Of a stretch of 64,000 nucleotides of DNA, positions 1 to 64,000 are shown one piece after another; the first letter of the stretch is position 1; every line of letters begins with the position of its first letter. The notes beneath the pieces were generated by a model. That model had not been told where the DNA came from. It did not search any database and worked only from the letters and a program-made list of their open reading frames with translations. A program made the translations under genes and the position numbers. Source of the DNA: an uncultured SAR116 cluster alpha proteobacterium (GTDB lineage Bacteria > Pseudomonadota > Alphaproteobacteria > Puniceispirillales > GCA-002684695). The stretch is from contig CACMFN010000007.1 of NCBI GenBank assembly GCA_902612965.1, positions 26,506-90,505 on the forward strand, read 5' to 3'.

Positions 1-488
1 TCTTTTTCAAGAGCTATAGCTGTATACATTTTACCAATTGAACAATCAGTACCTACTGCTAAACATCTCATGCCCATTCTTTTTTTGCCATTTGCTATTG
101 GGTAATTAATCGTTGGAACTCTTACATCTATGAGTTGTGTATTATTAGATTTGGACAGGTCAACTAATTCTTTTTCATCTCTCAGTAAGTTATGAAGTCC
201 TGAAGCTATATCTAAACCAGATACAATTGCCTCTTTTAGAACTTCCATCCATTTGATTGAAATTAGCCCTCCTCTATTAGCTACTCCAATTACTAGGGTT
301 TTTGCACCAAGAGACACAGCCTCTTTTACAGAGATGTTTTTTAGTCCCATATCTGCTTTACATCCTTGTAAAGTAATTTGTCCAACAGATATACCTGGTC
401 TCCAATCCTTTATCCCTTGCGCTACTTTTGCTGCCAAAGGATCTGGAGCGTCACCTAAAAATAATACATATGGTTGCTGTATTGTCAT
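1..488 (-). CDS. DUF1611 / DgcN-like protein, N-terminal part (gene runs off the left edge of the window)
   Basis: My own minus-strand translation from the ATG at 488-486 gives MTIQQPYVLFLGDAPDPLAAKVAQGIKDW...RCLAVGTDCSIGKMYTAIALEK. The VGTDCxxGK P-loop-like motif is typical of DUF1611. GAGAGGAAA lies just upstream of the ATG. The 253..558 plus ORF in the track is its antisense shadow. Confidence 0.6.
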   Translation of the reverse strand, partial: MTIQQPYVLFLGDAPDPLAAKVAQGIKDWRPGISVGQITLQGCKADMGLKNISVKEAVSLGAKTLVIGVANRGGLISIKWMEVLKEAIVSGLDIASGLHNLLRDEKELVDLSKSNNTQLIDVRVPTINYPIANGKKRMGMRCLAVGTDCSIGKMYTAIALEK

Positions 489-563
489 AATTATTTCCTC
501 TCAAATAATTAGTATTACAAAATTACTAATTTTGAAATTATATTTTCTATTATTATAAATTTT

Positions 564-1676
564 TTAAATCCACTCTTTTTTAACATCACTTTCTTTCTCT
601 AAAGCAATGTTTTTATTTTTTAAAATAGCAAATTCATCAGCAGTCAATAATTGACGAAGGGACCAAATTGAAGCGCCTCGTAATAGAGTATTTTCAGATT
701 TAATAAATTTTTTTACATTTTTAATTAGTGTCTTATCACCCGAATTACCTGCTGCTATAAGACAATTTCTCATTATTCTCGTATAGCCAGTTCTTTTAAT
801 TGTTGTGCCTGATGTTAATTTTCGAAAACTTTTTTCATCTAGTGAAAGCCATTCTTTAAGTGAAATCAAATTAATTTTATTATCTTCATTAAGCTTAATA
901 TCATTTACAGTAACTGCAAAATTGTTCCAGGGGCAGATTGCTAGACAGTCGTCACATCCAAAAATTCTATTCCCAATGGCTTTTCTAAACTCGGTAGGAA
1001 TTTGTTCTTTATGCTCAATAGTTAGATAGGAAATACATTTTCTAGCGTCAAGTTTATAAGGCTCAATTATAGCATCTGTCGGACAAATTTTAATACACTT
1101 ACTACAAGTGCCACAATTGTCGTTATGAGTTGATTGGTAATCTAAATGCTTGTCAATTAGGATAACACCTAAGAGTAACCAAGATCCATATTTTCTACTT
1201 ACTAAATTTGTATGCTTACCCTGCCAACCAATTCCTGCTGAATGTGCAAGTGGTTTTTCCATTATTGGAGCCGTATCTACAAATACTTTAACTTTTGCTT
1301 TTAATTCAGAGACAATTTTACTGGCAATTTGTTTAAGACGACCCTTTAAAACTTTATGATAGTCTTTTCTTCTAGCGTAAACAGCAACATAGGCATTACT
1401 ATTTTCATTCAATTCTAAAAGTGGATTATTTTGTGGCCCGTAATTAAATCCAAAAACAATTGCAGATTTTGCTTCTGGCCATAAATTCTTAGGTGATTTT
1501 CTTAAATCTTTTTTTTCTTCAATCCAAGTTAAACTTCCATGATATTTTTTTTGTATAAATTCATCTAACCCTTTTTGATTAAAATTAGTGGTTTGTGCTG
1601 GTGTTATACCAACAACATTAAAACCAAATTTATCTGCCAAATTTGTAAAGAATTCGTAATTTTTTATATTTTTCAT
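564..1676 (-). CDS. queG: Epoxyqueuosine reductase
   Basis: 370 aa. Two ferredoxin-type Cys clusters (CGTCSKCIKICPTDAI and FGCDDCLAICPWN). Sits adjacent to tgt and queA. Confidence 0.85.
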   Translation of the reverse strand: MKNIKNYEFFTNLADKFGFNVVGITPAQTTNFNQKGLDEFIQKKYHGSLTWIEEKKDLRKSPKNLWPEAKSAIVFGFNYGPQNNPLLELNENSNAYVAVYARRKDYHKVLKGRLKQIASKIVSELKAKVKVFVDTAPIMEKPLAHSAGIGWQGKHTNLVSRKYGSWLLLGVILIDKHLDYQSTHNDNCGTCSKCIKICPTDAIIEPYKLDARKCISYLTIEHKEQIPTEFRKAIGNRIFGCDDCLAICPWNNFAVTVNDIKLNEDNKINLISLKEWLSLDEKSFRKLTSGTTIKRTGYTRIMRNCLIAAGNSGDKTLIKNVKKFIKSENTLLRGASIWSLRQLLTADEFAILKNKNIALEKESDVKKEWI

Positions 1677-1686
1677 AAGTTTTATG

Positions 1687-3841
<2,155 letters not shown>

Positions 3842-3842
3842 T

Positions 3843-4784
3843 TTAATATATTTGAATTACGCCTTGGATATAATTATTTTCATCAGTAACAACTAATGCC
3901 TGGACTTTTGCTTCTAACATCTTATTTTTTGCATCAATCATCAATTTATCTTTAGTAATAGTAAGAGGATTAGTAGTCATTATATTTTCAGCTTTAACAG
4001 ATGATAAATTTTGATTTTCTAGAAGCAACCTTCTTAAATCACCATCTGTTATTATACCTTGTAAGTAATTATTTTTATGAATAATTGCCAGACCCAATTT
4101 ACTTTCTGTCATTACAATTATTGCATCACTAATAAATTGATCATTGTTCATCAAAGGTAGCTTAGTAGAAATCATATTATCAGCTACTGTTTGAGTTAGT
4201 CCCTTTCCTAAACTACCACCTGGATGAGTTAAAGCAAAATCCTCTTCTGCAAAACCTCTAGCATTCATAACTGATACTGACAAAGCATCTCCTGCAGTCA
4301 TTGTTAGCATTGCAGAGGTAGTTGGAGCTAAATTTAGTGGGCATGCTTCTCTGTCAATAGAAACATCAATATTTGCCGTAGCAAAATTTGCGAGAGAACT
4401 ATCTTTCTTACCTGTCAGAGAAATAATATCGTTTCCTATTTTTTTTAAGGATGGTAACAATTTTAAAACTTCTTCAGTTTCACCAGAATATGAAATCAAA
4501 ATAATTACATCTTCTGATTTTATCATTCCTAAATCACCATGAATTGCTTCAGCTGGATGAAGAAACAAGCTAGGAGTGCCTGTGGAAGCTAATGTTGCTG
4601 AAATCTTTCTACCAACATGGCCTGATTTGCCAATTCCACTTACAACGACATGACCTTTTGAATTTAATATTAATTCAACAGCTTTATCAAACTCAATGTT
4701 TGAATTATGGACAAACCTGTCTATAGCATCTTTATAAGAAGAACAAAGATCTTTAAGAATGTTTTTATATGAAGCCTGCTTCAT
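3843..4784 (-). CDS. kdsD: KpsF/GutQ-family arabinose-5-phosphate isomerase (SIS domain plus tandem CBS)
   Basis: 313 aa. SIS motif VVVSGIGKSGHVGRKISATLASTG and a C-terminal CBS pair. kdsA is also present in the window. Confidence 0.8.
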   Translation of the reverse strand: MKQASYKNILKDLCSSYKDAIDRFVHNSNIEFDKAVELILNSKGHVVVSGIGKSGHVGRKISATLASTGTPSLFLHPAEAIHGDLGMIKSEDVIILISYSGETEEVLKLLPSLKKIGNDIISLTGKKDSSLANFATANIDVSIDREACPLNLAPTTSAMLTMTAGDALSVSVMNARGFAEEDFALTHPGGSLGKGLTQTVADNMISTKLPLMNNDQFISDAIIVMTESKLGLAIIHKNNYLQGIITDGDLRRLLLENQNLSSVKAENIMTTNPLTITKDKLMIDAKNKMLEAKVQALVVTDENNYIQGVIQIY

Positions 4785-5386
4785 TTTATACCTTTGCTAA
4801 ACATATCTTTTGCTAATTTTAGGTCATCGGGTGTATTAACATTAAAAAATTGATCAAAACTTGATGTGAAATGTACCTCTATAGGAGTATATTTTTGAGT
4901 AAATATATCAATTTTTCGAATATTATTTTTTAGAGAATTTTTCAAATCATTTTTTAGTGAAATATGCCAAATAGCAAAAACTGGGTGGTTTCTTCCATTA
5001 GAATTTGCTACGCCAACTAACCTATTGTTTTTATTTACACTTTCAAATAATTTATCAACTAGGTTTTCAGGAAAGAATGGTGTATCAATTGGTAAACTTA
5101 CAACCCATTCAATATTATTATCTTGTTTATAAAACCATTCCAACCCCGACAAAATACCAGCTAATGGACCTTGAAAATTTGGAATAGTATCGTTAATAAT
5201 ATTCAAATCATAATCTTTAAAATTATTTGCATCTCGATTTGTATTTAATACAATTTTATTATTTTCTATTTTTAATTTATCTAGAATTAACTGAAGAAGA
5301 GTTTTGTTATTGATCCTTACCAAAGCTTTATCAATGCCGTTCATTCTAGATGACTTGCCACCAGCTAAAAGAACACACCCAATCAT
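4781..5386 (-). CDS. mobA: Molybdenum cofactor guanylyltransferase
   Basis: 201 aa. VLLAGGKSSRMNGIDKAL signature. 4-nt overlap with kdsD. Confidence 0.85.
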   Translation of the reverse strand: MIGCVLLAGGKSSRMNGIDKALVRINNKTLLQLILDKLKIENNKIVLNTNRDANNFKDYDLNIINDTIPNFQGPLAGILSGLEWFYKQDNNIEWVVSLPIDTPFFPENLVDKLFESVNKNNRLVGVANSNGRNHPVFAIWHISLKNDLKNSLKNNIRKIDIFTQKYTPIEVHFTSSFDQFFNVNTPDDLKLAKDMFSKGIK

Positions 5387-5410
5387 AAATATTCGCCTAT
5401 ATAATTTTTT

Positions 5411-6253
5411 TTAATCATAAATAACACGATGATTTCCTGAGAGTAAAATAAATCTTTTTCCTTTCATTCTGCCAATTAGAGATAGTTTTGCTTCATTAGC
5501 AAGTGAAACACCACTTTCAGTAAAGCCAGAACGAGATAGTAGTATTGGTATTTCCATTTGAACTGTTTTAATCACCATTTCAGAAGTAAGTCTTCCTGTA
5601 GTATAAAAAATTTTATCCCTACCATTTATATCATTTAAAAACATCCATCCAGCTATTTTATCAACAGCATTATGCCTGCCCACATCTTCAACGTATGCTA
5701 GAATATTTTCTTTATAACAAAGTGCACAACCGTGAATTGCACCAGCTTTAATATATAAACTTGGAATTTCAGTAATTTTTTTTGAAATATTAATCATCCA
5801 ACTGGTCTTAATGAAATTATCATCATTTAATTTTACGTCATAAAATGTTTCCATCATATCGCCGTAAACAGTACCTACTGCACAACCACTTGTTCTTATT
5901 TTTTTTGTAAGTTTTTTTTCATAGTTGGTTTTTCTTTTTGTACGAATTACAACAACATCTAACTCATCATCATAATCGATTTCTTCAATTACATCTTTTT
6001 TATTTAACATATTTTGATTAAGAAGATATCCTACAGCCAACTCTTTTGGCATATCGCCTAAAGACATAGTTGTTACAATTTCTTGGGAATTTAGAAATAT
6101 AGTGAAGGGTTTTTCAGTGACTACATCAACTTCAATTTTCTCATTAAGTTCATTTAAACCAACAACATTTTTTGTGAGGTTCATATCATCAATATTGGGT
6201 TTTAATTTTAGAGGATTTAACAAATTTGTTTCATTGATTATTTTATCAGTCAT
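5411..6253 (-). CDS. fdhD: Formate dehydrogenase accessory sulfurtransferase
   Basis: 280 aa. VGRHNAVDKIAG motif and typical FdhD length. Confidence 0.88.
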   Translation of the reverse strand: MTDKIINETNLLNPLKLKPNIDDMNLTKNVVGLNELNEKIEVDVVTEKPFTIFLNSQEIVTTMSLGDMPKELAVGYLLNQNMLNKKDVIEEIDYDDELDVVVIRTKRKTNYEKKLTKKIRTSGCAVGTVYGDMMETFYDVKLNDDNFIKTSWMINISKKITEIPSLYIKAGAIHGCALCYKENILAYVEDVGRHNAVDKIAGWMFLNDINGRDKIFYTTGRLTSEMVIKTVQMEIPILLSRSGFTESGVSLANEAKLSLIGRMKGKRFILLSGNHRVIYD

Positions 6254-6331
6254 AATGTATAATTAACACTGACAATTATAAACGCAAAATTGTAAATGAA
6301 AAATTTTTAAAAAATAGCTAATTACTGATTT

Positions 6332-7090
6332 ATGAAATTTCATTTTATCGCATCAGAAAACCCTGAAGCTAAAGAGGCCCTTAAAGTTCTAATAAAGAGA
6401 TACAATCAAACGAAATTAGAGTTATCCGATGTTATTATTGCCATTGGAGGTGACGGTATGCTTCTTAAAGCTTTAAGAAATAGTATAGAAAAAAATAAGC
6501 CCGTTTTTGGCCTGAATAAAGGCAATGTTGGCTTTCTTATGAATGAACTATCTTTTGATAATTTAGAAAATAGAATTCAAACAGCAAGAAAAGTTAAAAT
6601 GCACCCTCTTTTTATGAGTGCACATAAAATAAATGGTAATATTTTTACTGAATTAGCAGTGAACGAAGTATCAATATTGAGACAAACTCACCAGGCTGCA
6701 CATTTGAAAATTACTGTAGATAAAAAAGAAAGGTTAAATGAATTGGTTTGTGATGGCATTCTTGTTTCAACACCTATAGGGAGTACAGCTTATAATTTAT
6801 CAGCAAGAGGACCAATTATTCCATTAAATGCCAACATATTAGCTTTAACTCCAATTAGCTCATTTAGACCCAGAAGGTGGAGAGGAGCATTACTACCTCA
6901 AAGAGTAAAAATTAGAATAGAAGTACTTAACTTTGACACAAGACCAGTTAGTGCGACAGCAGATAACGTAGAGGCTAGAGATATAAAATATATTGAAATA
7001 TCGACTGATAAAACAAAAAAACTAACTATTCTTCATGATTCAGATCATAGTCTTGATGAAAGAATTATGAAAGAGCAGTTTTTAACATAA
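6332..7090 (+). CDS. nadK: NAD kinase
   Basis: 252 aa. GGDGMLL, GFLMN and GSTAYNLSARGPI motifs. Confidence 0.92.
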   Translation: MKFHFIASENPEAKEALKVLIKRYNQTKLELSDVIIAIGGDGMLLKALRNSIEKNKPVFGLNKGNVGFLMNELSFDNLENRIQTARKVKMHPLFMSAHKINGNIFTELAVNEVSILRQTHQAAHLKITVDKKERLNELVCDGILVSTPIGSTAYNLSARGPIIPLNANILALTPISSFRPRRWRGALLPQRVKIRIEVLNFDTRPVSATADNVEARDIKYIEISTDKTKKLTILHDSDHSLDERIMKEQFLT

Positions 7091-8080
7091 ATTTTTTTTA
7101 ACAAAATTATCAATTGCTCTCCAAAATATAACTTTAACTTCTTCTTTTTCATGAATTATATCATGTCTGCATGATGGTAAGTTTATTTCTTCAACGTTAC
7201 TGAGTTTTTGAACTAATTTTTTTTGTGAACTCGCATCTGTTACTTTCTCATCTTCAGCCAAGAAAAGAAGAACTGGTTGATTAATATTTTTTTTTGTGAA
7301 TTTTTTAAAAAATTTATCACAATAAAATATAGCATTTGAAACCCAATTCCAACTTGGACCTTCAGTTTCTAATAATTTATTCTCCTCAAAATAACTAAGT
7401 GCTTCTTCTGAAGTTTCTTTACCATAATAGTTTATATTTTCTTCTTTCTTCCAATAATCAGAGGCCTTAGACACGCTATTTTTTACATTTTTACCTGCCA
7501 AACCAATAAATGATGCAATAGATGCCAAATTCGTATTTATTCCAATATTTGATAAATTTAAAGGAATAAGAAATTTATTAATTAAAACTGTAAGACCTGC
7601 CAATAAATTTGAAATTGGCAACCCCATCATTGGAGCCATTACTATAAACATTGATGGCTGAATAAAAAAATTATCAATCTTTTTTGAATAAATTTGATAA
7701 TATAAAATTAATAACCCACCTAAAGAATGTCCAAAAAATATTGTTTTTCTATTGAAACCAAATTTAAGCGACTTCATTAAAAAGTTCATTGCTTTAAAAT
7801 AGAGCTCAAAATCTGAAACATGAATTACAGTTGAAGGATTACCAAATCTTGATGAAAGACCTTGTCCGGGCAAGTCAATTATCGCTACACGAAAATTTTC
7901 TTTTGCAAACTTTTCTGCAATAAAATCATACCTCTCTATAAATTCGCTTAATCCTGGTATTATTAAAATATCAGCCTTAATAGGCTTTTTAGATTTTTCG
8001 TTTAAATATACTGAACATCTAATTTTAGAAATTTCAAATTTTAACCAAAAAGTCTTTTTATAGACACTAATCTTTTGCAT
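7082..8080 (-). CDS. Alpha/beta-fold hydrolase (lysophospholipase-like)
   Basis: 332 aa. Nucleophile elbow FFGHSLGG and a C-terminal His region. Substrate cannot be inferred. Confidence 0.6.
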   Translation of the reverse strand: MQKISVYKKTFWLKFEISKIRCSVYLNEKSKKPIKADILIIPGLSEFIERYDFIAEKFAKENFRVAIIDLPGQGLSSRFGNPSTVIHVSDFELYFKAMNFLMKSLKFGFNRKTIFFGHSLGGLLILYYQIYSKKIDNFFIQPSMFIVMAPMMGLPISNLLAGLTVLINKFLIPLNLSNIGINTNLASIASFIGLAGKNVKNSVSKASDYWKKEENINYYGKETSEEALSYFEENKLLETEGPSWNWVSNAIFYCDKFFKKFTKKNINQPVLLFLAEDEKVTDASSQKKLVQKLSNVEEINLPSCRHDIIHEKEEVKVIFWRAIDNFVKKNLC

Positions 8081-8086
8081 TAAATA

Positions 8087-8446
8087 TTATTGTGATGATA
8101 CTGAGAAACTTTCACCACAGCCACAACGAGCAACTTCATTAGGATTTTTAAAATCAAAACCAGAGCTAAATTTATTTTCACTCCAATCCATCTCAGCTCC
8201 AACAAGAAACATTACAGCTGCAGGGTCAATAAAAATAGTAATACCTTTTGTAGATATTGTCTCTTCAAAGTCTTTGGCTGCAGTTGCATACTCAACATTA
8301 TACTTAAAGCCCGAACAACCAGAAGATTTTACTCCAATTCTAAGGCCTTTTACATTTTCATCGCCTTTGTTAATCAGGTATTTAACTCTTTCGGCTGCTT
8401 TATCTGTGACACTTATAATATTTTTATCAGAAAACATTGAACTCAT
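8087..8446 (-). CDS. A-type Fe-S cluster carrier (IscA/SufA/ErpA family)
   Basis: 119 aa. SGCSGF and the C-terminal CGCGESF ligand motifs. Last gene of the suf cluster. Confidence 0.9.
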   Translation of the reverse strand: MSSMFSDKNIISVTDKAAERVKYLINKGDENVKGLRIGVKSSGCSGFKYNVEYATAAKDFEETISTKGITIFIDPAAVMFLVGAEMDWSENKFSSGFDFKNPNEVARCGCGESFSVSSQ

Positions 8447-8456
8447 ACTTTATTCA

Positions 8457-8858
8457 TTACATATCCAAAAGCAATTTAGCATCATCACTCATCATATCTT
8501 TTGACCAAGATGGATCCCAAACTAATTTAACTGTAACTTCACCAACTTTGTCAAGAGTTGATACTTTTTCAGATACCTCTTTTGGGAGTTCCCCAGCCAC
8601 AGGACATGCAGGGGCTGTAAGCGACATCTCAATTTGCACATTACCTCTTTCGCTACAATCAATTTTATATATCAAACCCAAATCATAAATACTGACAGGT
8701 AATTCAGGATCAAATATGCTTTTTAAAATCTCTACTACTTTGCCTTTATCAACTCTATATTTATCGTCAGATAAAGGTTTTCCTGATTTAAAAATTGCAC
8801 CCTCACCTATGTTTAGGGAAGATGGCATAAAATCATTCAATGATAGATCTTTGGTCAT
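8457..8858 (-). CDS. sufT: SUF-associated DUF59 (MIP18/SufT-type) Fe-S assembly protein
   Basis: 133 aa. DPELPVSIYDLGLIY and TAPACP motifs. Located between sufS and the A-type carrier. Confidence 0.8.
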   Translation of the reverse strand: MTKDLSLNDFMPSSLNIGEGAIFKSGKPLSDDKYRVDKGKVVEILKSIFDPELPVSIYDLGLIYKIDCSERGNVQIEMSLTAPACPVAGELPKEVSEKVSTLDKVGEVTVKLVWDPSWSKDMMSDDAKLLLDM

Positions 8859-8860
8859 AT

Positions 8861-10105
8861 CTAGCCTAAAAGTTTTTTTACAGTTTTCAAACCTTCAATT
8901 AAAACATCAACTTCATCTTCTTTTGAATAAACACCAATCGAAGCTCTTGCAGTTGAAGAGATGTTAAAATGTTTCATGAGAGGTTGGGCGCAGTGATGTC
9001 CAGCTCTAATAGCAATCCCTTTCTGATCCAAAATTGTTGCAATATCATGAGGGTGCGCACCATTAAAAAGAAAAGATATCACACCTGATTTATTGCTTGA
9101 GTTACCAATTATGCTTAATTCCTTTACTTCATTAAGTTTCTTAGTAAAGTGTTTTAAAATTTTTTGCTCATGATCTCTTATGTTTTTCATACCAATTTGC
9201 TGTACAAAATCTATAGCCGCACCAAATCCAATAACTTCCGCAATTGGTGGCGTTCCTGCTTCAAACCTGTGAGGTGGATCTGCGTAAGAAGAATTTTCTA
9301 TATCAACATTATCAATCATGTCACCACCACCTAAAAAGGGAGGCATTTCGTGTAAAATTGAAAGTCTTCCCCATAAAACTCCAACGCCAGACGGACCATA
9401 GAGCTTATGTGAGCTAAAAGTATAAAAATCACAATCAATATCTTTAACATCAACTGGCAAGTGAATAGCACCCTGACAACCATCAACAATGCAAATAGCA
9501 TTAACTTCATGAGCTAATTTTGAAATTTCTTTTACTGGAAATACAGTTCCTAAAACGTTGGATACATGAGGGACAGAAATTATTTTTGTTCTTTTATTAA
9601 TTAATTTTTCCATATCTTTGATATCAAAATTTCCGTCTTTATCAACTGGAACTGCCTGAATTTTTGATCCAGTTTGTTGAGACAACAATTGCCATGGAAC
9701 TATATTTGCGTGGTGATCTGCTATAGTAATTATAATTTCATCATCAGGTTTTAAAAACTTTCTTCCCCAAGAATTAGCGATAAGATTAATTAGATGTGTA
9801 GCCCCAGAACCATAAATAATTTCATTACTATTTGATGCTCCTAAAAAATTTGCAGCTTTTTTTCGCACTTCTTCATATTTAAAAGTTGACTGTTCGCTTA
9901 ACCAATGAAGTCCTCGGTGAACATTTGAATAAGTTTCTAAATATGCACTATTTAATGCATCAATAACTGCTTTTGGTTTTTGAGCACTCGCGGCACTATC
10001 TAAATAAACCAAATCTTTATTATTAACTTTTTTATTCAATATTGGAAATTCTGACCTTATCTTTTTGAAGTCAATTTCATCTGAATTATGACCAAGACCA
10101 CTCAT
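8861..10105 (-). CDS. sufS: Cysteine desulfurase, SufS type
   Basis: 414 aa. PLP lysine motif FSSHKLYGPSGVGVL and the active-site loop RAGHHCAQPL. Confidence 0.95.
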   Translation of the reverse strand: MSGLGHNSDEIDFKKIRSEFPILNKKVNNKDLVYLDSAASAQKPKAVIDALNSAYLETYSNVHRGLHWLSEQSTFKYEEVRKKAANFLGASNSNEIIYGSGATHLINLIANSWGRKFLKPDDEIIITIADHHANIVPWQLLSQQTGSKIQAVPVDKDGNFDIKDMEKLINKRTKIISVPHVSNVLGTVFPVKEISKLAHEVNAICIVDGCQGAIHLPVDVKDIDCDFYTFSSHKLYGPSGVGVLWGRLSILHEMPPFLGGGDMIDNVDIENSSYADPPHRFEAGTPPIAEVIGFGAAIDFVQQIGMKNIRDHEQKILKHFTKKLNEVKELSIIGNSSNKSGVISFLFNGAHPHDIATILDQKGIAIRAGHHCAQPLMKHFNISSTARASIGVYSKEDEVDVLIEGLKTVKKLLG

Positions 10106-11259
10106 GCAACTTCTTTCATTTTAAATTCACTTAACCAAAAATCTATTGCTTTTTCTAATTGATCAGAAAGGTAATCATTTTGTATTTCTTCTACAACTTC
10201 ATTTAAATATGCTTTGATTAATAATTCCCTTGCCACTGAGTGTGAAACTCCCCTGCTCAACAAATAAAAGAATTGATCTTTATCTAGCTCACCAATAGTA
10301 GCTCCATGAGCACATGAAACGTCATCAGCAAAAATCTCAAGCTCGGGTTTAGAATTTGACTCGGCTAGGTTTGACAGTAATAGTGCTCTACTCATTTGCC
10401 TGCCATCAGTTTTTTGAGCATTAGGCGCAACCTTTACCCCACCTTGGTAAACACCTACAGAGTTATCATCTAAAATACCTCTTATTATTTGATTTGAAGA
10501 GGTGTTTTCAGCAAGATGATTTACACATGTTGTAATATCTTGATGTTGCTTTTCTCTTCCAAAATAAACACCTATCAAATCATAATTACTATAGTTTTGA
10601 TTAAGGTTTATATTAATATCGCTTCTTGATAAGGTAACACCTTGCTGAGTTAATACCATTTCAAGATTTGAATTTTCAGAAAGATCACCCTCAATTAATG
10701 AAACAAAATTAGATGCGTTTAAAGATTTTGAACTGTTTATTACACTCAAACTAAAGGATAAATTTGATCCTTTCCCAACATCAATTGCTATTAAAGGAGT
10801 ACAAAGTGAGTTGGATGATAAAGAAAATTCTAAAGCAATGTTGCATTCAACATTTTCTGGAACTTTAATAATAATTAATGAACTCGACCATATACCTGCA
10901 TCGATACTTGATTTAATATCAATAGTTTCTTTTTTGCTTGTATTTTTAGGAACTAAAATTTCAAAAGCGTTACTTATATGTGACAATATAACACGAGACA
11001 TTTCATTTTTTTGAAAATATTTTGAATTTAAGGATTCAAGATTGTTAATATCAACATTTTTAATAAATTTATTTTTATTATTTGATAATAGGTACTTTGA
11101 ATTATGTTTTAAACTTGAGGAATCTTTTATAAATTTTTGTAAAGGGGTCATCTTCCAAGTTTCAATCTTAGAATTAGGCCATCCATGTTCTTTGAAACTT
11201 TTCTTAAAAGAGTTACAAAAATCTAGAACTTCATTTGAAGGAGGAGAATTAATTTCCAT
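10102..11259 (-). CDS. sufD: Fe-S cluster assembly protein SufD
   Basis: 385 aa. The C-terminal region is paralogous to SufB (SRALLLS...AHGATIGELD). Position in sufBCDS. Confidence 0.88.
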   Translation of the reverse strand: MEINSPPSNEVLDFCNSFKKSFKEHGWPNSKIETWKMTPLQKFIKDSSSLKHNSKYLLSNNKNKFIKNVDINNLESLNSKYFQKNEMSRVILSHISNAFEILVPKNTSKKETIDIKSSIDAGIWSSSLIIIKVPENVECNIALEFSLSSNSLCTPLIAIDVGKGSNLSFSLSVINSSKSLNASNFVSLIEGDLSENSNLEMVLTQQGVTLSRSDININLNQNYSNYDLIGVYFGREKQHQDITTCVNHLAENTSSNQIIRGILDDNSVGVYQGGVKVAPNAQKTDGRQMSRALLLSNLAESNSKPELEIFADDVSCAHGATIGELDKDQFFYLLSRGVSHSVARELLIKAYLNEVVEEIQNDYLSDQLEKAIDFWLSEFKMKEVA

Positions 11260-12001
11260 TTAGAAAACTCTTATAGCCTTCTTTTTCAACTAATTTAGCT
11301 AAATCTGGACCACCAGATTGAATAATCTTACCCTTGACCATTATATGAACAAAATCTGGAATAATATGATCTAACAACCTCTGATAATGAGTAATAACAA
11401 GCATGCCCCTATCCTTACTTTTTAGGTTTGTAACCCCTTTACCAACAATTCTTAAAGCATCTACATCTAAACCAGAGTCAGTTTCGTCAAGAACAGCGAT
11501 TTTTGGATCAAGCAAAGCCATTTGAAGTATTTCAAAGCGCTTTTTTTCACCACCAGAAAATCCAACATTAACAAATCTTTTTAGCATGTCCTGTGAAATT
11601 TCTAACTCAGCAGCTTTTTCTCTAATAAGTTTAACTAATTCAATACCTTCTAATTCAGGTAGATTTTTTGCAACCCTTGAAGAATTAATGATTGTTCTTA
11701 GAAAAGTCATGCCTGTTACACCAGGCAGTTCTATTGGATATTGAAAAGCTAAAAATAATCCTAATCTAGAACGTTCATCAGCCTCAATATCTAGTATCTC
11801 TTTACTATCTAAAAATACACTGCCTTTACTGACATCATAATCCTCGCGACCTGACAAAACATAGGAAAGGGTTGACTTTCCAGAACCATTAGGCCCCATA
11901 ATCGCGTGTGTCTCTCCAGCATTTATCTGAAGTGATAAACCATTTAATATTTTTTCATCACCAATTGATGCGTAAAGATCTTCAATTTTTAAAAGACTCA
12001 T
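11249..12001 (-). CDS. sufC: Fe-S cluster assembly ATPase SufC
   Basis: 250 aa. Walker A GPNGSGKST, signature FSGGEKKR and Walker B VLDETDSGLD. Confidence 0.96.
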   Translation of the reverse strand: MSLLKIEDLYASIGDEKILNGLSLQINAGETHAIMGPNGSGKSTLSYVLSGREDYDVSKGSVFLDSKEILDIEADERSRLGLFLAFQYPIELPGVTGMTFLRTIINSSRVAKNLPELEGIELVKLIREKAAELEISQDMLKRFVNVGFSGGEKKRFEILQMALLDPKIAVLDETDSGLDVDALRIVGKGVTNLKSKDRGMLVITHYQRLLDHIIPDFVHIMVKGKIIQSGGPDLAKLVEKEGYKSFLNGN

Positions 12002-12034
12002 ATTCTATTCATTACTTTCAAAATAATTATTAAT

Positions 12035-13486
12035 TTAGCCTACACTACCTTCAAGACTAATACCTATTAACTTTTGTGCCTCTACTGAAAACTCCATAGG
12101 AAGTTCTTTCATAACTTCCTTACAAAAGCCATTTACAATCAATGAAACTGCCTCCTCTTCTGAAAGACCTCGAGAAAGACAATAAAATAATTGATCCTCA
12201 CTTATCTTGCTTGTTGTAGCCTCATGCTCAATATTAGCTGAAGGGTTTTTTGACGTAATGTAGGGAATAGTATGTGCGCCACATTTATCACCAATTAATA
12301 AGCTGTCACATTGAGTAAAATTTCTTGCATTTTTTGCACCAGGTTGCATCAAAACCTTTCCTCTGTATGTGTTTTGTGATTTACCTGCAGATATTCCCTT
12401 TGATATTATTGTTGATTTTGTATTTTTTCCAAGATGAATCATTTTTGTTCCTGTGTCAGCTTGCTGAAAGTTATTTGTTATAGCTACAGAATAAAATTCT
12501 CCAACTGAGTTATCACCATGTAAAATACATGATGGATATTTCCAAGTAACTGCAGACCCTGTCTCGACTTGTGTCCAGCTAATTTTAGAATTCTTTCCTA
12601 AGCAAGACCCTCTTTTTGTAACAAAATTGAAAATTCCACCTTTCCCATTCTCATCTCCAGGAAACCAATTTTGGACAGTAGAATACTTGATTTCAGCATT
12701 GTCATGAGTAATTAACTCTACAACTGCTGCATGAAGCTGGTTTTCATCTCTTTGTGGCGCCGTACAACCTTCTAAATATGAAACGTAAGAGTCATCATCA
12801 GCAATAATTAATGTTCTTTCAAATTGACCAGTATTCTTTTCATTTATTCTAAAATAAGTTGATAATTCCATTGGACATCTTACACCTTTTGGTATGTAAA
12901 CGAATGAACCATCAGTAAAAACTGCACTATTCAATGCGGAAAAATAATTATCGTGCCGAGGTATAACAGAACCAATATATTTTTTTACTAACTCTGGATG
13001 AGTTTTAATAGCTTCACTAATTGGACAAAATATAACACCTTTCTCTTCCAGTTGTTTTCTAAAAGTTGTGACCACAGAAACTGAGTCAAATACAGCATCA
13101 ACTGCGACACCAGCTAATGCTTTTTGCTCATTAAGGGGGATACCAAGCTTTTCGTATGTTTTTAATAATTCAGGATCTACCTCATCTAAACTCTTCAGTT
13201 TTTCTGTATTTTTTGGAGCAGAATAATAATAAATGTCTTGATAATCTATTTTTGGATAATTAACTTTAGCCCATTCCGGTTCTTTCATTTTTTTCCAGAT
13301 TTCAAAAGCTTTAAGTCTCCAATCTAGCATCCACTCAGGCTCATTTTTTTTTGAAGATATTAATCTAATAATATTTTCATCTAACCCTTTAGGAGCCTTA
13401 TCGACTTCTAAATCAGTTGAAAAACCATATTTATATTTAGACGTAGCCAGATTAACCTGTTCAATAGTCTCTTCTTGAATTGGCAA
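12035..13486 (-). CDS. sufB: Fe-S cluster assembly scaffold SufB
   Basis: 483 aa with highly conserved SufB sequence throughout. First structural gene of the operon. Confidence 0.96.
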
Positions 13487-13499
13487 TTATATACTCCAG

Positions 13500-13952
13500 T
13501 TAAGTATGTAATACAGAAGTATCTGTATTTTGGGTTTTAAGAAAATCTTCGGGATTCAGCAAATCACTTAATGATACACTCTTTAGTGCTTCTAAAATAG
13601 CATTATTGGCCTTGTTCCAATTTCCACTTAAGAGACAAATTGATTGAGTACTACATAAATCATCCGATTCATCTAAACAAGCAGTAATCGCAATAGGACC
13701 ATCAATTGATTCAACTATTTCTGCAACATTTATCTCAGATGGCGCAATTTCGCAGTAATAACCTCCATTTGCTCCTCTACCTGCAAGTATTAAGTTAGCT
13801 TTATTTAGAAGTTTACAAACCTTAGCAACTGTAGGAACAGGCAAACCCGTATCTTCCGAAATTTTTGACGTTGAAAATTTGTTAGGGTATCTACTAGATA
13901 ACAGACCTAATATAACTACGGCATAATCTGTGATTTTATTAAGCTTAATCAT
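13500..13952 (-). CDS. Rrf2-family transcriptional regulator (IscR/SufR-like) heading the suf operon
   Basis: 150 aa. N-terminal wHTH (MIKLNKITDYAVVILGLL) and a three-Cys cluster region (CLDESDDLCSTQSIC). Confidence 0.85.
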   Translation of the reverse strand: MIKLNKITDYAVVILGLLSSRYPNKFSTSKISEDTGLPVPTVAKVCKLLNKANLILAGRGANGGYYCEIAPSEINVAEIVESIDGPIAITACLDESDDLCSTQSICLLSGNWNKANNAILEALKSVSLSDLLNPEDFLKTQNTDTSVLHT

Positions 13953-14026
13953 TTTAATTACTCAGTTATATTAATTTAGATTAATTCTAAAAAAATTCAA
14001 GTTTAATAAATTTAATTGATAAAATA

Positions 14027-14407
14027 TTAATTAACTGAGGTGCTTTTTAGTATGTAACGACCATTTAAAACATCACTAAAAAGTACATCAACATCAGGAT
14101 GATGAATAGGACCAGATTCAGAATCAGGTAAAAGGTTTTGCTGACTAACGTAAGCTGAATAAAAAGTTTCAGAGTTTTCAGCAAGCAGATGATAAAAAGG
14201 CTGGTCTTTTCTAGGACGACTTTCTTCAGGAATTGACTGATACCATTCTTCGGTATTTGAAAATTCAGGGTCTATATCCACAATAACACCTCTAAATTTG
14301 TACAGTCTATGTTTTACAACATCGCCAATGTTAAAAGCTGGTGAAACAACCAATACATCTGATTGTAAATGAGTATTTTCCATATTATCGATAGTATTAG
14401 AAGTCAT
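14027..14407 (-). CDS. hspQ: Heat shock protein HspQ (YccV, hemimethylated-DNA-binding domain)
   Basis: 126 aa. FNIGDVVKHRLYKFRGVIVDIDPEF core. Confidence 0.8.
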   Translation of the reverse strand: MTSNTIDNMENTHLQSDVLVVSPAFNIGDVVKHRLYKFRGVIVDIDPEFSNTEEWYQSIPEESRPRKDQPFYHLLAENSETFYSAYVSQQNLLPDSESGPIHHPDVDVLFSDVLNGRYILKSTSVN

Positions 14408-14417
14408 TTAGTCAGTC

Positions 14418-14603
14418 TTATATTTTATCTGAAACTTTAAGAAATTCCTTACCTCGGTACATTCCGGTCTTTAAATCGATATGATGAGGTCTGTGTAACT
14501 CTCCAGTATCCTTATCTTCAACGTAAGCATTGTTTTTCAGCCTATCATGTGATCTTCGCATACCTCTTTTGGATGATGAAACTTTACTTTTAGGAACAGC
14601 CAT
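14418..14603 (-). CDS. rpmF: 50S ribosomal protein L32
   Basis: 61 aa. [21 protein letters not shown]-terminus. Confidence 0.95.
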
Positions 14604-14637
14604 TTTTATATCTCTCTTACTTAAATTTAAATATTAA

Positions 14638-14733
14638 TTATAGAGGAAGTTGCATCCAATCAGGAATATAAGAACAACTACTTATAATGATAGGTAAAGA
14701 TAACAATATTATTTTTAAAACGATTTTATTCAT
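14638..14733 (-). CDS. Unannotated 31-codon putative lipoprotein ORF
   Basis: My own translation gives MNKIVLKIILLSLPIIISSCSYIPDWMQLPL followed by a stop. It has a basic n-region, a hydrophobic core and the lipobox I-S-S-C. Same strand as the flanking tRNA-Ala and rpmF. Too short for the ORF track. Confidence 0.4.
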   Translation of the reverse strand: MNKIVLKIILLSLPIIISSCSYIPDWMQLPL

Positions 14734-14754
14734 TATTTCTACTTTCAATATAAT

Positions 14755-14830
14755 TGGTGGAGCTGGACGGGATCGAACCGACGACCTGAAGCTTGCAAAG
14801 CTACCGCTCTCCCAACTGAGCTACAGCCCC
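14755..14830 (-). tRNA. tRNA-Ala (anticodon UGC), CCA encoded
   Basis: The reverse complement folds as GGGGCTG TA GCTC AGTTGGGA GAGC G GTAGC TTTGCAA GCTTC AGGTC GTCGG TTCGATC CCGTC CAGCTCC ACCA. The G3:U70 alanine identity pair, the TTCGATC T-loop and anticodon TGC are present. Confidence 0.95.
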
Positions 14831-14841
14831 TTAATAAAATG

Positions 14842-14873
14842 ATTTTATGCTCACTTTATTGGTAAAAGGTCAA
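14842..14873 (-). promoter_or_regulatory. Possible sigma70-type promoter for tRNA-Ala
   Basis: The minus strand reads TTGACC ... TAAAAT upstream of the tRNA 5' end. The spacer is about 20 nt, longer than optimal, so this is tentative. Confidence 0.25.
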
Positions 14874-14886
14874 GCAAAAAAAACAT

Positions 14887-15738
14887 TTATTTTAAATTGA
14901 TTTCTTTTAACCTTTCTTGCAAATAATCATGAGCAGTTGTTCCAGGCTTTAAAATTACTTCATTTCTAGGATGCATAAACATTGGAAGGGAAAACCTAGA
15001 TACATTTTGATTTGAGCTTTCAGGATTCACAACTCTATGGCTTGTGGATGGGAAGTATCCTCCAGAGGCCATTTGCAACATGTCTCCTACGTTTACTGTG
15101 ATCATACCTTTATCTACAGGAACCTTATGCCATTTACCATCTTTATCCATTGCTTCAAGACCAGGTTGGCTTCCAGAAACCAAAAGTGTTATAAGATTTA
15201 TATCTTCATGGGCAGCAGCCCTTATAGCGCCTTTTTCAATTTTTTCTTCTATTGGGGGATAATGCAATACTCTAAGTAAATTTCTATCACTGCCTTTAAC
15301 CATATTAAAAAGCGATTCTGAAAAAAGTTCTTGAATATTTTCTGGTGTTAGTTCATCTAACCAACCTAAAAGCATATTTCCTAAATTAGTCAATTGAGTG
15401 TATAATGTTCTGGTATTTGCAGACAGATAGTTGGGTAAATTACTATTTGGATATACATGAAAGAATTCTTTTAAATCTTTAACAGGATTATCTTTCGCAC
15501 TTTCACTTCTAAATGGGAAAAAACCGTCTTGTGTGTCTGTATTGAATTTGTAATCGTATTTATCCTTAGAATTAAAAAACTGCTTCCATTCTTCATATAC
15601 GTTATCTATAAGTTCGAATGAAATTCCATGATTTTCCATTACAGCGAAACCAGTATTTTGGAATGAAGTAAAAAAATCATTTTTTGCATTTTCATTATTG
15701 ACGTCTATTCTTTGAATTTTAAACATATAAAGCATCAT
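14887..15738 (-). CDS. 2-oxoglutarate/Fe(II)-dependent oxygenase (isopenicillin-N-synthase/DIOX_N family)
   Basis: 283 aa. HxD...H facial triad (AAHEDINLITLL ... STSHRVV) and the 2OG-binding RFSLP. The start may instead be the 5th codon (MFKIQ, position 15726). Confidence 0.8.
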   Translation of the reverse strand: MMLYMFKIQRIDVNNENAKNDFFTSFQNTGFAVMENHGISFELIDNVYEEWKQFFNSKDKYDYKFNTDTQDGFFPFRSESAKDNPVKDLKEFFHVYPNSNLPNYLSANTRTLYTQLTNLGNMLLGWLDELTPENIQELFSESLFNMVKGSDRNLLRVLHYPPIEEKIEKGAIRAAAHEDINLITLLVSGSQPGLEAMDKDGKWHKVPVDKGMITVNVGDMLQMASGGYFPSTSHRVVNPESSNQNVSRFSLPMFMHPRNEVILKPGTTAHDYLQERLKEINLK

Positions 15739-15774
15739 TGTTTGTTAATTTCATAAATTATTTTTACTGAATTA

Positions 15775-15786
15775 GCATTTAAATGC
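15775..15786. promoter_or_regulatory. Perfect 12-bp palindrome GCATTTAAATGC in a divergent promoter region
   Basis: Read directly from the sequence. Lies between the divergent oxygenase and permease genes. Candidate operator; function unknown. Confidence 0.3.
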
Positions 15787-15814
15787 AAATAAAAGAAATT
15801 GAATGTTTTAAAGT

Positions 15815-15828
15815 TTAGTATATACTAA
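15815..15828. promoter_or_regulatory. Perfect 14-bp palindrome TTAGTATATACTAA in the same divergent promoter region
   Basis: Read directly from the sequence, about 47 nt upstream of the permease ATG. Candidate operator; function unknown. Confidence 0.3.
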
Positions 15829-15874
15829 TTTTTAAATATCAACCTAATATAATTAATATTAGCTAAATCAAGTA

Positions 15875-17038
15875 ATGAATTATTTTTCGATAAAACTAGA
15901 AAGTGATTTAATCTTAAAAACAATTTTATTAATATTTTTATTATTAGTAGTTGGTTTTGTGCTTAATAATTTTTTAATAAGTTTAGAATTCGAGCTTATT
16001 GAAATTATAATAAACAGTATTTCTGATGCATATTTGCAAGTATCTGTTTTTGTAGCAGCTGTATTATTAATATTTTACGGATTTGAAAGTTTATTTGGCA
16101 TAAACCTTAACAGGAAATTACAAAATAGTGGAATTTATCAAGTGCCTGTAGCTTCAGCACTAGGAGCTTTACCTGGCTGTGGGGGGGCTATCCTTGTTAT
16201 TACACAATTCACAAAAGGGGGCATAAGCTTTGGTTCAGTTGTTGCTGTATTAACATCTACAATGGGTGATGCAGCTTTCCTTTTAATAGCAAGCAAGCCA
16301 AAGACAGGGATTTTTATTATTATTCTCGGTTTTGTCGTCGGTGTAATGTCTGGTTGGTTTGTAGATTTGACACATCCAAAAAATTATCTAACCCCTAAAG
16401 AAAAAAATATTTCAGTTAATAATAAAAGAGAAAAAGAGATAAGTACAAATTTCAAAATCATTTGGACTGTATTGATCGTACCAGGTTTGATTATAGGAAT
16501 AATGATGGCATTTCAATTTGATGTGGATGAATACTTTAAAATTGGTTCAATACAGAATATTGCTTCTTTATTTGGATTTTTAGCAGGCTTGTCATTAATA
16601 ATTTTTCATTTAGTTGCTTGTAAAGGCAAGTTTCATAAAAAAACATCACTCGATGGAGGCTCTTCATTTGAGAGAACATATTTAGATACAAACTTTGTAA
16701 CAATTTGGGTAGTTATTGCATTTTTATTATTTGAGTTAATTATTTATTATACAGCTTTTGACTTAAGAAGTGTTTTTAATAGTTACGTTTTTTTAACTCC
16801 TTTAATGGCTGTCCTTATTGGCTTTATTCCTGGATGTGGCCCTCAAATAATTATAACTAGCACCTATCTTATGGGAATAATACCGCTCTCAGCTCAAATT
16901 GGAAATGCTATCAGTAATGATGGTGATGCTCTCTTCCCAGTATTAGCAATTTCACCAAAAGTTGGGTTAATTGCTACTCTATATAGTGCTGTACCAGCAA
17001 TAATTGTTAGTTATGGTTATCTTTTAATTTTTGAATAA
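15875..17038 (+). CDS. Polytopic membrane permease with duplicated PGCG motif (resembles the putative 10-TM metal/metalloid exporter family)
   Basis: 387 aa with about 10 hydrophobic segments. The two halves each carry GxLPGCGGAILVIT or GFIPGCGPQIIIT. The family assignment is from memory and is tentative. Confidence 0.5.
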   Translation: MNYFSIKLESDLILKTILLIFLLLVVGFVLNNFLISLEFELIEIIINSISDAYLQVSVFVAAVLLIFYGFESLFGINLNRKLQNSGIYQVPVASALGALPGCGGAILVITQFTKGGISFGSVVAVLTSTMGDAAFLLIASKPKTGIFIIILGFVVGVMSGWFVDLTHPKNYLTPKEKNISVNNKREKEISTNFKIIWTVLIVPGLIIGIMMAFQFDVDEYFKIGSIQNIASLFGFLAGLSLIIFHLVACKGKFHKKTSLDGGSSFERTYLDTNFVTIWVVIAFLLFELIIYYTAFDLRSVFNSYVFLTPLMAVLIGFIPGCGPQIIITSTYLMGIIPLSAQIGNAISNDGDALFPVLAISPKVGLIATLYSAVPAIIVSYGYLLIFE

Positions 17039-17064
17039 TACACAAATATGATATCTGTGTTTCT

Positions 17065-17985
17065 ATGAATATTCTTGTCTATGGTATTGGAGCTATGGGC
17101 TCTATTTACGCCTCTCTTCTATCGAGGTCAAGTAATAAAGTATATGTTGTTGACCCTTGGAAAGAACATATATCAGAAATTAAAAAAAATGGTTTAAAGA
17201 TAGCGGGCGCTAGTGGCAATTATATTTATAAAAATATAAATGCATCATTTTCAATTCCCAAAAAAATAAAATTTGACTTGATAATAATTGCAACTAAAGC
17301 GAGTGGTGTAAAGAAAGCTGCTCAAGATATAAAAGAATATACCAATAATAAAACAATAATTATATCAATTCAAAATGGCATTGGATCGACTGATGATTTA
17401 AAATTATATATACCAAAAAATAATATTATTATTGGTGTTGCAGACGGATTTGGAGCGTCAATTGTAAAACCTGGCCACATCCATCATAATGCAATGAAGT
17501 TAATAAGACTTGGTGAATTAGATAATAAAGTAACAGAAAGATTAAATCTAATTTGCGATTTATGGTCAAAAGCTGGATTTAATGTTTTAGCTTATGATAA
17601 TATAAATCAATTAATTTGGGAAAAATTTATCTGTAACGTTACCTTTAGTGCTCCTTGTACTGTATATGAGTGTTCTGTAGGAGAAATAATTAATAATCAT
17701 GATTATTGGAAAGTTGCTTCTGGATGTGCACTTGAAGCCTTTGAAATTGCAATGAAGAAAAATATCCCTCTCTCATTTGATGCCCCAATTGAATACGTTA
17801 GAAATTTTGGTTTAAAAATGCCTAAAGCTAAGCCATCTATGTATTTAGACCATTTATCAAAAAGAAAATCAGAAATAGACTTTATTAATGGAAGGGTAGG
17901 AATTATGGGGGAGGAATTGAATATTAAAACACCATATAATTTTATACTATCGTCCATTGTAAGGCAAAAAGAACTTGTTTTTTAA
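17065..17985 (+). CDS. Ketopantoate reductase (PanE/ApbA) family 2-oxoacid reductase
   Basis: 306 aa. N-terminal Rossmann motif ILVYGIGAMGSIYA, WEKFICN and SMYLDHLSKRKSEIDFINGRV motifs. Likely co-transcribed with the permease. The true substrate is uncertain. Confidence 0.7.
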   Translation: MNILVYGIGAMGSIYASLLSRSSNKVYVVDPWKEHISEIKKNGLKIAGASGNYIYKNINASFSIPKKIKFDLIIIATKASGVKKAAQDIKEYTNNKTIIISIQNGIGSTDDLKLYIPKNNIIIGVADGFGASIVKPGHIHHNAMKLIRLGELDNKVTERLNLICDLWSKAGFNVLAYDNINQLIWEKFICNVTFSAPCTVYECSVGEIINNHDYWKVASGCALEAFEIAMKKNIPLSFDAPIEYVRNFGLKMPKAKPSMYLDHLSKRKSEIDFINGRVGIMGEELNIKTPYNFILSSIVRQKELVF

Positions 17986-18767
17986 GTTCGTTTTTCTGCA
18001 TAAAAATGACCTGGTCTGTGCTCACCCTTCTCAAGAACTTCAATCATTTTCTTCCAAATATTTAATGTGCCTTCAGCATCCTCATTACCAAGTATTTTAA
18101 TTAATTTTTCTTTATAAATAGTTGACAAATCATTTAATTCTTTTTTTGCTAAATTTAAATACCATTTATTCCTGTCAGTAAGTTTTATATTTTTAAATCC
18201 AGCATTTTTAAGGGCATTACCATATCTCTGAAGTGAACACATGTTCATGCTTAGTCCCTCTAATTTTATGTATTCTTGCATTAATTTAGAAGGCGCATTA
18301 TCGTCTATTCGCATCCAGTCACCAACACATAAAAATCCACCTGGTTTTAAAACTCTATACAAATCCTCTACTAACCTCTCTTTATCAAGAATATGCAAAA
18401 ACGTATCTTTACTAAATATTACATCAAAAGAAAGATCATCAAATGGCAGTTCACCTGGTTGAATAACCTCAAAATCAACTTTCTTTTTTTCTATTAAATT
18501 TGATTTAAGCGCGTTAGCTCTTTTTATAACCATTTCCTCAACGTCAACCCCCAAAACATAATTTGGTGAATGATTTTTGATAAAATGGAATGCAGCGCTA
18601 CCACAACCACACCCAATATCTAAAATTTTTTTATTTTTTAATGATTTATTATTTAAAATCAAATCAATTTCAGAAGCACCTCCAGGAGATAAATAACCCT
18701 CACCCCATATCATTTCCAGAGTATCAATTTGCTTTTTCCCATATTCACCTTCGTCTGTAATACTCAT
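17982..18767 (-). CDS. Class I SAM-dependent methyltransferase, phosphoethanolamine N-methyltransferase-like
   Basis: 261 aa. SAM motif ILDIGCGCGSAAF. The N-terminal WGEGYLSPGG and the C-terminal RPGHFYAEK resemble my recollection of the single-domain PMT layout. Confidence 0.6.
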   Translation of the reverse strand: MSITDEGEYGKKQIDTLEMIWGEGYLSPGGASEIDLILNNKSLKNKKILDIGCGCGSAAFHFIKNHSPNYVLGVDVEEMVIKRANALKSNLIEKKKVDFEVIQPGELPFDDLSFDVIFSKDTFLHILDKERLVEDLYRVLKPGGFLCVGDWMRIDDNAPSKLMQEYIKLEGLSMNMCSLQRYGNALKNAGFKNIKLTDRNKWYLNLAKKELNDLSTIYKEKLIKILGNEDAEGTLNIWKKMIEVLEKGEHRPGHFYAEKRT

Positions 18768-18788
18768 AAATTGACCTCAAAATTTTTA

Positions 18789-19409
18789 TTAAGAAAAATT
18801 AAACATATTTGATAGAATAAATAAAATTAAAAAAATCATAAATATAATAATAACAATATTTAAATACTTCCATATTGTTGAATTATTGACATACCTAGAA
18901 AAATACTTTGATAAATATCCAATAGTATAAAAAAATAAAAATGAGCTTATAGAAGCACCAATACCAAAGTTAATTTTCTCAAAGATTGTGAAACTTTTAG
19001 TCAAATTACCAAAAATGAAAACAGTGTCTGAATATACGTGAGGATTAAGAAAAGTAAATCCAATTAAATTAAAAAGAACAGTTTTGAAATTTATCTTTTT
19101 ATTATTAAATTCGATAACATTATCAGAAAAAATTTCTTTTAATTTTAATCCAATAAAGTTTGCTAAAAATAAAATTAAGAAAAAATTCAATAATAAATTA
19201 ATATTGTAAGTGAAGTACGTTTCAAAGTAATGGAATAACAAAATCCCTACAAATATCAATAATAAATCAGATAATGAGCAAAAAAAACATACAAAAAAAA
19301 CAAACTGCTTTTTTAATCCTTGTTCTATTACAAAAAGATTTTGTGGACCTATAACAAGGATAAAACTTAGCCCAGTGAAAAAACCAAAAGTTATAAAATT
19401 TAATTCCAT
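18789..19409 (-). CDS. LysE/ArgO-family basic amino acid exporter
   Basis: 206 aa. IGPQNLFVIEQG and FLNPHVYSDTVFIFG match the ArgO/LysE signatures. Sits 21 nt upstream of the methyltransferase on the same strand. Confidence 0.75.
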   Translation of the reverse strand: MELNFITFGFFTGLSFILVIGPQNLFVIEQGLKKQFVFFVCFFCSLSDLLLIFVGILLFHYFETYFTYNINLLLNFFLILFLANFIGLKLKEIFSDNVIEFNNKKINFKTVLFNLIGFTFLNPHVYSDTVFIFGNLTKSFTIFEKINFGIGASISSFLFFYTIGYLSKYFSRYVNNSTIWKYLNIVIIIFMIFLILFILSNMFNFS

Positions 19410-19473
19410 ATTTTATTTGTAAATAAAGACAATTATTAATTGAAAATATTTTTTTTATTCTTAACTTATAAAA

Positions 19474-19959
19474 ATGTTAAGTTTAATTAAATACCTTTCT
19501 GTTGTTTTACTTATATTGTACCCATTTAATTTATTAGCATTTAATAACTCTGATAAAGAGGAATGGCATGATATTGTTAAACAATACTTTCTAGATTATG
19601 AAAACGGTTTAAATGAATATAAAAATAAAAATTATAATAAAGCTTTTCAAATTTTCTTAACTCTTGCTAATTCAGGAGATGCAAGAGCTCAATCAGATAT
19701 TGCTGGGATGTATTTTAATGGATGGGGTGTAGAAGTTAATTACAAAAAAGCATTTCAATGGTATGAGAAAGCCTCCAAAAATGGAAATACATATGCTCAA
19801 TATAAGCTTGGTGATATGTATTGGAATGGATTTGGCGTTAAAGTTAATACTGATACAGCACAAATTTGGTGGAAAAAGGCTGCTGATAACGGATATAAGG
19901 ATGCCCAATTTAATTTACCATATCAGTACTGTCATTTAAATAAACCTCAATGCCAATAA
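19474..19959 (+). CDS. Secreted Sel1-like repeat (SLR/TPR-like) protein
   Basis: 161 aa. N-terminal signal-like segment, then three AQxxLGxMYxNGxGVxxN-type repeats. Confidence 0.75.
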   Translation: MLSLIKYLSVVLLILYPFNLLAFNNSDKEEWHDIVKQYFLDYENGLNEYKNKNYNKAFQIFLTLANSGDARAQSDIAGMYFNGWGVEVNYKKAFQWYEKASKNGNTYAQYKLGDMYWNGFGVKVNTDTAQIWWKKAADNGYKDAQFNLPYQYCHLNKPQCQ

Positions 19960-19969
19960 AGATTTATAA

Positions 19970-20497
19970 TTAAAAACTATAATTCAATCTTAAAATTAAT
20001 TCGTCATCGTAAAAGCTATGAATTTTTTTTCCATGTTTATAATCTATCCATGGTTGACCAGTTCCACAATGAAATTCACGGTCAAATTTATCATAACAAG
20101 GCTTTTCTTTGATTGAACCACCAATCTTAAAAGCATTATTAAAGCCAAAAATAAATTTTAAATTTTCTAATTCTTTACTAATCAAAAAACCCATAGAATA
20201 AATAGGCTTCACTTCAAGCAAATTACTTTTATAACCATTATCAAAATTGACTGGGAAAATCAGTAAGTTTGAATTTATTTTATATAAAATATTAGTCTTT
20301 AAATTGATCTCAGTATTTTGAGATTTATAATAATTTCCAAGATGAAATTTTTCTCCATTAGGAGCTATAAAATTTCCATCCCAAACATGGGTCTGTAAAT
20401 AATTACTTGATCCTTTTGTATCTGCAAAAATTATATTATTTCCAGAATAAACAGGGTTAGAAATCAGAGTTAATATTAATGCTATCAGCTTTTTCAT
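19970..20497 (-). CDS. Predicted small outer-membrane beta-barrel protein
   Basis: 175 aa. Signal peptide MKKLIALILTLISNPVYSG, alternating hydrophobic pattern, and C-terminal beta-signal LRLNYSF ending in Phe. I recognised no family. Confidence 0.5.
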   Translation of the reverse strand: MKKLIALILTLISNPVYSGNNIIFADTKGSSNYLQTHVWDGNFIAPNGEKFHLGNYYKSQNTEINLKTNILYKINSNLLIFPVNFDNGYKSNLLEVKPIYSMGFLISKELENLKFIFGFNNAFKIGGSIKEKPCYDKFDREFHCGTGQPWIDYKHGKKIHSFYDDELILRLNYSF

Positions 20498-20630
20498 TTT
20501 GACAATCTTTGTTAATACAATTTGTTGGATAAATTTTCATAGGTATTAGTATATTATTTCCAAAATTATCATTTACATTTGAGCAACCTATTAAAAAAAA
20601 AATTAAAATTATAGTTTTTGATTTTCTCAT
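20457..20630 (-). CDS. Unannotated 57-codon putative lipoprotein ORF
   Basis: My own translation gives MRKSKTIILIFFLIGCSNVNDNFGNNILIPMKIYPTNCINKDCQNEKADSININSDF followed by a stop. Textbook lipoprotein signal with lipobox L-I-G-C. Its ATG overlaps the subtilase TGA (ATGA), and its 3' end overlaps the next gene by 41 nt. Confidence 0.55.
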   Translation of the reverse strand: MRKSKTIILIFFLIGCSNVNDNFGNNILIPMKIYPTNCINKDCQNEKADSININSDF

Positions 20631-21763
20631 TTAGCTATAACCCTGCCTTGTGGGCTCATTGCATTTTCTAAATTGAGCTTCCCATAACCGTAAATATTGT
20701 CTGGCCCACTAGCACCTAAATCTGTCGCAGTTTGTAAAAGAACTTGTTTTATTTGAATGCCTGTTAAATTTGGAAACTTTTGCCTAACTAATGCTGCAGC
20801 TCCAGAAACTCTAGGAGCTGAAAAAGATGTGCCCGATGCGTCACCACTAAAAAGAACATCATCATGCGCTACAATAAAGTCATTTAACATGTTTCCAGCT
20901 TGATAGCTGTAGTTAGCAATTGTACTACTTTGATCACTAAGTGCACCAACAAAAATTGTATCTTCGCCAATTACGTAACCCTGATTTCTAACTCTATTAT
21001 ACACGGTGGCAAAATAATCACATTCAGTTACATATGCAGATCCGCAATACTGTGCTCCATTTCCAGCTGCAAATACAAAAAGCATTTTTTCATTGTAAAT
21101 TGGCTCTGATTTTTGATTAATACTCATTATTTTACTAGTAACGGCATCAGAAATAATATCGTCCCAATTAGGATTATTGGTACCTGTATAGCTTCCAAAT
21201 GAGTTTTTTAGAGGTTTTTCAAATCCCCATGAATTATTTACTATATAATATTCATTAGTATTGTAATAATCAAATGCACTATTTGCATTTTGTAGAGTAG
21301 TACTGAGATTTCCACTTGGGAGATTAGATAAAATTGTATTAGCCTCTGGAGAAATGCTATTCAAAACTAAAGAAACCCAATCACCGTGACTGTCAATCCT
21401 TCCATTTGAATTAAAAGAGTCAAGTATTCCTACTTTAATACCTTTACCAGTCCAACCACTTGACCAAACATTATTTGCAAGTGTATCTCTTGTTGCTATA
21501 GGATAAGATAAACCATTATTTAAAGTACTATGGGCCTGACTTAGAGAAGAAAAAGTATTTCCACTTGGTCCATCATAAGGAAGATTTCTCTCAGACCCTA
21601 ACAATATATTTGAGTTTGCTTGTTCTAAAGATGATGGATTGCCAGTTGTATAATCATAAGAAATCTCTAGTGAATTTTTGATTGATGATCCACCTCCACC
21701 ACATGAAGTCAATAATAATGTAAAAGCCATTAAAATTAAAAACTTATGATTTAAACTGCTCAT
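20627..21763 (-). CDS. S8 (subtilisin) family serine peptidase, predicted lipoprotein
   Basis: 378 aa. Asp-His-Ser order with VGILDSF, SHGDWV, oxyanion FAAGNG and SGTSFSAPRVSGAAAL. Signal peptide with lipobox L-T-S-C followed by GGGGSS. Confidence 0.85.
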   Translation of the reverse strand: MSSLNHKFLILMAFTLLLTSCGGGGSSIKNSLEISYDYTTGNPSSLEQANSNILLGSERNLPYDGPSGNTFSSLSQAHSTLNNGLSYPIATRDTLANNVWSSGWTGKGIKVGILDSFNSNGRIDSHGDWVSLVLNSISPEANTILSNLPSGNLSTTLQNANSAFDYYNTNEYYIVNNSWGFEKPLKNSFGSYTGTNNPNWDDIISDAVTSKIMSINQKSEPIYNEKMLFVFAAGNGAQYCGSAYVTECDYFATVYNRVRNQGYVIGEDTIFVGALSDQSSTIANYSYQAGNMLNDFIVAHDDVLFSGDASGTSFSAPRVSGAAALVRQKFPNLTGIQIKQVLLQTATDLGASGPDNIYGYGKLNLENAMSPQGRVIAK

Positions 21764-21786
21764 AAAAAATATATTTTCAAATTAGA

Positions 21787-21810
21787 TTATATGTTTAATT
21801 ATATGTTTAA
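21787..21810 (-). repeat. Perfect tandem duplication of a 12-bp unit (TTATATGTTTAA x2), giving two TATAAT boxes on the minus strand
   Basis: Read directly from the sequence. The minus strand reads TTAAACATATAATTAAACATATAATCTAAT, and the repeat ends 23 nt upstream of the subtilase ATG. Confidence 0.8.
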
Positions 21811-21861
21811 TCTCGTATTTGAAAATTAAACAAATTTCTATCTACTAATTAGTTACGTATA

Positions 21862-22485
21862 ATGGAAAAAAAAATTAATATTAAAATTGTTGCAGATATT
21901 GTTTGTCCTTGGTGCTTTATTGGTTGCAATCATTTAAATGCATCATTGAAATCTAGAAATTTTTATGAATACGAGATTGATTGGCAACCATTTTATCTAA
22001 ACCCAACAATGCCATCAAATGGCATGGACAGAAAACAATACTTAAAAAATAAATTTGGCAGTCAAGTAAACTTGATAGAAAGTCAAATTTTAAATGCAGC
22101 TGAAAATTATAATATTAAAATAAATTTAGAAAAGATAAACACTACACCAAATACAAGAAAAATCCATAGTGCAATATCTATAATAAAAAATTACAACTTA
22201 AATAAATCATACGACTTTGCTTTTAAGATTATGACTGATTATTTTGCTAATGGTAAAGATATAAGAAATGAAACCTATCTAACAAAAACTATCGCAAAAT
22301 TTAATACTTTTAATAAGAGTATTGCTTTAGATAAGATTAATTATGCAGAGAATAAAGAACCCTTTTTAAATTTTGATTTTATTAATGGTGTTCCTGTTTT
22401 CATTTTTAATGACAAATGGACATTAAATGGAGCTCAAGATCCCAAAGTAATAGAAACAATTATTGATATTGCAGCTAAAGACTAA
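21862..22485 (+). CDS. DsbA-family (FrnE/HCCA-isomerase-like) thiol:disulfide oxidoreductase, apparently cytoplasmic
   Basis: 207 aa. The CPWC active site lies in IKIVADIVCPWCFIG at the extreme N-terminus. No signal peptide. Confidence 0.75.
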   Translation: MEKKINIKIVADIVCPWCFIGCNHLNASLKSRNFYEYEIDWQPFYLNPTMPSNGMDRKQYLKNKFGSQVNLIESQILNAAENYNIKINLEKINTTPNTRKIHSAISIIKNYNLNKSYDFAFKIMTDYFANGKDIRNETYLTKTIAKFNTFNKSIALDKINYAENKEPFLNFDFINGVPVFIFNDKWTLNGAQDPKVIETIIDIAAKD

Positions 22486-25400
22486 ATAAGTAGATCAGAT
22501 ATCATCTTTAATTCTTCTTTTACTAATCTAATTCTTTCATTTTTATTAGACATATTTTTTTTGATTATAATTGACTGATCACTATTAACTAAAATTCTTT
22601 CAGAATTTTTTGTAATATATTTTAAAAGATTTTCTGGTTTAGGGAAAATATCATTGTAAAACTTTAAATTAATTCCATTTTTCCCTGCATCAATTTTATA
22701 CACATTAGTATTCTTACAATACTGTTTTATATTAATAATTTCTAACAACGTACTTACTTCCTTCGGGAGATTACCAAATCTATCAACCAGCTCTTGTTTA
22801 ATTATTTCAATTTCTTCCTCAGATTTTAAAAAAGCTATTCTTCTATACATCGAAAGTCTTAAAGAAACATCTTCTATGTAACTTTCTGGTATTTTTGATG
22901 AAACTCCAATTTGTATTTGAGGAGACCACTCATTTATATTTAAATTTCCTTCAACAGAATTAATCTCTATAGCGGCCTTAAGTAATGATTGGTAAAGTTC
23001 TATTCCCACTTCTTTGATATGACCAGATTGCTCTTCACCTAAAAGGTTTCCCGCACCCCTGATATCCATATCGTAAGATGCAAGTGAAAAGCCTGCTCCA
23101 AGATTGTCTAATGTTTGCATTACCTCTAACCTTTTTCTGGCATTATTAGTTAACAATGAATCGTCATTTATTATTAAGTACGCATATGCTCTTGCCTTCC
23201 CTCTTCCAACTCTACCTCGCAATTGATATAATTGAGACAATCCAAATTTATCAGCATTATAAACAATAATGGTGTTTGCTAACGGTATATCCAATCCTGA
23301 TTCAATAATATTTGTAGAAAGAAGAATGTTTGCTTTACCTTGTGAAAAACCAATCATTGATTTATCTATTTCTTCAACACTCATTCTACCATGTGCTGTA
23401 GCGATTTTCAAATCTGGTAATAATTCAATTAATTTATCATGGACTTTATTTAAGTCTTTTATTCGAGGCACAACACAAAATACTAGTCCGCCCCTGTGAA
23501 TTTCTCTTTTTATAGCTTCTTTTAAAGTTACATTATCCCAAGTAGAGACAAACGTTCTTATTGAAAGTCTATCAACAGGCGGAGTTGTTATTAGGCTCAT
23601 AGTCCGCACACCTGAAAGAGACATTTGAAGTGTTCTTGGAATTGGAGTAGCAGTCAATGTTAATACATGCATTGATTGCCTAATGGACTTTAAGTATTCT
23701 TTTTGTGCAACACCAAAATGTTGTTCTTCATCGATTATAAGGAGCAATAAATTATTAAATATAATTTTTTTAGATAATAACGAATGGGTTCCAATAATAA
23801 TTTGAGTTTCGCCAGTTTCAATTTCATGTTTTACTAATTTACTATCTTTAGATTTTACAAATCTTGATAACTCACTAACTTTTATTGGAAACCCCCTAAA
23901 CCTTTCTTGAAAATTAACAACATGTTGCTTAACCAATAGTGTTGTAGGTGCAATTACAGCCACCTGGTAACCTGCCATTGCCGCCATAAAAGATGATCTA
24001 AGAGCGATTTCAGTTTTACCATAGCCAACATCACCACAAATTAACCTATCCATTAATCTCCCAGATAATAGATCATTTTCAACATCCTGAATGGCTACTT
24101 GTTGATCTTCAGTGGGAGTATATGAAAAGCGTGAACAAAACTGTTCGTATTCGTCTGAAGGAAATTCTAATGGTTTAATTTTAGTTGTTTCTCTACTAGC
24201 AGCTACTTTTATAAGTTCATCTGCAATTTCTTTTATTCTTTTTTTAGCATTTGCTTTCCTTGCCTGCCAGCCGCTACTGCCCAGTTTATCAAGACTAGCA
24301 TCAGTACCTGAACCATATCTTGAAATAAGTTCAATATTTTCAACAGGAACATACAACCTGTCATTTCCACTATATATAAGTTTAAGGCAGTCTCTTTCTA
24401 AATCATTAGATTTAATAGTTTCTAAGCCTTTATATTTACCAATTCCGTGTTCTACATGGACAAGCAGATCTCCAGTCGTTAATGAAGTTATATCTCGTAA
24501 AAAGTTTTCTGCTTTTTTTGATTTTACAGTTGGCCTTCCAAATTTAACTCCAAACAAATCCTCTTCTGAAACAAAAAGAGTATTATTTATGTTAAATCCT
24601 TTTTCTAAAGGATAAACAATACAAGAAAAGTTATCTTTCAATTGTGATATATTTTTTATTTCGTTGATAACATCATCTTTGGCAATGCCGTTAATTATGC
24701 CTTTAATTCTCTGCAAAGATCCATTTGAGTTACAGCAAACTAATATTCTACTATGTATTTTTGTAAGGGTAAGTAACTCTTTGACTGTATTTTCGCCTTT
24801 AATTTTTGCAATACTAAAATCAATTCCAGGTTTGATATTTAAATATATTGATGAATGTTTTTCACCTGGCGTAAAAGAATTAAATTCAATTACTACTCTT
24901 TTATCTAAAATCTCTAATAATTTTTTTTTGTCCAAATATAGATGTTGTGGAGATAATAAATTAGATCTTTTGCCTTCAGTATTATGGTCATCTTTCCTTG
25001 CGTTATAAAAATCATTAATTTCCTCAAACTTAGTGTCTAAAATGGATGAATATTCTTTATCTAAAATTACATGCACATCGCCAATATGGTCAAATATTGT
25101 TGCTAAACTTTCATGAAACATAGATAAATAATGTTCAATGCCATTTGTTTTGATTTTCTGGGAAATATTATTATAAAGTGATTTATCATACTCTTCGTTA
25201 AATAGTTCTCTGTGATTTCTCCTAAATAATTCTACACTATGATCAGTTAAAATAATCTCATTACCTGCATTAAAACTTATAAAATTGATATTGTGTAAAC
25301 TCAACTGACTGATCGGGTCAAATAATCTTAAGGAATCGATAACATCACCAAAAAAATCAATTCGCACAGGGTTTTGTTCTCCAGGAGGATAGACATCAAG

Positions 25401-25901
25401 AATACTTCCCCTTAGAGAATACTCTGAATCCTCTCTAACAGTATTAGTTCTCATATAACCATTATTTTCAAAAAAATTTATTAATTCTCTTTGTGAAATA
25501 TTTTGTCCAGATTGTATGCTTTTAGATGAATTTTTAATAAAATCTTGATTAGGAATTTTTTGAATTACGGAACCAATTGTAGATAAAATTATTGTTTTCT
25601 TGCTATTCGGATTAGCTAAACTTGATAACGCTCTTACCCTTTTACCGACTAATTTTTGATTTGGTGAGTTCTTGTCAAATGGAAGACAGTCCCATGCTGG
25701 GAATTCTATAATATCAATATTATTATTTATGATTCTAAGAGATTGTGAAAACCTTGATAACCTAATATCATCTCGTAAAATGATAAGAATTTTACTAAAA
25801 TGATTACATAATTCTACGGCTGCTAGGCAGTCTGCACCATCAGGGAGATTTGAAACTATATTTTTTTTTTTTAGATTTAGATCATTGCCAAAAAGATTCA
25901 T
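22482..25901 (-). CDS. mfd: Transcription-repair coupling factor
   Basis: 1139 aa. Walker A GDVGYGKTE, DEEQHFG box and QLRGRVGRG motif. Confidence 0.96.
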   Translation of the reverse strand: MNLFGNDLNLKKKNIVSNLPDGADCLAAVELCNHFSKILIILRDDIRLSRFSQSLRIINNNIDIIEFPAWDCLPFDKNSPNQKLVGKRVRALSSLANPNSKKTIILSTIGSVIQKIPNQDFIKNSSKSIQSGQNISQRELINFFENNGYMRTNTVREDSEYSLRGSILDVYPPGEQNPVRIDFFGDVIDSLRLFDPISQLSLHNINFISFNAGNEIILTDHSVELFRRNHRELFNEEYDKSLYNNISQKIKTNGIEHYLSMFHESLATIFDHIGDVHVILDKEYSSILDTKFEEINDFYNARKDDHNTEGKRSNLLSPQHLYLDKKKLLEILDKRVVIEFNSFTPGEKHSSIYLNIKPGIDFSIAKIKGENTVKELLTLTKIHSRILVCCNSNGSLQRIKGIINGIAKDDVINEIKNISQLKDNFSCIVYPLEKGFNINNTLFVSEEDLFGVKFGRPTVKSKKAENFLRDITSLTTGDLLVHVEHGIGKYKGLETIKSNDLERDCLKLIYSGNDRLYVPVENIELISRYGSGTDASLDKLGSSGWQARKANAKKRIKEIADELIKVAASRETTKIKPLEFPSDEYEQFCSRFSYTPTEDQQVAIQDVENDLLSGRLMDRLICGDVGYGKTEIALRSSFMAAMAGYQVAVIAPTTLLVKQHVVNFQERFRGFPIKVSELSRFVKSKDSKLVKHEIETGETQIIIGTHSLLSKKIIFNNLLLLIIDEEQHFGVAQKEYLKSIRQSMHVLTLTATPIPRTLQMSLSGVRTMSLITTPPVDRLSIRTFVSTWDNVTLKEAIKREIHRGGLVFCVVPRIKDLNKVHDKLIELLPDLKIATAHGRMSVEEIDKSMIGFSQGKANILLSTNIIESGLDIPLANTIIVYNADKFGLSQLYQLRGRVGRGKARAYAYLIINDDSLLTNNARKRLEVMQTLDNLGAGFSLASYDMDIRGAGNLLGEEQSGHIKEVGIELYQSLLKAAIEINSVEGNLNINEWSPQIQIGVSSKIPESYIEDVSLRLSMYRRIAFLKSEEEIEIIKQELVDRFGNLPKEVSTLLEIINIKQYCKNTNVYKIDAGKNGINLKFYNDIFPKPENLLKYITKNSERILVNSDQSIIIKKNMSNKNERIRLVKEELKMISDLLI

Positions 25902-26167
25902 TATAACTTTTTCATCATTAAAATAAATTTTTTATAGTTTTCATCTTCAAAAAATGGAATAGCTTCATTATTCGAAACCCAATTCCAAATATTTACATCA
26001 CCAAGTGTAAGAAATCTTTCATATGATTCCAACTCACTTATACTTAATTTTTCTAAATTATTTTTAGCAAAATTACTTAATACAAAATCACATTCTTTTG
26101 AACCTGAATATATAGAACGATATTGAAGTTTTTTGATAAGAGAATTTTTGTATTTTAGTTTTGCCAT
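25901..26167 (-). CDS. sdhE: Succinate dehydrogenase flavinylation factor (SdhE/SDHAF2, DUF339)
   Basis: 88 aa. Sits between mfd and recG as in many Alphaproteobacteria. The core aligns by eye to the RGxxExD region but reads SGSKECD. Confidence 0.6.
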   Translation of the reverse strand: MAKLKYKNSLIKKLQYRSIYSGSKECDFVLSNFAKNNLEKLSISELESYERFLTLGDVNIWNWVSNNEAIPFFEDENYKKFILMMKKL

Positions 26168-26196
26168 TAGATAATAAACTTTGATAAATTAAAAAA

Positions 26197-28272
26197 ATGA
26201 AATTTCAAAGACCTAGTTTTTTGTATCCATTGTTTTCAGAGATTACATTAATACCTGGAATTGGTCCAAAGACATTCAAGCTGCTTGAAAATAAAATTGG
26301 CAAAAATGTAATTGATCTATTGTTTCATCTTCCACACACAGTAATTAATCGTTTAAATAATTTAGATTTAAAGCATTGTCCAACAAATTCAATCATTACA
26401 AAAAAAATATTAATTACTAAACATATTTCAAATTTTTATAATTCAAGAAGACCATATAAACTCATTGGACATTGCGAAAATTTTGAAATTGAGATAATTT
26501 TTTTCAATTATAAAGGCCAATATATAGAAAAAAATTTTCCTGTTAACTCAGTTGTAATTGTCAGTGGCAAGATTAATAGGTTTAATGAAATAATTAAATT
26601 TACAAATCCTGACTATATATATGAAGTTAGCCAGATAAAAAAAATTCCTAAATTTGAGCCTATATATCCACTTACTGCAGGAATAAACAATAAATTACTT
26701 AGAAAATCTATTGGGCATGCTATTAAACTTATTCCTCCTGATTTACCAGAGTGGATACCAAAAAAAGTTATACTAGAAAATAATTGGCCTACATTTTCTG
26801 AAGCACTTAAGTCTATTCATATTCCAAATACAATGATTGAAGTTGATAACAGAAGTTTATACTTACAAAGATTAAGCTTTGATGAAGTTTTTGCAAATCA
26901 ATTAGGAATGCAAGTTTATAAAAAAAAGTACCAAGTTTTAAATGTAAATAAAAATAAAAGAAAAACAAAATATTTTAAAAAATGTTTAGAAAATTTAAAT
27001 TTTAATCTTACTAATTCACAAAATGAATGCATTGAAGATCTATATTCAGATCTTTGTTCAAAAACTCAAATGAAGAGAATTTTACAAGGAGATGTTGGAA
27101 GTGGTAAAACAATCGTTGCTATAGCAGCAATTCTAAATGTGATTGAAAACTCCAAACAAGCTGCATTAATGGCACCAACTGAATTATTATCTACTCAACA
27201 TTATAATTTTATTAAAAATTTCACGGAAAGTCTTAATATTAAAGTAGCCCTTTTAACGTCAAAAATAGATAAGAATGAAAGGATTTCCATATTAAATAAG
27301 ATTTCAAATGGTTATATAGATATTGTAATTGGAACTCATTCCCTAATTTCTGATAGGGTCAAATTTAATAATTTAGGAATAGCAGTTATTGATGAACAAC
27401 ATAAATTTGGAGTGATACAAAGAAGCAAAGTCCTTGCAAAAGGAGAAAATGTACATTTATTACTCTTAACAGCTACACCAATACCGAGAAGTTTATCTAT
27501 GACAGTGTATGGTGATCTAGACCTAAGCGAAATTAAAGAGAAACCAAAAAATAGAAAAAAAATTATAACTAAGATTTTACCATTGGAAAAATACGAAAAA
27601 GTGAAAATGGCAATTTCTAGAGCGCTTGAAAATAAAGAAAAAATTTATTGGGTATGTCCATTACTAGAAGAGACAGAAACACTTGATTTAGTATCATTAA
27701 ATAATAGATTTAAAATTCTTACTAAATCATTTTCAAAATTCAATCCCACATTAGCACATGGGAAAATGGATAATCATGAAAGAGAAAAATCAATCGAAAG
27801 ATTTTTTAATAATAAATCAAGGATTTTAATAGCATCAACAGTAATTGAAGTGGGTATAGATATTCCAGATGCCACAATAATTATAATAGAAAACGCTGAA
27901 AGATTTGGACTTGCTCAACTACACCAATTAAGAGGTAGAGTTGGACGAAGCTCTTTACAGTCTTATTGCATTCTTATGTATGGAAAAAATATAAGCGAAA
28001 TTGGTAAATTAAGACTTAAAACAATGAGAGATACGGATGATGGATTTTTTATTGCTGAAAAAGATCTCGAATTAAGAGGTCCTGGCGAAGTTTTTGGAAC
28101 AAGACAATCTGGTGAAAATGAATTGAAACTGTTACCCTTTATTGATAAAGAAAAACTTATACTTGCAAAAGATTTCGCAATCGATATCGTTTCTACAAAT
28201 AATCTAAATTTTGAACATGAAGTTCTAGTCAGTCTATTTAATAAGGATGAATATATTAAGTTAATGAGTTAG
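26197..28272 (+). CDS. recG: ATP-dependent DNA helicase RecG
   Basis: 691 aa. GDVGSGKT, VIDEQHKFG and QLRGRVGRS motifs. Confidence 0.95.
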   Translation: MKFQRPSFLYPLFSEITLIPGIGPKTFKLLENKIGKNVIDLLFHLPHTVINRLNNLDLKHCPTNSIITKKILITKHISNFYNSRRPYKLIGHCENFEIEIIFFNYKGQYIEKNFPVNSVVIVSGKINRFNEIIKFTNPDYIYEVSQIKKIPKFEPIYPLTAGINNKLLRKSIGHAIKLIPPDLPEWIPKKVILENNWPTFSEALKSIHIPNTMIEVDNRSLYLQRLSFDEVFANQLGMQVYKKKYQVLNVNKNKRKTKYFKKCLENLNFNLTNSQNECIEDLYSDLCSKTQMKRILQGDVGSGKTIVAIAAILNVIENSKQAALMAPTELLSTQHYNFIKNFTESLNIKVALLTSKIDKNERISILNKISNGYIDIVIGTHSLISDRVKFNNLGIAVIDEQHKFGVIQRSKVLAKGENVHLLLLTATPIPRSLSMTVYGDLDLSEIKEKPKNRKKIITKILPLEKYEKVKMAISRALENKEKIYWVCPLLEETETLDLVSLNNRFKILTKSFSKFNPTLAHGKMDNHEREKSIERFFNNKSRILIASTVIEVGIDIPDATIIIIENAERFGLAQLHQLRGRVGRSSLQSYCILMYGKNISEIGKLRLKTMRDTDDGFFIAEKDLELRGPGEVFGTRQSGENELKLLPFIDKEKLILAKDFAIDIVSTNNLNFEHEVLVSLFNKDEYIKLMS

Positions 28273-28282
28273 AATAAGAACT

Positions 28283-28888
28283 TTATTTTTCTTTGGGTAC
28301 AACCATACCACCAGAAACAACTAATTTGAGGGCATCTTCTACTGTCATATTTAGAAATATTAGGTCTTCTTCAGGGAAAAATAGAAGAAAACCACTAGTA
28401 GGATTAGGTGTAGTGGGCATGAAAACATTTACCATTTTCTTATCTACCCTTTTTCCTACTTCACCCTTAGTTGAACCAGTAACAAAGCCAATTGCCCAAA
28501 TATCTTTTCTTGGGTACTGAACTAATACAGCTTGACGAAAAGCATCCGATTGCGTCGCCATAACGGTTTCAAGTATCTGTTTAATAGCACTATAAACAGA
28601 TCGAACAACAGGCATTCTATTTAGAATATTTTCCCATATACGAATTAATGTTCGTCCAAAAAGTCCAGTCGCAAGCAAACCAACAAAGGTTGTAAAAATA
28701 AATACTATAATCAATCCAAGTCCAGGAATTGAAAAGGGTAGATAGTTTGATGGCCTATAATAGAAAGGAACCAGCGGAACAACTAAGTTATCTACGAATG
28801 TTATAAAAGCCCAAGCGACGTAAATTGTAAGTATTAGTGGCGTCATAACAAGAATACCTGTTAGAAACCAAGACCTGATTTTAGTCAT
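28283..28888 (-). CDS. DUF502 family membrane protein
   Basis: 201 aa. Two N-terminal TM segments and the MPTTPNPTSGFLLFFP motif typical of DUF502. Confidence 0.75.
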   Translation of the reverse strand: MTKIRSWFLTGILVMTPLILTIYVAWAFITFVDNLVVPLVPFYYRPSNYLPFSIPGLGLIIVFIFTTFVGLLATGLFGRTLIRIWENILNRMPVVRSVYSAIKQILETVMATQSDAFRQAVLVQYPRKDIWAIGFVTGSTKGEVGKRVDKKMVNVFMPTTPNPTSGFLLFFPEEDLIFLNMTVEDALKLVVSGGMVVPKEK

Positions 28889-28956
28889 TTATTAACCTTT
28901 CAAAAAAAGTTATTTTATTTTAAAAAATAGATAAAATTAAAATTTATATTTTATAC

Positions 28957-29790
28957 ATGAAATCAAATAAAAATAATACTTTTAGTTATTTAAATAATAA
29001 AAAGACAAAAGAATTAGAAAAATTACTTAAAATTATGTCACATCTTAGGGACCCTGATAAAGGATGTCCTTGGGATATTAAGCAAACTTTCGAATCTATA
29101 GCTCCATATACCATTGAAGAGGCATACGAAGTAAGCCAATCTATTCAAGATAAGGACTATGATGAATTAATGGATGAACTAGGAGACTTACTTCTTCAAG
29201 TTGTTTTTCTTTCTCAAATAGCTAAAGAAAAAAAACTTTTTAAATTTAATGACGTTGTAAAAAGTATCAATAAGAAATTAATTAGGAGACATCCTCATAT
29301 TTTTGAAAAAAATACTAATATAAAATCACCTAATGATGTAAAAAATCAATGGGATAAAATAAAAGAACAAGAAAATAAAAATAAATCAAAGAATACTAAC
29401 ACTTTAGGAAAGATAACAAAGAATTTACCTTCGATATTAAAATCTCAAAAAATACAGGAGGAAGTAAGTAAAGATGGTTTTGATTTTAAAAATGTAAATG
29501 ATTGCATCTTAAAATTACAAGAGGAAATTCAAGAATTTAATGAAGCGCTTAAAACAAATGATAAACAAAAATGTTTAGATGAAGGAGGAGATATTTTGTT
29601 CGCATCAATTAATGTTTTAAGAAAAGCAGGAATTAACTCTCAAGAGGCCCTTGAATTTGCAAATAATAAATTTACAAGAAGATATAATTATTCAGAAATA
29701 CTGGCTCAAAAAGAAAATAAAAACTTTGCAGAAGTCTCACTTGAGAAGAAACATAAGTATTGGTTAAAAAGCAAAAAAATTAATCTTTAG
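28957..29790 (+). CDS. mazG: Nucleoside triphosphate pyrophosphohydrolase MazG
   Basis: 277 aa. RDPDKGCPWDIKQTFESIAPYTIEEAYEV and a second EExxE-type repeat. Confidence 0.9.
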   Translation: MKSNKNNTFSYLNNKKTKELEKLLKIMSHLRDPDKGCPWDIKQTFESIAPYTIEEAYEVSQSIQDKDYDELMDELGDLLLQVVFLSQIAKEKKLFKFNDVVKSINKKLIRRHPHIFEKNTNIKSPNDVKNQWDKIKEQENKNKSKNTNTLGKITKNLPSILKSQKIQEEVSKDGFDFKNVNDCILKLQEEIQEFNEALKTNDKQKCLDEGGDILFASINVLRKAGINSQEALEFANNKFTRRYNYSEILAQKENKNFAEVSLEKKHKYWLKSKKINL

Positions 29791-30655
29791 TATTCTTTAA
29801 AAGGGTTATAAGGCTTGAGGTATCAAACCTGCCACCATTATTTTCTTGAACTTGAGCATAAAACTGGTCAATTAAAGATGTAATTGGTAACCTTGATTTG
29901 TTTTTTCTTGCTTCATCTAAACAAAGCTTTAAATCTTTTCGCATCCAATCAACAGCAAATCCAAAATTGAATTTATTTTGAACCATGGTCTCACCTCTAT
30001 TAATCATTTGCCAACTGCCTGCAGCTCCAGACTGAATAACATCTAAAACCTTTTTCATATCTAAATTTGCGTTTACACCAAAATTTATACCTTCTGACAA
30101 ACCTTGAACAAGGCCTGCAATACAAATTTGATTAACCATTTTTGCTAATTGACCGCTACCAACCTCACCAATTAGAGAAATATTTTTACCATAAGCGCTC
30201 ATAATTTTCTCAGCTTTACTAAATGTAATTCTCTCACCCCCACACATTATTGAAAGAACTCCTTTTTCAGCTCCAACTTGACCTCCAGAAACTGGAGCAT
30301 CTATAAAATAAGCTTTTTTATCAATCAAAGTTTTATGTAGATACTTTGCCAAATCAGCACTTGATGTAGTGTGATCAACTAAAATACAATCTTTTGAAAT
30401 ACCTGAAATTATACCATTTTGCCCATTAAAAACTGATAAAACATCATCATCATTTCCAACACATACAAAAATATACTCTGATTTATTTGCAGCATCCTTT
30501 GGGCTCTTACATACTTGTCCTTTAAATTCTTGTATCCATTTTTCAGCTTTCTCTATTGTACGATTATAAACAAAAACTTGATGACCTGCTTTTGACAAAT
30601 GACCTGCCATTGGGTAACCCATTACCCCTAAGCCAATAAAACACACTTTTGCCAT
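29780..30655 (-). CDS. NAD(P)-dependent 3-hydroxyisobutyrate dehydrogenase-family oxidoreductase
   Basis: 291 aa. KVCFIGLGVMGYPMAGHL Rossmann motif and APVSGG motif. Substrate not assignable. Confidence 0.8.
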   Translation of the reverse strand: MAKVCFIGLGVMGYPMAGHLSKAGHQVFVYNRTIEKAEKWIQEFKGQVCKSPKDAANKSEYIFVCVGNDDDVLSVFNGQNGIISGISKDCILVDHTTSSADLAKYLHKTLIDKKAYFIDAPVSGGQVGAEKGVLSIMCGGERITFSKAEKIMSAYGKNISLIGEVGSGQLAKMVNQICIAGLVQGLSEGINFGVNANLDMKKVLDVIQSGAAGSWQMINRGETMVQNKFNFGFAVDWMRKDLKLCLDEARKNKSRLPITSLIDQFYAQVQENNGGRFDTSSLITLLKNTKD

Positions 30656-30812
30656 AAAACTTCCTATATATTATATATGATTTTTATATATTTAATTATA
30701 CGAGATACACTATTATTGACAGTTTGATAAATTAATTTTGTGTAAATACAATTAACTAGATTAAATATTTTTAATTATTTTACTTAAACACAAAAAATAT
30801 ATTGAGAATAAA

Positions 30813-32096
30813 CTACCTTAAAATTTCAACACAAGGATATTTAACCATTAATTTTTTAAGATTAATTTTTGTTATTTTTACATCATAATTGTACCTATTA
30901 AAATCAATATTTTTTTTAGAAATAATTTTACAATTCTCATATAACCAATTTGTGATCTGTCCATAATTATTATTAAAGGAAAGTTTTGTACTTAAATACA
31001 TTTGATCAAGTTCTTTTTTAATTGCATATTTTATTTGATCAATTCCACTGCCATTCTTTGCGGAAACAAAAATTGTATTTTCACCATAAAAACTTTTACA
31101 CTCATCTTTATTAAAAAGATCTACTTTATTAAAAATTTCTATAGTTCTACTTTGTATATTTTTATCTATTCTATTTAAAACACTATATACATCTTTTCCT
31201 TCAGATATTAAATAGGGTGAAGATAAATCCCTTACATGCAAAACAATATCAGAAGAGGAAATTTCTTCTAAAGTAGATTTAAAAGATTCAATTAATTCTG
31301 TAGGCAAATCAGATATAAATCCAACAGTATCAGAAAGAATTACTTGATGATCGGATAAACCTTTAAATATTCTTCTAGTTGGGTCTAAAGTAGAAAAAAG
31401 CATATTTTTAGATAAAACATTTTCATCTAAAATTTTATTAAAAAGAGTAGATTTCCCAGCATTTGTGTAACCAACAATTGAAGCGGTAACAATATGATTT
31501 TTTTTTCTATTTTTACTTTGTATAAATCTTGTGTTTTCAACTTTAACAAGAAGTGATTTAATTTTTTTTATTCTCTTGTTTAAAATTCTTTTATCGAGCT
31601 CTAATTGAGTTTCACCAGGACCACCAAGAAATCCAAATCCACCTCTTTGTCTTTCTAAATGTGTCCATGTTTTCACTAATCTACTTTTCTGATAAATAAG
31701 ATGAGCAAGCTCAACTTGAAGTTTACCTTCATGAGTTTTTGCTCTTTTCCCAAAAATTTCTAATATTAAATGTGTTCTATCTATTACCTTCAGCTTAAAA
31801 ATTTTTTCTAAATTTCTTTGTTGAATTGGTGTTAAATCATTATTAAAAATCAAAAGATCAATTTCGTATTCTTTAATTATCTCTTTAAATTTTGAAAGGT
31901 GACCTGTTGAAAGAAAATTTCCAGGTGATGGGGATCTAAGTTTAAAAAATTCTGAATATAAAACGTTAATATTTAAAGATTTTGCGAGGTTGATGGCTTC
32001 TTTTAGTTTATGAGAAGCTAGTGAATCGTCTATATTATCCAGATATACTGATAGAATTAAACAAGCTAAGTTATTTTTTTTACTCAGTGTTTTCAA
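30813..32096 (-). CDS. hflX: GTPase HflX
   Basis: 427 aa. G1 motif [13 protein letters not shown]. Follows hfq with a 17-nt overlap. Confidence 0.92.
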
Positions 32097-32310
32097 TTCC
32101 TATAGAAATAGACTCAGAAGGCATAATTGTAGATATAGAATGTTTATAAACTAATTGAATATGTGAATCCCTTTTAAGTAAAATTGAAAAGTTATCAAAC
32201 CAAGTTATTATTCCTTGAAGTTTTACACCATTAATCAGAAAAACAGTTACTGATAATTTATCTTTTCTTAATTGATTTAAAAAAGTCTCTTGTAAATTTT
32301 CAGTTTTCAT
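32080..32310 (-). CDS. hfq: RNA chaperone Hfq
   Basis: 76 aa. Sm1/Sm2 region [36 protein letters not shown]...YKHSIS. Confidence 0.96.
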
Positions 32311-32328
32311 TAATAAAAAGCCCCTTCA

Positions 32329-32358
32329 ATTATATATATATAATTTAATCAAAGGCAA
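32329..32358 (-). promoter_or_regulatory. Possible hfq promoter (TTGCCT-N18-TATAAT) embedded in a (TA)6 tract
   Basis: The minus strand reads TTGCCTTTGATTAAATTATATATATATAAT, then TGAAGGGGC (SD-like), then the ATG. Hexamers were judged by eye only. Confidence 0.25.
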
Positions 32359-32363
32359 ATAAA

Positions 32364-33743
32364 TTAAATTAAATCCATCCTTATTGATAAAATTGTTTCT
32401 AATTTTTTAACAAATTTTTTTTCAGCAAATACTATTATTATATCGTTTATGTCTATAATAGTATCACCATTTGGAATAATAATTTCATCGTCTTTATAAA
32501 TTGCACCTATACAAATTGATTTTGGCAATTTAAGGGTTCTTAGTGGTTTGCCAACTATATTTGAGGATTCTAAAGCTCGGGCTTCAAAAACCTCACCTCT
32601 TTCTTCTATAATAGAATGTATTGATTTAATACTACCACTTCTTATTTTAGAAAGGATTGACGAAACTGTTATTTGTGCTGGACTAATAACAGAATTTACA
32701 CCAAGTGTGTTAATTAATGGAATATAACTAGGTTTATTTATTAATGTAACAGCTCTAATGGCGCCACTTCTTTTAGCGAGTAAAGCTGATAAAATATTTA
32801 CTTCATCATTATTTGTTAGCGAAACAAACGTTTCAGTATTTTTAATGCCTGCCTCAGTCAAAATATCTTGATCTAAAGCATCACCATTGATAACAGATAT
32901 ATTAGTAAAAACTTCTGCTAAGAAGTTAGCTTGTTCTCTTTTATTTTCAATAATTGAAATATTTAATTCTTTCATTTTTTCATTTAATATATCAACAGTA
33001 TTTTTGCCTATCTCCCCACCTCCAGCAATTATTATTGAATTAGCAGTTTTTTCCTCATGTCCAAAAGCTAACATACACCTACTAATTTGACTTGAGTCAC
33101 AGACAAAATAAACTCTATCTAAAGCTTCCATTTTTTCTGAACCGTCTCGTGGAACAAGAACTTCACCAGATCGAATTATAGCAACAATGTTCATTTGTAG
33201 TTCAGGAAATAAATCTTTTAAATGCCTCGTAGTGACACCCAATAAGGGGCAGTCTTCCTCACAGATAACACCAATTAATTGTAACTTACCGTCAACAAAG
33301 TCCCCAACATCAAATGCCCCTGGTATTTGAAGTCTTTTTGAAACAGCTTTTGAAACCTCTTGCTCAGGTGAGATTTTGAAATCAATAGGTAAGTTTTCTG
33401 AGTTATATATTTTTTCAATTCTTGGATCTAAGTATGACTGTGAACGAATTCGAGCAATCTTTAAAGGCGTTGAAAAAATTGAATGAGCTATTTGGCATAC
33501 TATCATATTTACTTCATCAGATTGAGTAACAGCAATAATCATATCAGCTTCATCAATACCTGCCTGTTTAAGAACTTCTGGATATGATGCTAATCCTTCT
33601 ACACCGCTAACATCTGAATGATCGAGTACTTTTCTTAGACGTTCTTGATTTTGGTCTATAATTGTAACGTCATTTTCTTCTTCAGATAAGTGAGAGGCTA
33701 TACTTTCACCTACTTGTCCAGCTCCACATATTATTATTTTCAT
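32364..33743 (-). CDS. trkA: Trk potassium uptake system NAD-binding subunit
   Basis: 459 aa. Two RCK/KTN halves, each with a GxGxxG motif (MKIIICGAGQVGESIA and IIIAGGGEIGKN). Confidence 0.92.
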   Translation of the reverse strand: MKIIICGAGQVGESIASHLSEEENDVTIIDQNQERLRKVLDHSDVSGVEGLASYPEVLKQAGIDEADMIIAVTQSDEVNMIVCQIAHSIFSTPLKIARIRSQSYLDPRIEKIYNSENLPIDFKISPEQEVSKAVSKRLQIPGAFDVGDFVDGKLQLIGVICEEDCPLLGVTTRHLKDLFPELQMNIVAIIRSGEVLVPRDGSEKMEALDRVYFVCDSSQISRCMLAFGHEEKTANSIIIAGGGEIGKNTVDILNEKMKELNISIIENKREQANFLAEVFTNISVINGDALDQDILTEAGIKNTETFVSLTNNDEVNILSALLAKRSGAIRAVTLINKPSYIPLINTLGVNSVISPAQITVSSILSKIRSGSIKSIHSIIEERGEVFEARALESSNIVGKPLRTLKLPKSICIGAIYKDDEIIIPNGDTIIDINDIIIVFAEKKFVKKLETILSIRMDLI

Positions 33744-33760
33744 ATATCACCAATTAAGTA

Positions 33761-35146
33761 TTATTTATAAATTTCTAGGTTTTTTAATTTTCTATGCAAA
33801 GCTGATCGTTCCATTTGTATAAATGATGAAGTTCGTGATACATTACCTGAAAATCTATCTATTTGAGCAGACAAATACTCTTTTTCAAATTTTTCCCTAG
33901 CTTCTTTTAAATTAAAAGATAAATAGTCATTTATAGAACTTAATTGTTTTTCTTTCGGCACAAAGTTAATTTCTGGAGGAAGCATCTCTGATGTAATTAT
34001 CCCATTACCATTATTTGGGGCCATTATTAATAACCAGTCAATTATATTTCTTAATTCGTTTAAGTTACCTGGCCAATCATATTGTTGCAAACATGCAAGT
34101 GCATCATCACTTAAAGTTCTAACTGGCTTGTTTAAAGTAGCTGCAGATGAAGACATATAATATTTTACAAGATCAGGAATGTCTTGAGAATGATTTTTTA
34201 AATCAGGCATCTCGATTGGAACTACTCCCAGCCTATAATATAAATCTTCTCTAAGCAAACCTTGTTCAATCTGTTCTTTAATATTTTTGGACGAAGATGA
34301 AATAACTCTAACATCTACACTCAATTCAAAATTACCACCAATACGTTTAAATCTCTGTTGTTGGATTGCATAAATTATTTTTCCTTGTAATTCAAGAGAC
34401 AGATCACAAATCTCATCAAAATATAAAGTACCCCTATTCGATTTTTCAAACAAACCTAAACGTCTTTTATTATTATCTAATCTAAACTCTTTTCCAAAGA
34501 GTTCTTCTTCAGTTACCATTGAACAGTTAACATGAACAAAACTTGAATTTCTTCTTGGAGATTCTTGATGAATTGTTCGTGCACAAGCTTCTTTACCTGA
34601 TCCAGATGATCCCAATATTAGGACCCTACTATTTGTTTGAGACACTTTTGCTATTGTCTGCCTAACTGAATTTATAATTGAAGATTTTCCAACAATCATA
34701 TCTGTTCTTCTGACTTGTTGCTTTAACTCTTCATTTTCTTTTTTTAATTCTGAGTTTTCTAAAGCACGTGAAACCATGAATAATAGTTTTTCAGACTTAA
34801 ACGGCTTTTCTATGAAATCATAGGCACCAGCTTTAATAGCATTTACAGCAATTTCAACAGTTCCATGCCCTGAGATCATCAATACAGGTATTTCTGGGTT
34901 ACTATCTTTAATCCAATTTAAAAGTGAAAGGCCATCCATTGTACTATCACGCATCCATATATCTAGTATAATCAACGAAGGTATTTCAATATTTATTTTT
35001 GCTTGAGCTTCCTGAGCATTTGACACACAGTCAGTATTATACCCCTCATCATTTAATATAACTGATATTACATCTCTAATATCAGGTTCATCATCAACAA
35101 TAAGTATATTTTGTTTCATCAAATCAATCTCATATAGGAAATTCAA
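33761..35146 (-). CDS. ntrX: Two-component response regulator NtrX (receiver-AAA+-HTH)
   Basis: 461 aa. ILIVDDEPDIRD receiver, GSSGSGKE Walker A, YFDEI Walker B and WPGNLNELRN. No GAFTGA loop, as I recall being reported for NtrX. The start could instead be MKQNILIV at 35119. Confidence 0.88.
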   Translation of the reverse strand: MNFLYEIDLMKQNILIVDDEPDIRDVISVILNDEGYNTDCVSNAQEAQAKINIEIPSLIILDIWMRDSTMDGLSLLNWIKDSNPEIPVLMISGHGTVEIAVNAIKAGAYDFIEKPFKSEKLLFMVSRALENSELKKENEELKQQVRRTDMIVGKSSIINSVRQTIAKVSQTNSRVLILGSSGSGKEACARTIHQESPRRNSSFVHVNCSMVTEEELFGKEFRLDNNKRRLGLFEKSNRGTLYFDEICDLSLELQGKIIYAIQQQRFKRIGGNFELSVDVRVISSSSKNIKEQIEQGLLREDLYYRLGVVPIEMPDLKNHSQDIPDLVKYYMSSSAATLNKPVRTLSDDALACLQQYDWPGNLNELRNIIDWLLIMAPNNGNGIITSEMLPPEINFVPKEKQLSSINDYLSFNLKEAREKFEKEYLSAQIDRFSGNVSRTSSFIQMERSALHRKLKNLEIYK

Positions 35147-37292
35147 TTATTATTTTTGCTCCACCGAGTTTTGAATCTTCTAAAATAAGTTTACCATTAT
35201 GCTCTTCTATTATTCTACTAACAATTGATAGCCCCAGTCCTGTACCTTTATCTCTTAATGTAACATATGGGTTAGTTAAACTTTCCCTATTTTTTGGAAA
35301 ACCTGGTCCATTATCTTCAATTATTAGCAAAACTTTAGCTTTTTTCAATTCTGTTAGAACTTTTATCAAACCTGTATTATTAGATGGGCTTTCATTAATA
35401 GAATCAACTGAATTTTGAAAAATATTTGTTAAAGCTTGTCTTAGTTGTTGTGCGTCAATCATCATTTTATAATCTTTAGGCAGATTATTTATGTAAGACC
35501 ATTCAATATTTTTATTAACTGTTTTAAATAAAGATAATTGTGTTGAAACTACTTTATTTAAATCACCTGAGTAGAGATTAACTTTAGGCATTCTTGCAAA
35601 AGAACTAAACTCATTTACTAAATTTTTTATATCATCAACTTGCCTTTGTATTGTTTCTAAATAGTTATTAAAAGACTTTAACTCAGAATCATTTTTTGGT
35701 TTAAATTTATTGTATATTCTCTCTACTGAAAGTTGGAGAGGAGTTAATGGATTTCTAATTTCATGGGCAATTCTTTGTGCAATATCTGACCAAGCAGCTT
35801 TTTTTTGAGCGGAAAGCAATTCTGTTATATCGTCAAAAGTTATTACATATCCAGAAATCTTCCCTTCAATAATTTCAGAAGATATTCTTGAGAAAAAAGT
35901 ACGAACCTCGCCATTTATTTTAATTTTTATTTGGCCTTCATTACTATTTAATTTTCTACTTTCTATTTTTGAGAATAAGTTTGCAAAATCAGGAAATAAC
36001 TTTATAAAGTTACTTCCATAAAATTTATCTTCAGTAATGTTTAATAGTTGAAGTGCCTTTGAATTAGGTAAATTTACTGTACCATTTGAATCTAATCCAA
36101 TTACACCCGATGAAACCCCAGATAAAATAGCTTCTGTAAATTCTCTTCTTTGATTAATTTGATAATTAGCTGAAATCAACTCTTTTTTATTTCTTGATAT
36201 TTCATCTAACATTTTATTAAAACTTAGTCCTAATCTAGAAATCTCTTCTATTCCTAAATTACTCTTAACTCTTACATCTAAATTTCCTGATCGTGCAATA
36301 TTAGCAACACTAATCACTGAACTCAATGGCTTTATAATCGAATTTGCAAGTATTAATCCCACCCAAAGAGCTAATAATAATAAAAATAAAGCGACTAGAA
36401 AAAAAAGAGCGCCAAATGAAATTTGTAAATTAGTACTCTCTATGTTTAAAAATTGATATTGATCAGACGCTAATTTTGTTCTATCTATAGCTGCTAAAAC
36501 TGATGGTTCCAAAAATCTTCCCGCATAAAGATAAACATCAACTAATCTATTTATTTTAACCAAACCTCTTATTTTATTATTGCTATCAGATCTTAAAATA
36601 ATTAAGTCACCATTTTGTGCTTGATTAAAAATTTGATCATCTAAATCATTTAGAGCAATAGAAAAAGCAAATTGTGACCTCGCTAAAACCATTTTTGAAC
36701 TATTTAGCAAGATTGCTTCAGATAAATTTCTAATTGCTGCTTGTGTAGAAAGATAATTATCTAAAGTATTTGGATTTGAAACAAGTTTTGGAGCTTCTCT
36801 GTTTATATCATTTACCATCTCTAGTATTGAGCCCCTTACACTTCTTGTATGTTCACTTAAATAATCTTCTGCCACCTTTACTGATTCATTAACCGCTGTA
36901 GAAATTCTATCTGAAAACCACCCTCTAAAACTGTAATCAACAATAAAATATCCAAATGTCGCTAAAATTATTGATGGTAAAATTGATATTCCACCAAACA
37001 AAATTGCAATTCGCCAATGCAATTCTGAACCAGCATTATTTTTATTATGATCAACAATAATTTTATTTATTTGATAAGCAACTAGGATCGAAAGGACAAT
37101 CAGTCCAATTGCAAAAAGAATTACCAATATAAAAAAAATTATTTCAGTTTCTGAATTGAAAAATAATTGTATTGGTATTAAAAAGAGAGATAATGTGAAA
37201 ACTATAGAAACAACAATAAATATTGACAAAACAACCCTAAACTGAGACGCAAATTTATTATTAAAATTCAAAAATCTCCTAAAAAATTTCAA
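35130..37292 (-). CDS. ntrY: Sensor histidine kinase NtrY
   Basis: 720 aa. N-terminal TM segments, HAMP, PAS, H-box IAHEIRNPLTPLQLS and the HATPase G-boxes. Confidence 0.9.
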   Translation of the reverse strand: MKFFRRFLNFNNKFASQFRVVLSIFIVVSIVFTLSLFLIPIQLFFNSETEIIFFILVILFAIGLIVLSILVAYQINKIIVDHNKNNAGSELHWRIAILFGGISILPSIILATFGYFIVDYSFRGWFSDRISTAVNESVKVAEDYLSEHTRSVRGSILEMVNDINREAPKLVSNPNTLDNYLSTQAAIRNLSEAILLNSSKMVLARSQFAFSIALNDLDDQIFNQAQNGDLIILRSDSNNKIRGLVKINRLVDVYLYAGRFLEPSVLAAIDRTKLASDQYQFLNIESTNLQISFGALFFLVALFLLLLALWVGLILANSIIKPLSSVISVANIARSGNLDVRVKSNLGIEEISRLGLSFNKMLDEISRNKKELISANYQINQRREFTEAILSGVSSGVIGLDSNGTVNLPNSKALQLLNITEDKFYGSNFIKLFPDFANLFSKIESRKLNSNEGQIKIKINGEVRTFFSRISSEIIEGKISGYVITFDDITELLSAQKKAAWSDIAQRIAHEIRNPLTPLQLSVERIYNKFKPKNDSELKSFNNYLETIQRQVDDIKNLVNEFSSFARMPKVNLYSGDLNKVVSTQLSLFKTVNKNIEWSYINNLPKDYKMMIDAQQLRQALTNIFQNSVDSINESPSNNTGLIKVLTELKKAKVLLIIEDNGPGFPKNRESLTNPYVTLRDKGTGLGLSIVSRIIEEHNGKLILEDSKLGGAKIIIEFPI

Positions 37293-38701
37293 CTTTTTAC
37301 TTTCTTTATTATTTCAATATCAAGTTCATTAATTTTTTTTCTAAGAGTATTCCTATTTAAACCTAATAGCCTAGAGGCTTTGATTTGATTACCATTTACA
37401 ACCGAAAGTGTTTTTCTAATAAGACTATGTTCAAGCTTTCTTAAAAGAAAATTATATAAACAGTCAGAATACCTTGAAATATCTGCATTTTTAAAAAAAT
37501 TTTCTAATTCTAAATCAAATATTTCTGAAAAATTACTAAAATCATTATTTAACTGTTCTTTTACTTTATCCAGTTCACTTTTAACAAACTTTTCATTTAT
37601 TAATTTTCCTGGTGATAAAATCACTAGCCTATTAATAAAAGTTTCAAGTTCTTTTACATTACCAGGCCAACTATAATTTTCTAATTCTTTAGAAGCATAA
37701 TTATTCATAGATTTTATTGGCAAATTTTTAATTTGATTTAAATTTAAAAAGTTATCAACTAAATCCTTTATATCCTCTTTTCTCTCTCTTAATGGTGGAA
37801 TATTCAAAGGTATGATATTTAAATAATAAAACAAATCTTCTCTAAATTCTCCTTTTTCGATTAATTTTATTAGATTTTCACTTGATGAAATAATAAATCT
37901 TACATTTTTAATATTCTCATTTTCAATTTTTGAGAAAGTATTTCTAAGCAAGTTAAGCAAATGTGCCTGAAAACTTAAACTTATTTCGTTTATATTATCT
38001 AAATATATCGTTGAATTTTCAAATAATAGATTAGAAATTTTCTTTTGAATTGTTTTACTATTGTCCATGCTTAGATTAATTTTAAAAAAATTTTTGTTTT
38101 GATTACTTAAATCATGAACAGTTTTGGCAATAAGATCTTTCCCAGTGCCAGATTCACCAGTTAATAAAACTGTCAAATTATGTCCTATAAGTTTAGATAT
38201 TGCATGAAAAATATTAAGCATTGGTTCGCTTTTACCAATTAAATTTTTGTTAAAGTCTTTATTTTCACTATTTTTTAGTTTCTTTTTATTAACACTTAAT
38301 TCATCAAAAGCATTTTCAGTTACTTGAAGTACTTTGTTTATGTCAAAAGGCTTTGAAATAAATTCAAAAGCTCCGTGTCTTACTGCTTTTACTGCTGTTG
38401 AAAGAGTTGAAAAGGCACTGATTACAATAATTGGTAAATTTGGATACTTTTTTTTAATATCAGGAATCTCATTAAAAAAATTCCCATCAGGAAGCTTTAC
38501 ATCACTTATTATTAAATCTGGAGAAAAGTTATTTATTAAGCGATGAAGCCCAGCAAGATTTCCTGTTGTTTCTACTTGATAATTACTTTTTGCAAATAAA
38601 GTTTTTAAAATAAATCTAATATTCTTATCATCGTCCACAATTATAATAAACTTTTTATTATGATTTCTTTTATAAGCTTTTGAGAAAGTATAATCTTGCA
38701 T
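37289..38701 (-). CDS. ntrC: NtrC-type response regulator with a degenerate AAA+ core
   Basis: 470 aa. Receiver (IIIVDDD...IISDVKLPDG), Walker A GESGTGKD, WPGNVKELE and a C-terminal Fis-type HTH. The GAFTGA region is absent, Walker B reads LDNI, and the R-finger position reads FREDLFYYL. Confidence 0.85.
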   Translation of the reverse strand: MQDYTFSKAYKRNHNKKFIIIVDDDKNIRFILKTLFAKSNYQVETTGNLAGLHRLINNFSPDLIISDVKLPDGNFFNEIPDIKKKYPNLPIIVISAFSTLSTAVKAVRHGAFEFISKPFDINKVLQVTENAFDELSVNKKKLKNSENKDFNKNLIGKSEPMLNIFHAISKLIGHNLTVLLTGESGTGKDLIAKTVHDLSNQNKNFFKINLSMDNSKTIQKKISNLLFENSTIYLDNINEISLSFQAHLLNLLRNTFSKIENENIKNVRFIISSSENLIKLIEKGEFREDLFYYLNIIPLNIPPLRERKEDIKDLVDNFLNLNQIKNLPIKSMNNYASKELENYSWPGNVKELETFINRLVILSPGKLINEKFVKSELDKVKEQLNNDFSNFSEIFDLELENFFKNADISRYSDCLYNFLLRKLEHSLIRKTLSVVNGNQIKASRLLGLNRNTLRKKINELDIEIIKKVKS

Positions 38702-38702
38702 A

Positions 38703-39776
38703 TTAACTATTAAAGGGAAAACTAAGTCTAAAAGTTGTTTTATTATTTTTATCTAAGTATTCTACTTTTCCTTGATGTAACTTCATTGTTGCTTGTACCT
38801 GTGTTAAGCCCAAACCAGATCCATTGTTTTTACCTGAAACAAATGGATTAAATAAAATATCTTTTAAATGGTCTGGTACACCTTCTCCATTATCAGAAAT
38901 TTCTACAATAATAGGTGTAACCTTATTTTCATTTCCTAGATACTTTGCCTTTGGAGCCCATAAAGAATAAGTAGTATAGATATAAATTTTACCCCTTACA
39001 TTATTATTAATTGCTTCTGAAGAATTTTTAAAAAGATTTATAAATAATTGTATAAGTGTATCCTTATCACCAAATATATATGGTAAAGATGGGTCAAATT
39101 CTTTTATAAAATTTATATCTTCGCCAAAACTAATTTTTGAAATTTTAATTGATTGATCTAGTATCTCATGGATATTTAGCTTTTCAAGCTCAGGGATCTC
39201 ATTTGAAAATAAATACTCAATTTTATTTAATATTTTATCTATTCTGTCACTTTCATGAATGATTATATCAGTAAACTCCTTTTTATCTTCTTTCATGTCA
39301 TTCGAAAGCAGTTGTGCAGAACCCTTAATTGCTGAAAGAGGATTTTTAATTTCATGAGCTAACATTTTAGTCAATTTAGAAAAACCATTTGTATCTTGGG
39401 TATCAAGGATTTCTTTATTTTGGATAAAAGTATTTTTAGATAGTAAAACTAAATAATATTCAAGATTTTCATCATAAATTGAAACATAAATATCATTATT
39501 TGGAGAGAAAAAATTAAATCCTGTTAAATTTATTTTTTCAATTGAGATTGGATTCTTTTCTTTTTTAACTCTTTTGATAGTATCAACTAACAAATTATCT
39601 TGATTAAAAATATTTTCTATATTTTTTAAACTTAATCTATCATCAAAATTTAATTCTTCTTTGGCCGATAGATTTGCATATAAAATTTTTAGATTTTTAT
39701 CAATTATTAGAATAGATACAGGTAATGAATTAAAAATATTTTCAAAGTTTAATTTGTCTAAATGGTTAATAATCAT
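38703..39776 (-). CDS. ntrB: Sensor histidine kinase NtrB
   Basis: 357 aa. PAS-like N-terminus, H-box LAHEIKNPLSAIKGSAQLL and the HATPase motif GSGLGL. Confidence 0.88.
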   Translation of the reverse strand: MIINHLDKLNFENIFNSLPVSILIIDKNLKILYANLSAKEELNFDDRLSLKNIENIFNQDNLLVDTIKRVKKEKNPISIEKINLTGFNFFSPNNDIYVSIYDENLEYYLVLLSKNTFIQNKEILDTQDTNGFSKLTKMLAHEIKNPLSAIKGSAQLLSNDMKEDKKEFTDIIIHESDRIDKILNKIEYLFSNEIPELEKLNIHEILDQSIKISKISFGEDINFIKEFDPSLPYIFGDKDTLIQLFINLFKNSSEAINNNVRGKIYIYTTYSLWAPKAKYLGNENKVTPIIVEISDNGEGVPDHLKDILFNPFVSGKNNGSGLGLTQVQATMKLHQGKVEYLDKNNKTTFRLSFPFNS

Positions 39777-39906
39777 AATAAATTATTGTTTATTTTGATA
39801 TATTATCTAAAAATTAAATATATTTAGTTATTTTAATTTATTATTAAAAAACATTAAATATCAATCTTTAAAGCTGGAGAAAAAAATTAAAAAATTTAAT
39901 GCCATT

Positions 39907-41028
39907 TTGGTTGCTGCTGGGAAAGGCTCTAGACTACAAAGTAAAGTGCCAAAACAATATCTAAAAATTGGGGATCACCAAATAGTTGATATTTGTATTA
40001 ATATGATATCTAGTCATAAATTTTGTAAATATTTAATTGTGGTATTAGATAAAGATTATTCTAAATATTATAAATTTAAAAATACAAAAAAAAATATAGT
40101 ATTTATTACTGGAGGAAAAAGCCGACATGAATCAGTATTTAAAGCTATAAAAGTATTACCTAAGAATAATTTTTTATTATTAATTCATGATGCAGCAAGA
40201 CCTGGTATAGATCATATAATTATTGATAAATTAATTAATAGTCTTAGCAAAGAATTTTCAGGTGTGGTGCCTACATTACCAATAAACGATAGCATTATTA
40301 AAAAAGATAAAATTCTATCATCAGTGAAAAGAGAGAATTTATATAGAATTCAAACACCGCAAATCTTTTCAGCTAATGTTTTAAGTTTAAAAGATTTTGA
40401 TAAAAATAATGAAGCTACTGATGAATCAGAAATAATAATCAAAAAAAATAAAAAAGTAAAAATTATTAAAGGAAATGAAAAACTACATAAAATTACAACA
40501 GAGTGGGATTACAAATTTTTAATGAATATTTTTGATACACAAAATAATATAAGAACAGGCAATGGATTTGATGTTCATGCATTTACAAAAGAGCCTTCAA
40601 AATTAATACTTGGTGGAGTAATTATTGATTATCAATTTGGACTTAAAGGCCATTCTGATGCCGATGTTTTACTTCATTCAATTACTGATGCTATTCTTGG
40701 TTCAATTTCTATGGGTGATATAGGTACGCATTTCCCTCCAAATGAAAGCAAGTGGAAAAATGCAAACAGTTCTATTTTTTTAAAAAAATCTTTAAAGTTA
40801 CTTAAAGAAAAAAATGGAGAGATCAATAATTTAGATATTACAATTATATGTGAAGAACCCAAAATTAGCACATATACAAAAGAAATCCAAAAAAACTTAT
40901 CTAAACTTTTAAATATTAAAGAAGAAAAAATTTCTTTAAAAGCAACAACTACGGAAGGTCTTGGATTTACAGGAAGGAAAGAGGGTATAGCTGTAATGTC
41001 AAATATTTTAGTAAATATTAAATCTTAA
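39907..41028 (+). CDS. ispDF: Bifunctional IspD/IspF (MEP cytidylyltransferase / MEcPP synthase)
   Basis: IspD motif VAAGKGSRL and IspF motif GHSDADVLLHSITDAILG. The track start is a TTG inside the conserved AILVAAG strand, so the real start is probably upstream (see findings). Confidence 0.9.
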   Translation: MVAAGKGSRLQSKVPKQYLKIGDHQIVDICINMISSHKFCKYLIVVLDKDYSKYYKFKNTKKNIVFITGGKSRHESVFKAIKVLPKNNFLLLIHDAARPGIDHIIIDKLINSLSKEFSGVVPTLPINDSIIKKDKILSSVKRENLYRIQTPQIFSANVLSLKDFDKNNEATDESEIIIKKNKKVKIIKGNEKLHKITTEWDYKFLMNIFDTQNNIRTGNGFDVHAFTKEPSKLILGGVIIDYQFGLKGHSDADVLLHSITDAILGSISMGDIGTHFPPNESKWKNANSSIFLKKSLKLLKEKNGEINNLDITIICEEPKISTYTKEIQKNLSKLLNIKEEKISLKATTTEGLGFTGRKEGIAVMSNILVNIKS

Positions 41029-41459
41029 TTATTATACAAATGGGCAGCTCTTTTTTCAAAAGCTGTTACCATTCTTTTAAATGCGTCTGAAAAAAGACTC
41101 TCCATTAATGATTGAAAAAAAATATTTTTAAACTCAAAATCTAAATAAAAATTTATTTCACAATAATCTTTGTCTTCATTAAATTCCCATTTATTAGTTA
41201 AAAACTTGAATGGGCCATCCTCATAAGACACAGATATTTTCATATTTTTTTTATCTAATTTTACCCTACTTCTAAATTTTTCTTTGAAAACTTGAAACCC
41301 AATCATTAAGTCTGCAATTAATATATTATTGTCGTTTGAAATAACCCTTGAAGCAACACACCAAGGAAGAAACTCTGGATATTTCTCTATATCAGCAACT
41401 AAATCAAACATCTTCAGTGGCGTATATGGAACTTTTCTTTTTTCAGAATGTTTAGTCAT
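41025..41459 (-). CDS. SRPBCC/START-fold ubiquinone-binding protein (COQ10/RatA family)
   Basis: 144 aa. Polyketide-cyclase-like fold pattern. Sits immediately downstream of lipA, as is common in Alphaproteobacteria. Confidence 0.7.
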   Translation of the reverse strand: MTKHSEKRKVPYTPLKMFDLVADIEKYPEFLPWCVASRVISNDNNILIADLMIGFQVFKEKFRSRVKLDKKNMKISVSYEDGPFKFLTNKWEFNEDKDYCEINFYLDFEFKNIFFQSLMESLFSDAFKRMVTAFEKRAAHLYNN

Positions 41460-41465
41460 TTAAAA

Positions 41466-42419
41466 TTAGTAAGATTTTTTAAGGTCCAATTTAATTCTCT
41501 CATTTTTGAGCTTTTGGAAATCTTCACTAGCATGATATGAAGATCTCGTTAATGGAGAAGATGACACCATTAAGAACCCTTTACCATAAGCATACTTCTT
41601 ATAATATTCAAATGTATCTGGAGAAACAAATTCCTTAATTGGAAAGTGTTTAGGAGTTGGCTGAAGATATTGACCAATTGTTAAAAAATCAACATTGGCT
41701 GCCCTTAGATCATCCATTAATTGCAAAACTTCTTTTTTGGTTTCACCAAATCCAACCATAATACCTGATTTTGTAAAAACGTCAGGCATAATATTTTTTG
41801 CATCATCTAAAAGTTTTAATGATGTAAAATACCTGGCTCCAGGTCTAATATCATTGTAAAGACCAGGAACAGTTTCAAGATTATGATTAAAGACATCTGG
41901 TTTTGATTCCATAATAATATTCAATGAATGAGATTTATTTCTAAAATCAGGTGTCAAAATCTCTATAGTTGTATAAGGAGACTTTTTTCTAATCTCATAA
42001 ATAGTATTTGCAAATTGTGCTGCACCACCATCAATTAAGTCGTCCCTATCAACTGAAGTTATCACTACATGCTCAAGCTCCATATCTTTAACAGCTTCAG
42101 CAACTCTAACTGGTTCGAATACATCTATAGCATTTGGCACCCCTGTTGTAATATTACAAAATGCACAAGCTCTCGTGCAAATTTCACCTAATATCATCAT
42201 TGTAGCATGTTTTTTTGACCAGCATTCTCCAATGTTCGGACATGCTGCTTCTTCACACACAGTAACTAATTTCTTTGATTCCATCAAATTTTTAACTTTT
42301 TTCCAGTTATTAGATGATGGAGCCCTAACTTTAAGCCATTCTGGCTTTTTATGTGAAACTGATGAAATATTTTTTTGTTTTTCGGGGTGTCTTATAGTTT
42401 TAGTCATTATTATACTCAA
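41466..42419 (-). CDS. lipA: Lipoyl synthase
   Basis: 317 aa. Auxiliary cluster [13 protein letters not shown] and radical-SAM motif [10 protein letters not shown]. Confidence 0.96.
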
Positions 42420-43825
42420 ATATGTATAGCTTTATCATATGCTGATAGAACAGATTCGTGCAAAGATTCAGATAAGGTTGGGTGGGCAAAAACAGTTTTC
42501 ATTAATTCAATTTCAGTTGTTTCAAGACTTTTAGCAACACTTAAACTATTTATTAATTCGGTAACATCTGATCCAATCAAATGTGCTCCTATAAATTCTC
42601 CAGTTTCCTTGTTAAAAATTGTTTTTACTATACCTTCAGTATCTCCTGTAGTAATTGACTTACCATTTGCTAAAAAAGGAAATTTTCCAATTTTTAATTT
42701 TATATCTTTTTGTTTAGCTTGTTTTTCTGTAAGTCCAATTGATGCAATTTGCGGGTTAGAATAAGTACAACCTGGAATAACTTCTTTTTTTAATTCATGA
42801 TTTTCTTGGTACCCAGCAATAATTTCAGCAACAATAACTCCCTCATGAGAAGCTTTATGAGCTAGCCATGGAGGTGAAGTAACATCACCTATTGCATATA
42901 TATTTTTAATATTTGTTTCCATTTTATTATTTGTAACAATATGTCCATTTTCTGTTTTAATATTAAACTTTTCTATCCCTAAATTACTAATATTACCTTT
43001 CACACCAATTGCAACTAAAACGTTTTCTGAAACTATTTCGTGAATTTTATTATCTATTTTAAATTTTGAAATAGCATTATTTTTTGTTAGATCAATAGTT
43101 TGCAAGTGAGCATTATTAAAAAAATTTATACCTTTTTTTGTAAAAATAGATTTTGCTAACTCTGAAATTTCTTCATCTTCATTTGGCATAATATTTTTTT
43201 CTGCCTCAATAACTGTTACTTTAGAACCCATATCATTATAAAAACTTGCAAACTCAATTCCTATTGCCCCAGATCCAATAATTGTAAGAGATTTTGGTAA
43301 TTTTTTAGGTATCATTGCCTCTTTTGCTGTCCATATTCTATCACTTTCGTTTTCAATTCTTGGGAGTGATTTTGGAATAGCGCCAGTTGCAATAACTAAG
43401 TTTTTAGTCTCTAATTTTTCGTTGTTTCCATTATCTTTATTGATATTTATTTCTATAAATTCTGCAATACAAGAAATTGACGCAAATCCTTTAATTACTT
43501 CAACTTTATTTTTTTTAAGAAGAAATTTAACACCTGATGATAATTTTTTTGATGCATCTCTTGATCTTTTTACAATTTTTTCAATATCAAAAGTTATTTC
43601 ACCACTTATATCGAAACCAAATTCCTTAAATTTGTCTAAATTATTTTTAAATTCACTAACTTTAAGTAGAGATTTTGTAGGTATGCAACCCCAATTTAAA
43701 CAAATTCCACCTAATTCTTTATTTTCAATTAATGTGACTTTTAAACCTAATTGACTAGCTCTAATAGCAGAAACATATCCACCTGGCCCTCCACCGATAA
43801 TAATAACATCTTTCAAATTTGTCAT
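42416..43825 (-). CDS. lpdA: Dihydrolipoyl dehydrogenase (E3)
   Basis: GGGPGGY FAD motif and redox disulfide [14 protein letters not shown] place the start at [13 protein letters not shown] (43825), not the track start at 43888, which would overlap pdhC. Confidence 0.93.
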
Positions 43826-43833
43826 TTTGAAAC

Positions 43834-45099
43834 CTATAATAACATTAATGATGGGTTCTCTATGAAATCTTTGAATTTGTTTAACCATTGAGCCCCTAAT
43901 GCACCATCAACGGCACGGTGATCACAGGATAATGTTACAGTCATTAAATTTGATATTGTAATTTCGTTTTTACTTACAATTGCTCTTGGCTCTGCTTTTC
44001 CTACAGCTAGTATCATGCTTTGTGGAGGATTGATTATTGCATTAAAATTTTTAATACCATACATTCCTAGATTAGATACTGTGAAATTACCACCACTATA
44101 TTCTTCAGGAGATAATTCACCTTTTTTTGCTTTTGATGCTAATAATTTTACTTCGCTAGAAATTTCTTCAATTCCTTTGATAGATACATTTTTAACAATT
44201 GGGGTTATCAAACCATCCTCTACTGCAACTGCTACAGATATATCATAAGAATTATAATATCTTATAAAATCGTTGTTCCAACTGCAGTTAGCCTTAGGAA
44301 ATTTTTTTAATGCTAAAGCTGATGCTTTTATAATAAAATCATTAACTGAAACTTTTGTGTCACCTTTATTAACATTTTCCCTAATCTTATTAATCTCAGA
44401 AATATCGCAATCTACAGATAGGAAAAAGTGTGGTGCTTCACTTGCAGATTTTACTAATCTCTCTGCAATTGTTTTTCTCATTGGACTATGAATGACGTCT
44501 TTATATGAGGTGTCAGATGAGCTTTTATGATAACTATCAATGGAAGTAATATTTTTATTAGATATAATAAAATCTTCTATATCTTTTTTTACAATTCTTC
44601 CGTGTGGACCCGTACCTGAGAGACTAGAAAAATTAACATTGTTTTTTAGAGCAATTCTTTTGGCAAGTGGGGAGATTTTTATTCTTTCATCTTTTGTAAT
44701 ATTTTCTTTTAAATTCATATTTTTTTCATTAAAATTTATATCATGTATTGCTTTATCAGTTTTAGAATTAATTTCAGGGATTTTCTCTTTATCCATTTCA
44801 AATAAATTGTTATCATTATTTTTTTCAAATAATGAGTTAAGTTGATCTTCGGTATCACTATCTTCTTTAATTAATGCTAAAGTTGACCCAACAGCAACAT
44901 TATCAGTTCCCTCTTCAACAAATATTTCATACAAGACTCCATCATCAACGGCCTCAATTTCCATAGTGGCTTTGTCTGTTTCAATTTCAGCAATGACATC
45001 ACCTGAAACAACTTTTGAGCTTTTTTTAATTAGCCATTTCGACAACTTCCCAGCTTTCATAGTAGGAGAAAGAGCTGGCATTTTTATTTGAGCAACCAT
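43834..45099 (-). CDS. pdhC: Pyruvate dehydrogenase E2, dihydrolipoamide acetyltransferase
   Basis: 421 aa. Lipoyl domain [10 protein letters not shown], a subunit-binding domain and the catalytic SCDHRAVDGA. Confidence 0.93.
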   Translation of the reverse strand: MVAQIKMPALSPTMKAGKLSKWLIKKSSKVVSGDVIAEIETDKATMEIEAVDDGVLYEIFVEEGTDNVAVGSTLALIKEDSDTEDQLNSLFEKNNDNNLFEMDKEKIPEINSKTDKAIHDINFNEKNMNLKENITKDERIKISPLAKRIALKNNVNFSSLSGTGPHGRIVKKDIEDFIISNKNITSIDSYHKSSSDTSYKDVIHSPMRKTIAERLVKSASEAPHFFLSVDCDISEINKIRENVNKGDTKVSVNDFIIKASALALKKFPKANCSWNNDFIRYYNSYDISVAVAVEDGLITPIVKNVSIKGIEEISSEVKLLASKAKKGELSPEEYSGGNFTVSNLGMYGIKNFNAIINPPQSMILAVGKAEPRAIVSKNEITISNLMTVTLSCDHRAVDGALGAQWLNKFKDFIENPSLMLL

Positions 45100-46394
45100 T
45101 AACCTTTTACAATCCTATTTAGTGCAGAAAGAACACCTTCCACAATATCTTTTCCCTGTGGTAATGCTAATTTCTCAAGGTTTTCAGCATAAGGAAGAGG
45201 AACATCCAAACCAGTTACTCTTTTTATTGGAGAGTCAAGCCAATCAAATGCCAGCTCTTGGACTTGTGAAATAATTTCGGAACTAATACCAGCAAATGGA
45301 AAACCCTCTTCACAAACAACTAAATTATTAGTCTTTTTAATACTTTTAATAATTAGATCAGTATCTAGAGGTTTTATTGTTCTCAAATCTATTACTTCGC
45401 AGGAAATATTCTCATTTGATAAAGTTTCAGCAGCTTCAAGTGCTTTACCAACCATTATTGAAAAAGCAACAATAGTAATGTCATTTCCTTCTCTTAAAAT
45501 ATTTGCTTTGCCAATAGGAACAAAATCATCAATTTCATTTACTTCAAACTTTTCACCGTAAAGTAACTCATTTTCCAGAAAGATTACTGGGTTTGGGTCT
45601 CTTATAGAAGATTTTAAAAGTCCTTTTGCATCAGAAGCAGACCACGGTGAAACAACTTTCAATCCAGGACAATGAGCATACCAACTAGCAAAACATTGTG
45701 AATGTTGAGCGGCAACTCTAGATGCTGCCCCATTAGGGCCTCTAAAAACAATAGGGCAACCCATTTGACCACCAGACATATATAATGTTTTTGCAGCAGA
45801 ATTTATTATTTGATCGATAGCCTGCATTGAAAAATTAAAGGTCATAAATTCAATTATCGGTTTCAAACCACCAAATGCTGCGCCTACACCTAAACCTGCA
45901 AAGCCTTGTTCAGTAATGGGTGTGTCGATCACTCTTTTTTCACCAAATTCTTCTAGTAGACCCTGGGTGACCTTATAAGCACCCTGATATTCTGCGACTT
46001 CTTCTCCCATAACAAAAATATTTTGATCTAAACGCATTTCTTCTGCCATGGCATCCCTTAAAGCCTCGCGAACAGTTATTGTATTTTTCGTTAAAATCAA
46101 ATTTTCGTCTTTGTTTGTACTAGGTAGAACACTAATTTTTTCGTCATCATTTTCATCATCATCACCGATTTTTGCAATTACAGTTCCAACCTCTATATTT
46201 TGCTCTCCTTCTTTAAATAAAATTTTATTAACTTTACCATCATCTATACTTTCTAATTCCATAGTTGCTTTATCAGTTTCAATTTCAGCGATAATATCTC
46301 CACTTTTTATATTATCTCCCTCTTTAACCAACCATTTAGCTAAAGTACCTGAAGTCATTGTAGGCGACAAAGCTGGCATTTTTATGTTTGTCAT
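45099..46394 (-). CDS. pdhB: Pyruvate dehydrogenase E1 beta subunit with an N-terminal lipoyl domain
   Basis: 431 aa. N-terminal MPALSPTM...[10 protein letters not shown] lipoyl domain followed by the transketolase-like E1 beta core. Confidence 0.93.
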
Positions 46395-46405
46395 TAAATC
46401 CTCTT

Positions 46406-47452
46406 TTACAAATAAATATCTGTTAACAATTCATTGTCATCAGGTAATTTACTCTCTAAAGCAAAATCTGATGCATTCGTTACTAATGATTTAATTTCAC
46501 CGTCAATATTTTTAAGTTCTTGATCAGTTACTTTTTGCTCTTGTAAGACTTCTTTTAAATTTTCAATACAATCTTTTTGTTGACGGACAGCGTCTACCTC
46601 AGAGCGAGTTCTGTATTTAGCCGGGTCAGACATTGAATGCCCCCTGTAACGGTAAGTTTTCATTTCTAAAATGAAAGGTCCTTTGCCACTCCGAGTAAAA
46701 TCTATTGCTTCTTTACCAGCTTCTCTTACTGAAAAAATATTCATGCCGTCTACTTCCATACCAGGAATACCATAAGCCTTTCCCCTATCTGCTAATGAAC
46801 TGCCTGCTGAAGCTCTGTCTACAGAGGTTCCCATTCCATATTTATTATTTTCAATTATAAAAATGACAGGCAAGTTCCAAAGAGCAGACATGTTAAAACT
46901 TTCATAAACTTGACCTTGATTAACAGCTCCATCGCCTAAATAAGTCATACAAACAAAACCATCATTTTTATATTTATGTGAAAATGCTAATCCTACGCCA
47001 ATTGGAACTTGCGCCCCAACAATACCATGTCCACCATAAAAGTTTTTTTCTTTACTAAACATATGCATGGAACCACCTTTGCCCTTAGAGTAACCATCCT
47101 CTCTGCCAGTAAGTTCTGCCATAACTCCTTTAGGATCCATCCCACAGGCTAACATGTGCCCATGATCTCTGTAAGAAGTTATAACACTATCACCTTCTTT
47201 AGAAACTGATTGCATACCGACAACCACTGCTTCTTGACCAATGTATAAGTGACAAAAACCTCCAATAGAACCCATTCCATATAACTGACCTGCTTTTTCT
47301 TCAAATCTACGAATTAAAAGCATTTCCTTATAAAGCTTAATTAAAAACTCATTATTTAACACGTTAATATCAGATGTTTTTTTTATTTTCTTAGTTGGTT
47401 TTTTTCTTCTAAGGGCAGGCTTTGATAAAATAATTTTTTTTGACTTTGACAT
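46406..47452 (-). CDS. pdhA: Pyruvate dehydrogenase E1 alpha subunit
   Basis: 348 aa. YRDHGH and the TPP motif GDGAVNQG. Confidence 0.94.
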
Positions 47453-47567
47453 TTTAGTACGGTTAGTTGGTTTATGATTAATATAAACAATTTATAAAAA
47501 TATTCAATACTATCTAAGTTATTGAAAATATTAATATAAATAATTTTTAACTAGATTTTGTTAAAAA

Positions 47568-47885
47568 TTATTCAATTGCAATAAATAAATCTTTCTGATA
47601 AGCAAAACCTAAATATTGATAAGCTAATTCTTCTAATATATCCGGATCAACGTTAGGTCCTTTAATTAAATCAACTTTATTTTGTAAAACAGAAATATCA
47701 TGCTCAAGTTTTTTTAGCTCTGTTTTAGCTTCTTTGATGTCATTGTTTAAAATATTTAAAACTGGGATACCACCATTGTTCCTAGAGGCGTTTACAATTA
47801 ACAACCCGGATATTATTAATGGTATTGAAAAATAAAAAAAATTAAACTTGTTACTTTTGAGTTTATATAAAATCGACATAATCAA
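47568..47885 (-). CDS. ftsB: Septum formation initiator (FtsB/DivIC family)
   Basis: 105 aa. Single TM plus a coiled coil. Conserved position between eno and pdhA. Confidence 0.75.
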   Translation of the reverse strand: MIMSILYKLKSNKFNFFYFSIPLIISGLLIVNASRNNGGIPVLNILNNDIKEAKTELKKLEHDISVLQNKVDLIKGPNVDPDILEELAYQYLGFAYQKDLFIAIE

Positions 47886-47920
47886 ATTGAATCAGATTAA
47901 AATGAATCGGTCAACAATAT

Positions 47921-49195
47921 TTATTTTAAAATATTTGATCCATTAAATATTGCTTTGCTACCAAGATGCTGTTCAATTCTAAGAAGTTGATTATATTTGC
48001 AAAGTCTTTCAGACCTAGATAACGATCCCGTTTTAATCTGACCTGAACACAATGCTACAGAAAGATCTGCAATAAATGTGTCCTCTGTTTCGCCTGATCT
48101 ATGTGAAATGATTGTTCCGTAATTATTATTTTTAGCTAAATTAATTGTATCAATTGTTTCTGTAAGAGTTCCAATTTGATTAAGTTTAATTAATATTGAG
48201 TTTGCAGCTCCATTATCTATACCTTTTTGAAGTCTTTGAGAATTTGTTGCAAAAAAATCATCCCCAACAATTTGTATTCTTTTTCCTAATAAATCTGTTA
48301 ATTGACTATAGCCTTCATAATCATTCTCATCTAAAGGGTCTTCAATAGAAATAATTGGGTAATCATTTACTAGCTTTTCCCAGTAATTTATCATTTCTGA
48401 AGTGTCTAATTTTTTATCGCCACTATCAATTATATAATTTCCATTCTTGAAAAACTCTGAAGAAGCAGCATCAATTGCAATTTTAACTTCATCTTCAAGG
48501 TTTCTGCCTGCATTTTTAATTGCCTTGGATACAAGAGAAAGGGCATCATATACATCTTTAATCTCAGGAGAAAAACCACCTTCATCACCTACAGAGGTTG
48601 AATAACCATTATCAGAAAGAATTTTTTTTAATTCTTGGAAAATTTCAGACCCCCACCTTAATGCTTCAGAAAATGTTTCAGCGCCGACCGGCATAATCAT
48701 AATCTCCTGAAAATCAAGTGCGTTATTTGCGTGAGCGCCACCATTAATTATATTCATTAATGGAGTTGGTAAAATGTACTCATTTCTTTTATTTAAGTAG
48801 TAAAATAAATTTGAATTTTTGTATAATGAACCTGCCCTCGCAACTGCTAAACTTACTCCTAAAATAGCATTAGCTCCTAAGCGACTTTTATTATTAGATC
48901 CGTCAAGATCAATTAGTATTCTGTCAATTTTTCTTTGATCAAAAGGTGTTAACCCTAGTAAATTTGTATTAATTTCATTATTTATATTATCAATTACATT
49001 AAGAACGCCCTTGCCACCAAACCGAGATAAATCATTATCCCTTAATTCAATTGCTTCATGCTGACCTGTGGATGCACCGGAAGGAACTGCAGCACGACCT
49101 ATTTGCCCACTAGTAAGATGAACATCCACTTCAATTGTTGGGTTGCCCCTTGAGTCTAAAATTTCTCTTCCAATTAATTTTTTTATTTTGGACAT
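47921..49195 (-). CDS. eno: Enolase
   Basis: 424 aa. SHRSGETED and IKLNQIGT motifs. Confidence 0.97.
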   Translation of the reverse strand: MSKIKKLIGREILDSRGNPTIEVDVHLTSGQIGRAAVPSGASTGQHEAIELRDNDLSRFGGKGVLNVIDNINNEINTNLLGLTPFDQRKIDRILIDLDGSNNKSRLGANAILGVSLAVARAGSLYKNSNLFYYLNKRNEYILPTPLMNIINGGAHANNALDFQEIMIMPVGAETFSEALRWGSEIFQELKKILSDNGYSTSVGDEGGFSPEIKDVYDALSLVSKAIKNAGRNLEDEVKIAIDAASSEFFKNGNYIIDSGDKKLDTSEMINYWEKLVNDYPIISIEDPLDENDYEGYSQLTDLLGKRIQIVGDDFFATNSQRLQKGIDNGAANSILIKLNQIGTLTETIDTINLAKNNNYGTIISHRSGETEDTFIADLSVALCSGQIKTGSLSRSERLCKYNQLLRIEQHLGSKAIFNGSNILK

Positions 49196-49202
49196 ATAAA
49201 AC

Positions 49203-50018
49203 CTAGATATGTTGTTTTGAAATTTTATCTAAATCCTTCAAGATTTTAAGAAGATTTCCTAACTCTTTTAATGGTAGCATATTTGGACCATCAGATGGAG
49301 CATTATCAGGGTCTTTATGAGTTTCAATGAACAAACCAGCAACCCCTACAGCTATAGCAGCTCTTGATAAAACAGAGACAAATTCTCTCTGGCCACCTGA
49401 GGATATACCTTTGCCACCAGGCTGTTGAACACTATGAGTTGCATCAAATATTACTGGGCAATTTGTTTTTTTTAACTCAGGCAAAGCCCTCATATCTGAA
49501 ACTAAAGTATTATAACCAAAGGAAACACCTCTCTCAGTAACTAGCACTTTATTATTTCCAGAGTTTTTTATTTTACTTACAACTTGGTGAATATCCCAAG
49601 GCGCTAGAAATTGTCCCTTTTTAATATTTACTACACAATCTGTTTTAGCAGCAGCTATAAGTAAATCTGTTTGCCTACAAAGAAATGCTGGAATTTGTAA
49701 TATGTCTACAACTTTAGATGCCATATTGCATTGGCTTTCGTTATGGATATCTGTAATGGTAGTTAAATTGAATTCTTGTTTAACTTTTAATAAAATTTCA
49801 AGACCTTCGTCTATTCCAATACCTCTATGCGAGGATAATGAAGTTCTGTTTGCCTTATCGAAAGATGATTTAAAAATTAATTGTATATTAAGTCTATCAC
49901 AAGTATTCTTAATATTCTCAGCATGATAAAGTGTATCATTGAGATTTTCTATTGCACACGGTCCGGCAATTAAAATAAATGGCTGATCATTGCCTACAGT
50001 TATATTATTAATTCTCAT
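49203..50018 (-). CDS. kdsA: 3-deoxy-8-phosphooctulonate synthase
   Basis: 271 aa. GPCAIE start of the barrel and the DATHSVQ motif. Confidence 0.93.
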   Translation of the reverse strand: MRINNITVGNDQPFILIAGPCAIENLNDTLYHAENIKNTCDRLNIQLIFKSSFDKANRTSLSSHRGIGIDEGLEILLKVKQEFNLTTITDIHNESQCNMASKVVDILQIPAFLCRQTDLLIAAAKTDCVVNIKKGQFLAPWDIHQVVSKIKNSGNNKVLVTERGVSFGYNTLVSDMRALPELKKTNCPVIFDATHSVQQPGGKGISSGGQREFVSVLSRAAIAVGVAGLFIETHKDPDNAPSDGPNMLPLKELGNLLKILKDLDKISKQHI

Positions 50019-50029
50019 AAAATCAAAAC

Positions 50030-51658
50030 CTAAACCAACCTAGAAAATTTAGAAGCAGCACATACAAAGTCTTTAAAAAGAGGATGAGGCTCAAATGGCT
50101 TAGACTTTAATTCAGGATGAAATTGGACACCTATAAACCATGGATGATTTTCATGCTCTACTATTTCTGGTAACAAACCATCTGGAGACATTCCAGAAAA
50201 TTTTAAACCAGCTCGCTCTAACTCAGGTTTGAATTTAATATTTACTTCATATCGATGCCTGTGCCTTTCAAAAATAATATCCTTTTGATAGACATCTTTA
50301 GCTAAGGACCCATCTGAAATGTGACATTCATAGGCGCCTAAACGCATCGATCCACCCAAATCATCTTCGGATGATCTTATTTCGACAGTATTTCCTTTTG
50401 TCCATTCCAATAGGAGTCCAACAATTGAAGACTTAAAACTTCCAAATTCTGAAGAACCTGGATCAGGTATACTGGTTAAATTTCGAGCAGCCTCAATAAC
50501 AGCCATTTGCATACCGAAGCATATTCCAAGAAAAGGTATATTATTTTCTCTCGCATATTTTATTGACAATATTTTCCCTTTTGAGCCTCTTTCACCAAAT
50601 CCACCAGGAACTAATATACCATGTATATTTTCAAAAATTGTATTAAATTTATTTTCATCCTCAAGTTCTGATGAATCAATCCAGTGAACTTTAACTTTTG
50701 TTTTATTTGCTATACCTCCATGAGTAAGAGCTTCATCAAGTGACTTATAGCTATCAATTAAAGATGTATATTTACCTACAACTGCAATATTGATTTCACC
50801 CTCTGGGTTTTTAATAGCTGATTTAATATCTAACCATATTTTCAAGTTTGGTTCTTTGGGCTTAATCCCAAAATGATCACAAATAACTTCATCTAATCCA
50901 TTCTTATGATACACTAATGGAACATCATAAATGCTATCTGCATCAATGGCCTCAATCACAGATTTTTTTGGTATATTACAAAAAAGAGCTATTTTATCTT
51001 TTTGGTCATCAGGAATATGCTCTTCAGTTCTGCATAAAACAACATCTGGTCTTATACCTACTGATTGAAGCTCTTTAACAGAGTGTTGGGTAGGTTTAGT
51101 TTTCAATTCACCAGCAGCAGCAATAAAAGGCACTAAAGTTAAATGAAGAAAACAAGTTTTATCCCTCCCAAGTTCATTGCCAAGCTGTCTTATTGCCTCA
51201 AGGAATGGAAGAGATTCAATGTCACCTACAGTTCCACCAATTTCACATAATATAAAATCTTCATTCTTTAGATCTGATATTATAAAATCTTTAATAGCAT
51301 TTGTAACATGAGGGATAACCTGAATAGTAGCCCCTAAGTACTCACCCTTTCTTTCTTTAGCGATAACTTGGGAATAAATTTGACCTGTTGTAACATTATC
51401 AGATTTTTTTGCGGACACCCCAGTAAATCTTTCGTAGTGCCCTAAGTCTAAGTCAGTTTCAGCACCATCGTCTGTAACAAATACTTCACCATGCTGTGTT
51501 GGACTCATTGTCCCTGGATCGACATTCAAATATGGGTCTAACTTTCTTAGTCTAACTTTAAAACCTCTTGACTGAAGAATTGCTCCTAAAGCTGCTGATG
51601 CAAGTCCTTTACCTAAGGAAGATACCACGCCGCCAGTAATAAAAATAAAATTTGGCAT
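50030..51658 (-). CDS. pyrG: CTP synthase
   Basis: 542 aa. [10 protein letters not shown] and the glutaminase motif GICFGMQ. Confidence 0.97.
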
Positions 51659-51713
51659 GGTTTATTTTTATACAACTCAAATAAAATTTTGGCTAGTTTA
51701 AAAAATAAAATAA

Positions 51714-52025
51714 TTAATCTGTTGGGACAGCAGGACCTGTATCTTTGTTTTTATTATTTTCAATAACTTCTTGTGAAACTTCGTCAACTATTGAATTGGT
51801 TTTTTTTCCATATCCTGCAATCATTGCTAAGAGGATTGACGTACAAAAAAAAGCTATTGCTAAAAGAGTTGTGGCCCTTGTTAAAAAATCTGCGGTTCCT
51901 CTTGCAGACATAAAATTATTTCCACCACCAATACCAAGCCCACCACCCTCGCTTCTTTGCATTAGAACCAAGCCAACGATCGCAATAGATATTATTATAT
52001 GAATAATTAAAATTACAGTGGTCAT
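51714..52025 (-). CDS. secG: Preprotein translocase subunit SecG
   Basis: 103 aa. Two TM segments and the LMQRSEGGGLG motif. Confidence 0.9.
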   Translation of the reverse strand: MTTVILIIHIIISIAIVGLVLMQRSEGGGLGIGGGNNFMSARGTADFLTRATTLLAIAFFCTSILLAMIAGYGKKTNSIVDEVSQEVIENNKNKDTGPAVPTD

Positions 52026-52082
52026 AAAAAAACTCTTGAATGCTTATATATTTGTTTTCTTCAAAATTTACAAGTTGAAAAT

Positions 52083-52844
52083 TTACATAAAAAGTTTCAT
52101 TGAATTATTAATAATTTTTAAGAACTCATCTGAATTTAAACTTGCTCCCCCTACTAAAACTCCATCAACATTATTAATTTTAAAAATTTCTGAAGAGTTT
52201 TTGGAATTAACTGATCCACCATATAAAATTGGTAGATCGTAATTAAATTGATAATTTGAACTAATAATTTCTTTTATAAATTTATGTACTTCTTCTATAT
52301 CTTTTTTAGAAGCGGTATTTCCTGTGCCGATAGCCCATACTGGTTCATATGCTATTATTATATTATTACTTAAAAGATTATTATCAGTTGAAAGATCAGA
52401 CAGGCTCTGTTTAAGCTGGTCTTCTAACACAAATAGATAATCTCCTTTTTCTCTATCTTTGGAATTTTCGCCTATACAAATAATAACTTTTAGGCCAGCG
52501 GAAACTGCCTTTACAGCTTTTTGTGAAACAATACTCGATGTTTCATGGCAAAGAGATCTTCTTTCAGAATGGCCGATAATAACATATTTACATCCAGCAT
52601 CCTTAATCATTTCAGCGGAAACTTGTCCAGTGAATGCACCATTATCATACATTGAACAATCTTGGGCACCGATTGAAATTTTTGAATTTTTATATAAATT
52701 ATAGATTTCAGGTATAATTAAAAAAGATGGGAAAATAATTATTTTTTCTTCAACAAAAACTTCATTATGTTTTAATAATCCATTTGATAGCTCAATTGCT
52801 TCATTTATATTTAAATTCATTTTCCAATTTCCAGCTACAATCAT
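52083..52844 (-). CDS. tpiA: Triosephosphate isomerase
   Basis: 253 aa. AGNWKMN, IGHSERR and YEPVWAIGTG motifs. Confidence 0.96.
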   Translation of the reverse strand: MIVAGNWKMNLNINEAIELSNGLLKHNEVFVEEKIIIFPSFLIIPEIYNLYKNSKISIGAQDCSMYDNGAFTGQVSAEMIKDAGCKYVIIGHSERRSLCHETSSIVSQKAVKAVSAGLKVIICIGENSKDREKGDYLFVLEDQLKQSLSDLSTDNNLLSNNIIIAYEPVWAIGTGNTASKKDIEEVHKFIKEIISSNYQFNYDLPILYGGSVNSKNSSEIFKINNVDGVLVGGASLNSDEFLKIINNSMKLFM

Positions 52845-52948
52845 AATATATATCCATTTTTGTCAATTTATCTATTTTAATAATTTTTGTTTTGAAGTAC
52901 AACCTTCAGAGTATTAAAGATGAACAAATTCACTAAATAGGTCAATAA

Positions 52949-54814
52949 ATGCTAAAGTCTATTAGAAAACATTCTAAACACCCAGTTGCAAAAATTTTTT
53001 TGGGCCTAGTATTAATTGCTTTTGCTGGTTTAGGACTTGGAAGTTTTGTTCCCTCACTTCAATTTAATAGAGACTACATAAAAGCAGGAGACACATCTAT
53101 AGAGATACAAGAAATTGCTAATCAATTTAATAAACTTCGATCAGAGGTTGCTCCGGATTTAACCATTAATGAGGCTGTTACGAAAGGTTATTTAGACTTG
53201 TTGATAACGTACCTTTCTAATGAAGCCATTATTCTTGAAGAAGCCTCTAAACAAAAAATTACTGTTACACGGGAACATTTAAAGAAAACTCTTTTAGAAA
53301 ATGAAGCATTTCTTGATGATGATGGAAAATTTAGTCCCACAAAATTCGAAATGTCCTTATTTAGAGCGGGTGTTTCTGAAGAAAAATATTTAGAGCTTTT
53401 AGGAAGAGACATTATAAAAAAACAGATCACAGAAACAATTTCAGAGTCAGCTAAAATATCTGAAAAAATAATCTTTGCAATAGCTGAAAAAAACTTAGAA
53501 AAAAGAAATGGAACTATTGTTGATTTAGATTTAGTCCCTTTATCAAAAATTAGAAAACCATCTGATAATGAGCTTAAAACATTTTATGATAATACTACCA
53601 GTTCATGGATTGAGCCCGCAAGAAGGTCAGGCAAGTATTTTATTCTTGATCCAAAAGACTATGCAGATACGATTTCACTCAGTGCACAAGAACTTATCGA
53701 CGAATTTGATATTAGAAGAAAAGATTATTTTAAAGAAGAAACAAGGTCAATTAATCAAATAATTTTTGATGAAAAAAGCAAAGCAGAAAAATTTCTCTCT
53801 GATTTGTCAAATCAAACACAATTCAACAAGTTAGCAAAAGACAAATACAATAACGAAAACTCAATTATTGATGACATAAAGAAGGGAGATTTACTCAACG
53901 AAATTTCATCAGTTATATTTAATTTAAAAGCAAATGAAGTTAGTGATATTATAAAAACTGACCTTGGGTACCATGTAATTAAAGTAGAAAAAATTGTTCC
54001 TGCAACTGATCCAAAATTTGAAGATATAAAATCAGAACTTGAGAGAGATGTTAGATTGGATTTAGCAACTGATATTATTTATGACATTGCAAATTTTGCA
54101 GATGACGCTTTTTCGTCTGGTTCTAGTATTGATGTTGTTGCAAACGAAAAAAATCTTGAGCTTTTCACAACAGATTATCTCGATAAGGATGGTTTAGATG
54201 TAAATAGATCCAAGCCAAAAAATAATTTACTAAGTGATAAGGTTTTTCTTGAAGTTTTATGGAATAGTGAAAAAAATGGAAATCTTTCAATTAATGAAAC
54301 CAAAGACGGAAAATTCTTTGCCTTATCACTTTTTGATGAAAAAAAGGAATTTTTACCAAGTCTTGATGAAGTTAAAACCAAACTTGAAGTTTCATGGAAA
54401 CAGACCAGAGCAATAGAAGAAACTCTTAACAAAGCTGGAAAACTATCTGCAGCAGATGATTTCATAAAATTTGCAAATGAAAACAATATGAAAATATCTG
54501 AAGTAAAAGGCGTATCTCAAAATGATGTCAGCTATTCTAGACCTGAAATCGTTAAAACACTTTTCAACATAAATAACTTAAATGAAAAACAAATTGCAGC
54601 AACAGAATTGGGCATATCAGTTGTTAGGTTTGATGATGCCATCAAACCTGAAGTAGAAGATGTCAAAAACCTAGAAAAATTACTATTAAATCCATTTAAT
54701 CAGTCATTAAAAAGTGATATCAGCAGTGCACTCATTTCAGAGTTATCTGAAAAGCACAAATTAGAGGTTAATAAAGGTTTAATATTGCAAGCAATAGGTC
54801 TTAACTCACCATAA
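52949..54814 (+). CDS. ppiD: PpiD-like periplasmic chaperone / parvulin-type peptidyl-prolyl isomerase
   Basis: 621 aa. N-terminal anchor MLKSIRKHSKHPVAKIFLGLVLIAFAG, a SurA-N-like region and the parvulin core DLGYHVIKVE. Confidence 0.75.
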   Translation: MLKSIRKHSKHPVAKIFLGLVLIAFAGLGLGSFVPSLQFNRDYIKAGDTSIEIQEIANQFNKLRSEVAPDLTINEAVTKGYLDLLITYLSNEAIILEEASKQKITVTREHLKKTLLENEAFLDDDGKFSPTKFEMSLFRAGVSEEKYLELLGRDIIKKQITETISESAKISEKIIFAIAEKNLEKRNGTIVDLDLVPLSKIRKPSDNELKTFYDNTTSSWIEPARRSGKYFILDPKDYADTISLSAQELIDEFDIRRKDYFKEETRSINQIIFDEKSKAEKFLSDLSNQTQFNKLAKDKYNNENSIIDDIKKGDLLNEISSVIFNLKANEVSDIIKTDLGYHVIKVEKIVPATDPKFEDIKSELERDVRLDLATDIIYDIANFADDAFSSGSSIDVVANEKNLELFTTDYLDKDGLDVNRSKPKNNLLSDKVFLEVLWNSEKNGNLSINETKDGKFFALSLFDEKKEFLPSLDEVKTKLEVSWKQTRAIEETLNKAGKLSAADDFIKFANENNMKISEVKGVSQNDVSYSRPEIVKTLFNINNLNEKQIAATELGISVVRFDDAIKPEVEDVKNLEKLLLNPFNQSLKSDISSALISELSEKHKLEVNKGLILQAIGLNSP

Positions 54815-56296
54815 ATGAATAAACCTTCTAAAACTTTTATAGCAAACTACAATTCTGGAAAACCTCAATTACTTTGGGAATTTATAGTTGCAGATCTCGA
54901 AACACCTGTTTCAGCACTTATAAAGTTAACAAAAAACAAAGATTACAATTTTTTATTGGAATCTGTTGAGGGCGGTGAAAACAGAGGCAGGTATTCAGCA
55001 ATTGGAATTGCACCTGATCTTATATGGAAATGTAAAAATGGAACTTCTGAAACAGCCAAGCCCAAAAATGGAAACTTTACTTTTGAAAAAAATAATGAAG
55101 ACCCTATCAAATCTCTAAAAAAGTTAATTAAGCAATCAAAAATTGATATTCCAGACCATTTGCCTCCTCTGTCAGCTGGTTTATTTGGTTACATAGGCTA
55201 TGATATGGTCTCATACTTTGAAAATATAAAAATTAAAAATAATGACCCTTTAAATCTACCTGAAACAATATTAATGAGACCTTCTTTAATTTGTATTTTT
55301 GATAGACTAAAAGATGAATTTATTTTAATAACACCAGTTAGGGCCAAAAAAGATATTTCTGCACTAGATGCTTGGGAGAATGGAAAAAATATTTTATCAA
55401 ATGCTGTTAATGAGCTAAATGTTGGTCTTGAACATAGAAATCTTCCAGTTCAAAAAGACACAATGCTCGATAATAATGCACCAAGCAATTTAGAAAAATT
55501 AGAATTTTATAATTCTGTGGAAAGGGCTAAAGAATATATTAAATCTGGTGATATATACCAGGTTGTTTTGTCACAAAGATTTGAAATTCCTTTCAAAAAA
55601 TCATCAATTTCTTTTTATAGGTCTTTGCGAAGATTAAACCCCTCACCTTTTCTATTTCATTTTAATTTCAAAGATTTTTTTGTTGTTGGCTCCTCTCCAG
55701 AAATTCTTGTTCGCTTGCGAAACAATGAATGTACAATAAGGCCAATAGCTGGAACAAGACCAAGGGGGTTAAATAAAGCTGAAGACTTATCTCTTAAAGA
55801 AGAATTACTTAATGACCCAAAAGAAAGAGCGGAGCATTTGATGCTACTGGACTTAGGAAGAAATGATGTCGGGCGCGTTTCAAAACCAGGAAGTGTGGAA
55901 GTTACTGAAAGCTTTAGTGTTGAAATGTATTCACATGTCATGCACATAGAATCTGAAGTAAAGGGTGAATTAAGAAATGGGATGGATAGTTTGGATGCTT
56001 TAATAGCAGGTTTCCCAGCAGGAACTGTAAGCGGAGCTCCTAAAATAAGAGCAATGCAAATTATCGAAGAATTAGAAAACGAAAAAAGAGGATTATATTC
56101 AGGTGCAGTTGGATACTTTAGTGCTTCAGGAGATTTAGATACGTGCATAGCACTGAGAACTGGTATAATAAAAGATGGTAAATTATACGTTCAGGCGGGT
56201 GGTGGCATAGTTCATGACAGTACTAATCATGGTGAGGAATTAGAAACACGAAATAAAGCAAAAGCATTAATCAGGGCTGCAGAACTAGCAGATTAA
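54815..56296 (+). CDS. trpE: Anthranilate synthase component I
   Basis: 493 aa. LLDLGRNDVGR, GTRPRG and GAVGYF motifs. The ATG directly abuts the ppiD stop (TAAATG). Confidence 0.95.
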   Translation: MNKPSKTFIANYNSGKPQLLWEFIVADLETPVSALIKLTKNKDYNFLLESVEGGENRGRYSAIGIAPDLIWKCKNGTSETAKPKNGNFTFEKNNEDPIKSLKKLIKQSKIDIPDHLPPLSAGLFGYIGYDMVSYFENIKIKNNDPLNLPETILMRPSLICIFDRLKDEFILITPVRAKKDISALDAWENGKNILSNAVNELNVGLEHRNLPVQKDTMLDNNAPSNLEKLEFYNSVERAKEYIKSGDIYQVVLSQRFEIPFKKSSISFYRSLRRLNPSPFLFHFNFKDFFVVGSSPEILVRLRNNECTIRPIAGTRPRGLNKAEDLSLKEELLNDPKERAEHLMLLDLGRNDVGRVSKPGSVEVTESFSVEMYSHVMHIESEVKGELRNGMDSLDALIAGFPAGTVSGAPKIRAMQIIEELENEKRGLYSGAVGYFSASGDLDTCIALRTGIIKDGKLYVQAGGGIVHDSTNHGEELETRNKAKALIRAAELAD

Positions 56297-57193
56297 TTAT
56301 TGCTTTAATTCTGAAGAGCTTTGAGCGTATATGATCCCAAATAAAATAATAATCCCACCAAAGAATTGTATTGCAGATAAATATTCACCCAATATAAGCC
56401 AAGCAAGAAAAGCGGCTGTAACAGGCTCACTCATTAAAGTGAGGGAAGCAAGCCCTGTTTTTACCTTCCCCAAAGCCCAAGTAATTAATCCAATTCCAAT
56501 AAATTGACTTATAAAAGCCAAGCAGAATACTACTAACCAACCTGAAAAAGAATTTGGCAAAAAAGTTTCATTTGAAAATAAAACTATTACGAGCAAAGTT
56601 ACTGCACTAAAAAAAGTACCTACAAAAAATATAATATAAATATTTAAATTTTTATCTCTTAAAATGCCAGTTGATAATAAATATGCAGCGTAAAAAGCTC
56701 CAGCCAAAATTGACCAAAAGTCACCAAACAAATTTTGAATACTAAATTCTAGAGAATTATAAAGCAATAAAACAGCACCAATAACTGAAGCTGTCAAACC
56801 CACAAAAAATTTTTTTGTTATTTTTGTAGAGAATAAAATGTAACTATAAATCACAACAAATACTGGTGCCATTGAAGCAAATAAAGTCGAGTTTGCTATT
56901 GATGTTAACATTATACCGTGATGCCATGCAGCGTGATCAATACCTAAAAATATTCCTGGTAGAGCAAGATAGAAATAATTTAGCTTATCACTCTTTAATT
57001 CTGTCTTGATATTAATACTTTTGATTAAAATTAGTATAAAAGGAAGGGCCAAAAAAGATCGCCAAAAAGCTGATGAGACAGGGCCTACTTCACTAATTCT
57101 TACAAATAATGGGCTCACTCCTAAGCAAGCAGCTCCTAAAATTAAAGTAAAGGCTACAAACCAGATTGGTGGAGTTTCAATAATCTTTTTCAA
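56297..57193 (-). CDS. EamA/DMT-family transporter
   Basis: 298 aa with 10 hydrophobic segments in two EamA-like halves. Confidence 0.8.
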   Translation of the reverse strand: MKKIIETPPIWFVAFTLILGAACLGVSPLFVRISEVGPVSSAFWRSFLALPFILILIKSINIKTELKSDKLNYFYLALPGIFLGIDHAAWHHGIMLTSIANSTLFASMAPVFVVIYSYILFSTKITKKFFVGLTASVIGAVLLLYNSLEFSIQNLFGDFWSILAGAFYAAYLLSTGILRDKNLNIYIIFFVGTFFSAVTLLVIVLFSNETFLPNSFSGWLVVFCLAFISQFIGIGLITWALGKVKTGLASLTLMSEPVTAAFLAWLILGEYLSAIQFFGGIIILFGIIYAQSSSELKQ

Positions 57194-57305
57194 TTAAAAT
57201 AACACAATTTATATATAATTTTTTTTCTACTAAGTATATATTGATTTATTTTGTAATTAAATTCATATATTAAGCTTTGTTAAATTTAATTTTGAAAGTT
57301 TATTT

Positions 57306-57710
57306 ATGTTTAGTTTATTTATTGGAATAATTTGTATTATCGGATTGGTAATTGGAACTATTTTATCAGTATCAGATTTTGGAATTTTTTTTGATGCTCC
57401 AGCGTTTGGGATTGTTATAGTTGGCGCATTTTTATATTGTATTGCTGCTGGTGGAGATGCTGCAGACAGAATTGAAAATTTTGGAATAGGAGCAGTTAGA
57501 TTTGGATGGTTGGGTTTCTTTATAGGGATCATAATTATGTCAGCAAGTAATATTATCATTTCATTAGATAATATTGGATCAGCACTTGCTGTAGCTCTTT
57601 TAACTCCTTTTTATGGATATTTTATAAAGATTTTAACAAATGTTATTGTATACAGAATGGATTACAATAAATTAATTGAAGAGCTTAATGAGGAAAAATT
57701 AGAGAATTAA
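57306..57710 (+). CDS. Minimal 4-TM MotA/PomA/ExbB-like (stator A-subunit-like) membrane protein
   Basis: 134 aa. The N-terminal GxxGxFFDxPAFGIVIVG pattern and C-terminal IGSALAVALLTPFYGYF align by eye with the TM1-2 and TM3-4 regions of PomA/MotA (compare AMAVALLTTLYG). There is no long cytoplasmic loop. The antisense ORF 57263..57559 is rejected. Confidence 0.5.
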   Translation: MFSLFIGIICIIGLVIGTILSVSDFGIFFDAPAFGIVIVGAFLYCIAAGGDAADRIENFGIGAVRFGWLGFFIGIIIMSASNIIISLDNIGSALAVALLTPFYGYFIKILTNVIVYRMDYNKLIEELNEEKLEN

Positions 57711-57714
57711 AAAT

Positions 57715-57743
57715 ATAAGTGATCACTAATAGTGATCACTTAT
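57715..57743. terminator. Bidirectional rho-independent-type terminator hairpin between convergent genes
   Basis: Perfect 13-bp stem ATAAGTGATCACT / AGTGATCACTTAT with loop AAT. Flanked by an A-run upstream and a T-rich run downstream. Each arm contains the palindrome GTGATCAC. Confidence 0.7.
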
Positions 57744-57748
57744 TTAAT

Positions 57749-58105
57749 TTATCCATAAATATTTGTTAATTGAATAACAGCATTAATTAAGAATAACGCA
57801 GCAAAACCTAATCCCAATCTATCAACTGGTATGTCTTTAGTTTCCTTACCAAAGTTTGTTTTTGCTAATTTATCGTCCATCTCTAAAAGCAATAGTTTAA
57901 AGTTCTTTGTAAGTCTTATTAGACCAAAAGAGCCTATTAATGTAATCGCCACTATTGTACCTGCAACAACAAGCTCCTTTCCACCTAAATCACCAAATAT
58001 AATTGTCATTGTCATTGTAATATGTGTAACTGATAAGATAGAAAGAACTATCATCATATAATAGAAAGTATTAATTTGAAGTGTTTGTCTTTGATTTGGA
58101 TCCAT
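57749..58105 (-). CDS. Hypothetical three-TM membrane protein
   Basis: 118 aa. Three hydrophobic segments separated by GDLGGKE and a charged amphipathic linker. I recognised no family. Confidence 0.5.
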   Translation of the reverse strand: MDPNQRQTLQINTFYYMMIVLSILSVTHITMTMTIIFGDLGGKELVVAGTIVAITLIGSFGLIRLTKNFKLLLLEMDDKLAKTNFGKETKDIPVDRLGLGFAALFLINAVIQLTNIYG

Positions 58106-58211
58106 TAGCCTCTCCTTTATTTCAAAAAAACAATTTTAAAATGCACATAAAAAAGTTATCATTTCGACTAGATTAAAGATAGTTAAAAATTGAATACCTG
58201 AGTATTAAAAA

Positions 58212-59132
58212 ATGAATAATATTATTAATAATATTGATAAATTTCCCAAAGGCGCTGCATGGATGGGCGGTAATTATATGGACATTTCTGAAGCGAAAAT
58301 ACCCGTTTTAGATTGGGGGTTTTTAAGGTCAGATGCTACATATGATGTAGTTCATGTTTGGAATAATAGATTTTTTCAATTAGATGAACACATTAATAGA
58401 TTTTTTGCCTCAACTGAAAAGTTGAGAATGCCGTGCTCATTAAAAAGGAAAGAGCTAAAAAGAATTCTTGCAGGATGTGTAAAAAGAGCCAATCATACAA
58501 ATTCTTATGTTGAAATGATCCAAACAAGAGGCATGTCTCCTACTTTTGATAGAGACCCAAGAAAATCGCAGCCTAGATTTTTAGCATTTGCAATTCCATT
58601 TGGTTGGATTCTTGATCCAAAAAAATTTGATACTGGTATTGATCTAGCAATAAGTAAAATAAAAAGAATTTCTCCAGAATCAGTAGATCCTAGAGTAAAA
58701 AATTATCATTGGCTTGATCTTGTGAATGGAATGTTTGAAGCTTACGACAGAGGTCATTATACAGCTGTTTTAGTTGATGAAGAAAATAACGTTCTTGAGG
58801 GACCTGGTTTTAATATTTTTTCTTTAGATGAAAATGGGCTGAAGACACCTAAAATTGGAGTATTAGAGGGCATTACAAGACAAACTGCAATTAGACTAGC
58901 ATCAGAATTAGATATTCCTGTTCAGGAAAAATCAATTGGATCTGAAGAGTTTATTAATTCAGATGAAGCATTTGCTACTTCAACTGCTGGTGGCATTATA
59001 CCAATTACAAAAATTAATGGGAAAAAAATAAATAACGGAAAAATTGGGAAAGTCACTTCAATATTAAAAAACTTGTACTGGGAAAAACACAAAGATCCTC
59101 TATGGAGTCAAAGTGTAGATGAATTAATATAA
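58212..59132 (+). CDS. Fold-type IV PLP aminotransferase, (R)-selective amine transaminase-like
   Basis: 306 aa. RSDATYDVVHVWNNRFFQLDEHINRF, SYVEMIQTRG, the lysine region VKNYHWLDLV, LEGPGFNIF and GVLEGITRQ. The pattern closely follows my recollection of the Aspergillus terreus-type R-amine transaminase rather than IlvE. Confidence 0.65.
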   Translation: MNNIINNIDKFPKGAAWMGGNYMDISEAKIPVLDWGFLRSDATYDVVHVWNNRFFQLDEHINRFFASTEKLRMPCSLKRKELKRILAGCVKRANHTNSYVEMIQTRGMSPTFDRDPRKSQPRFLAFAIPFGWILDPKKFDTGIDLAISKIKRISPESVDPRVKNYHWLDLVNGMFEAYDRGHYTAVLVDEENNVLEGPGFNIFSLDENGLKTPKIGVLEGITRQTAIRLASELDIPVQEKSIGSEEFINSDEAFATSTAGGIIPITKINGKKINNGKIGKVTSILKNLYWEKHKDPLWSQSVDELI

Positions 59133-59136
59133 AGGA

Positions 59137-60174
59137 TTATATCGTTTTTGTAACTTTAGACAAATATCTAGGAAAATCAGCATCAATCCCTTTATTAAAA
59201 GCATATTTTATTATCATTGGATAAAATTTTGACATTATTAAGATTGAATCTATTTCTGGTATTTTTGTAGATAAAAATCTAAAATCTGTATTATTGTTAT
59301 TGGAAGAATTTATACAGTAAATATTTTTTGAATATTTATGGAGTTCTTCTATTTGATTATTCACAGCAATACCAGATGCATCAGACAAGGATAGTGTTAC
59401 AATTTTTAGAGACTGATCAATTAAAGTTTTTGGACCATGCATTACTTCAGCGCTACTAAAAGGCTCAATTAATTCAAGACATAACTCTTTAAACTTCAAA
59501 GAAATCTCAGTTGAAAGTGCAAAGCCCATTCCTCTACTAATAATAAAACCCTTAGAAATTGATTTATCAATTATTTTGTAATCCCAATCATTGATTTTGT
59601 CTTTTTCAATATTTTCAGGTAAATGATTTAATTGTTGCAAAATTTCTTGTTGATTTGCTGTAATAGCAACTAATTTAATAATGTTTACTAAAGAAAGTAT
59701 ATAGGTCTTTGTTGCAGCAACACTTATTTCTTTTGAAGTATTCATATCAAAAAAGAAATCAGTATTTTCTATAATTGGACTTGAAGGATTATTTGAAAGA
59801 AGCAAAATTTTTGCCCCCATTTTTTTACACTGCTCAGAGCAAATTATTAGATCGTCACTTAATCCAGACTGAGAAATAATCAAAATAAGGGTACTAGAAA
59901 AATCAAATTTAGATTTCTCTAGTGTAATTACCGATGGAGGAAGACTGTAAGTTGAAATTCCAAGTGTTTTAGCAAATACATATGATGCAAATAATGCTGC
60001 ACTATCAGAAGACCCTCTTGCTACAGTAACTAAATGCTTAATTTTTTTTTTATTTATTAAACTACCAATCTTATTATATTCATTCTTGTCATTAGTATTA
60101 AAGTTTTCTATAGCGTCTGATACTTGAAGAGCCTCTTGAAGAACTTTACTATTTTTCATAGACGGTTTCTCCAT
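59137..60174 (-). CDS. SIS-domain sugar-phosphate isomerase/deaminase (AgaS / NagB-II / GlmS C-terminal-like)
   Basis: 345 aa. Two SIS halves (VARGSSDSAALFASYVF and SQSGLSDD). Operon context with nagA. Confidence 0.7.
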   Translation of the reverse strand: MEKPSMKNSKVLQEALQVSDAIENFNTNDKNEYNKIGSLINKKKIKHLVTVARGSSDSAALFASYVFAKTLGISTYSLPPSVITLEKSKFDFSSTLILIISQSGLSDDLIICSEQCKKMGAKILLLSNNPSSPIIENTDFFFDMNTSKEISVAATKTYILSLVNIIKLVAITANQQEILQQLNHLPENIEKDKINDWDYKIIDKSISKGFIISRGMGFALSTEISLKFKELCLELIEPFSSAEVMHGPKTLIDQSLKIVTLSLSDASGIAVNNQIEELHKYSKNIYCINSSNNNNTDFRFLSTKIPEIDSILIMSKFYPMIIKYAFNKGIDADFPRYLSKVTKTI

Positions 60175-61252
60175 TTAAAAAGACTTGCAATAAATCAAAT
60201 TTATCATCCAGAACAACTATATTTGCGTTACAACCAGAGGATAAATTTCCAATATCTCTACATTCAATGTAATCAGCTGCATTAGTTGAAGTCATTTTTA
60301 CTGCATCAATAATTGAAAAGCCAATTTCAATTAAATTTTTAAATGCTTGATGCATTGTTAAGACACTTCCTCCTAATGTATCATTATCTAATTTTACTAC
60401 ATTACCTTTTTTAAATACTTCGTTGCTTCCAATTTTATATTTTCCATCCTTCATTCCGGCAGCAGAAATACAGTCAGTAATTGCATAAAGGTTTTTAATA
60501 TTATTTTTTGCTATTTTAATCATTTCACTATCTACATGTATCAAATCGCAAATAACTTCAGAATAATCTAGATTACTTAATGCAGCAGCAACGGCTCCAG
60601 GTTTCCTGTGATCAAACCCAGACATGGCGTTGTAAAGATGCGTAAAACTTTTTACACCTTTTTTGATTGAGGAATTGCACAAACTAAATTCAGCAAGCGT
60701 ATGACCCAACTGAGGCTTGATATTTTGTTTAATTAAATAGTCAATAAATTCGAAGCCATTATTCACTTCTGGCGCGATAGTCATAATCTTTAATGGCGCC
60801 TCATCGCAAAGAGCTTCAATAAATTGAGAATTAGGTATTTGAGAAAATGGTGGCTGAGCTCCTAGCTTGTCAGGGTTAATGAAGGGTCCCTCAAGGTGAA
60901 TACCTTCAATATTAGTTTTTTGTTTATTTGAATTAATATATGAATTCAAGCCTTTTAGCGCGTTCTTAGTGTCAATTAGTGGAGCTGTTACAGTAGTAGG
61001 ATAAAGTGTTGTAGTACCATATTTTAGATGAAATTCAGATAGGCCTATTATTGCATTGAGTCCATCCATCGTATCAAACCCATTTCCTCCATGACAATGC
61101 AAGTCAATAAATCCAGGTATAATTAGATTCGAGCTTTGAATATCATCACTTTCTAAAACTTCTATGATTTTATCTGTAAACTTTAATGTTCCTGGAAAAA
61201 TATGTTCATTAGCAACAATTTTTCCTGAAATTTTATTCATATTTTTTTTCAT
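60149..61252 (-). CDS. nagA: N-acetylglucosamine-6-phosphate deacetylase
   Basis: 367 aa. PGFIDLHCHGGNGFD metal-binding motif. Confidence 0.9.
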   Translation of the reverse strand: MKKNMNKISGKIVANEHIFPGTLKFTDKIIEVLESDDIQSSNLIIPGFIDLHCHGGNGFDTMDGLNAIIGLSEFHLKYGTTTLYPTTVTAPLIDTKNALKGLNSYINSNKQKTNIEGIHLEGPFINPDKLGAQPPFSQIPNSQFIEALCDEAPLKIMTIAPEVNNGFEFIDYLIKQNIKPQLGHTLAEFSLCNSSIKKGVKSFTHLYNAMSGFDHRKPGAVAAALSNLDYSEVICDLIHVDSEMIKIAKNNIKNLYAITDCISAAGMKDGKYKIGSNEVFKKGNVVKLDNDTLGGSVLTMHQAFKNLIEIGFSIIDAVKMTSTNAADYIECRDIGNLSSGCNANIVVLDDKFDLLQVFLNGETVYEK

Positions 61253-62177
61253 ATTTATTATTTAAATCAAAATAAGCTGATTTTGCGAAGCATCCAAAAA
61301 GTTCAGCATCATTTTTAAGTTGAGCTTTTTCAAAATTAATAACTTGGCTTGAAATTAAATTTGTTTGCTTTTGAATTTCTTTAAAAAATCTGTTGTTTAA
61401 TCCTATGCTACCCCCAACAATAAAGTTATTAATTCCAAGTAATAAATTTACGTTGACTATTCCTTCAGCCAAGTATTTACAAGATTTTTGAATTAATTCT
61501 GATACCCAAGGATTATCTAATTTATTTAACAAAATATCTTTTACTGTCAGATTCTTAAACTCAGAATTATTTATTATTTTTTTAAGAGCTGTACCTGATG
61601 AATAAGCTTCAATGCAACCTTTTCTACCACAACCACATAAATTTCCATCACTAACTACTACCATATGGCCAAAAGCACCAGCAAGGTTAGGGGATTTACT
61701 ATATAATTTTTTATCAAGAACCATACTACCACCCACACCAGTAGAAACAGTAATATAATAAAAATCTTTAAATTCTTTTCCAGCTCCAAACCTAAATTCA
61801 CCTAAGGCAGCAGCTTCTGTATCACTAAATGCAAATACAGGGACATCAAATACTTTATTAATATATTCAGTTAAAGGAAATTCAGTAAACTCCCCTAAAA
61901 TTTTCTTATTTAAAACTGACCAATAACCCTTATGAATGACCCCTGTTGTTGCAATCCCAATTTCAGTTATTTTTTCTTTATAATCTATCAAACTATTAAT
62001 AATATTATCTGCTATTAATTGAGGTTTATCTTTTGTTGGTTGTTCTTGAGGATTAGTTTCTAATCTTATTTTTTTGAATATTTTAGATTTTTCAAATAAA
62101 GCAATTGAAATCTTTGTGCCACCTATATCTACTGCAACAAAAATATTTTTATCCACTTCTTTGTACCCCATTAACAA
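61233..62177 (-). CDS. ROK-family sugar kinase (N-acetylmannosamine/N-acetylglucosamine kinase-like)
   Basis: 314 aa. AVDIGGTKISIAL ATP motif and the zinc motif GHMVV...CGCGRKGCIEAY. Confidence 0.8.
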   Translation of the reverse strand: MLMGYKEVDKNIFVAVDIGGTKISIALFEKSKIFKKIRLETNPQEQPTKDKPQLIADNIINSLIDYKEKITEIGIATTGVIHKGYWSVLNKKILGEFTEFPLTEYINKVFDVPVFAFSDTEAAALGEFRFGAGKEFKDFYYITVSTGVGGSMVLDKKLYSKSPNLAGAFGHMVVVSDGNLCGCGRKGCIEAYSSGTALKKIINNSEFKNLTVKDILLNKLDNPWVSELIQKSCKYLAEGIVNVNLLLGINNFIVGGSIGLNNRFFKEIQKQTNLISSQVINFEKAQLKNDAELFGCFAKSAYFDLNNKYEKKYE

Positions 62178-62823
62178 ACCAACTAGTAATAATCTCTATT
62201 CTATTAATGGCAGTGCCGACAACTACTGCGTGAGCACCTTTATTAATTGCCTTTTTTGCCTGATCAGGAGTATTTATGCGTCCCTCTGCGATTATTGGCG
62301 TTTTGATTTTACTATTATAAAGTTTAGAAATCATTCGATAATCTGGAAATTTTGGAACCTTTTTTGATACATAGCCTGATAGAGTAGACGCTACTATATC
62401 AGCTCCTAAAATAGAGGCATTTACTGCTTCATCATAATTTGAACAATCTGCCATAGCTAAGCAATTTTTTTTGTGTATAAGATCAATTAAAGTGGATATT
62501 TCAATTGGTCTACTTCTATTGGTCGCGTCGAAGGCAATGATATCTGAACCACTTTCTGCAAGACCAATTACATCTTCTTCTAACGGGGTTATTATTATGT
62601 TACTGCCTTTTAATTCTCTCTTTTTAATACCTATAATAGGCACTTTTAATCTTTTTTTTATATTGTATACATTTTTTTTATCATTAATCCTTAGACCTGC
62701 AGCACCACCATTCACAGCAGCTTCAGCAATATTTAATATTGAATTTTCATCATCTAGAGCACCACCAACAACAGGCTGGCAAGATACAATAAGCTTTGAT
62801 TTTAAATCTTTAATAATACCCAT
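62149..62823 (-). CDS. nanE: N-acetylmannosamine-6-phosphate 2-epimerase
   Basis: 224 aa. LIVSCQP motif and TIM-barrel pattern. Confidence 0.85.
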   Translation of the reverse strand: MGIIKDLKSKLIVSCQPVVGGALDDENSILNIAEAAVNGGAAGLRINDKKNVYNIKKRLKVPIIGIKKRELKGSNIIITPLEEDVIGLAESGSDIIAFDATNRSRPIEISTLIDLIHKKNCLAMADCSNYDEAVNASILGADIVASTLSGYVSKKVPKFPDYRMISKLYNSKIKTPIIAEGRINTPDQAKKAINKGAHAVVVGTAINRIEIITSWFVNGVQRSG

Positions 62824-62843
62824 AAGAAAAGTATTCTTAATAA

Positions 62844-63680
62844 TTATTTAACAGCACCTGAGGTAATGCTTCTTATTAACTGACGAGAAAAAATCATATA
62901 AAAAATAAGTATTGGTATTAGTGCTGTTGATAAAGATGCAAAAACTGCGTTCCAATTAGTTACATATTGTCCAATATATTGTTGCATCCCTAAAATTACA
63001 GTCTGTTTACCACCAGAAGGAGCTAAAACTAGAGGCCACCATAAGTCATTCCAAACAGGAACCATAGTAAATACTGCTACAGTTGCCAATGGCGGTCTCA
63101 TTAATGGAAGGATTATATAAAAAAACAACTGATACTCATTTACTCCATCACATCGCGCTGCTTCTTTTAACTCTTGATTAACTTGTTTCATGAACTCTGT
63201 TAATATCCATATTGCTAATGGCAAACTTTGGGCTGTATAGACAATTACTAGACCCGTGAGAGTATTAACAAGGTTCATTGAACTTAATAGTTGAAGAATA
63301 CTAACAGTTCCTAATTTGATAGGAAGCATTATACCAAATGCCAAATAAAGTCCGAGCATGGTATTTCCCTTGAATTTATATTCTGATAGAGCCCATGCAG
63401 CCATTGCGCCAAATAGCAGCACAAGAAATAATGTTGTTAAAGTAACAAAAGTAGAATTGAAAAAATATATTGAAAAATCCACTCTCGAAAACATTTTTGT
63501 AAACCCTACAAGACTGAAAGTTTCTTCCGTTGGTAAAGAAAGAGGTTCCTTAAAAATAGCTCTCCTTTTTTTAAATGAATTATTAACCAAAAGGTAAACA
63601 GGGAAAATACAAATCAGAGTATAAGATAATAATACAATATGCATTATTAGATGGTTGTATTTATCTTTGACATTATTCAT
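62844..63680 (-). CDS. Carbohydrate ABC transporter permease (MalG-like)
   Basis: 278 aa. EAA loop EAARCDGVNEYQLFFYIILPLMRP. Confidence 0.88.
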   Translation of the reverse strand: MNNVKDKYNHLIMHIVLLSYTLICIFPVYLLVNNSFKKRRAIFKEPLSLPTEETFSLVGFTKMFSRVDFSIYFFNSTFVTLTTLFLVLLFGAMAAWALSEYKFKGNTMLGLYLAFGIMLPIKLGTVSILQLLSSMNLVNTLTGLVIVYTAQSLPLAIWILTEFMKQVNQELKEAARCDGVNEYQLFFYIILPLMRPPLATVAVFTMVPVWNDLWWPLVLAPSGGKQTVILGMQQYIGQYVTNWNAVFASLSTALIPILIFYMIFSRQLIRSITSGAVK

Positions 63681-64000
63681 TAGTATTGATACCTTGTTAC
63701 GCGTTGTTGAAAGGCAAATAAATATATTAAAACACCTAAAAGTATTATTCCAAAAGTAGTTGAAGCAACTGTTGCTCCCATTGTAGGGTTGCCTAATTGC
63801 ATTTGAAAACCAAAAAATGTTCTATAGAAAAAGGTACCCATTAAATCTGTTGAGTACTCGGGTCCTGCGTATAAGCTTTTCATTGCAAAAATTAAATCAA
63901 AAGCATTGTAATTTCCAACGTAAGTTAAAATTACCATTAAGCCTACAGTTGGAAGTATCAAAGGAAATTTTACAAACCAGAAAGTAGTCATAGGCCCGGA
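63680..64000 (-). CDS. Carbohydrate ABC transporter permease (MalF-like), C-terminal part only (gene continues past the right edge)
   Basis: The reading frame is open to the window end. The C-terminal TM segments are typical of a type I sugar permease. One-nt overlap with the MalG-like gene. Confidence 0.75.
   Translation of the reverse strand, partial: SGPMTTFWFVKFPLILPTVGLMVILTYVGNYNAFDLIFAMKSLYAGPEYSTDLMGTFFYRTFFGFQMQLGNPTMGATVASTTFGIILLGVLIYLFAFQQRVTRYQY

Follow-up and report, generated by a model that had tools for sequence, protein, structure and literature searches.

Lipidated subtilases and related systems

NalP of Neisseria meningitidis and SphB1 of Bordetella pertussis, both of type Va, resemble the trio of genes described here in combining a lipobox and an S8 protease with an outer-membrane beta-domain, and their order (lipid anchor, S8 domain, C-terminal beta-domain) is also that of the naturally fused relatives found in this work. 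Here, however, the beta-domain is about 155 amino acids long and matches neither the autotransporter beta-domain nor any other Pfam family; as a rule it has a gene and a signal peptide to itself, a beta-helical stalk is absent, and a mini-lipoprotein is a frequent third component. The S8 polypeptide carries no 12-stranded beta-domain of the type Va kind, and the domain of the fused relatives is a novel one.

Helicobacter pylori BapA, for which a type Vf has been proposed outside types Va-Ve, has a small 8-stranded barrel with an exposed functional domain (PMC6555100). In type Vf one polypeptide has the passenger inserted as a loop between its strands 1 and 2, whereas here the protease is a separate lipoprotein or an N-terminal fusion, and no sequence relationship between the two systems was detected. 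Two-partner secretion (type Vb) uses a large Omp85-type barrel with POTRA domains, and Slam/T11SS a DUF560 barrel with TPR domains; both were rejected as descriptions of this locus, where the mature partner has about 155 amino acids and no Pfam or NCBIfam match and a nearby Sel1 gene is not conserved with the module.

LptM and SadB are, like the mini-lipoprotein, short or dedicated lipoproteins encoded with a barrel or acting on one, and they help that barrel to assemble; the LptM motif directly follows the lipidated cysteine. LptM is described as aiding LptDE assembly by substrate mimicry and disulfide maturation of LptD (PMC10567701), and SadB as the partner of the autotransporter SadA (PMC3953254). 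The mini-lipoprotein, in contrast, is associated with a protease system, its motif lies farther from the cysteine than that of LptM, and it has no family match. SSI, marinostatin, CI-2 and eglin c share with it a P4-P1 pattern (hydrophobic, beta-branched, Pro/Thr, Met/Leu) and a primed side with Tyr and Pro. Parallels to its motif include M-C-P-M/V-Y-D-P in SSI, F-A-T-M/R-Y-P-S in marinostatin, I-V-T-M in CI-2 and the AAPF substrate, and a subset of mini-lipoproteins has a disulfide nearby, as do SSI and the ASIP peptide (PMC9623506). Unlike these inhibitors, it is lipid-anchored, probably disordered, non-homologous and mostly has Pro at P1'. The AprI/Inh arrangement, a small exported inhibitor beside a secreted protease, follows a logic like that of the putative one here. 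AprI and Inh are operon-encoded periplasmic inhibitors of secreted serralysins, soluble beta-barrel proteins that protect the envelope; there a metalloprotease and type I secretion are involved, here an S8 enzyme and a lipopeptide.

Organization of the locus

The window, that is, the whole 64,000-nucleotide stretch of DNA analyzed, contains the three consecutive minus-strand genes for exported proteins that had been described by the sequence-only reading, and all three ORFs were recovered at those positions (Table 1). The mini-lipoprotein gene overlaps both flanking genes, that for S8 by the ATGA and that for the partner protein by 41 nt, the second overlap being an addition to the sequence-only reading; a 4-nt overlap of the ATGA kind is kept in most homologous loci. 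Judged by these overlaps, the mini-lipoprotein is translationally coupled to both of its neighbors. The single Cys pair proposed for each mature protein is present throughout the window trio (S8 C240/C248, mini-lipoprotein C38/C43, partner C134/C144), but the mini-lipoprotein family does not have it universally.

Table 1. Features of the protease locus, with positions in the window
Feature	Position	Strand	Basis or remark
S8 lipoprotein subtilase, 378 aa	20627..21763	(-)	ORF, Pfam, motifs
Mini-lipoprotein, 57 aa, lipobox LIGC, Cys16	20457..20630	(-)	ORF, homologues
S8-partner protein, 175 aa, signal peptide, all-beta and OMP-like, unannotated family	19970..20497	(-)	
ATGA, overlap of S8 stop and mini-lipoprotein ATG	20627..20630	(-)	
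41-nt out-of-frame overlap, mini-lipoprotein 3' end and partner gene 5' end	20457..20497	(-)	
Mini-lipoprotein motif, residues 27-35 (ILIPMKIYP)	20526..20552	(-)	
Most conserved partner segment, residues 131-152 (E.PC.D..REFHCGTG.PW.D), loop bracketed by C134-C144	20042..20107	(-)	
C-terminal beta-signal, partner residues 166-175 (ELILRLNYSF)	19973..20002	(-)	
Best sigma-70-like match 5' of S8 start, TTTTCA-16-TATAAT	21798..21825	(-)	weak; sites not above shuffled expectation

The lipoprotein protease

At the level of sequence, the S8 protein is a catalytically intact subtilase made as a poly-Gly-tethered lipoprotein. It matches Pfam Peptidase_S8 (PF00082) with an E value of 1.9e-22 and 80.4 bits, against a curated cutoff of 21.8, and an alignment of 28 homologues shows no variation at D115, H126, N235 (the oxyanion Asn) or S313, bearing out the intact D/H/N/S set reported earlier. 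Its best PDB relative is Ssp (8E7F), a subtilase autotransporter passenger (E 1.1e-15, with strong alignment over residues 307-371 only); in that alignment D115 falls on the catalytic Asp motif, and the GILDS and GTSFSAP motifs meet their counterparts in Ssp. NCBIfam matches to fusolisin and EprS are weak, far under the cutoffs of those families.

The lipobox LLTSC (Cys21), which GGGGSS follows, was matched by the pattern [LVI][ASTVI][GAS]C, and all lipoprotein calls in this work are such pattern matches. Cys21 is invariant in the family, in which the lipobox leads into CGGGG. The strict pattern is found in 99 of 117 S8 homologues, and the misses are mostly visible variants (LSAC, or LTAC then GGG). 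The C240/C248 pair is also invariant across the S8 family. No I9 propeptide was detected with Pfam. The polypeptide stops directly past the catalytic domain and has no Pfam match to an autotransporter beta-domain, in agreement with the earlier statement that the protease lacks a barrel domain of its own.

The 175-residue partner protein

The partner belongs to a family of 165 clusters at 50% identity whose members are named only "hypothetical protein". The family has no Pfam, NCBIfam or PDB match; a profile search of PDB sequences returned only noise, and a Pfam comparison of the 175-aa protein and 51 relatives gave no match at all, the autotransporter beta-domain included. The window protein begins with a Sec signal peptide (MKKLIALILTLISNPVYS) and ends in YSF (LRLNYSF). 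The C-terminal outer-membrane beta-signal recognized earlier proves to be conserved family-wide, with a terminal Phe in 150 of 160 distinct C-termini and hydrophobic residues at -2, -4, -6 and -8.

The AF2 model of the partner is confident (pLDDT 92.9) and all-beta, with some short strands beside about six long ones; the turns are short, and the loops are long and conserved. The long strands are amphipathic, with aromatic-rich faces and 2-residue turns. A Foldseek search with this model gave nothing below E 0.5, and the classical 8-stranded outer-membrane proteins were absent from its list, though the weak matches listed were almost all outer-membrane barrels and not soluble inhibitors. The proposal that this is a small beta-barrel is upheld as regards the all-beta fold, the signal peptide and the beta-signal, the closed barrel itself being putative. 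In mean-field covariation over the family (Meff ~150) the disulfide and several of the hairpins reappeared, with no signal for closure between first and last strands. Taken with the model, the signal peptide and the beta-signal support the view that the partner carries the hallmarks of an outer-membrane protein.

Conserved residues of the partner sit in the long loops, on the side opposite from the termini. The loop at residues 131-152 shows covariation with a hairpin (40-56) and a tip (86-95); its two cysteines never vary among close members, and in a 51-sequence alignment their conservation is at least 90%. A catalytic triad in the partner (His143, Ser91 and an Asp/Glu) was considered and rejected, since His143 and Ser91 are lost in distant members.

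The mini-lipoprotein

Judged from its homologues, which occur across divergent lineages with position and motif conserved, the 57-codon ORF is real and serves as an accessory gene. It lies between the S8 and partner genes in about half of the same-strand loci, where it encodes 44-112 aa, and it has been relocated convergently in loci L004-6 and L065. No Pfam match was found among 26 mini-lipoproteins; neither this protein nor the 175-aa one, both left without a family by the sequence-only reading, has a Pfam match.

The family consensus, [NQ]x[LIV][VIT]P[MLRQ]P, lies roughly 10-65 residues downstream of the lipidated Cys. It reads like subtilisin subsites P4-P1 followed by P1', as would be found in a putative substrate or inhibitor site. 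Pro occupies the putative P1' position in at least 90% of the mini-lipoproteins; the window copy has Lys there.

Linkage and natural fusions

The trio or the S8-partner pair was found again at dozens of independent loci. A partner-centered genome scan showed an adjacent S8 gene at every locus with enough flank (L028 being a fusion), and an S8-centered metagenome scan showed a partner at 27 of the 27 close homologues with room for one: 25 downstream, 1 convergent and 1 fused. Even P0225, a distant member of a partner subfamily, directly follows an S8 gene. The three genes had been viewed as a functional unit, and the neighborhoods agree: S8 and partner are linked in all testable loci, essentially obligately across alpha- and gammaproteobacterial MAGs, and the mini-lipoprotein joins them in about half of the same-strand ones. 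Hosts include SAR116/Puniceispirillales, Rhodobacterales and Parvibaculaceae, as well as Pseudomonadales MAGs and one single-cell genome of Pelagibacteraceae. Among named relatives, those nearest to the window come from SAR116/Puniceispirillales and a 'Rhodobacterales' MAG, rather than from the Pelagibacterales that had been taken as kin.

Three groups of fused S8-partner proteins can be told apart (P0124/P0125/P0127/P0128, P0126/P0185 and P0181/L028); in the fusions the protease comes first and the beta-domain forms the C-terminal part. Split locus L036 and fused L007 are syntenic, with ~80% column identity across the S8-partner junction, and in the fused form the partner signal peptide persists as a linker. 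The idea that the protease has here been separated from its beta-domain is well founded, because such natural fusions exist, in at least three lineages. Assembly artefacts were rejected as their source, given three divergent lineages, several contigs from different samples and an in-frame linker homologous to the partner signal peptide. AF2 was applied to the natural fusion P0125 with an alignment in which fused sequences were combined with barrel-only ones; the fold of the barrel part was again the same and modeled with confidence, and the S8 part stayed below pLDDT 50. With a pTM of 0.38, that model carries no information on the S8/partner interface or the linker.

Proposed role and alternatives

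Our main reading, to which we assign a probability of about 0.5, is that the trio forms one outer-membrane protease module akin to NalP and SphB1, with a small beta-domain as anchor and a lipoprotein as pseudo-substrate. The partner would insert in the outer membrane as the dedicated anchor and assembly partner of the S8 lipoprotein and may hold it at the cell surface, the balance tipping slightly toward that placement; from there the enzyme would break down external protein for the benefit of these oligotrophic marine cells. The mini-lipoprotein would occupy the S8 substrate cleft as a tethered pseudo-substrate, with a hydrophobic P4, beta-branched P3, Pro at P2, Met, Leu or Arg at P1 and a usually uncleavable Pro at P1', and would keep the propeptide-less enzyme quiet in transit or during assembly; the ATGA and 41-nt overlaps would set stoichiometry by translational coupling. 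Surface display of S8 is what we infer, and the inhibitor role is suggested by motif resemblance. Both the Lys at P1' in the window copy and the half of loci without a mini gene count against that role. A contact with S8 is also hard to place on a partner whose conserved residues lie on the loop side, away from its termini, and a barrel of ~155 residues is too small to act as conduit for a 35-kDa passenger, unlike the 12-stranded autotransporter domains. A bolder version, tentative and on balance unlikely, would make this a new surface-display class beyond types Va-Vf, widespread in marine bacteria, in which a non-homologous mini beta-domain, separate or fused, co-assembles with a poly-Gly lipoprotein subtilase and exposes it, while a lipid-anchored pseudo-substrate serves as its safety catch; if true, lipoproteins would have a third way to the cell surface, next to Slam and the LptDE/BAM-mediated routes.

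A possible, though doubtful, alternative is that the complex faces the periplasm, with S8 on the inner leaflet of the outer membrane processing envelope proteins, the partner as anchor or regulator and the mini-lipoprotein as a regulator. The N-termini of outer-membrane proteins are periplasmic by established topology, and the fusions, which join the protease C-terminus to the presumably periplasmic partner N-terminus, count against an outward-facing enzyme and are fitted most simply by one that faces the periplasm, where no translocation is needed; the small size of the barrel points the same way, and a cognate inhibitor would suit an enzyme sharing its compartment with vulnerable proteins. 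Set against this are the probable closest characterized S8 relatives, which are extracellular autotransporter passengers, and the CGGGG tether, a usual mark of lipoproteins exposed at the surface (TbpB and fHbp, for example). The periplasmic turns of the partner, moreover, are only 2 residues long, whereas its conserved surface lies toward the loops, and broad-specificity subtilases are rarely resident periplasmic enzymes. Incidental adjacency of three unrelated exported neighbors is effectively refuted by the neighborhood statistics, with linkage in all testable loci of several orders, varying gene order and at least three fused lineages.

It is improbable that the 175-aa protein is instead a soluble periplasmic foldase or inhibitor acting in trans in place of an I9 propeptide. 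The phenylalanine that ends 150 of 160 C-termini, with its alternating hydrophobics, is a BAM beta-signal that would be unexplained in a soluble protein; the long amphipathic strands, aromatic-rich faces and 2-residue turns also argue against it, as does the predominance of outer-membrane barrels among the weak Foldseek matches, even though S8 lacks an I9 propeptide, no known outer-membrane barrel is a significant structural match, conservation peaks in a disulfide-stabilized loop cluster as in many protease inhibitors, and fusion to the protease is tolerated. A relationship of enzyme and substrate, with S8 as a maturation protease cleaving the partner loops or the mini-lipoprotein (for peptide release, for example), much as SphB1 matures FHA, is very improbable. 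Tight genetic coupling would be expected of it, SphB1 and NalP are dedicated processing enzymes, and the mini-lipoprotein motif is like a subtilisin cleavage site, the window copy having a cleavable Met-Lys bond; but subtilisins cleave bonds with Pro at P1' poorly, and Pro is what at least 90% of the mini-lipoproteins have there. Many loci, besides, are without the mini gene, stable fusions of an enzyme with its "substrate" would be odd, and the partner loops show no conserved motif resembling a cleavage site.

The module as preferred here, with the protease carried by a small outer-membrane partner, looks like an undescribed way to mount a protease on the outer membrane. It joins two unannotated families, both tied genetically to a subtilase and both found in abundant, uncultured lineages of the sea, and, if S8 is surface-mounted, is a candidate for cell-tethered proteolysis feeding the turnover of dissolved protein in the ocean. 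As a natural system that is either split or fused, it offers a minimal case for coupling a lipoprotein enzyme to a small barrel and bears on both autotransport and surface lipoprotein export. With the mini-lipoprotein, for its part, a protease regulator of a new, lipid-anchored type would come to light.

Neighboring genes and gene calls

The convergent Sel1 protein had been pointed out as a relevant neighbor; it proves to be syntenic in close relatives only. It and a DsbA-like gene, whose product has no signal peptide, were both rejected as members of the module, each being found beside it only in close relatives, as local synteny. A promoter and terminator scan gave counts not above shuffled expectation. 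Real genes of 44-64 codons that overlap both neighbors can be missed in gene calling; the 57-codon ORF was missing from the ORF track behind the sequence-only reading, and one public gene call, L012, would be easily overlooked.

The three genes

The subtilase, mini-lipoprotein and partner genes form a genuine, conserved and so far unannotated outer-membrane protease module. They lie in succession on the minus strand between 19970 and 21763 of the window. The ATG of the second overlaps the stop of the S8 gene as ATGA, while its final 41 nt are shared, out of frame, with the start of the partner gene. In the S8 protein, a lipobox (LLTSC) is followed by GGGGSS, and Pfam shows no I9 propeptide and no domain besides Peptidase_S8. 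Across 28 aligned S8 homologues there is no variation at D115, H126, N235 and S313, confirming the intact D/H/N/S catalytic set read from the sequence alone, nor at Cys21 of the lipobox or the C240/C248 pair. Each of the three mature proteins contains exactly one Cys pair. The sequence-only reading had described the ORFs, S8 lipobox, ATGA overlap, LRLNYSF terminus and single Cys pairs correctly. The GC content of the window is 29.9%; the best match among named genomes is the "uncultured Rhodobacterales" MAG L011 (95% amino acid identity), followed by SAR116/Puniceispirillales MAGs at 53-59% identity with the same synteny as the window. By these features the DNA seems to come from a streamlined alphaproteobacterium of SAR116-like type and not from Pelagibacterales.

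Features of the window at and beside the protease module
Feature	Position	Strand	Properties
S8 subtilase	20627-21763	-	378 aa; Pfam Peptidase_S8, E 1.9e-22
Mini-lipoprotein	20457-20630	-	57 aa; lipobox LIGC
Partner	19970-20497	-	175 aa; signal peptide; C-terminus LRLNYSF
DsbA-like protein	21862-22485	+	thioredoxin fold; CPWC motif
mfd	22482-25901	-	

Linkage and natural fusions

With a word-indexed search the 175-aa protein had only 12 relatives; profile searching among 1.84 billion representative proteins (E <= 1e-3) gave 165 clusters of the family. The genome scan gave 22 loci, from SAR116/Puniceispirillales, Rhodobacterales (Albidovulum, Amylibacter), Parvibaculaceae and Rhodobiaceae, along with a Pelagibacteraceae single-cell genome, a Pseudomonadales MAG and two short contigs binned as Flavobacteria. 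At every locus with enough flank the partner gene adjoins an S8 gene, mostly directly downstream, though convergent in Albidovulum and fused in locus L028; P0225, a distant subfamily member, is likewise encoded after an S8 gene. On metagenome contigs, a partner accompanies each of the 27 close S8 homologues that leave space for one; of the more distant S8s, 27 have it and 13 lack it. The physical coupling claimed from the window thus recurs elsewhere, and we put the probability that the trio acts as a unit at about 0.9.

Some S8 homologues of 588-626 aa bear the partner as a C-terminal domain, in three groups (P0124/P0125/P0127/P0128; P0126/P0185; P0181/L028). In the syntenic loci L036 and L007, split and fused respectively, column identity over the junction is about 80%. 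In L036 (4120-4330) the S8 gene ends at TAA and the partner begins 3 nt on with its own signal peptide, MRWIFSLPFLLLLAAPTAQA, whereas in L007 (3684-3900) the stop is lost and the homologous hydrophobic stretch remains as an in-frame linker, a type predicted by AlphaFold2, at low confidence, to be helical. The fusions are taken to be real because they turn up in divergent lineages and in different samples, on several contigs. They are Rosetta-stone evidence that protease and partner act jointly, and with the linkage they give genetic support to the earlier idea of a protease separated from its beta-domain. An intact lipoprotein subtilase, obligately coupled genetically to an OMP-like partner and occasionally fused to it, is established.

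In two Parvibaculaceae genomes, one partner gene serves as neighbour to two S8 paralogues, both upstream in L025:2821-6450 and one on either side in L027:4493-7752. P0048 (612 aa) and P0049 (621 aa), from contigs of 25 and 103 kb, each carry two tandem subtilase domains of the S8 subfamily, the first seemingly truncated N-terminally in the gene call. At L035:4176-4896 the public gene call has no partner after S8; this interval exceeds that of its sister contig L036 by about 155 nt, and a disrupted partner gene is therefore possible.

The partner protein

No Pfam family, NCBIfam family or PDB sequence was matched by the partner and 50 relatives, and all named members are "hypothetical protein". 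The AlphaFold2 model from a 51-sequence alignment is all-beta (pLDDT 92.9, pTM 0.78), with long amphipathic strands at about 22-30, 65-74, 77-90, 94-110, 113-131 and 166-173; turns of 2 residues connect them at one end of the model and long loops at the opposite end. The same pattern appears in the model of a fused protein. The residues most conserved in the family lie in the long loops: D86, G88, Y89, S91 and the segment GG..E.PC.D...REFHCGTG.PW.D, which carries the C134-C144 disulfide. Covariation recovers this disulfide and several hairpins; the 40-56 hairpin, the 86-95 tip and the disulfide loop form a co-varying, cap-like cluster.

A terminal Phe, preceded by alternating hydrophobics, ends 150 of 160 distinct family C-termini, a pattern that in sequence is the classical OMP beta-signal, as had been proposed for the window protein. 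Foldseek against the PDB yielded no hit under E 0.5; the weak hits are mostly outer-membrane barrels (PorB, TtoA, EspP, Hbp, LpxR, TonB-dependent receptors), with the classical 8-stranded OMPs missing. Model, beta-signal and barrel-dominated list together point to a beta protein that BAM very probably inserts into the outer membrane; it may form an unusual or oligomeric barrel.

The mini-lipoprotein

A lipobox ORF of 44-112 codons begins at or near the S8 stop in about half of 64 same-strand loci, most overlapping it by the same 4 nt; in L004-6 and L065 it is instead downstream and convergent. The frequent third lipoprotein and its translational coupling are likewise established. None of 26 distinct sequences matches Pfam. 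Aligned, the 26 share a single short block, [NQ]x[LIV][VIT]P[MLRQ]P; Y/F-P frequently comes next, and some of the sequences go on to a C-x(4-9)-C pair. Taken as a protease site, the block places a hydrophobic residue at P4, a beta-branched one at P3, Pro at P2 and Met, Leu or Arg at P1. Pro occupies P1' in at least 90% of copies, and Pro there should block hydrolysis; the window copy has Lys (LIPM/KIYP, the slash following P1). The P4-P1 pattern is that of the AAPF substrate and of the canonical subtilisin inhibitors SSI (M-C-P-M/V-Y-D-P), CI-2 (I-V-T-M/E-Y-R-I) and marinostatin (F-A-T-M/R-Y-P-S) (PMC9623506). From this resemblance the mini-lipoprotein is proposed as a putative tethered pseudo-substrate or inhibitor of a propeptide-less protease. 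In L038:989-1162, a near-identical relative of the window copy, the lipobox is LIDC rather than LIGC (Asp at -1), perhaps through a sequencing error, perhaps as a variant unable to be lipidated.

Relation to known systems and orientation

The domain order of the fused proteins is that of the lipidated subtilase autotransporters NalP and SphB1 (PMC9977779), and by analogy the module would work most like these. It is not type Va, since neither the defining autotransporter beta-domain nor any Pfam family beyond Peptidase_S8 was matched by the partner, its 50 relatives or the S8 protein; type Vb and Slam were rejected, the partner being far too small and lacking the domains to match. With the proposed type Vf it has only the small-barrel theme in common (PMC6555100). 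The mini-lipoprotein recalls LptM and SadB, each a small lipoprotein that partners a barrel, with no homology to either. AprI/Inh follows a similar operon logic, also without homology.

In the mechanism to which we give even odds, the partner would be dedicated to anchoring the protease in the membrane and to its assembly, and the S8 active site would be regulated by the mini-lipoprotein. That the enzyme faces the cell surface is slightly favoured: its nearest characterised S8 relatives appear to be autotransporter passengers, the conserved face of the partner is on the loop side, an inhibitor encoded in the operon suits an enzyme in transit, and nearly all family members have a CGGGG tether, resembling that of Neisseria surface lipoproteins. 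The putative barrel of the partner is too small as a conduit, however, and the fusions link the S8 C-terminus to the partner's N-terminus, presumably periplasmic, so that the enzyme may instead face the periplasm.

Neighbouring genes

The Sel1-repeat gene, earlier set beside the trio, recurs only in the closest relatives, as does the DsbA-like gene, and both were rejected as module members. Although encoded next to the exported trio, the DsbA-like protein has no signal peptide, so it probably stays in the cytoplasm and has no relation to the trio's Cys pairs. In SAR116 MAG L001 (1664-2674) a 336-aa S9/alpha-beta-hydrolase gene lies between the DsbA-like and S8 genes; the window lacks it and has a gap of only 98 nt there (21764-21861). 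Gene packing around the trio is very tight: the convergent Sel1 and partner genes stop 10 nt apart (19959-19970) without a terminator-like hairpin, and the DsbA-like gene and mfd overlap convergently by 4 nt at 22482-22485.

What the first reader, a model, noticed from the sequence alone, without database searches (positions are those of the whole stretch)
57306..57710. Orphan, loop-less MotA/PomA-like 4-TM protein
The 134-aa product has four TM helices whose sequence tracks the channel-forming helices of flagellar and Ton/Tol stator A subunits. TM1-2 read IGLVIGTILSVSDFGIFFDAPAFGIVIVGAF, matching the MotA/PomA pattern G..G.F.D.....IV.GG. TM3-4 read LGFFIGIIIMSASN...IGSALAVALLTPFYGYF, compared with PomA as I recall it, MGMIGTLVGLVAMLSN...IGPAMAVALLTTLYGAI.

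The roughly 100-residue cytoplasmic loop that contacts the rotor or partner is missing, as is the C-terminal tail. No MotB/ExbD/TolR-type partner gene is adjacent. The gene is monocistronic, divergent from an EamA transporter, and ends at its own perfect hairpin. A minimal 5:2-motor-type A subunit with no linked B subunit, in what is presumably a non-flagellated streamlined genome, does not match any described system I know.
Basis: partly seen in the sequence, partly recalled or inferred. Interest (0 to 1): 0.6.

Follow-up and report, generated by a model that had tools for sequence, protein, structure and literature searches.

The report
Loop-less orphan MotA/PomA-like membrane protein
This conserved 134-residue gene encodes only the four membrane helices of a flagellar-motor stator protein (MotA/PomA), with no rotor-contacting domain, no partner gene and no ion-coupling residues, and it belongs to an unannotated family found so far in marine bacteria whose job is unknown.

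Summary
ORF 57306..57710 (+) encodes a 134-aa four-helix membrane protein. It is truly homologous to flagellar-type stator A subunits: hhalign against canonical PomA/MotA-like sequences gives 99% probability, E 9e-18, and Foldseek's best hits are PomA and MotA. TM1-2 and TM3-4 both align. About 87 residues of cytoplasmic loop and the C-terminal domain are absent.

It is not a decayed fragment. dN/dS is 0.09-0.20, and it belongs to a family of about 110-135-aa proteins with no Pfam or NCBIfam assignment. That family splits from canonical MotA as one group (37/40 bootstraps).

No MotB/ExbD/TolR-type gene is adjacent in the window or in 12 subclades with differing neighbours.

The '5:2 motor A subunit' reading is weakened by residues. 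The TM3 glycine zipper is kept. The conserved TM3 proline is never present (0/78), and the threonines that contact the B-subunit aspartate are lost or shifted. Bulky Trp and Tyr replace small residues.

My best reading is a MotA-derived ring-forming membrane protein that is not a torque generator and probably not a canonical ion-coupled motor. Its mechanism is unresolved. It is a new variant of a known kind, of moderate interest.

The parts
57306..57710 (+). CDS of the 134-aa loop-less MotA/PomA-like protein (stop codon included)
   Evidence: ORF listed. hhalign to canonical PomA/MotA gives 99%, E 9e-18. AF2 pLDDT is 93.7. Foldseek best hits are PomA and MotA. dN/dS is 0.09-0.20.
57309..57449 (+). 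TM1 (res 2-22), short periplasmic turn carrying the F-x-D-x-P motif (F28, D30, P32), and TM2 (res 31-48). Corresponds to MotA/PomA TM1-TM2 (the Pfam MotA_N region).
   Evidence: Helices from the AF2 model. Aligned to PomA-like residues 4-50. In the family F28 is F in 50/78, D30 is D or N in 72/78, and V37 is V in 76/78.
57450..57458 (+). [quoted passage not shown]
   Evidence: AF2 helices end at residue 48 and restart at residue 52. hhalign shows the template columns of the cytoplasmic loop as one long gap between TM2 and TM3.
57459..57545 (+). TM3 helix (res 52-80), continuous in the model. Carries the family signature FGxGAV(R)xGWxGxxIG, including the glycine zipper G67-G70-G74 (57504-57527). 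V64 stands where MotA/PomA/ExbB/TolQ have the conserved proline. F71 stands where they have the TM3 threonine.
   Evidence: Alignment to PomA 143-162. Column statistics over 78 family members. Roles of PomA P151, G154-G161 and T158 from PMC10374538.
57564..57704 (+). TM4 plus an acidic cytoplasmic tail as one long helix (res 87-133). The motif LLTPFYGY (57597-57620) aligns with PomA LLTTLYGA. There is no TM4 proline and no C-terminal domain.
   Evidence: AF2 helix 87-133. Alignment to PomA 175-196. T100 aligns with T185 (T in 45/78). P101 aligns with T186 (T in 0/78). Y105 aligns with A190 (Y in 62/78).
57715..57743 (.). Perfect 13-bp hairpin between the convergent stop codons. Likely a bidirectional intrinsic terminator.
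   Evidence: The terminator scan finds it on both strands. RNA fold gives -16.2 kcal/mol and z -7.4. Stem potential is kept by compensatory changes in L002 and by a different stem sequence in L003.
57194..57305 (.). 112-nt AT-rich divergent intergenic region shared with the EamA gene. Presumed promoter region.
   Evidence: Coordinates. No sigma-70 consensus match was found on the + strand here, so the promoter is inferred, not shown.
57749..58105 (-). Neighbouring 118-aa three-helix membrane protein of unknown family. Adjacent to the mini-MotA gene throughout this alphaproteobacterial clade, but probably not an obligate partner.
   Evidence: Adjacent in 16 loci: convergent in 11, and same-strand with a 22-nt gap in 5. 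The two lineages are 34% identical, E 5e-25. Homologs at 64% and 45% identity lie in L092 and L093 without a mini-MotA. No Pfam, NCBIfam or PADLOC hit. AF2 pLDDT is 76 and there is no fold match.

Best explanation
Shown: this is a real gene under purifying selection. It encodes only the four-helix transmembrane core of a flagellar-type stator A subunit (MotA/PomA). The rotor-contacting cytoplasmic loop and the C-terminal domain are deleted. It belongs to an old, coherent and so far unannotated family of about 110-135-aa proteins. Within the sequences sampled here the family appears only in marine samples, and no member sampled has a B-subunit (MotB/ExbD/TolR-type) gene next to it.

Inferred:
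1. The packing motifs of the inner TM3/TM4 layer are kept (the glycine zipper GxxGxxxG and A93/L99/Y103/G104). The protein therefore most likely still assembles into a MotA-like ring in the inner membrane.
2. It has no rotor interface, so it cannot act as a torque-generating stator.
3. It has also lost the TM3 proline and the TM3/TM4 threonine pair that hold and hand over the ion at the B-subunit aspartate. It has gained bulky Trp68 and Tyr105 at positions where PomA has Met155 and Ala190, and Ala190 lies at the site of the PomB aspartate. It is therefore probably not a canonical ion-driven 5:2 motor wrapped around a MotB/ExbD-like axle.
4. The most likely mode of action is a partner-independent, or unconventionally partnered, homo-oligomeric ring that serves as a small channel or membrane scaffold.

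Step 4 is conjecture.
For: Homology and architecture:
- NCBIfam PomA E 6.6e-9.
- PDB profile hits to PomA and MotA only.
- hhalign 99%, E 9e-18, with TM1-2 and TM3-4 aligned and the loop as one gap.
- AF2 pLDDT 93.7 with four helices.
- Foldseek best hits PomA and MotA, with TolQ/ExbB further down.

Functional gene:
- dN/dS 0.09-0.20.
- 114 close homologs.
- 276 cluster representatives at E<=1e-3; of the 143 listed whose sequences were retrieved, 89 are 100-145 aa.

Coherent family:
- The split between canonical and loop-less sequences has 37/40 bootstrap support.

Orphan status:
- 12 subclades with unrelated neighbours, none with an OmpA/MotB/ExbD domain.
- phmmer probes found nothing.

Residue pattern:
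- Kept: G67 74/78, G70 68/78, G74 76/78, Y103 73/78, G104 68/78.
- Changed: P151 equivalent is Pro in 0/78; T186 equivalent is Thr in 0/78; T158 equivalent is mostly Phe or Leu; W68 70/78; Y105 62/78.

The roles of these positions come from PMC10374538 and PMC12583513.
Against: - No oligomer was modelled or measured. Ring formation is inferred from homology alone.
- T100, which aligns with PomA T185, is kept in 45/78 members. With Y105 it could still provide a polar site for an unrecognised partner.
- A B-type partner encoded elsewhere in the genome cannot be excluded, because only 64 kb and short metagenomic contigs were available.
- B subunits are hard to detect by sequence (PMC12505986).
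- No expression or phenotype data exist.
- That Trp68 and Tyr105 fill the axle space is a conjecture from alignment positions, not from a structure of the complex.
Confidence: 0.5

Rival explanations
1. It is a minimal but working A subunit of a 5:2 ion-driven motor. Five copies rotate around a dimer of a B-type protein encoded elsewhere (TolR, ExbD, MotB or a novel one), and the work is done on the periplasmic side by that partner.
For: - The fold and the inner-layer packing motifs of MotA/PomA are conserved.
- T100, aligned with PomA T185, is kept in 45/78 members.
- The family is under purifying selection.
- In Ton, Tol and Gld systems the output is periplasmic, so a cytoplasmic domain is not obviously needed (PMC9389320).
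- B subunits are notoriously hard to find by sequence (PMC12505986).
Against: - A and B genes are 'typically adjacent' across both flagellar and generic groups (PMC12505986). Here no subclade has a B-like neighbour.
- The TM3 proline and the Thr pair that contact the B aspartate in PomA, MotA, TolQ and ExbB are absent.
- Bulky W68 and Y105 replace PomA M155 and A190, the latter at the engaged-aspartate site.
Confidence: 0.25
2. It forms a two-protein membrane complex with the adjacent 118-aa three-helix protein (57749..58105 -), which takes the place of a B subunit in this clade.
For: The two genes stay adjacent in 16 loci of two lineages, despite a local inversion. Five loci have them on the same strand with a 22-nt gap, which looks like an operon. 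The 118-aa protein has an invariant G-K-E motif at the start of its second helix.
Against: - Homologs of the 118-aa protein at 64% and 45% identity lie in loci without a mini-MotA.
- The other 10 mini-MotA subclades have no such neighbour.
- The whole region is syntenic between the two lineages (EamA, TrpE and PpiD nearby), so adjacency may be inherited gene order.
- By the positive-inside rule the invariant Glu lies at the periplasmic end of the helix, unlike the B-subunit Asp (inference).
- It has no periplasmic domain, and no fold match was found.
Confidence: 0.1
3. It is a modulator or decoy subunit that mixes into, or caps, the pentamers of the cell's canonical TolQ/ExbB/MotA complexes and tunes their activity.
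For: It keeps the subunit-subunit packing motifs and lacks all output and coupling features. It is an orphan gene with varied neighbourhoods.
Against: There is no direct evidence. It is closest to flagellar-type PomA/MotA, not to TolQ/ExbB, and whether the hosts have flagella is unknown. About 30% identity in the TM core makes mixed rings uncertain.
Confidence: 0.07
4. It is a decayed fragment of a MotA gene, or the similarity is a chance resemblance between hydrophobic helices.
For: Pfam PF01618 is below threshold (E 0.065). TM proteins share compositional bias.
Against: - dN/dS is 0.09-0.20.
- The length of about 110-135 aa is conserved across many divergent members.
- The loop-less group is coherent in the tree.
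- hhalign gives E 9e-18 over both helix pairs.
- The top fold hits are specific to PomA/MotA.
Confidence: 0.02

Closest known systems
Flagellar stator A subunits PomA/MotA/MotP (the 'FIT' group, TGI4 type, of PMC12505986; PDB 8brd/8bri, 8ucs, 6ysf, 8gqy)
   Same: - Four TM helices in the same order, with a continuous TM3.
- The F-x-D-x-P turn between TM1 and TM2.
- The TM3 glycine zipper GxxGxxxG and the TM4 motif A-x-A-V-A-L-L-T-x-x-Y-G.
- These are the best sequence, profile and fold matches.
   Different: - No cytoplasmic torque-generating interface (about 87 residues deleted) and no C-terminal domain.
- The TM3 proline (PomA P151) is replaced by Val.
- T158 and T186 are replaced by Phe and Pro.
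- No TM4 proline.
- No adjacent MotB/PomB gene.
- Family-specific W68 and Y105.
ExbB/TolQ/AglR ('GIT' group with condensed cytoplasmic domains CCD2/CCD3, PMC12505986)
   Same: Non-flagellar members of the same superfamily with reduced cytoplasmic domains. They give weaker but recognisable fold matches (TolQ 9k49, ExbB 5sv1).
   Different: - They still have a two- or three-helix cytoplasmic domain, a kinked TM3 and an adjacent B gene.
- ExbB and TolQ have three TM helices, not four (my own knowledge of these families).
- They keep the Thr polar ring (TolQ T145/T178).
- There is no sequence-level hit from this family's profile to ExbB/TolQ in the PDB, even at E<=10.
Tandem-duplicated short-loop MotA_ExbB proteins found here (P0138, P0162, P0176, P0218, P0227)
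   Same: The same helix-pair units with only a short TM2-TM3 loop. The TM3 proline is also lacking. They were recovered by this family's profile.
   Different: - Two units are fused in one chain of 250-385 aa.
- The three scanned (P0138, P0176 and the N-terminally extended P0139) reach the Pfam PF01618 threshold.
- They keep Thr after the zipper in some units.
- They are uncharacterised as well.
ZorA (Zorya defence) and GldL (gliding/T9SS) 5:2-motor A subunits
   Same: Further examples of MotA-like rings re-used outside flagella (PMC9389320, PMC12505986).
   Different: Both have large cytoplasmic parts and dedicated B partners. PADLOC ZorA gives E 0.17, which is not significant.

Membership tests
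MotA/ExbB/TolQ superfamily (Pfam PF01618 MotA_ExbB) | Match to the PF01618 profile at the curated gathering score | tested here: not met
   13.4 bits, E 0.065, against a cut-off of 22.9. Across 20 family members, 7 give weak hits and none reaches the cut-off; the best is 22.6 bits.
MotA/ExbB/TolQ superfamily (Pfam PF01618 MotA_ExbB) | Homology detectable by profile-profile and fold comparison to solved or canonical members | tested here: met
   hhalign 99%, E 9e-18. PDB profile search gives PomA E 7e-7. Foldseek gives PomA and MotA with probability 1.0 and TMq up to 0.82.
MotA/ExbB/TolQ superfamily (Pfam PF01618 MotA_ExbB) | TM3 glycine zipper GxxGxxxG (PomA G154-G161) | tested here: met
   G67, G70 and G74 are kept in 74, 68 and 76 of 78 family members. 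The motif is defined in PMC10374538.
MotA/ExbB/TolQ superfamily (Pfam PF01618 MotA_ExbB) | Conserved proline just before the zipper (PomA P151) | tested here: not met
   The window protein has V64. Pro occurs in 0 of 78 loop-less members, against 7 of 7 canonical sequences.
MotA/ExbB/TolQ superfamily (Pfam PF01618 MotA_ExbB) | Threonine pair on the two inner helices that forms the polar ring and contacts the B-subunit aspartate (PomA T158/T186, TolQ T145/T178, CjMotA T155/T189) | tested here: not met
   The window protein has F71 and P101. Over 78 members the TM3 position is T in 7 and S in 8, and the TM4 position is never T. The neighbouring T100 (aligned with PomA T185) is T in 45/78.
MotA/ExbB/TolQ superfamily (Pfam PF01618 MotA_ExbB) | B-subunit gene (MotB/PomB/ExbD/TolR type) adjacent, usually directly downstream | tested here: not met
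   The window neighbours are EamA and a 118-aa three-helix protein. Twelve subclades have other neighbours, none with an OmpA/ExbD/MotB domain. phmmer probes found nothing. The expectation of adjacency comes from PMC12505986.
MotA/ExbB/TolQ superfamily (Pfam PF01618 MotA_ExbB) | A5B2 assembly and ion-driven rotation | not testable with these tools
   Only monomer prediction was available. No multimer modelling or experiment was possible.
Flagellar stator A subunit (FIT: MotA/PomA/MotP) | Four-helix 'square fold' TM domain with a continuous TM3 | tested here: met
   AF2 helices 2-22, 31-48, 52-80 and 87-133, with TM3 unbroken. TM1-2 aligns to PomA-like residues 4-50. The feature is defined in PMC12505986.
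Flagellar stator A subunit (FIT: MotA/PomA/MotP) | Expanded cytoplasmic domain with a torque-generating interface of 4-5 helices, plus a C-terminal domain | tested here: not met
   The loop is reduced to a turn of a few residues and appears as a gap of about 87 columns in hhalign. The alignment ends at template position 208 of 254, and the query has only a 19-residue acidic tail.
Flagellar stator A subunit (FIT: MotA/PomA/MotP) | NCBIfam equivalog score (PomA NF006527, MotP NF005237/NF005383) | tested here: not met
   35.4 bits against a cut-off of 341; 21.2 against 373; 18.6 against 394.
Generic ion transporters ExbB/TolQ (GIT, CCD2/CCD3) | Condensed two- or three-helix cytoplasmic domain, kinked TM3, sequence similarity to ExbB/TolQ | tested here: not met
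   There is no cytoplasmic domain, and TM3 is continuous in the model. No ExbB/TolQ chain appears among PDB sequence hits at E<=10. Only weak fold hits were found, with TMq 0.42-0.47.

The most novel reading that the evidence does not exclude
The family is a self-sufficient, A-only descendant (or surviving relative) of the stator core. In this reading a homo-oligomeric four-helix ring works in the inner membrane of marine bacteria without any axle protein. Trp68 and Tyr105 would line or fill the central cavity, and the ring would act as a new kind of minimal ion channel or membrane rotor. It would show what the MotA transmembrane core can do on its own. It would also bear on how the flagellar stator arose from a simpler ion transporter.
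Probability: 0.12. Interest if true: 0.8.

Novelty: new variant of a known kind. Interest (0 to 1): 0.55.

Why it matters
5:2 rotary motors (MotAB, PomAB, ExbBD, TolQR, GldLM, ZorAB) are currently understood as obligate A5B2 pairs. Their A subunit always carries some cytoplasmic domain, and the A and B genes sit together. The 2025 survey of 379 MotA homologs sorts them into groups that all have cytoplasmic helices (PMC12505986).

A conserved family that keeps only the four membrane helices falls outside that scheme. It has no linked B gene and lacks the proline and threonine residues used for ion coupling.

- If it still forms a ring, it is a natural 'minimal core' for asking which parts of MotA are needed for assembly and which for ion coupling and torque.
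- If it works with a distant partner, it points to an unknown energised process in streamlined marine bacteria.
- It also gives an annotation to a set of metagenomic 'hypothetical proteins'.

Tried and rejected
- Pfam, NCBIfam and PADLOC scans gave no family assignment at curated thresholds for the mini-MotA. They gave none at all for the 118-aa neighbour.
- The 118-aa neighbour as a B-subunit substitute. It is adjacent in 16 loci, but homologs occur without a mini-MotA. The family is small and clade-restricted. The model is of only moderate confidence and has no fold match. It is kept only as a low-probability rival.
- A search for any recurrent neighbour across 91 loci found only lineage-specific synteny: DUF1330, a glycerophosphodiester-phosphodiesterase-like gene, a giant repeat protein, ABC1 kinase, rhodanese, HIT, cytochrome b561 and GYD.
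This is a low-sensitivity test.
- The first metagenome scan, with the 20-sequence alignment, failed for lack of a conserved stretch. It was repeated with 6 sequences.
- The look-up of encoding contigs on three window proteins found no record, so the source assembly and taxon could not be read that way.
- Literature searches for orphan or loop-less MotA found no prior description. The held library is incomplete, so this is not proof of absence.
- A search on SAR116 flagellation was inconclusive.
- The hairpin arm motif AGTGATCACT is not a repeated element of the window; it occurs only in the two arms.
Full report
**1. Observation**

ORF 57306..57710 (+) encodes 134 aa.

The gene lies 112 nt from a divergent EamA transporter gene (56297..57193 -, Pfam EamA E 3e-31). 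It converges on a 118-aa ORF (57749..58105 -), so it is monocistronic by geometry.

Between the two stop codons is a perfect 13-bp hairpin at 57715-57743. The terminator scan finds it on both strands. It folds at -16.2 kcal/mol with z -7.4. Relatives keep the stem through compensatory changes, and L003 has a different stem sequence at the same place. The arm motif is not repeated elsewhere in the window.

**2. Is it MotA/PomA-like?**

Single-profile tests are marginal:
- Pfam PF01618 scores 13.4 bits, E 0.065, below the 22.9 cut-off.
- NCBIfam PomA gives E 6.6e-9, but only 35 bits against a cut-off of 341.

Stronger tests are clear:
- A profile of close homologs hits only PomA (E 7e-7) and MotA chains in the PDB. 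No ExbB or TolQ appears.
- A 20-member family alignment (A2) compared with 7 canonical PomA/MotA-like proteins (A5) gives hhalign probability 99%, E 9e-18. TM1-2 aligns to template 4-50 and TM3-4 to about 137-208. The cytoplasmic loop is a single gap of about 87 columns.
- The AF2 model has pLDDT 93.7, pTM 0.83 and helices at 2-22, 31-48, 52-80 and 87-133.
- Its best Foldseek PDB matches are PomA 8brd, MotA 8ucs/6ysf and Aquifex MotA 8gqy (TMq 0.82). TolQ and ExbB come further down.

The 'loop-less MotA/PomA' description is therefore correct. The protein is closer to flagellar-type stators than to ExbB/TolQ.

**3. Real gene and wider family**

The first search returned 114 close homologs of 131-134 aa, all without Pfam domains.

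dN/dS against relatives at 96% to 50% amino-acid identity is 0.09-0.34, and 0.09-0.20 for all but the most distant pair.

An exhaustive profile search of 1.84 billion cluster representatives found 276 at E<=1e-3. Of the 143 listed whose sequences were retrieved, 89 are 100-145 aa. Canonical 250-290-aa MotA/PomA appear only at about 1e-7 with two matched stretches.

These short proteins share the signature F-x-D-x-P ... FGxGAVxxGWxGxxIG ... GPAxAVxxLTxxYGY. None reaches the PF01618 cut-off. The one NCBI name seen is 'hypothetical protein', from a Gammaproteobacteria MAG.

In a neighbour-joining analysis of 112 core columns, 78 loop-less proteins separate from 7 canonical ones by a single split with 37/40 bootstrap support. 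This is a limited analysis. It does argue against repeated recent truncations.

**4. Surroundings and partner search**

The window is ordinary chromosome, with GC about 0.30. It carries genes for queuosine synthesis, SUF, Mfd, RecG, HflX, an NtrY histidine kinase with a sigma-54-type response regulator and a second histidine kinase, IspDF, pyruvate dehydrogenase, enolase, PyrG, SecG, TpiA, a PpiD-like protein and TrpE. It has no second MotA-like gene and no Tol, Exb or Mot gene.

The two GTDB species representatives that carry the gene are labelled a SAR116 single-cell genome (AG-333-N20) and a 'Rhodobacterales' MAG. The Pelagibacterales/non-flagellated assumption is therefore unverified.

I collected 91 loci, from the metagenome scan, exact look-ups and GTDB, and called their ORFs. 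The mini-MotA genes fall into 12 subclades at 60% identity. Each subclade has its own neighbours.

Pfam on the same-strand neighbours gives ABC1 kinase, rhodanese, cytochrome b561, GYD, DUF1330 and HIT. There is no OmpA, MotB or ExbD domain. The gene is an orphan across the whole family, not only in this window.

The 118-aa neighbour deserved a closer look.
- It is adjacent in 16 loci of two lineages (34% identical, E 5e-25). In 11 it is convergent, and in 5 it is on the same strand with a 22-nt gap.
- Its family is small, at 29 clusters.
- Homologs at 64% and 45% identity lie in contigs with no mini-MotA.
- The whole region is syntenic between the two lineages.
- Its model has three helices at pLDDT 76 and no fold match.

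I treat the linkage as probably inherited gene order and keep 'partner' as a low-probability rival.

**5. What the residues say**

The roles of PomA residues come from PMC10374538:
- G154-x-x-G157-x-x-x-G161 is a strictly conserved glycine zipper.
- P151 gives main-chain elasticity, and its carbonyl binds Na+ next to PomB D24.
- T158, T185 and T186 form the Na+ site.
- T158 hydrogen-bonds PomB D24.
- A water molecule near A190 completes site 1.

PMC12583513 shows the equivalent Thr pair in TolQ (T145/T178). It forms a polar ring, binds TolR D23, is conserved in ExbB, and corresponds to T155/T189 in C. jejuni MotA.

Mapping through the alignment and counting over 78 loop-less members:

| Position (PomA equivalent) | Loop-less family, of 78 |
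|---|---|
| Zipper G67 / G70 / G74 | kept in 74 / 68 / 76 |
| Y103 / G104 | kept in 73 / 68 |
| V64 (P151) | V 59, I 8, L 7; never Pro |
| F71 (T158) | mostly F or L; T 7, S 8 |
| P101 (T186) | V, P, I or L; never Thr |
| T100 (T185) | T in 45 |
| W68 (M155) | W in 70 |
| Y105 (A190) | Y in 62 |

There is also no TM4 proline. All 7 canonical sequences have P, T, T and T at the four coupling positions.

The packing scaffold is therefore conserved. The ion-coupling chemistry common to PomA, MotA, TolQ and ExbB is not. Bulky aromatic residues sit at two positions where PomA has smaller ones, and one of them (A190) lies at the PomB D24 site.

**6. Mechanism**

Shown: homology, architecture, selection, orphan status and the residue pattern.

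Inferred:
- The protein still forms a MotA-like ring, because the packing motifs are kept.
- It cannot drive a flagellar rotor, because it has no interface for one.
- It probably does not run the canonical aspartate-threonine ion relay around a MotB/ExbD-type axle.

My best guess is a partner-independent, or unconventionally partnered, ring that acts as a small channel or scaffold. This last step is weak.

The main rival is a minimal A subunit with an unlinked B partner. It remains viable for three reasons: T100 is often kept, B subunits are hard to detect, and I could not see whole genomes.

**7. Comparison with what is known**

The 2025 survey of 379 MotA homologs defines flagellar FIT groups (TGI4/TGI5) and generic GIT groups (CCD2/CCD3). 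All of them have cytoplasmic helices and typically an adjacent B gene.

This family shares the FIT 'square fold' and continuous TM3. It lacks everything else that defines FIT, and it does not fit GIT either.

I found no description of loop-less MotA in the held literature.

It is a distant, atypical branch of the MotA/ExbB/TolQ superfamily. It should not be filed as a stator A subunit.

**8. Verdict**

The protein is a new variant of a known kind. Interest is 0.55. The finding is real, conserved and undescribed, and it is useful to people working on 5:2 motors. It has no functional handle yet, and the residue evidence makes it less likely to be a working motor.

Noticed in passing
Proteins P0138, P0162, P0176, P0218, P0227 (from; sequences): Relatives in which two short-loop MotA-like four-helix units are fused in one chain of 250-385 aa. 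The three scanned (P0138, P0176 and the N-terminally extended P0139) reach the Pfam PF01618 threshold. Fused pairs are hard to reconcile with an odd, pentameric ring. This suggests that loop-less MotA-like proteins may assemble with other stoichiometries.
   Followed up: partly
Proteins P0139, P0213, P0145, P0148; long ORFs in L028, L034, L039, L060: Some family members carry an N-terminal cytoplasmic extension of about 70 residues. In some it is Lys/Gln-rich and looks like a coiled coil. In others it has an 'LGDLxEEF' type motif. This could be a replacement output domain. For the metagenomic long ORFs the extension may instead be an artefact of taking the longest ORF.
   Followed up: no
L034: 600-1241 and 2259-2888: One metagenomic contig carries two mini-MotA paralogs about 1 kb apart on the same strand, with a GNAT-like acetyltransferase ORF between them (judged by eye from the sequence, cluster 13; not scanned against Pfam).
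   Followed up: no
window 57749..58105 (-): A 118-aa three-helix membrane protein of a small, clade-restricted family (29 clusters). It has invariant F37, G42-K43-E44, F60-G61, R64, N68, M76, G86, P93 and Q112. It has no Pfam, NCBIfam or PADLOC match and no fold match, and its function is unknown.
   Followed up: partly
window 57715-57743: Each arm of the terminator hairpin contains the self-complementary octamer GTGATCAC, which includes a GATC/TGATCA site. Each arm could therefore also pair with itself or with the same arm on the other strand. The motif occurs nowhere else in the window.
   Followed up: yes
window 33761..39776 (-): A run of two-component genes: an NtrY-like histidine kinase (720 aa, Pfam NtrY_N), a sigma-54-type response regulator (461 aa), a second histidine kinase (357 aa), and a 470-aa ORF between them that was not scanned. 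This is more regulatory capacity than I recall for SAR11, which, like the genome labels, points away from Pelagibacterales. The comparison with SAR11 is from my own memory, not tested.
   Followed up: no
window 45099..46394 (-): The pyruvate-dehydrogenase E1-beta-like protein carries an N-terminal biotin/lipoyl domain in front of its transketolase domains. This is a fusion architecture, and it was not examined further.
   Followed up: no
L068: 4185-7064 (-), and homologs in L091, L032 (cluster 5): In one gammaproteobacteria-like subclade the mini-MotA converges on a giant secreted repeat protein of up to 959 aa, with a C-terminal region rich in Gly/Asp repeats of the RTX type (judged by eye; not scanned against Pfam). 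This is probably lineage synteny.
   Followed up: no
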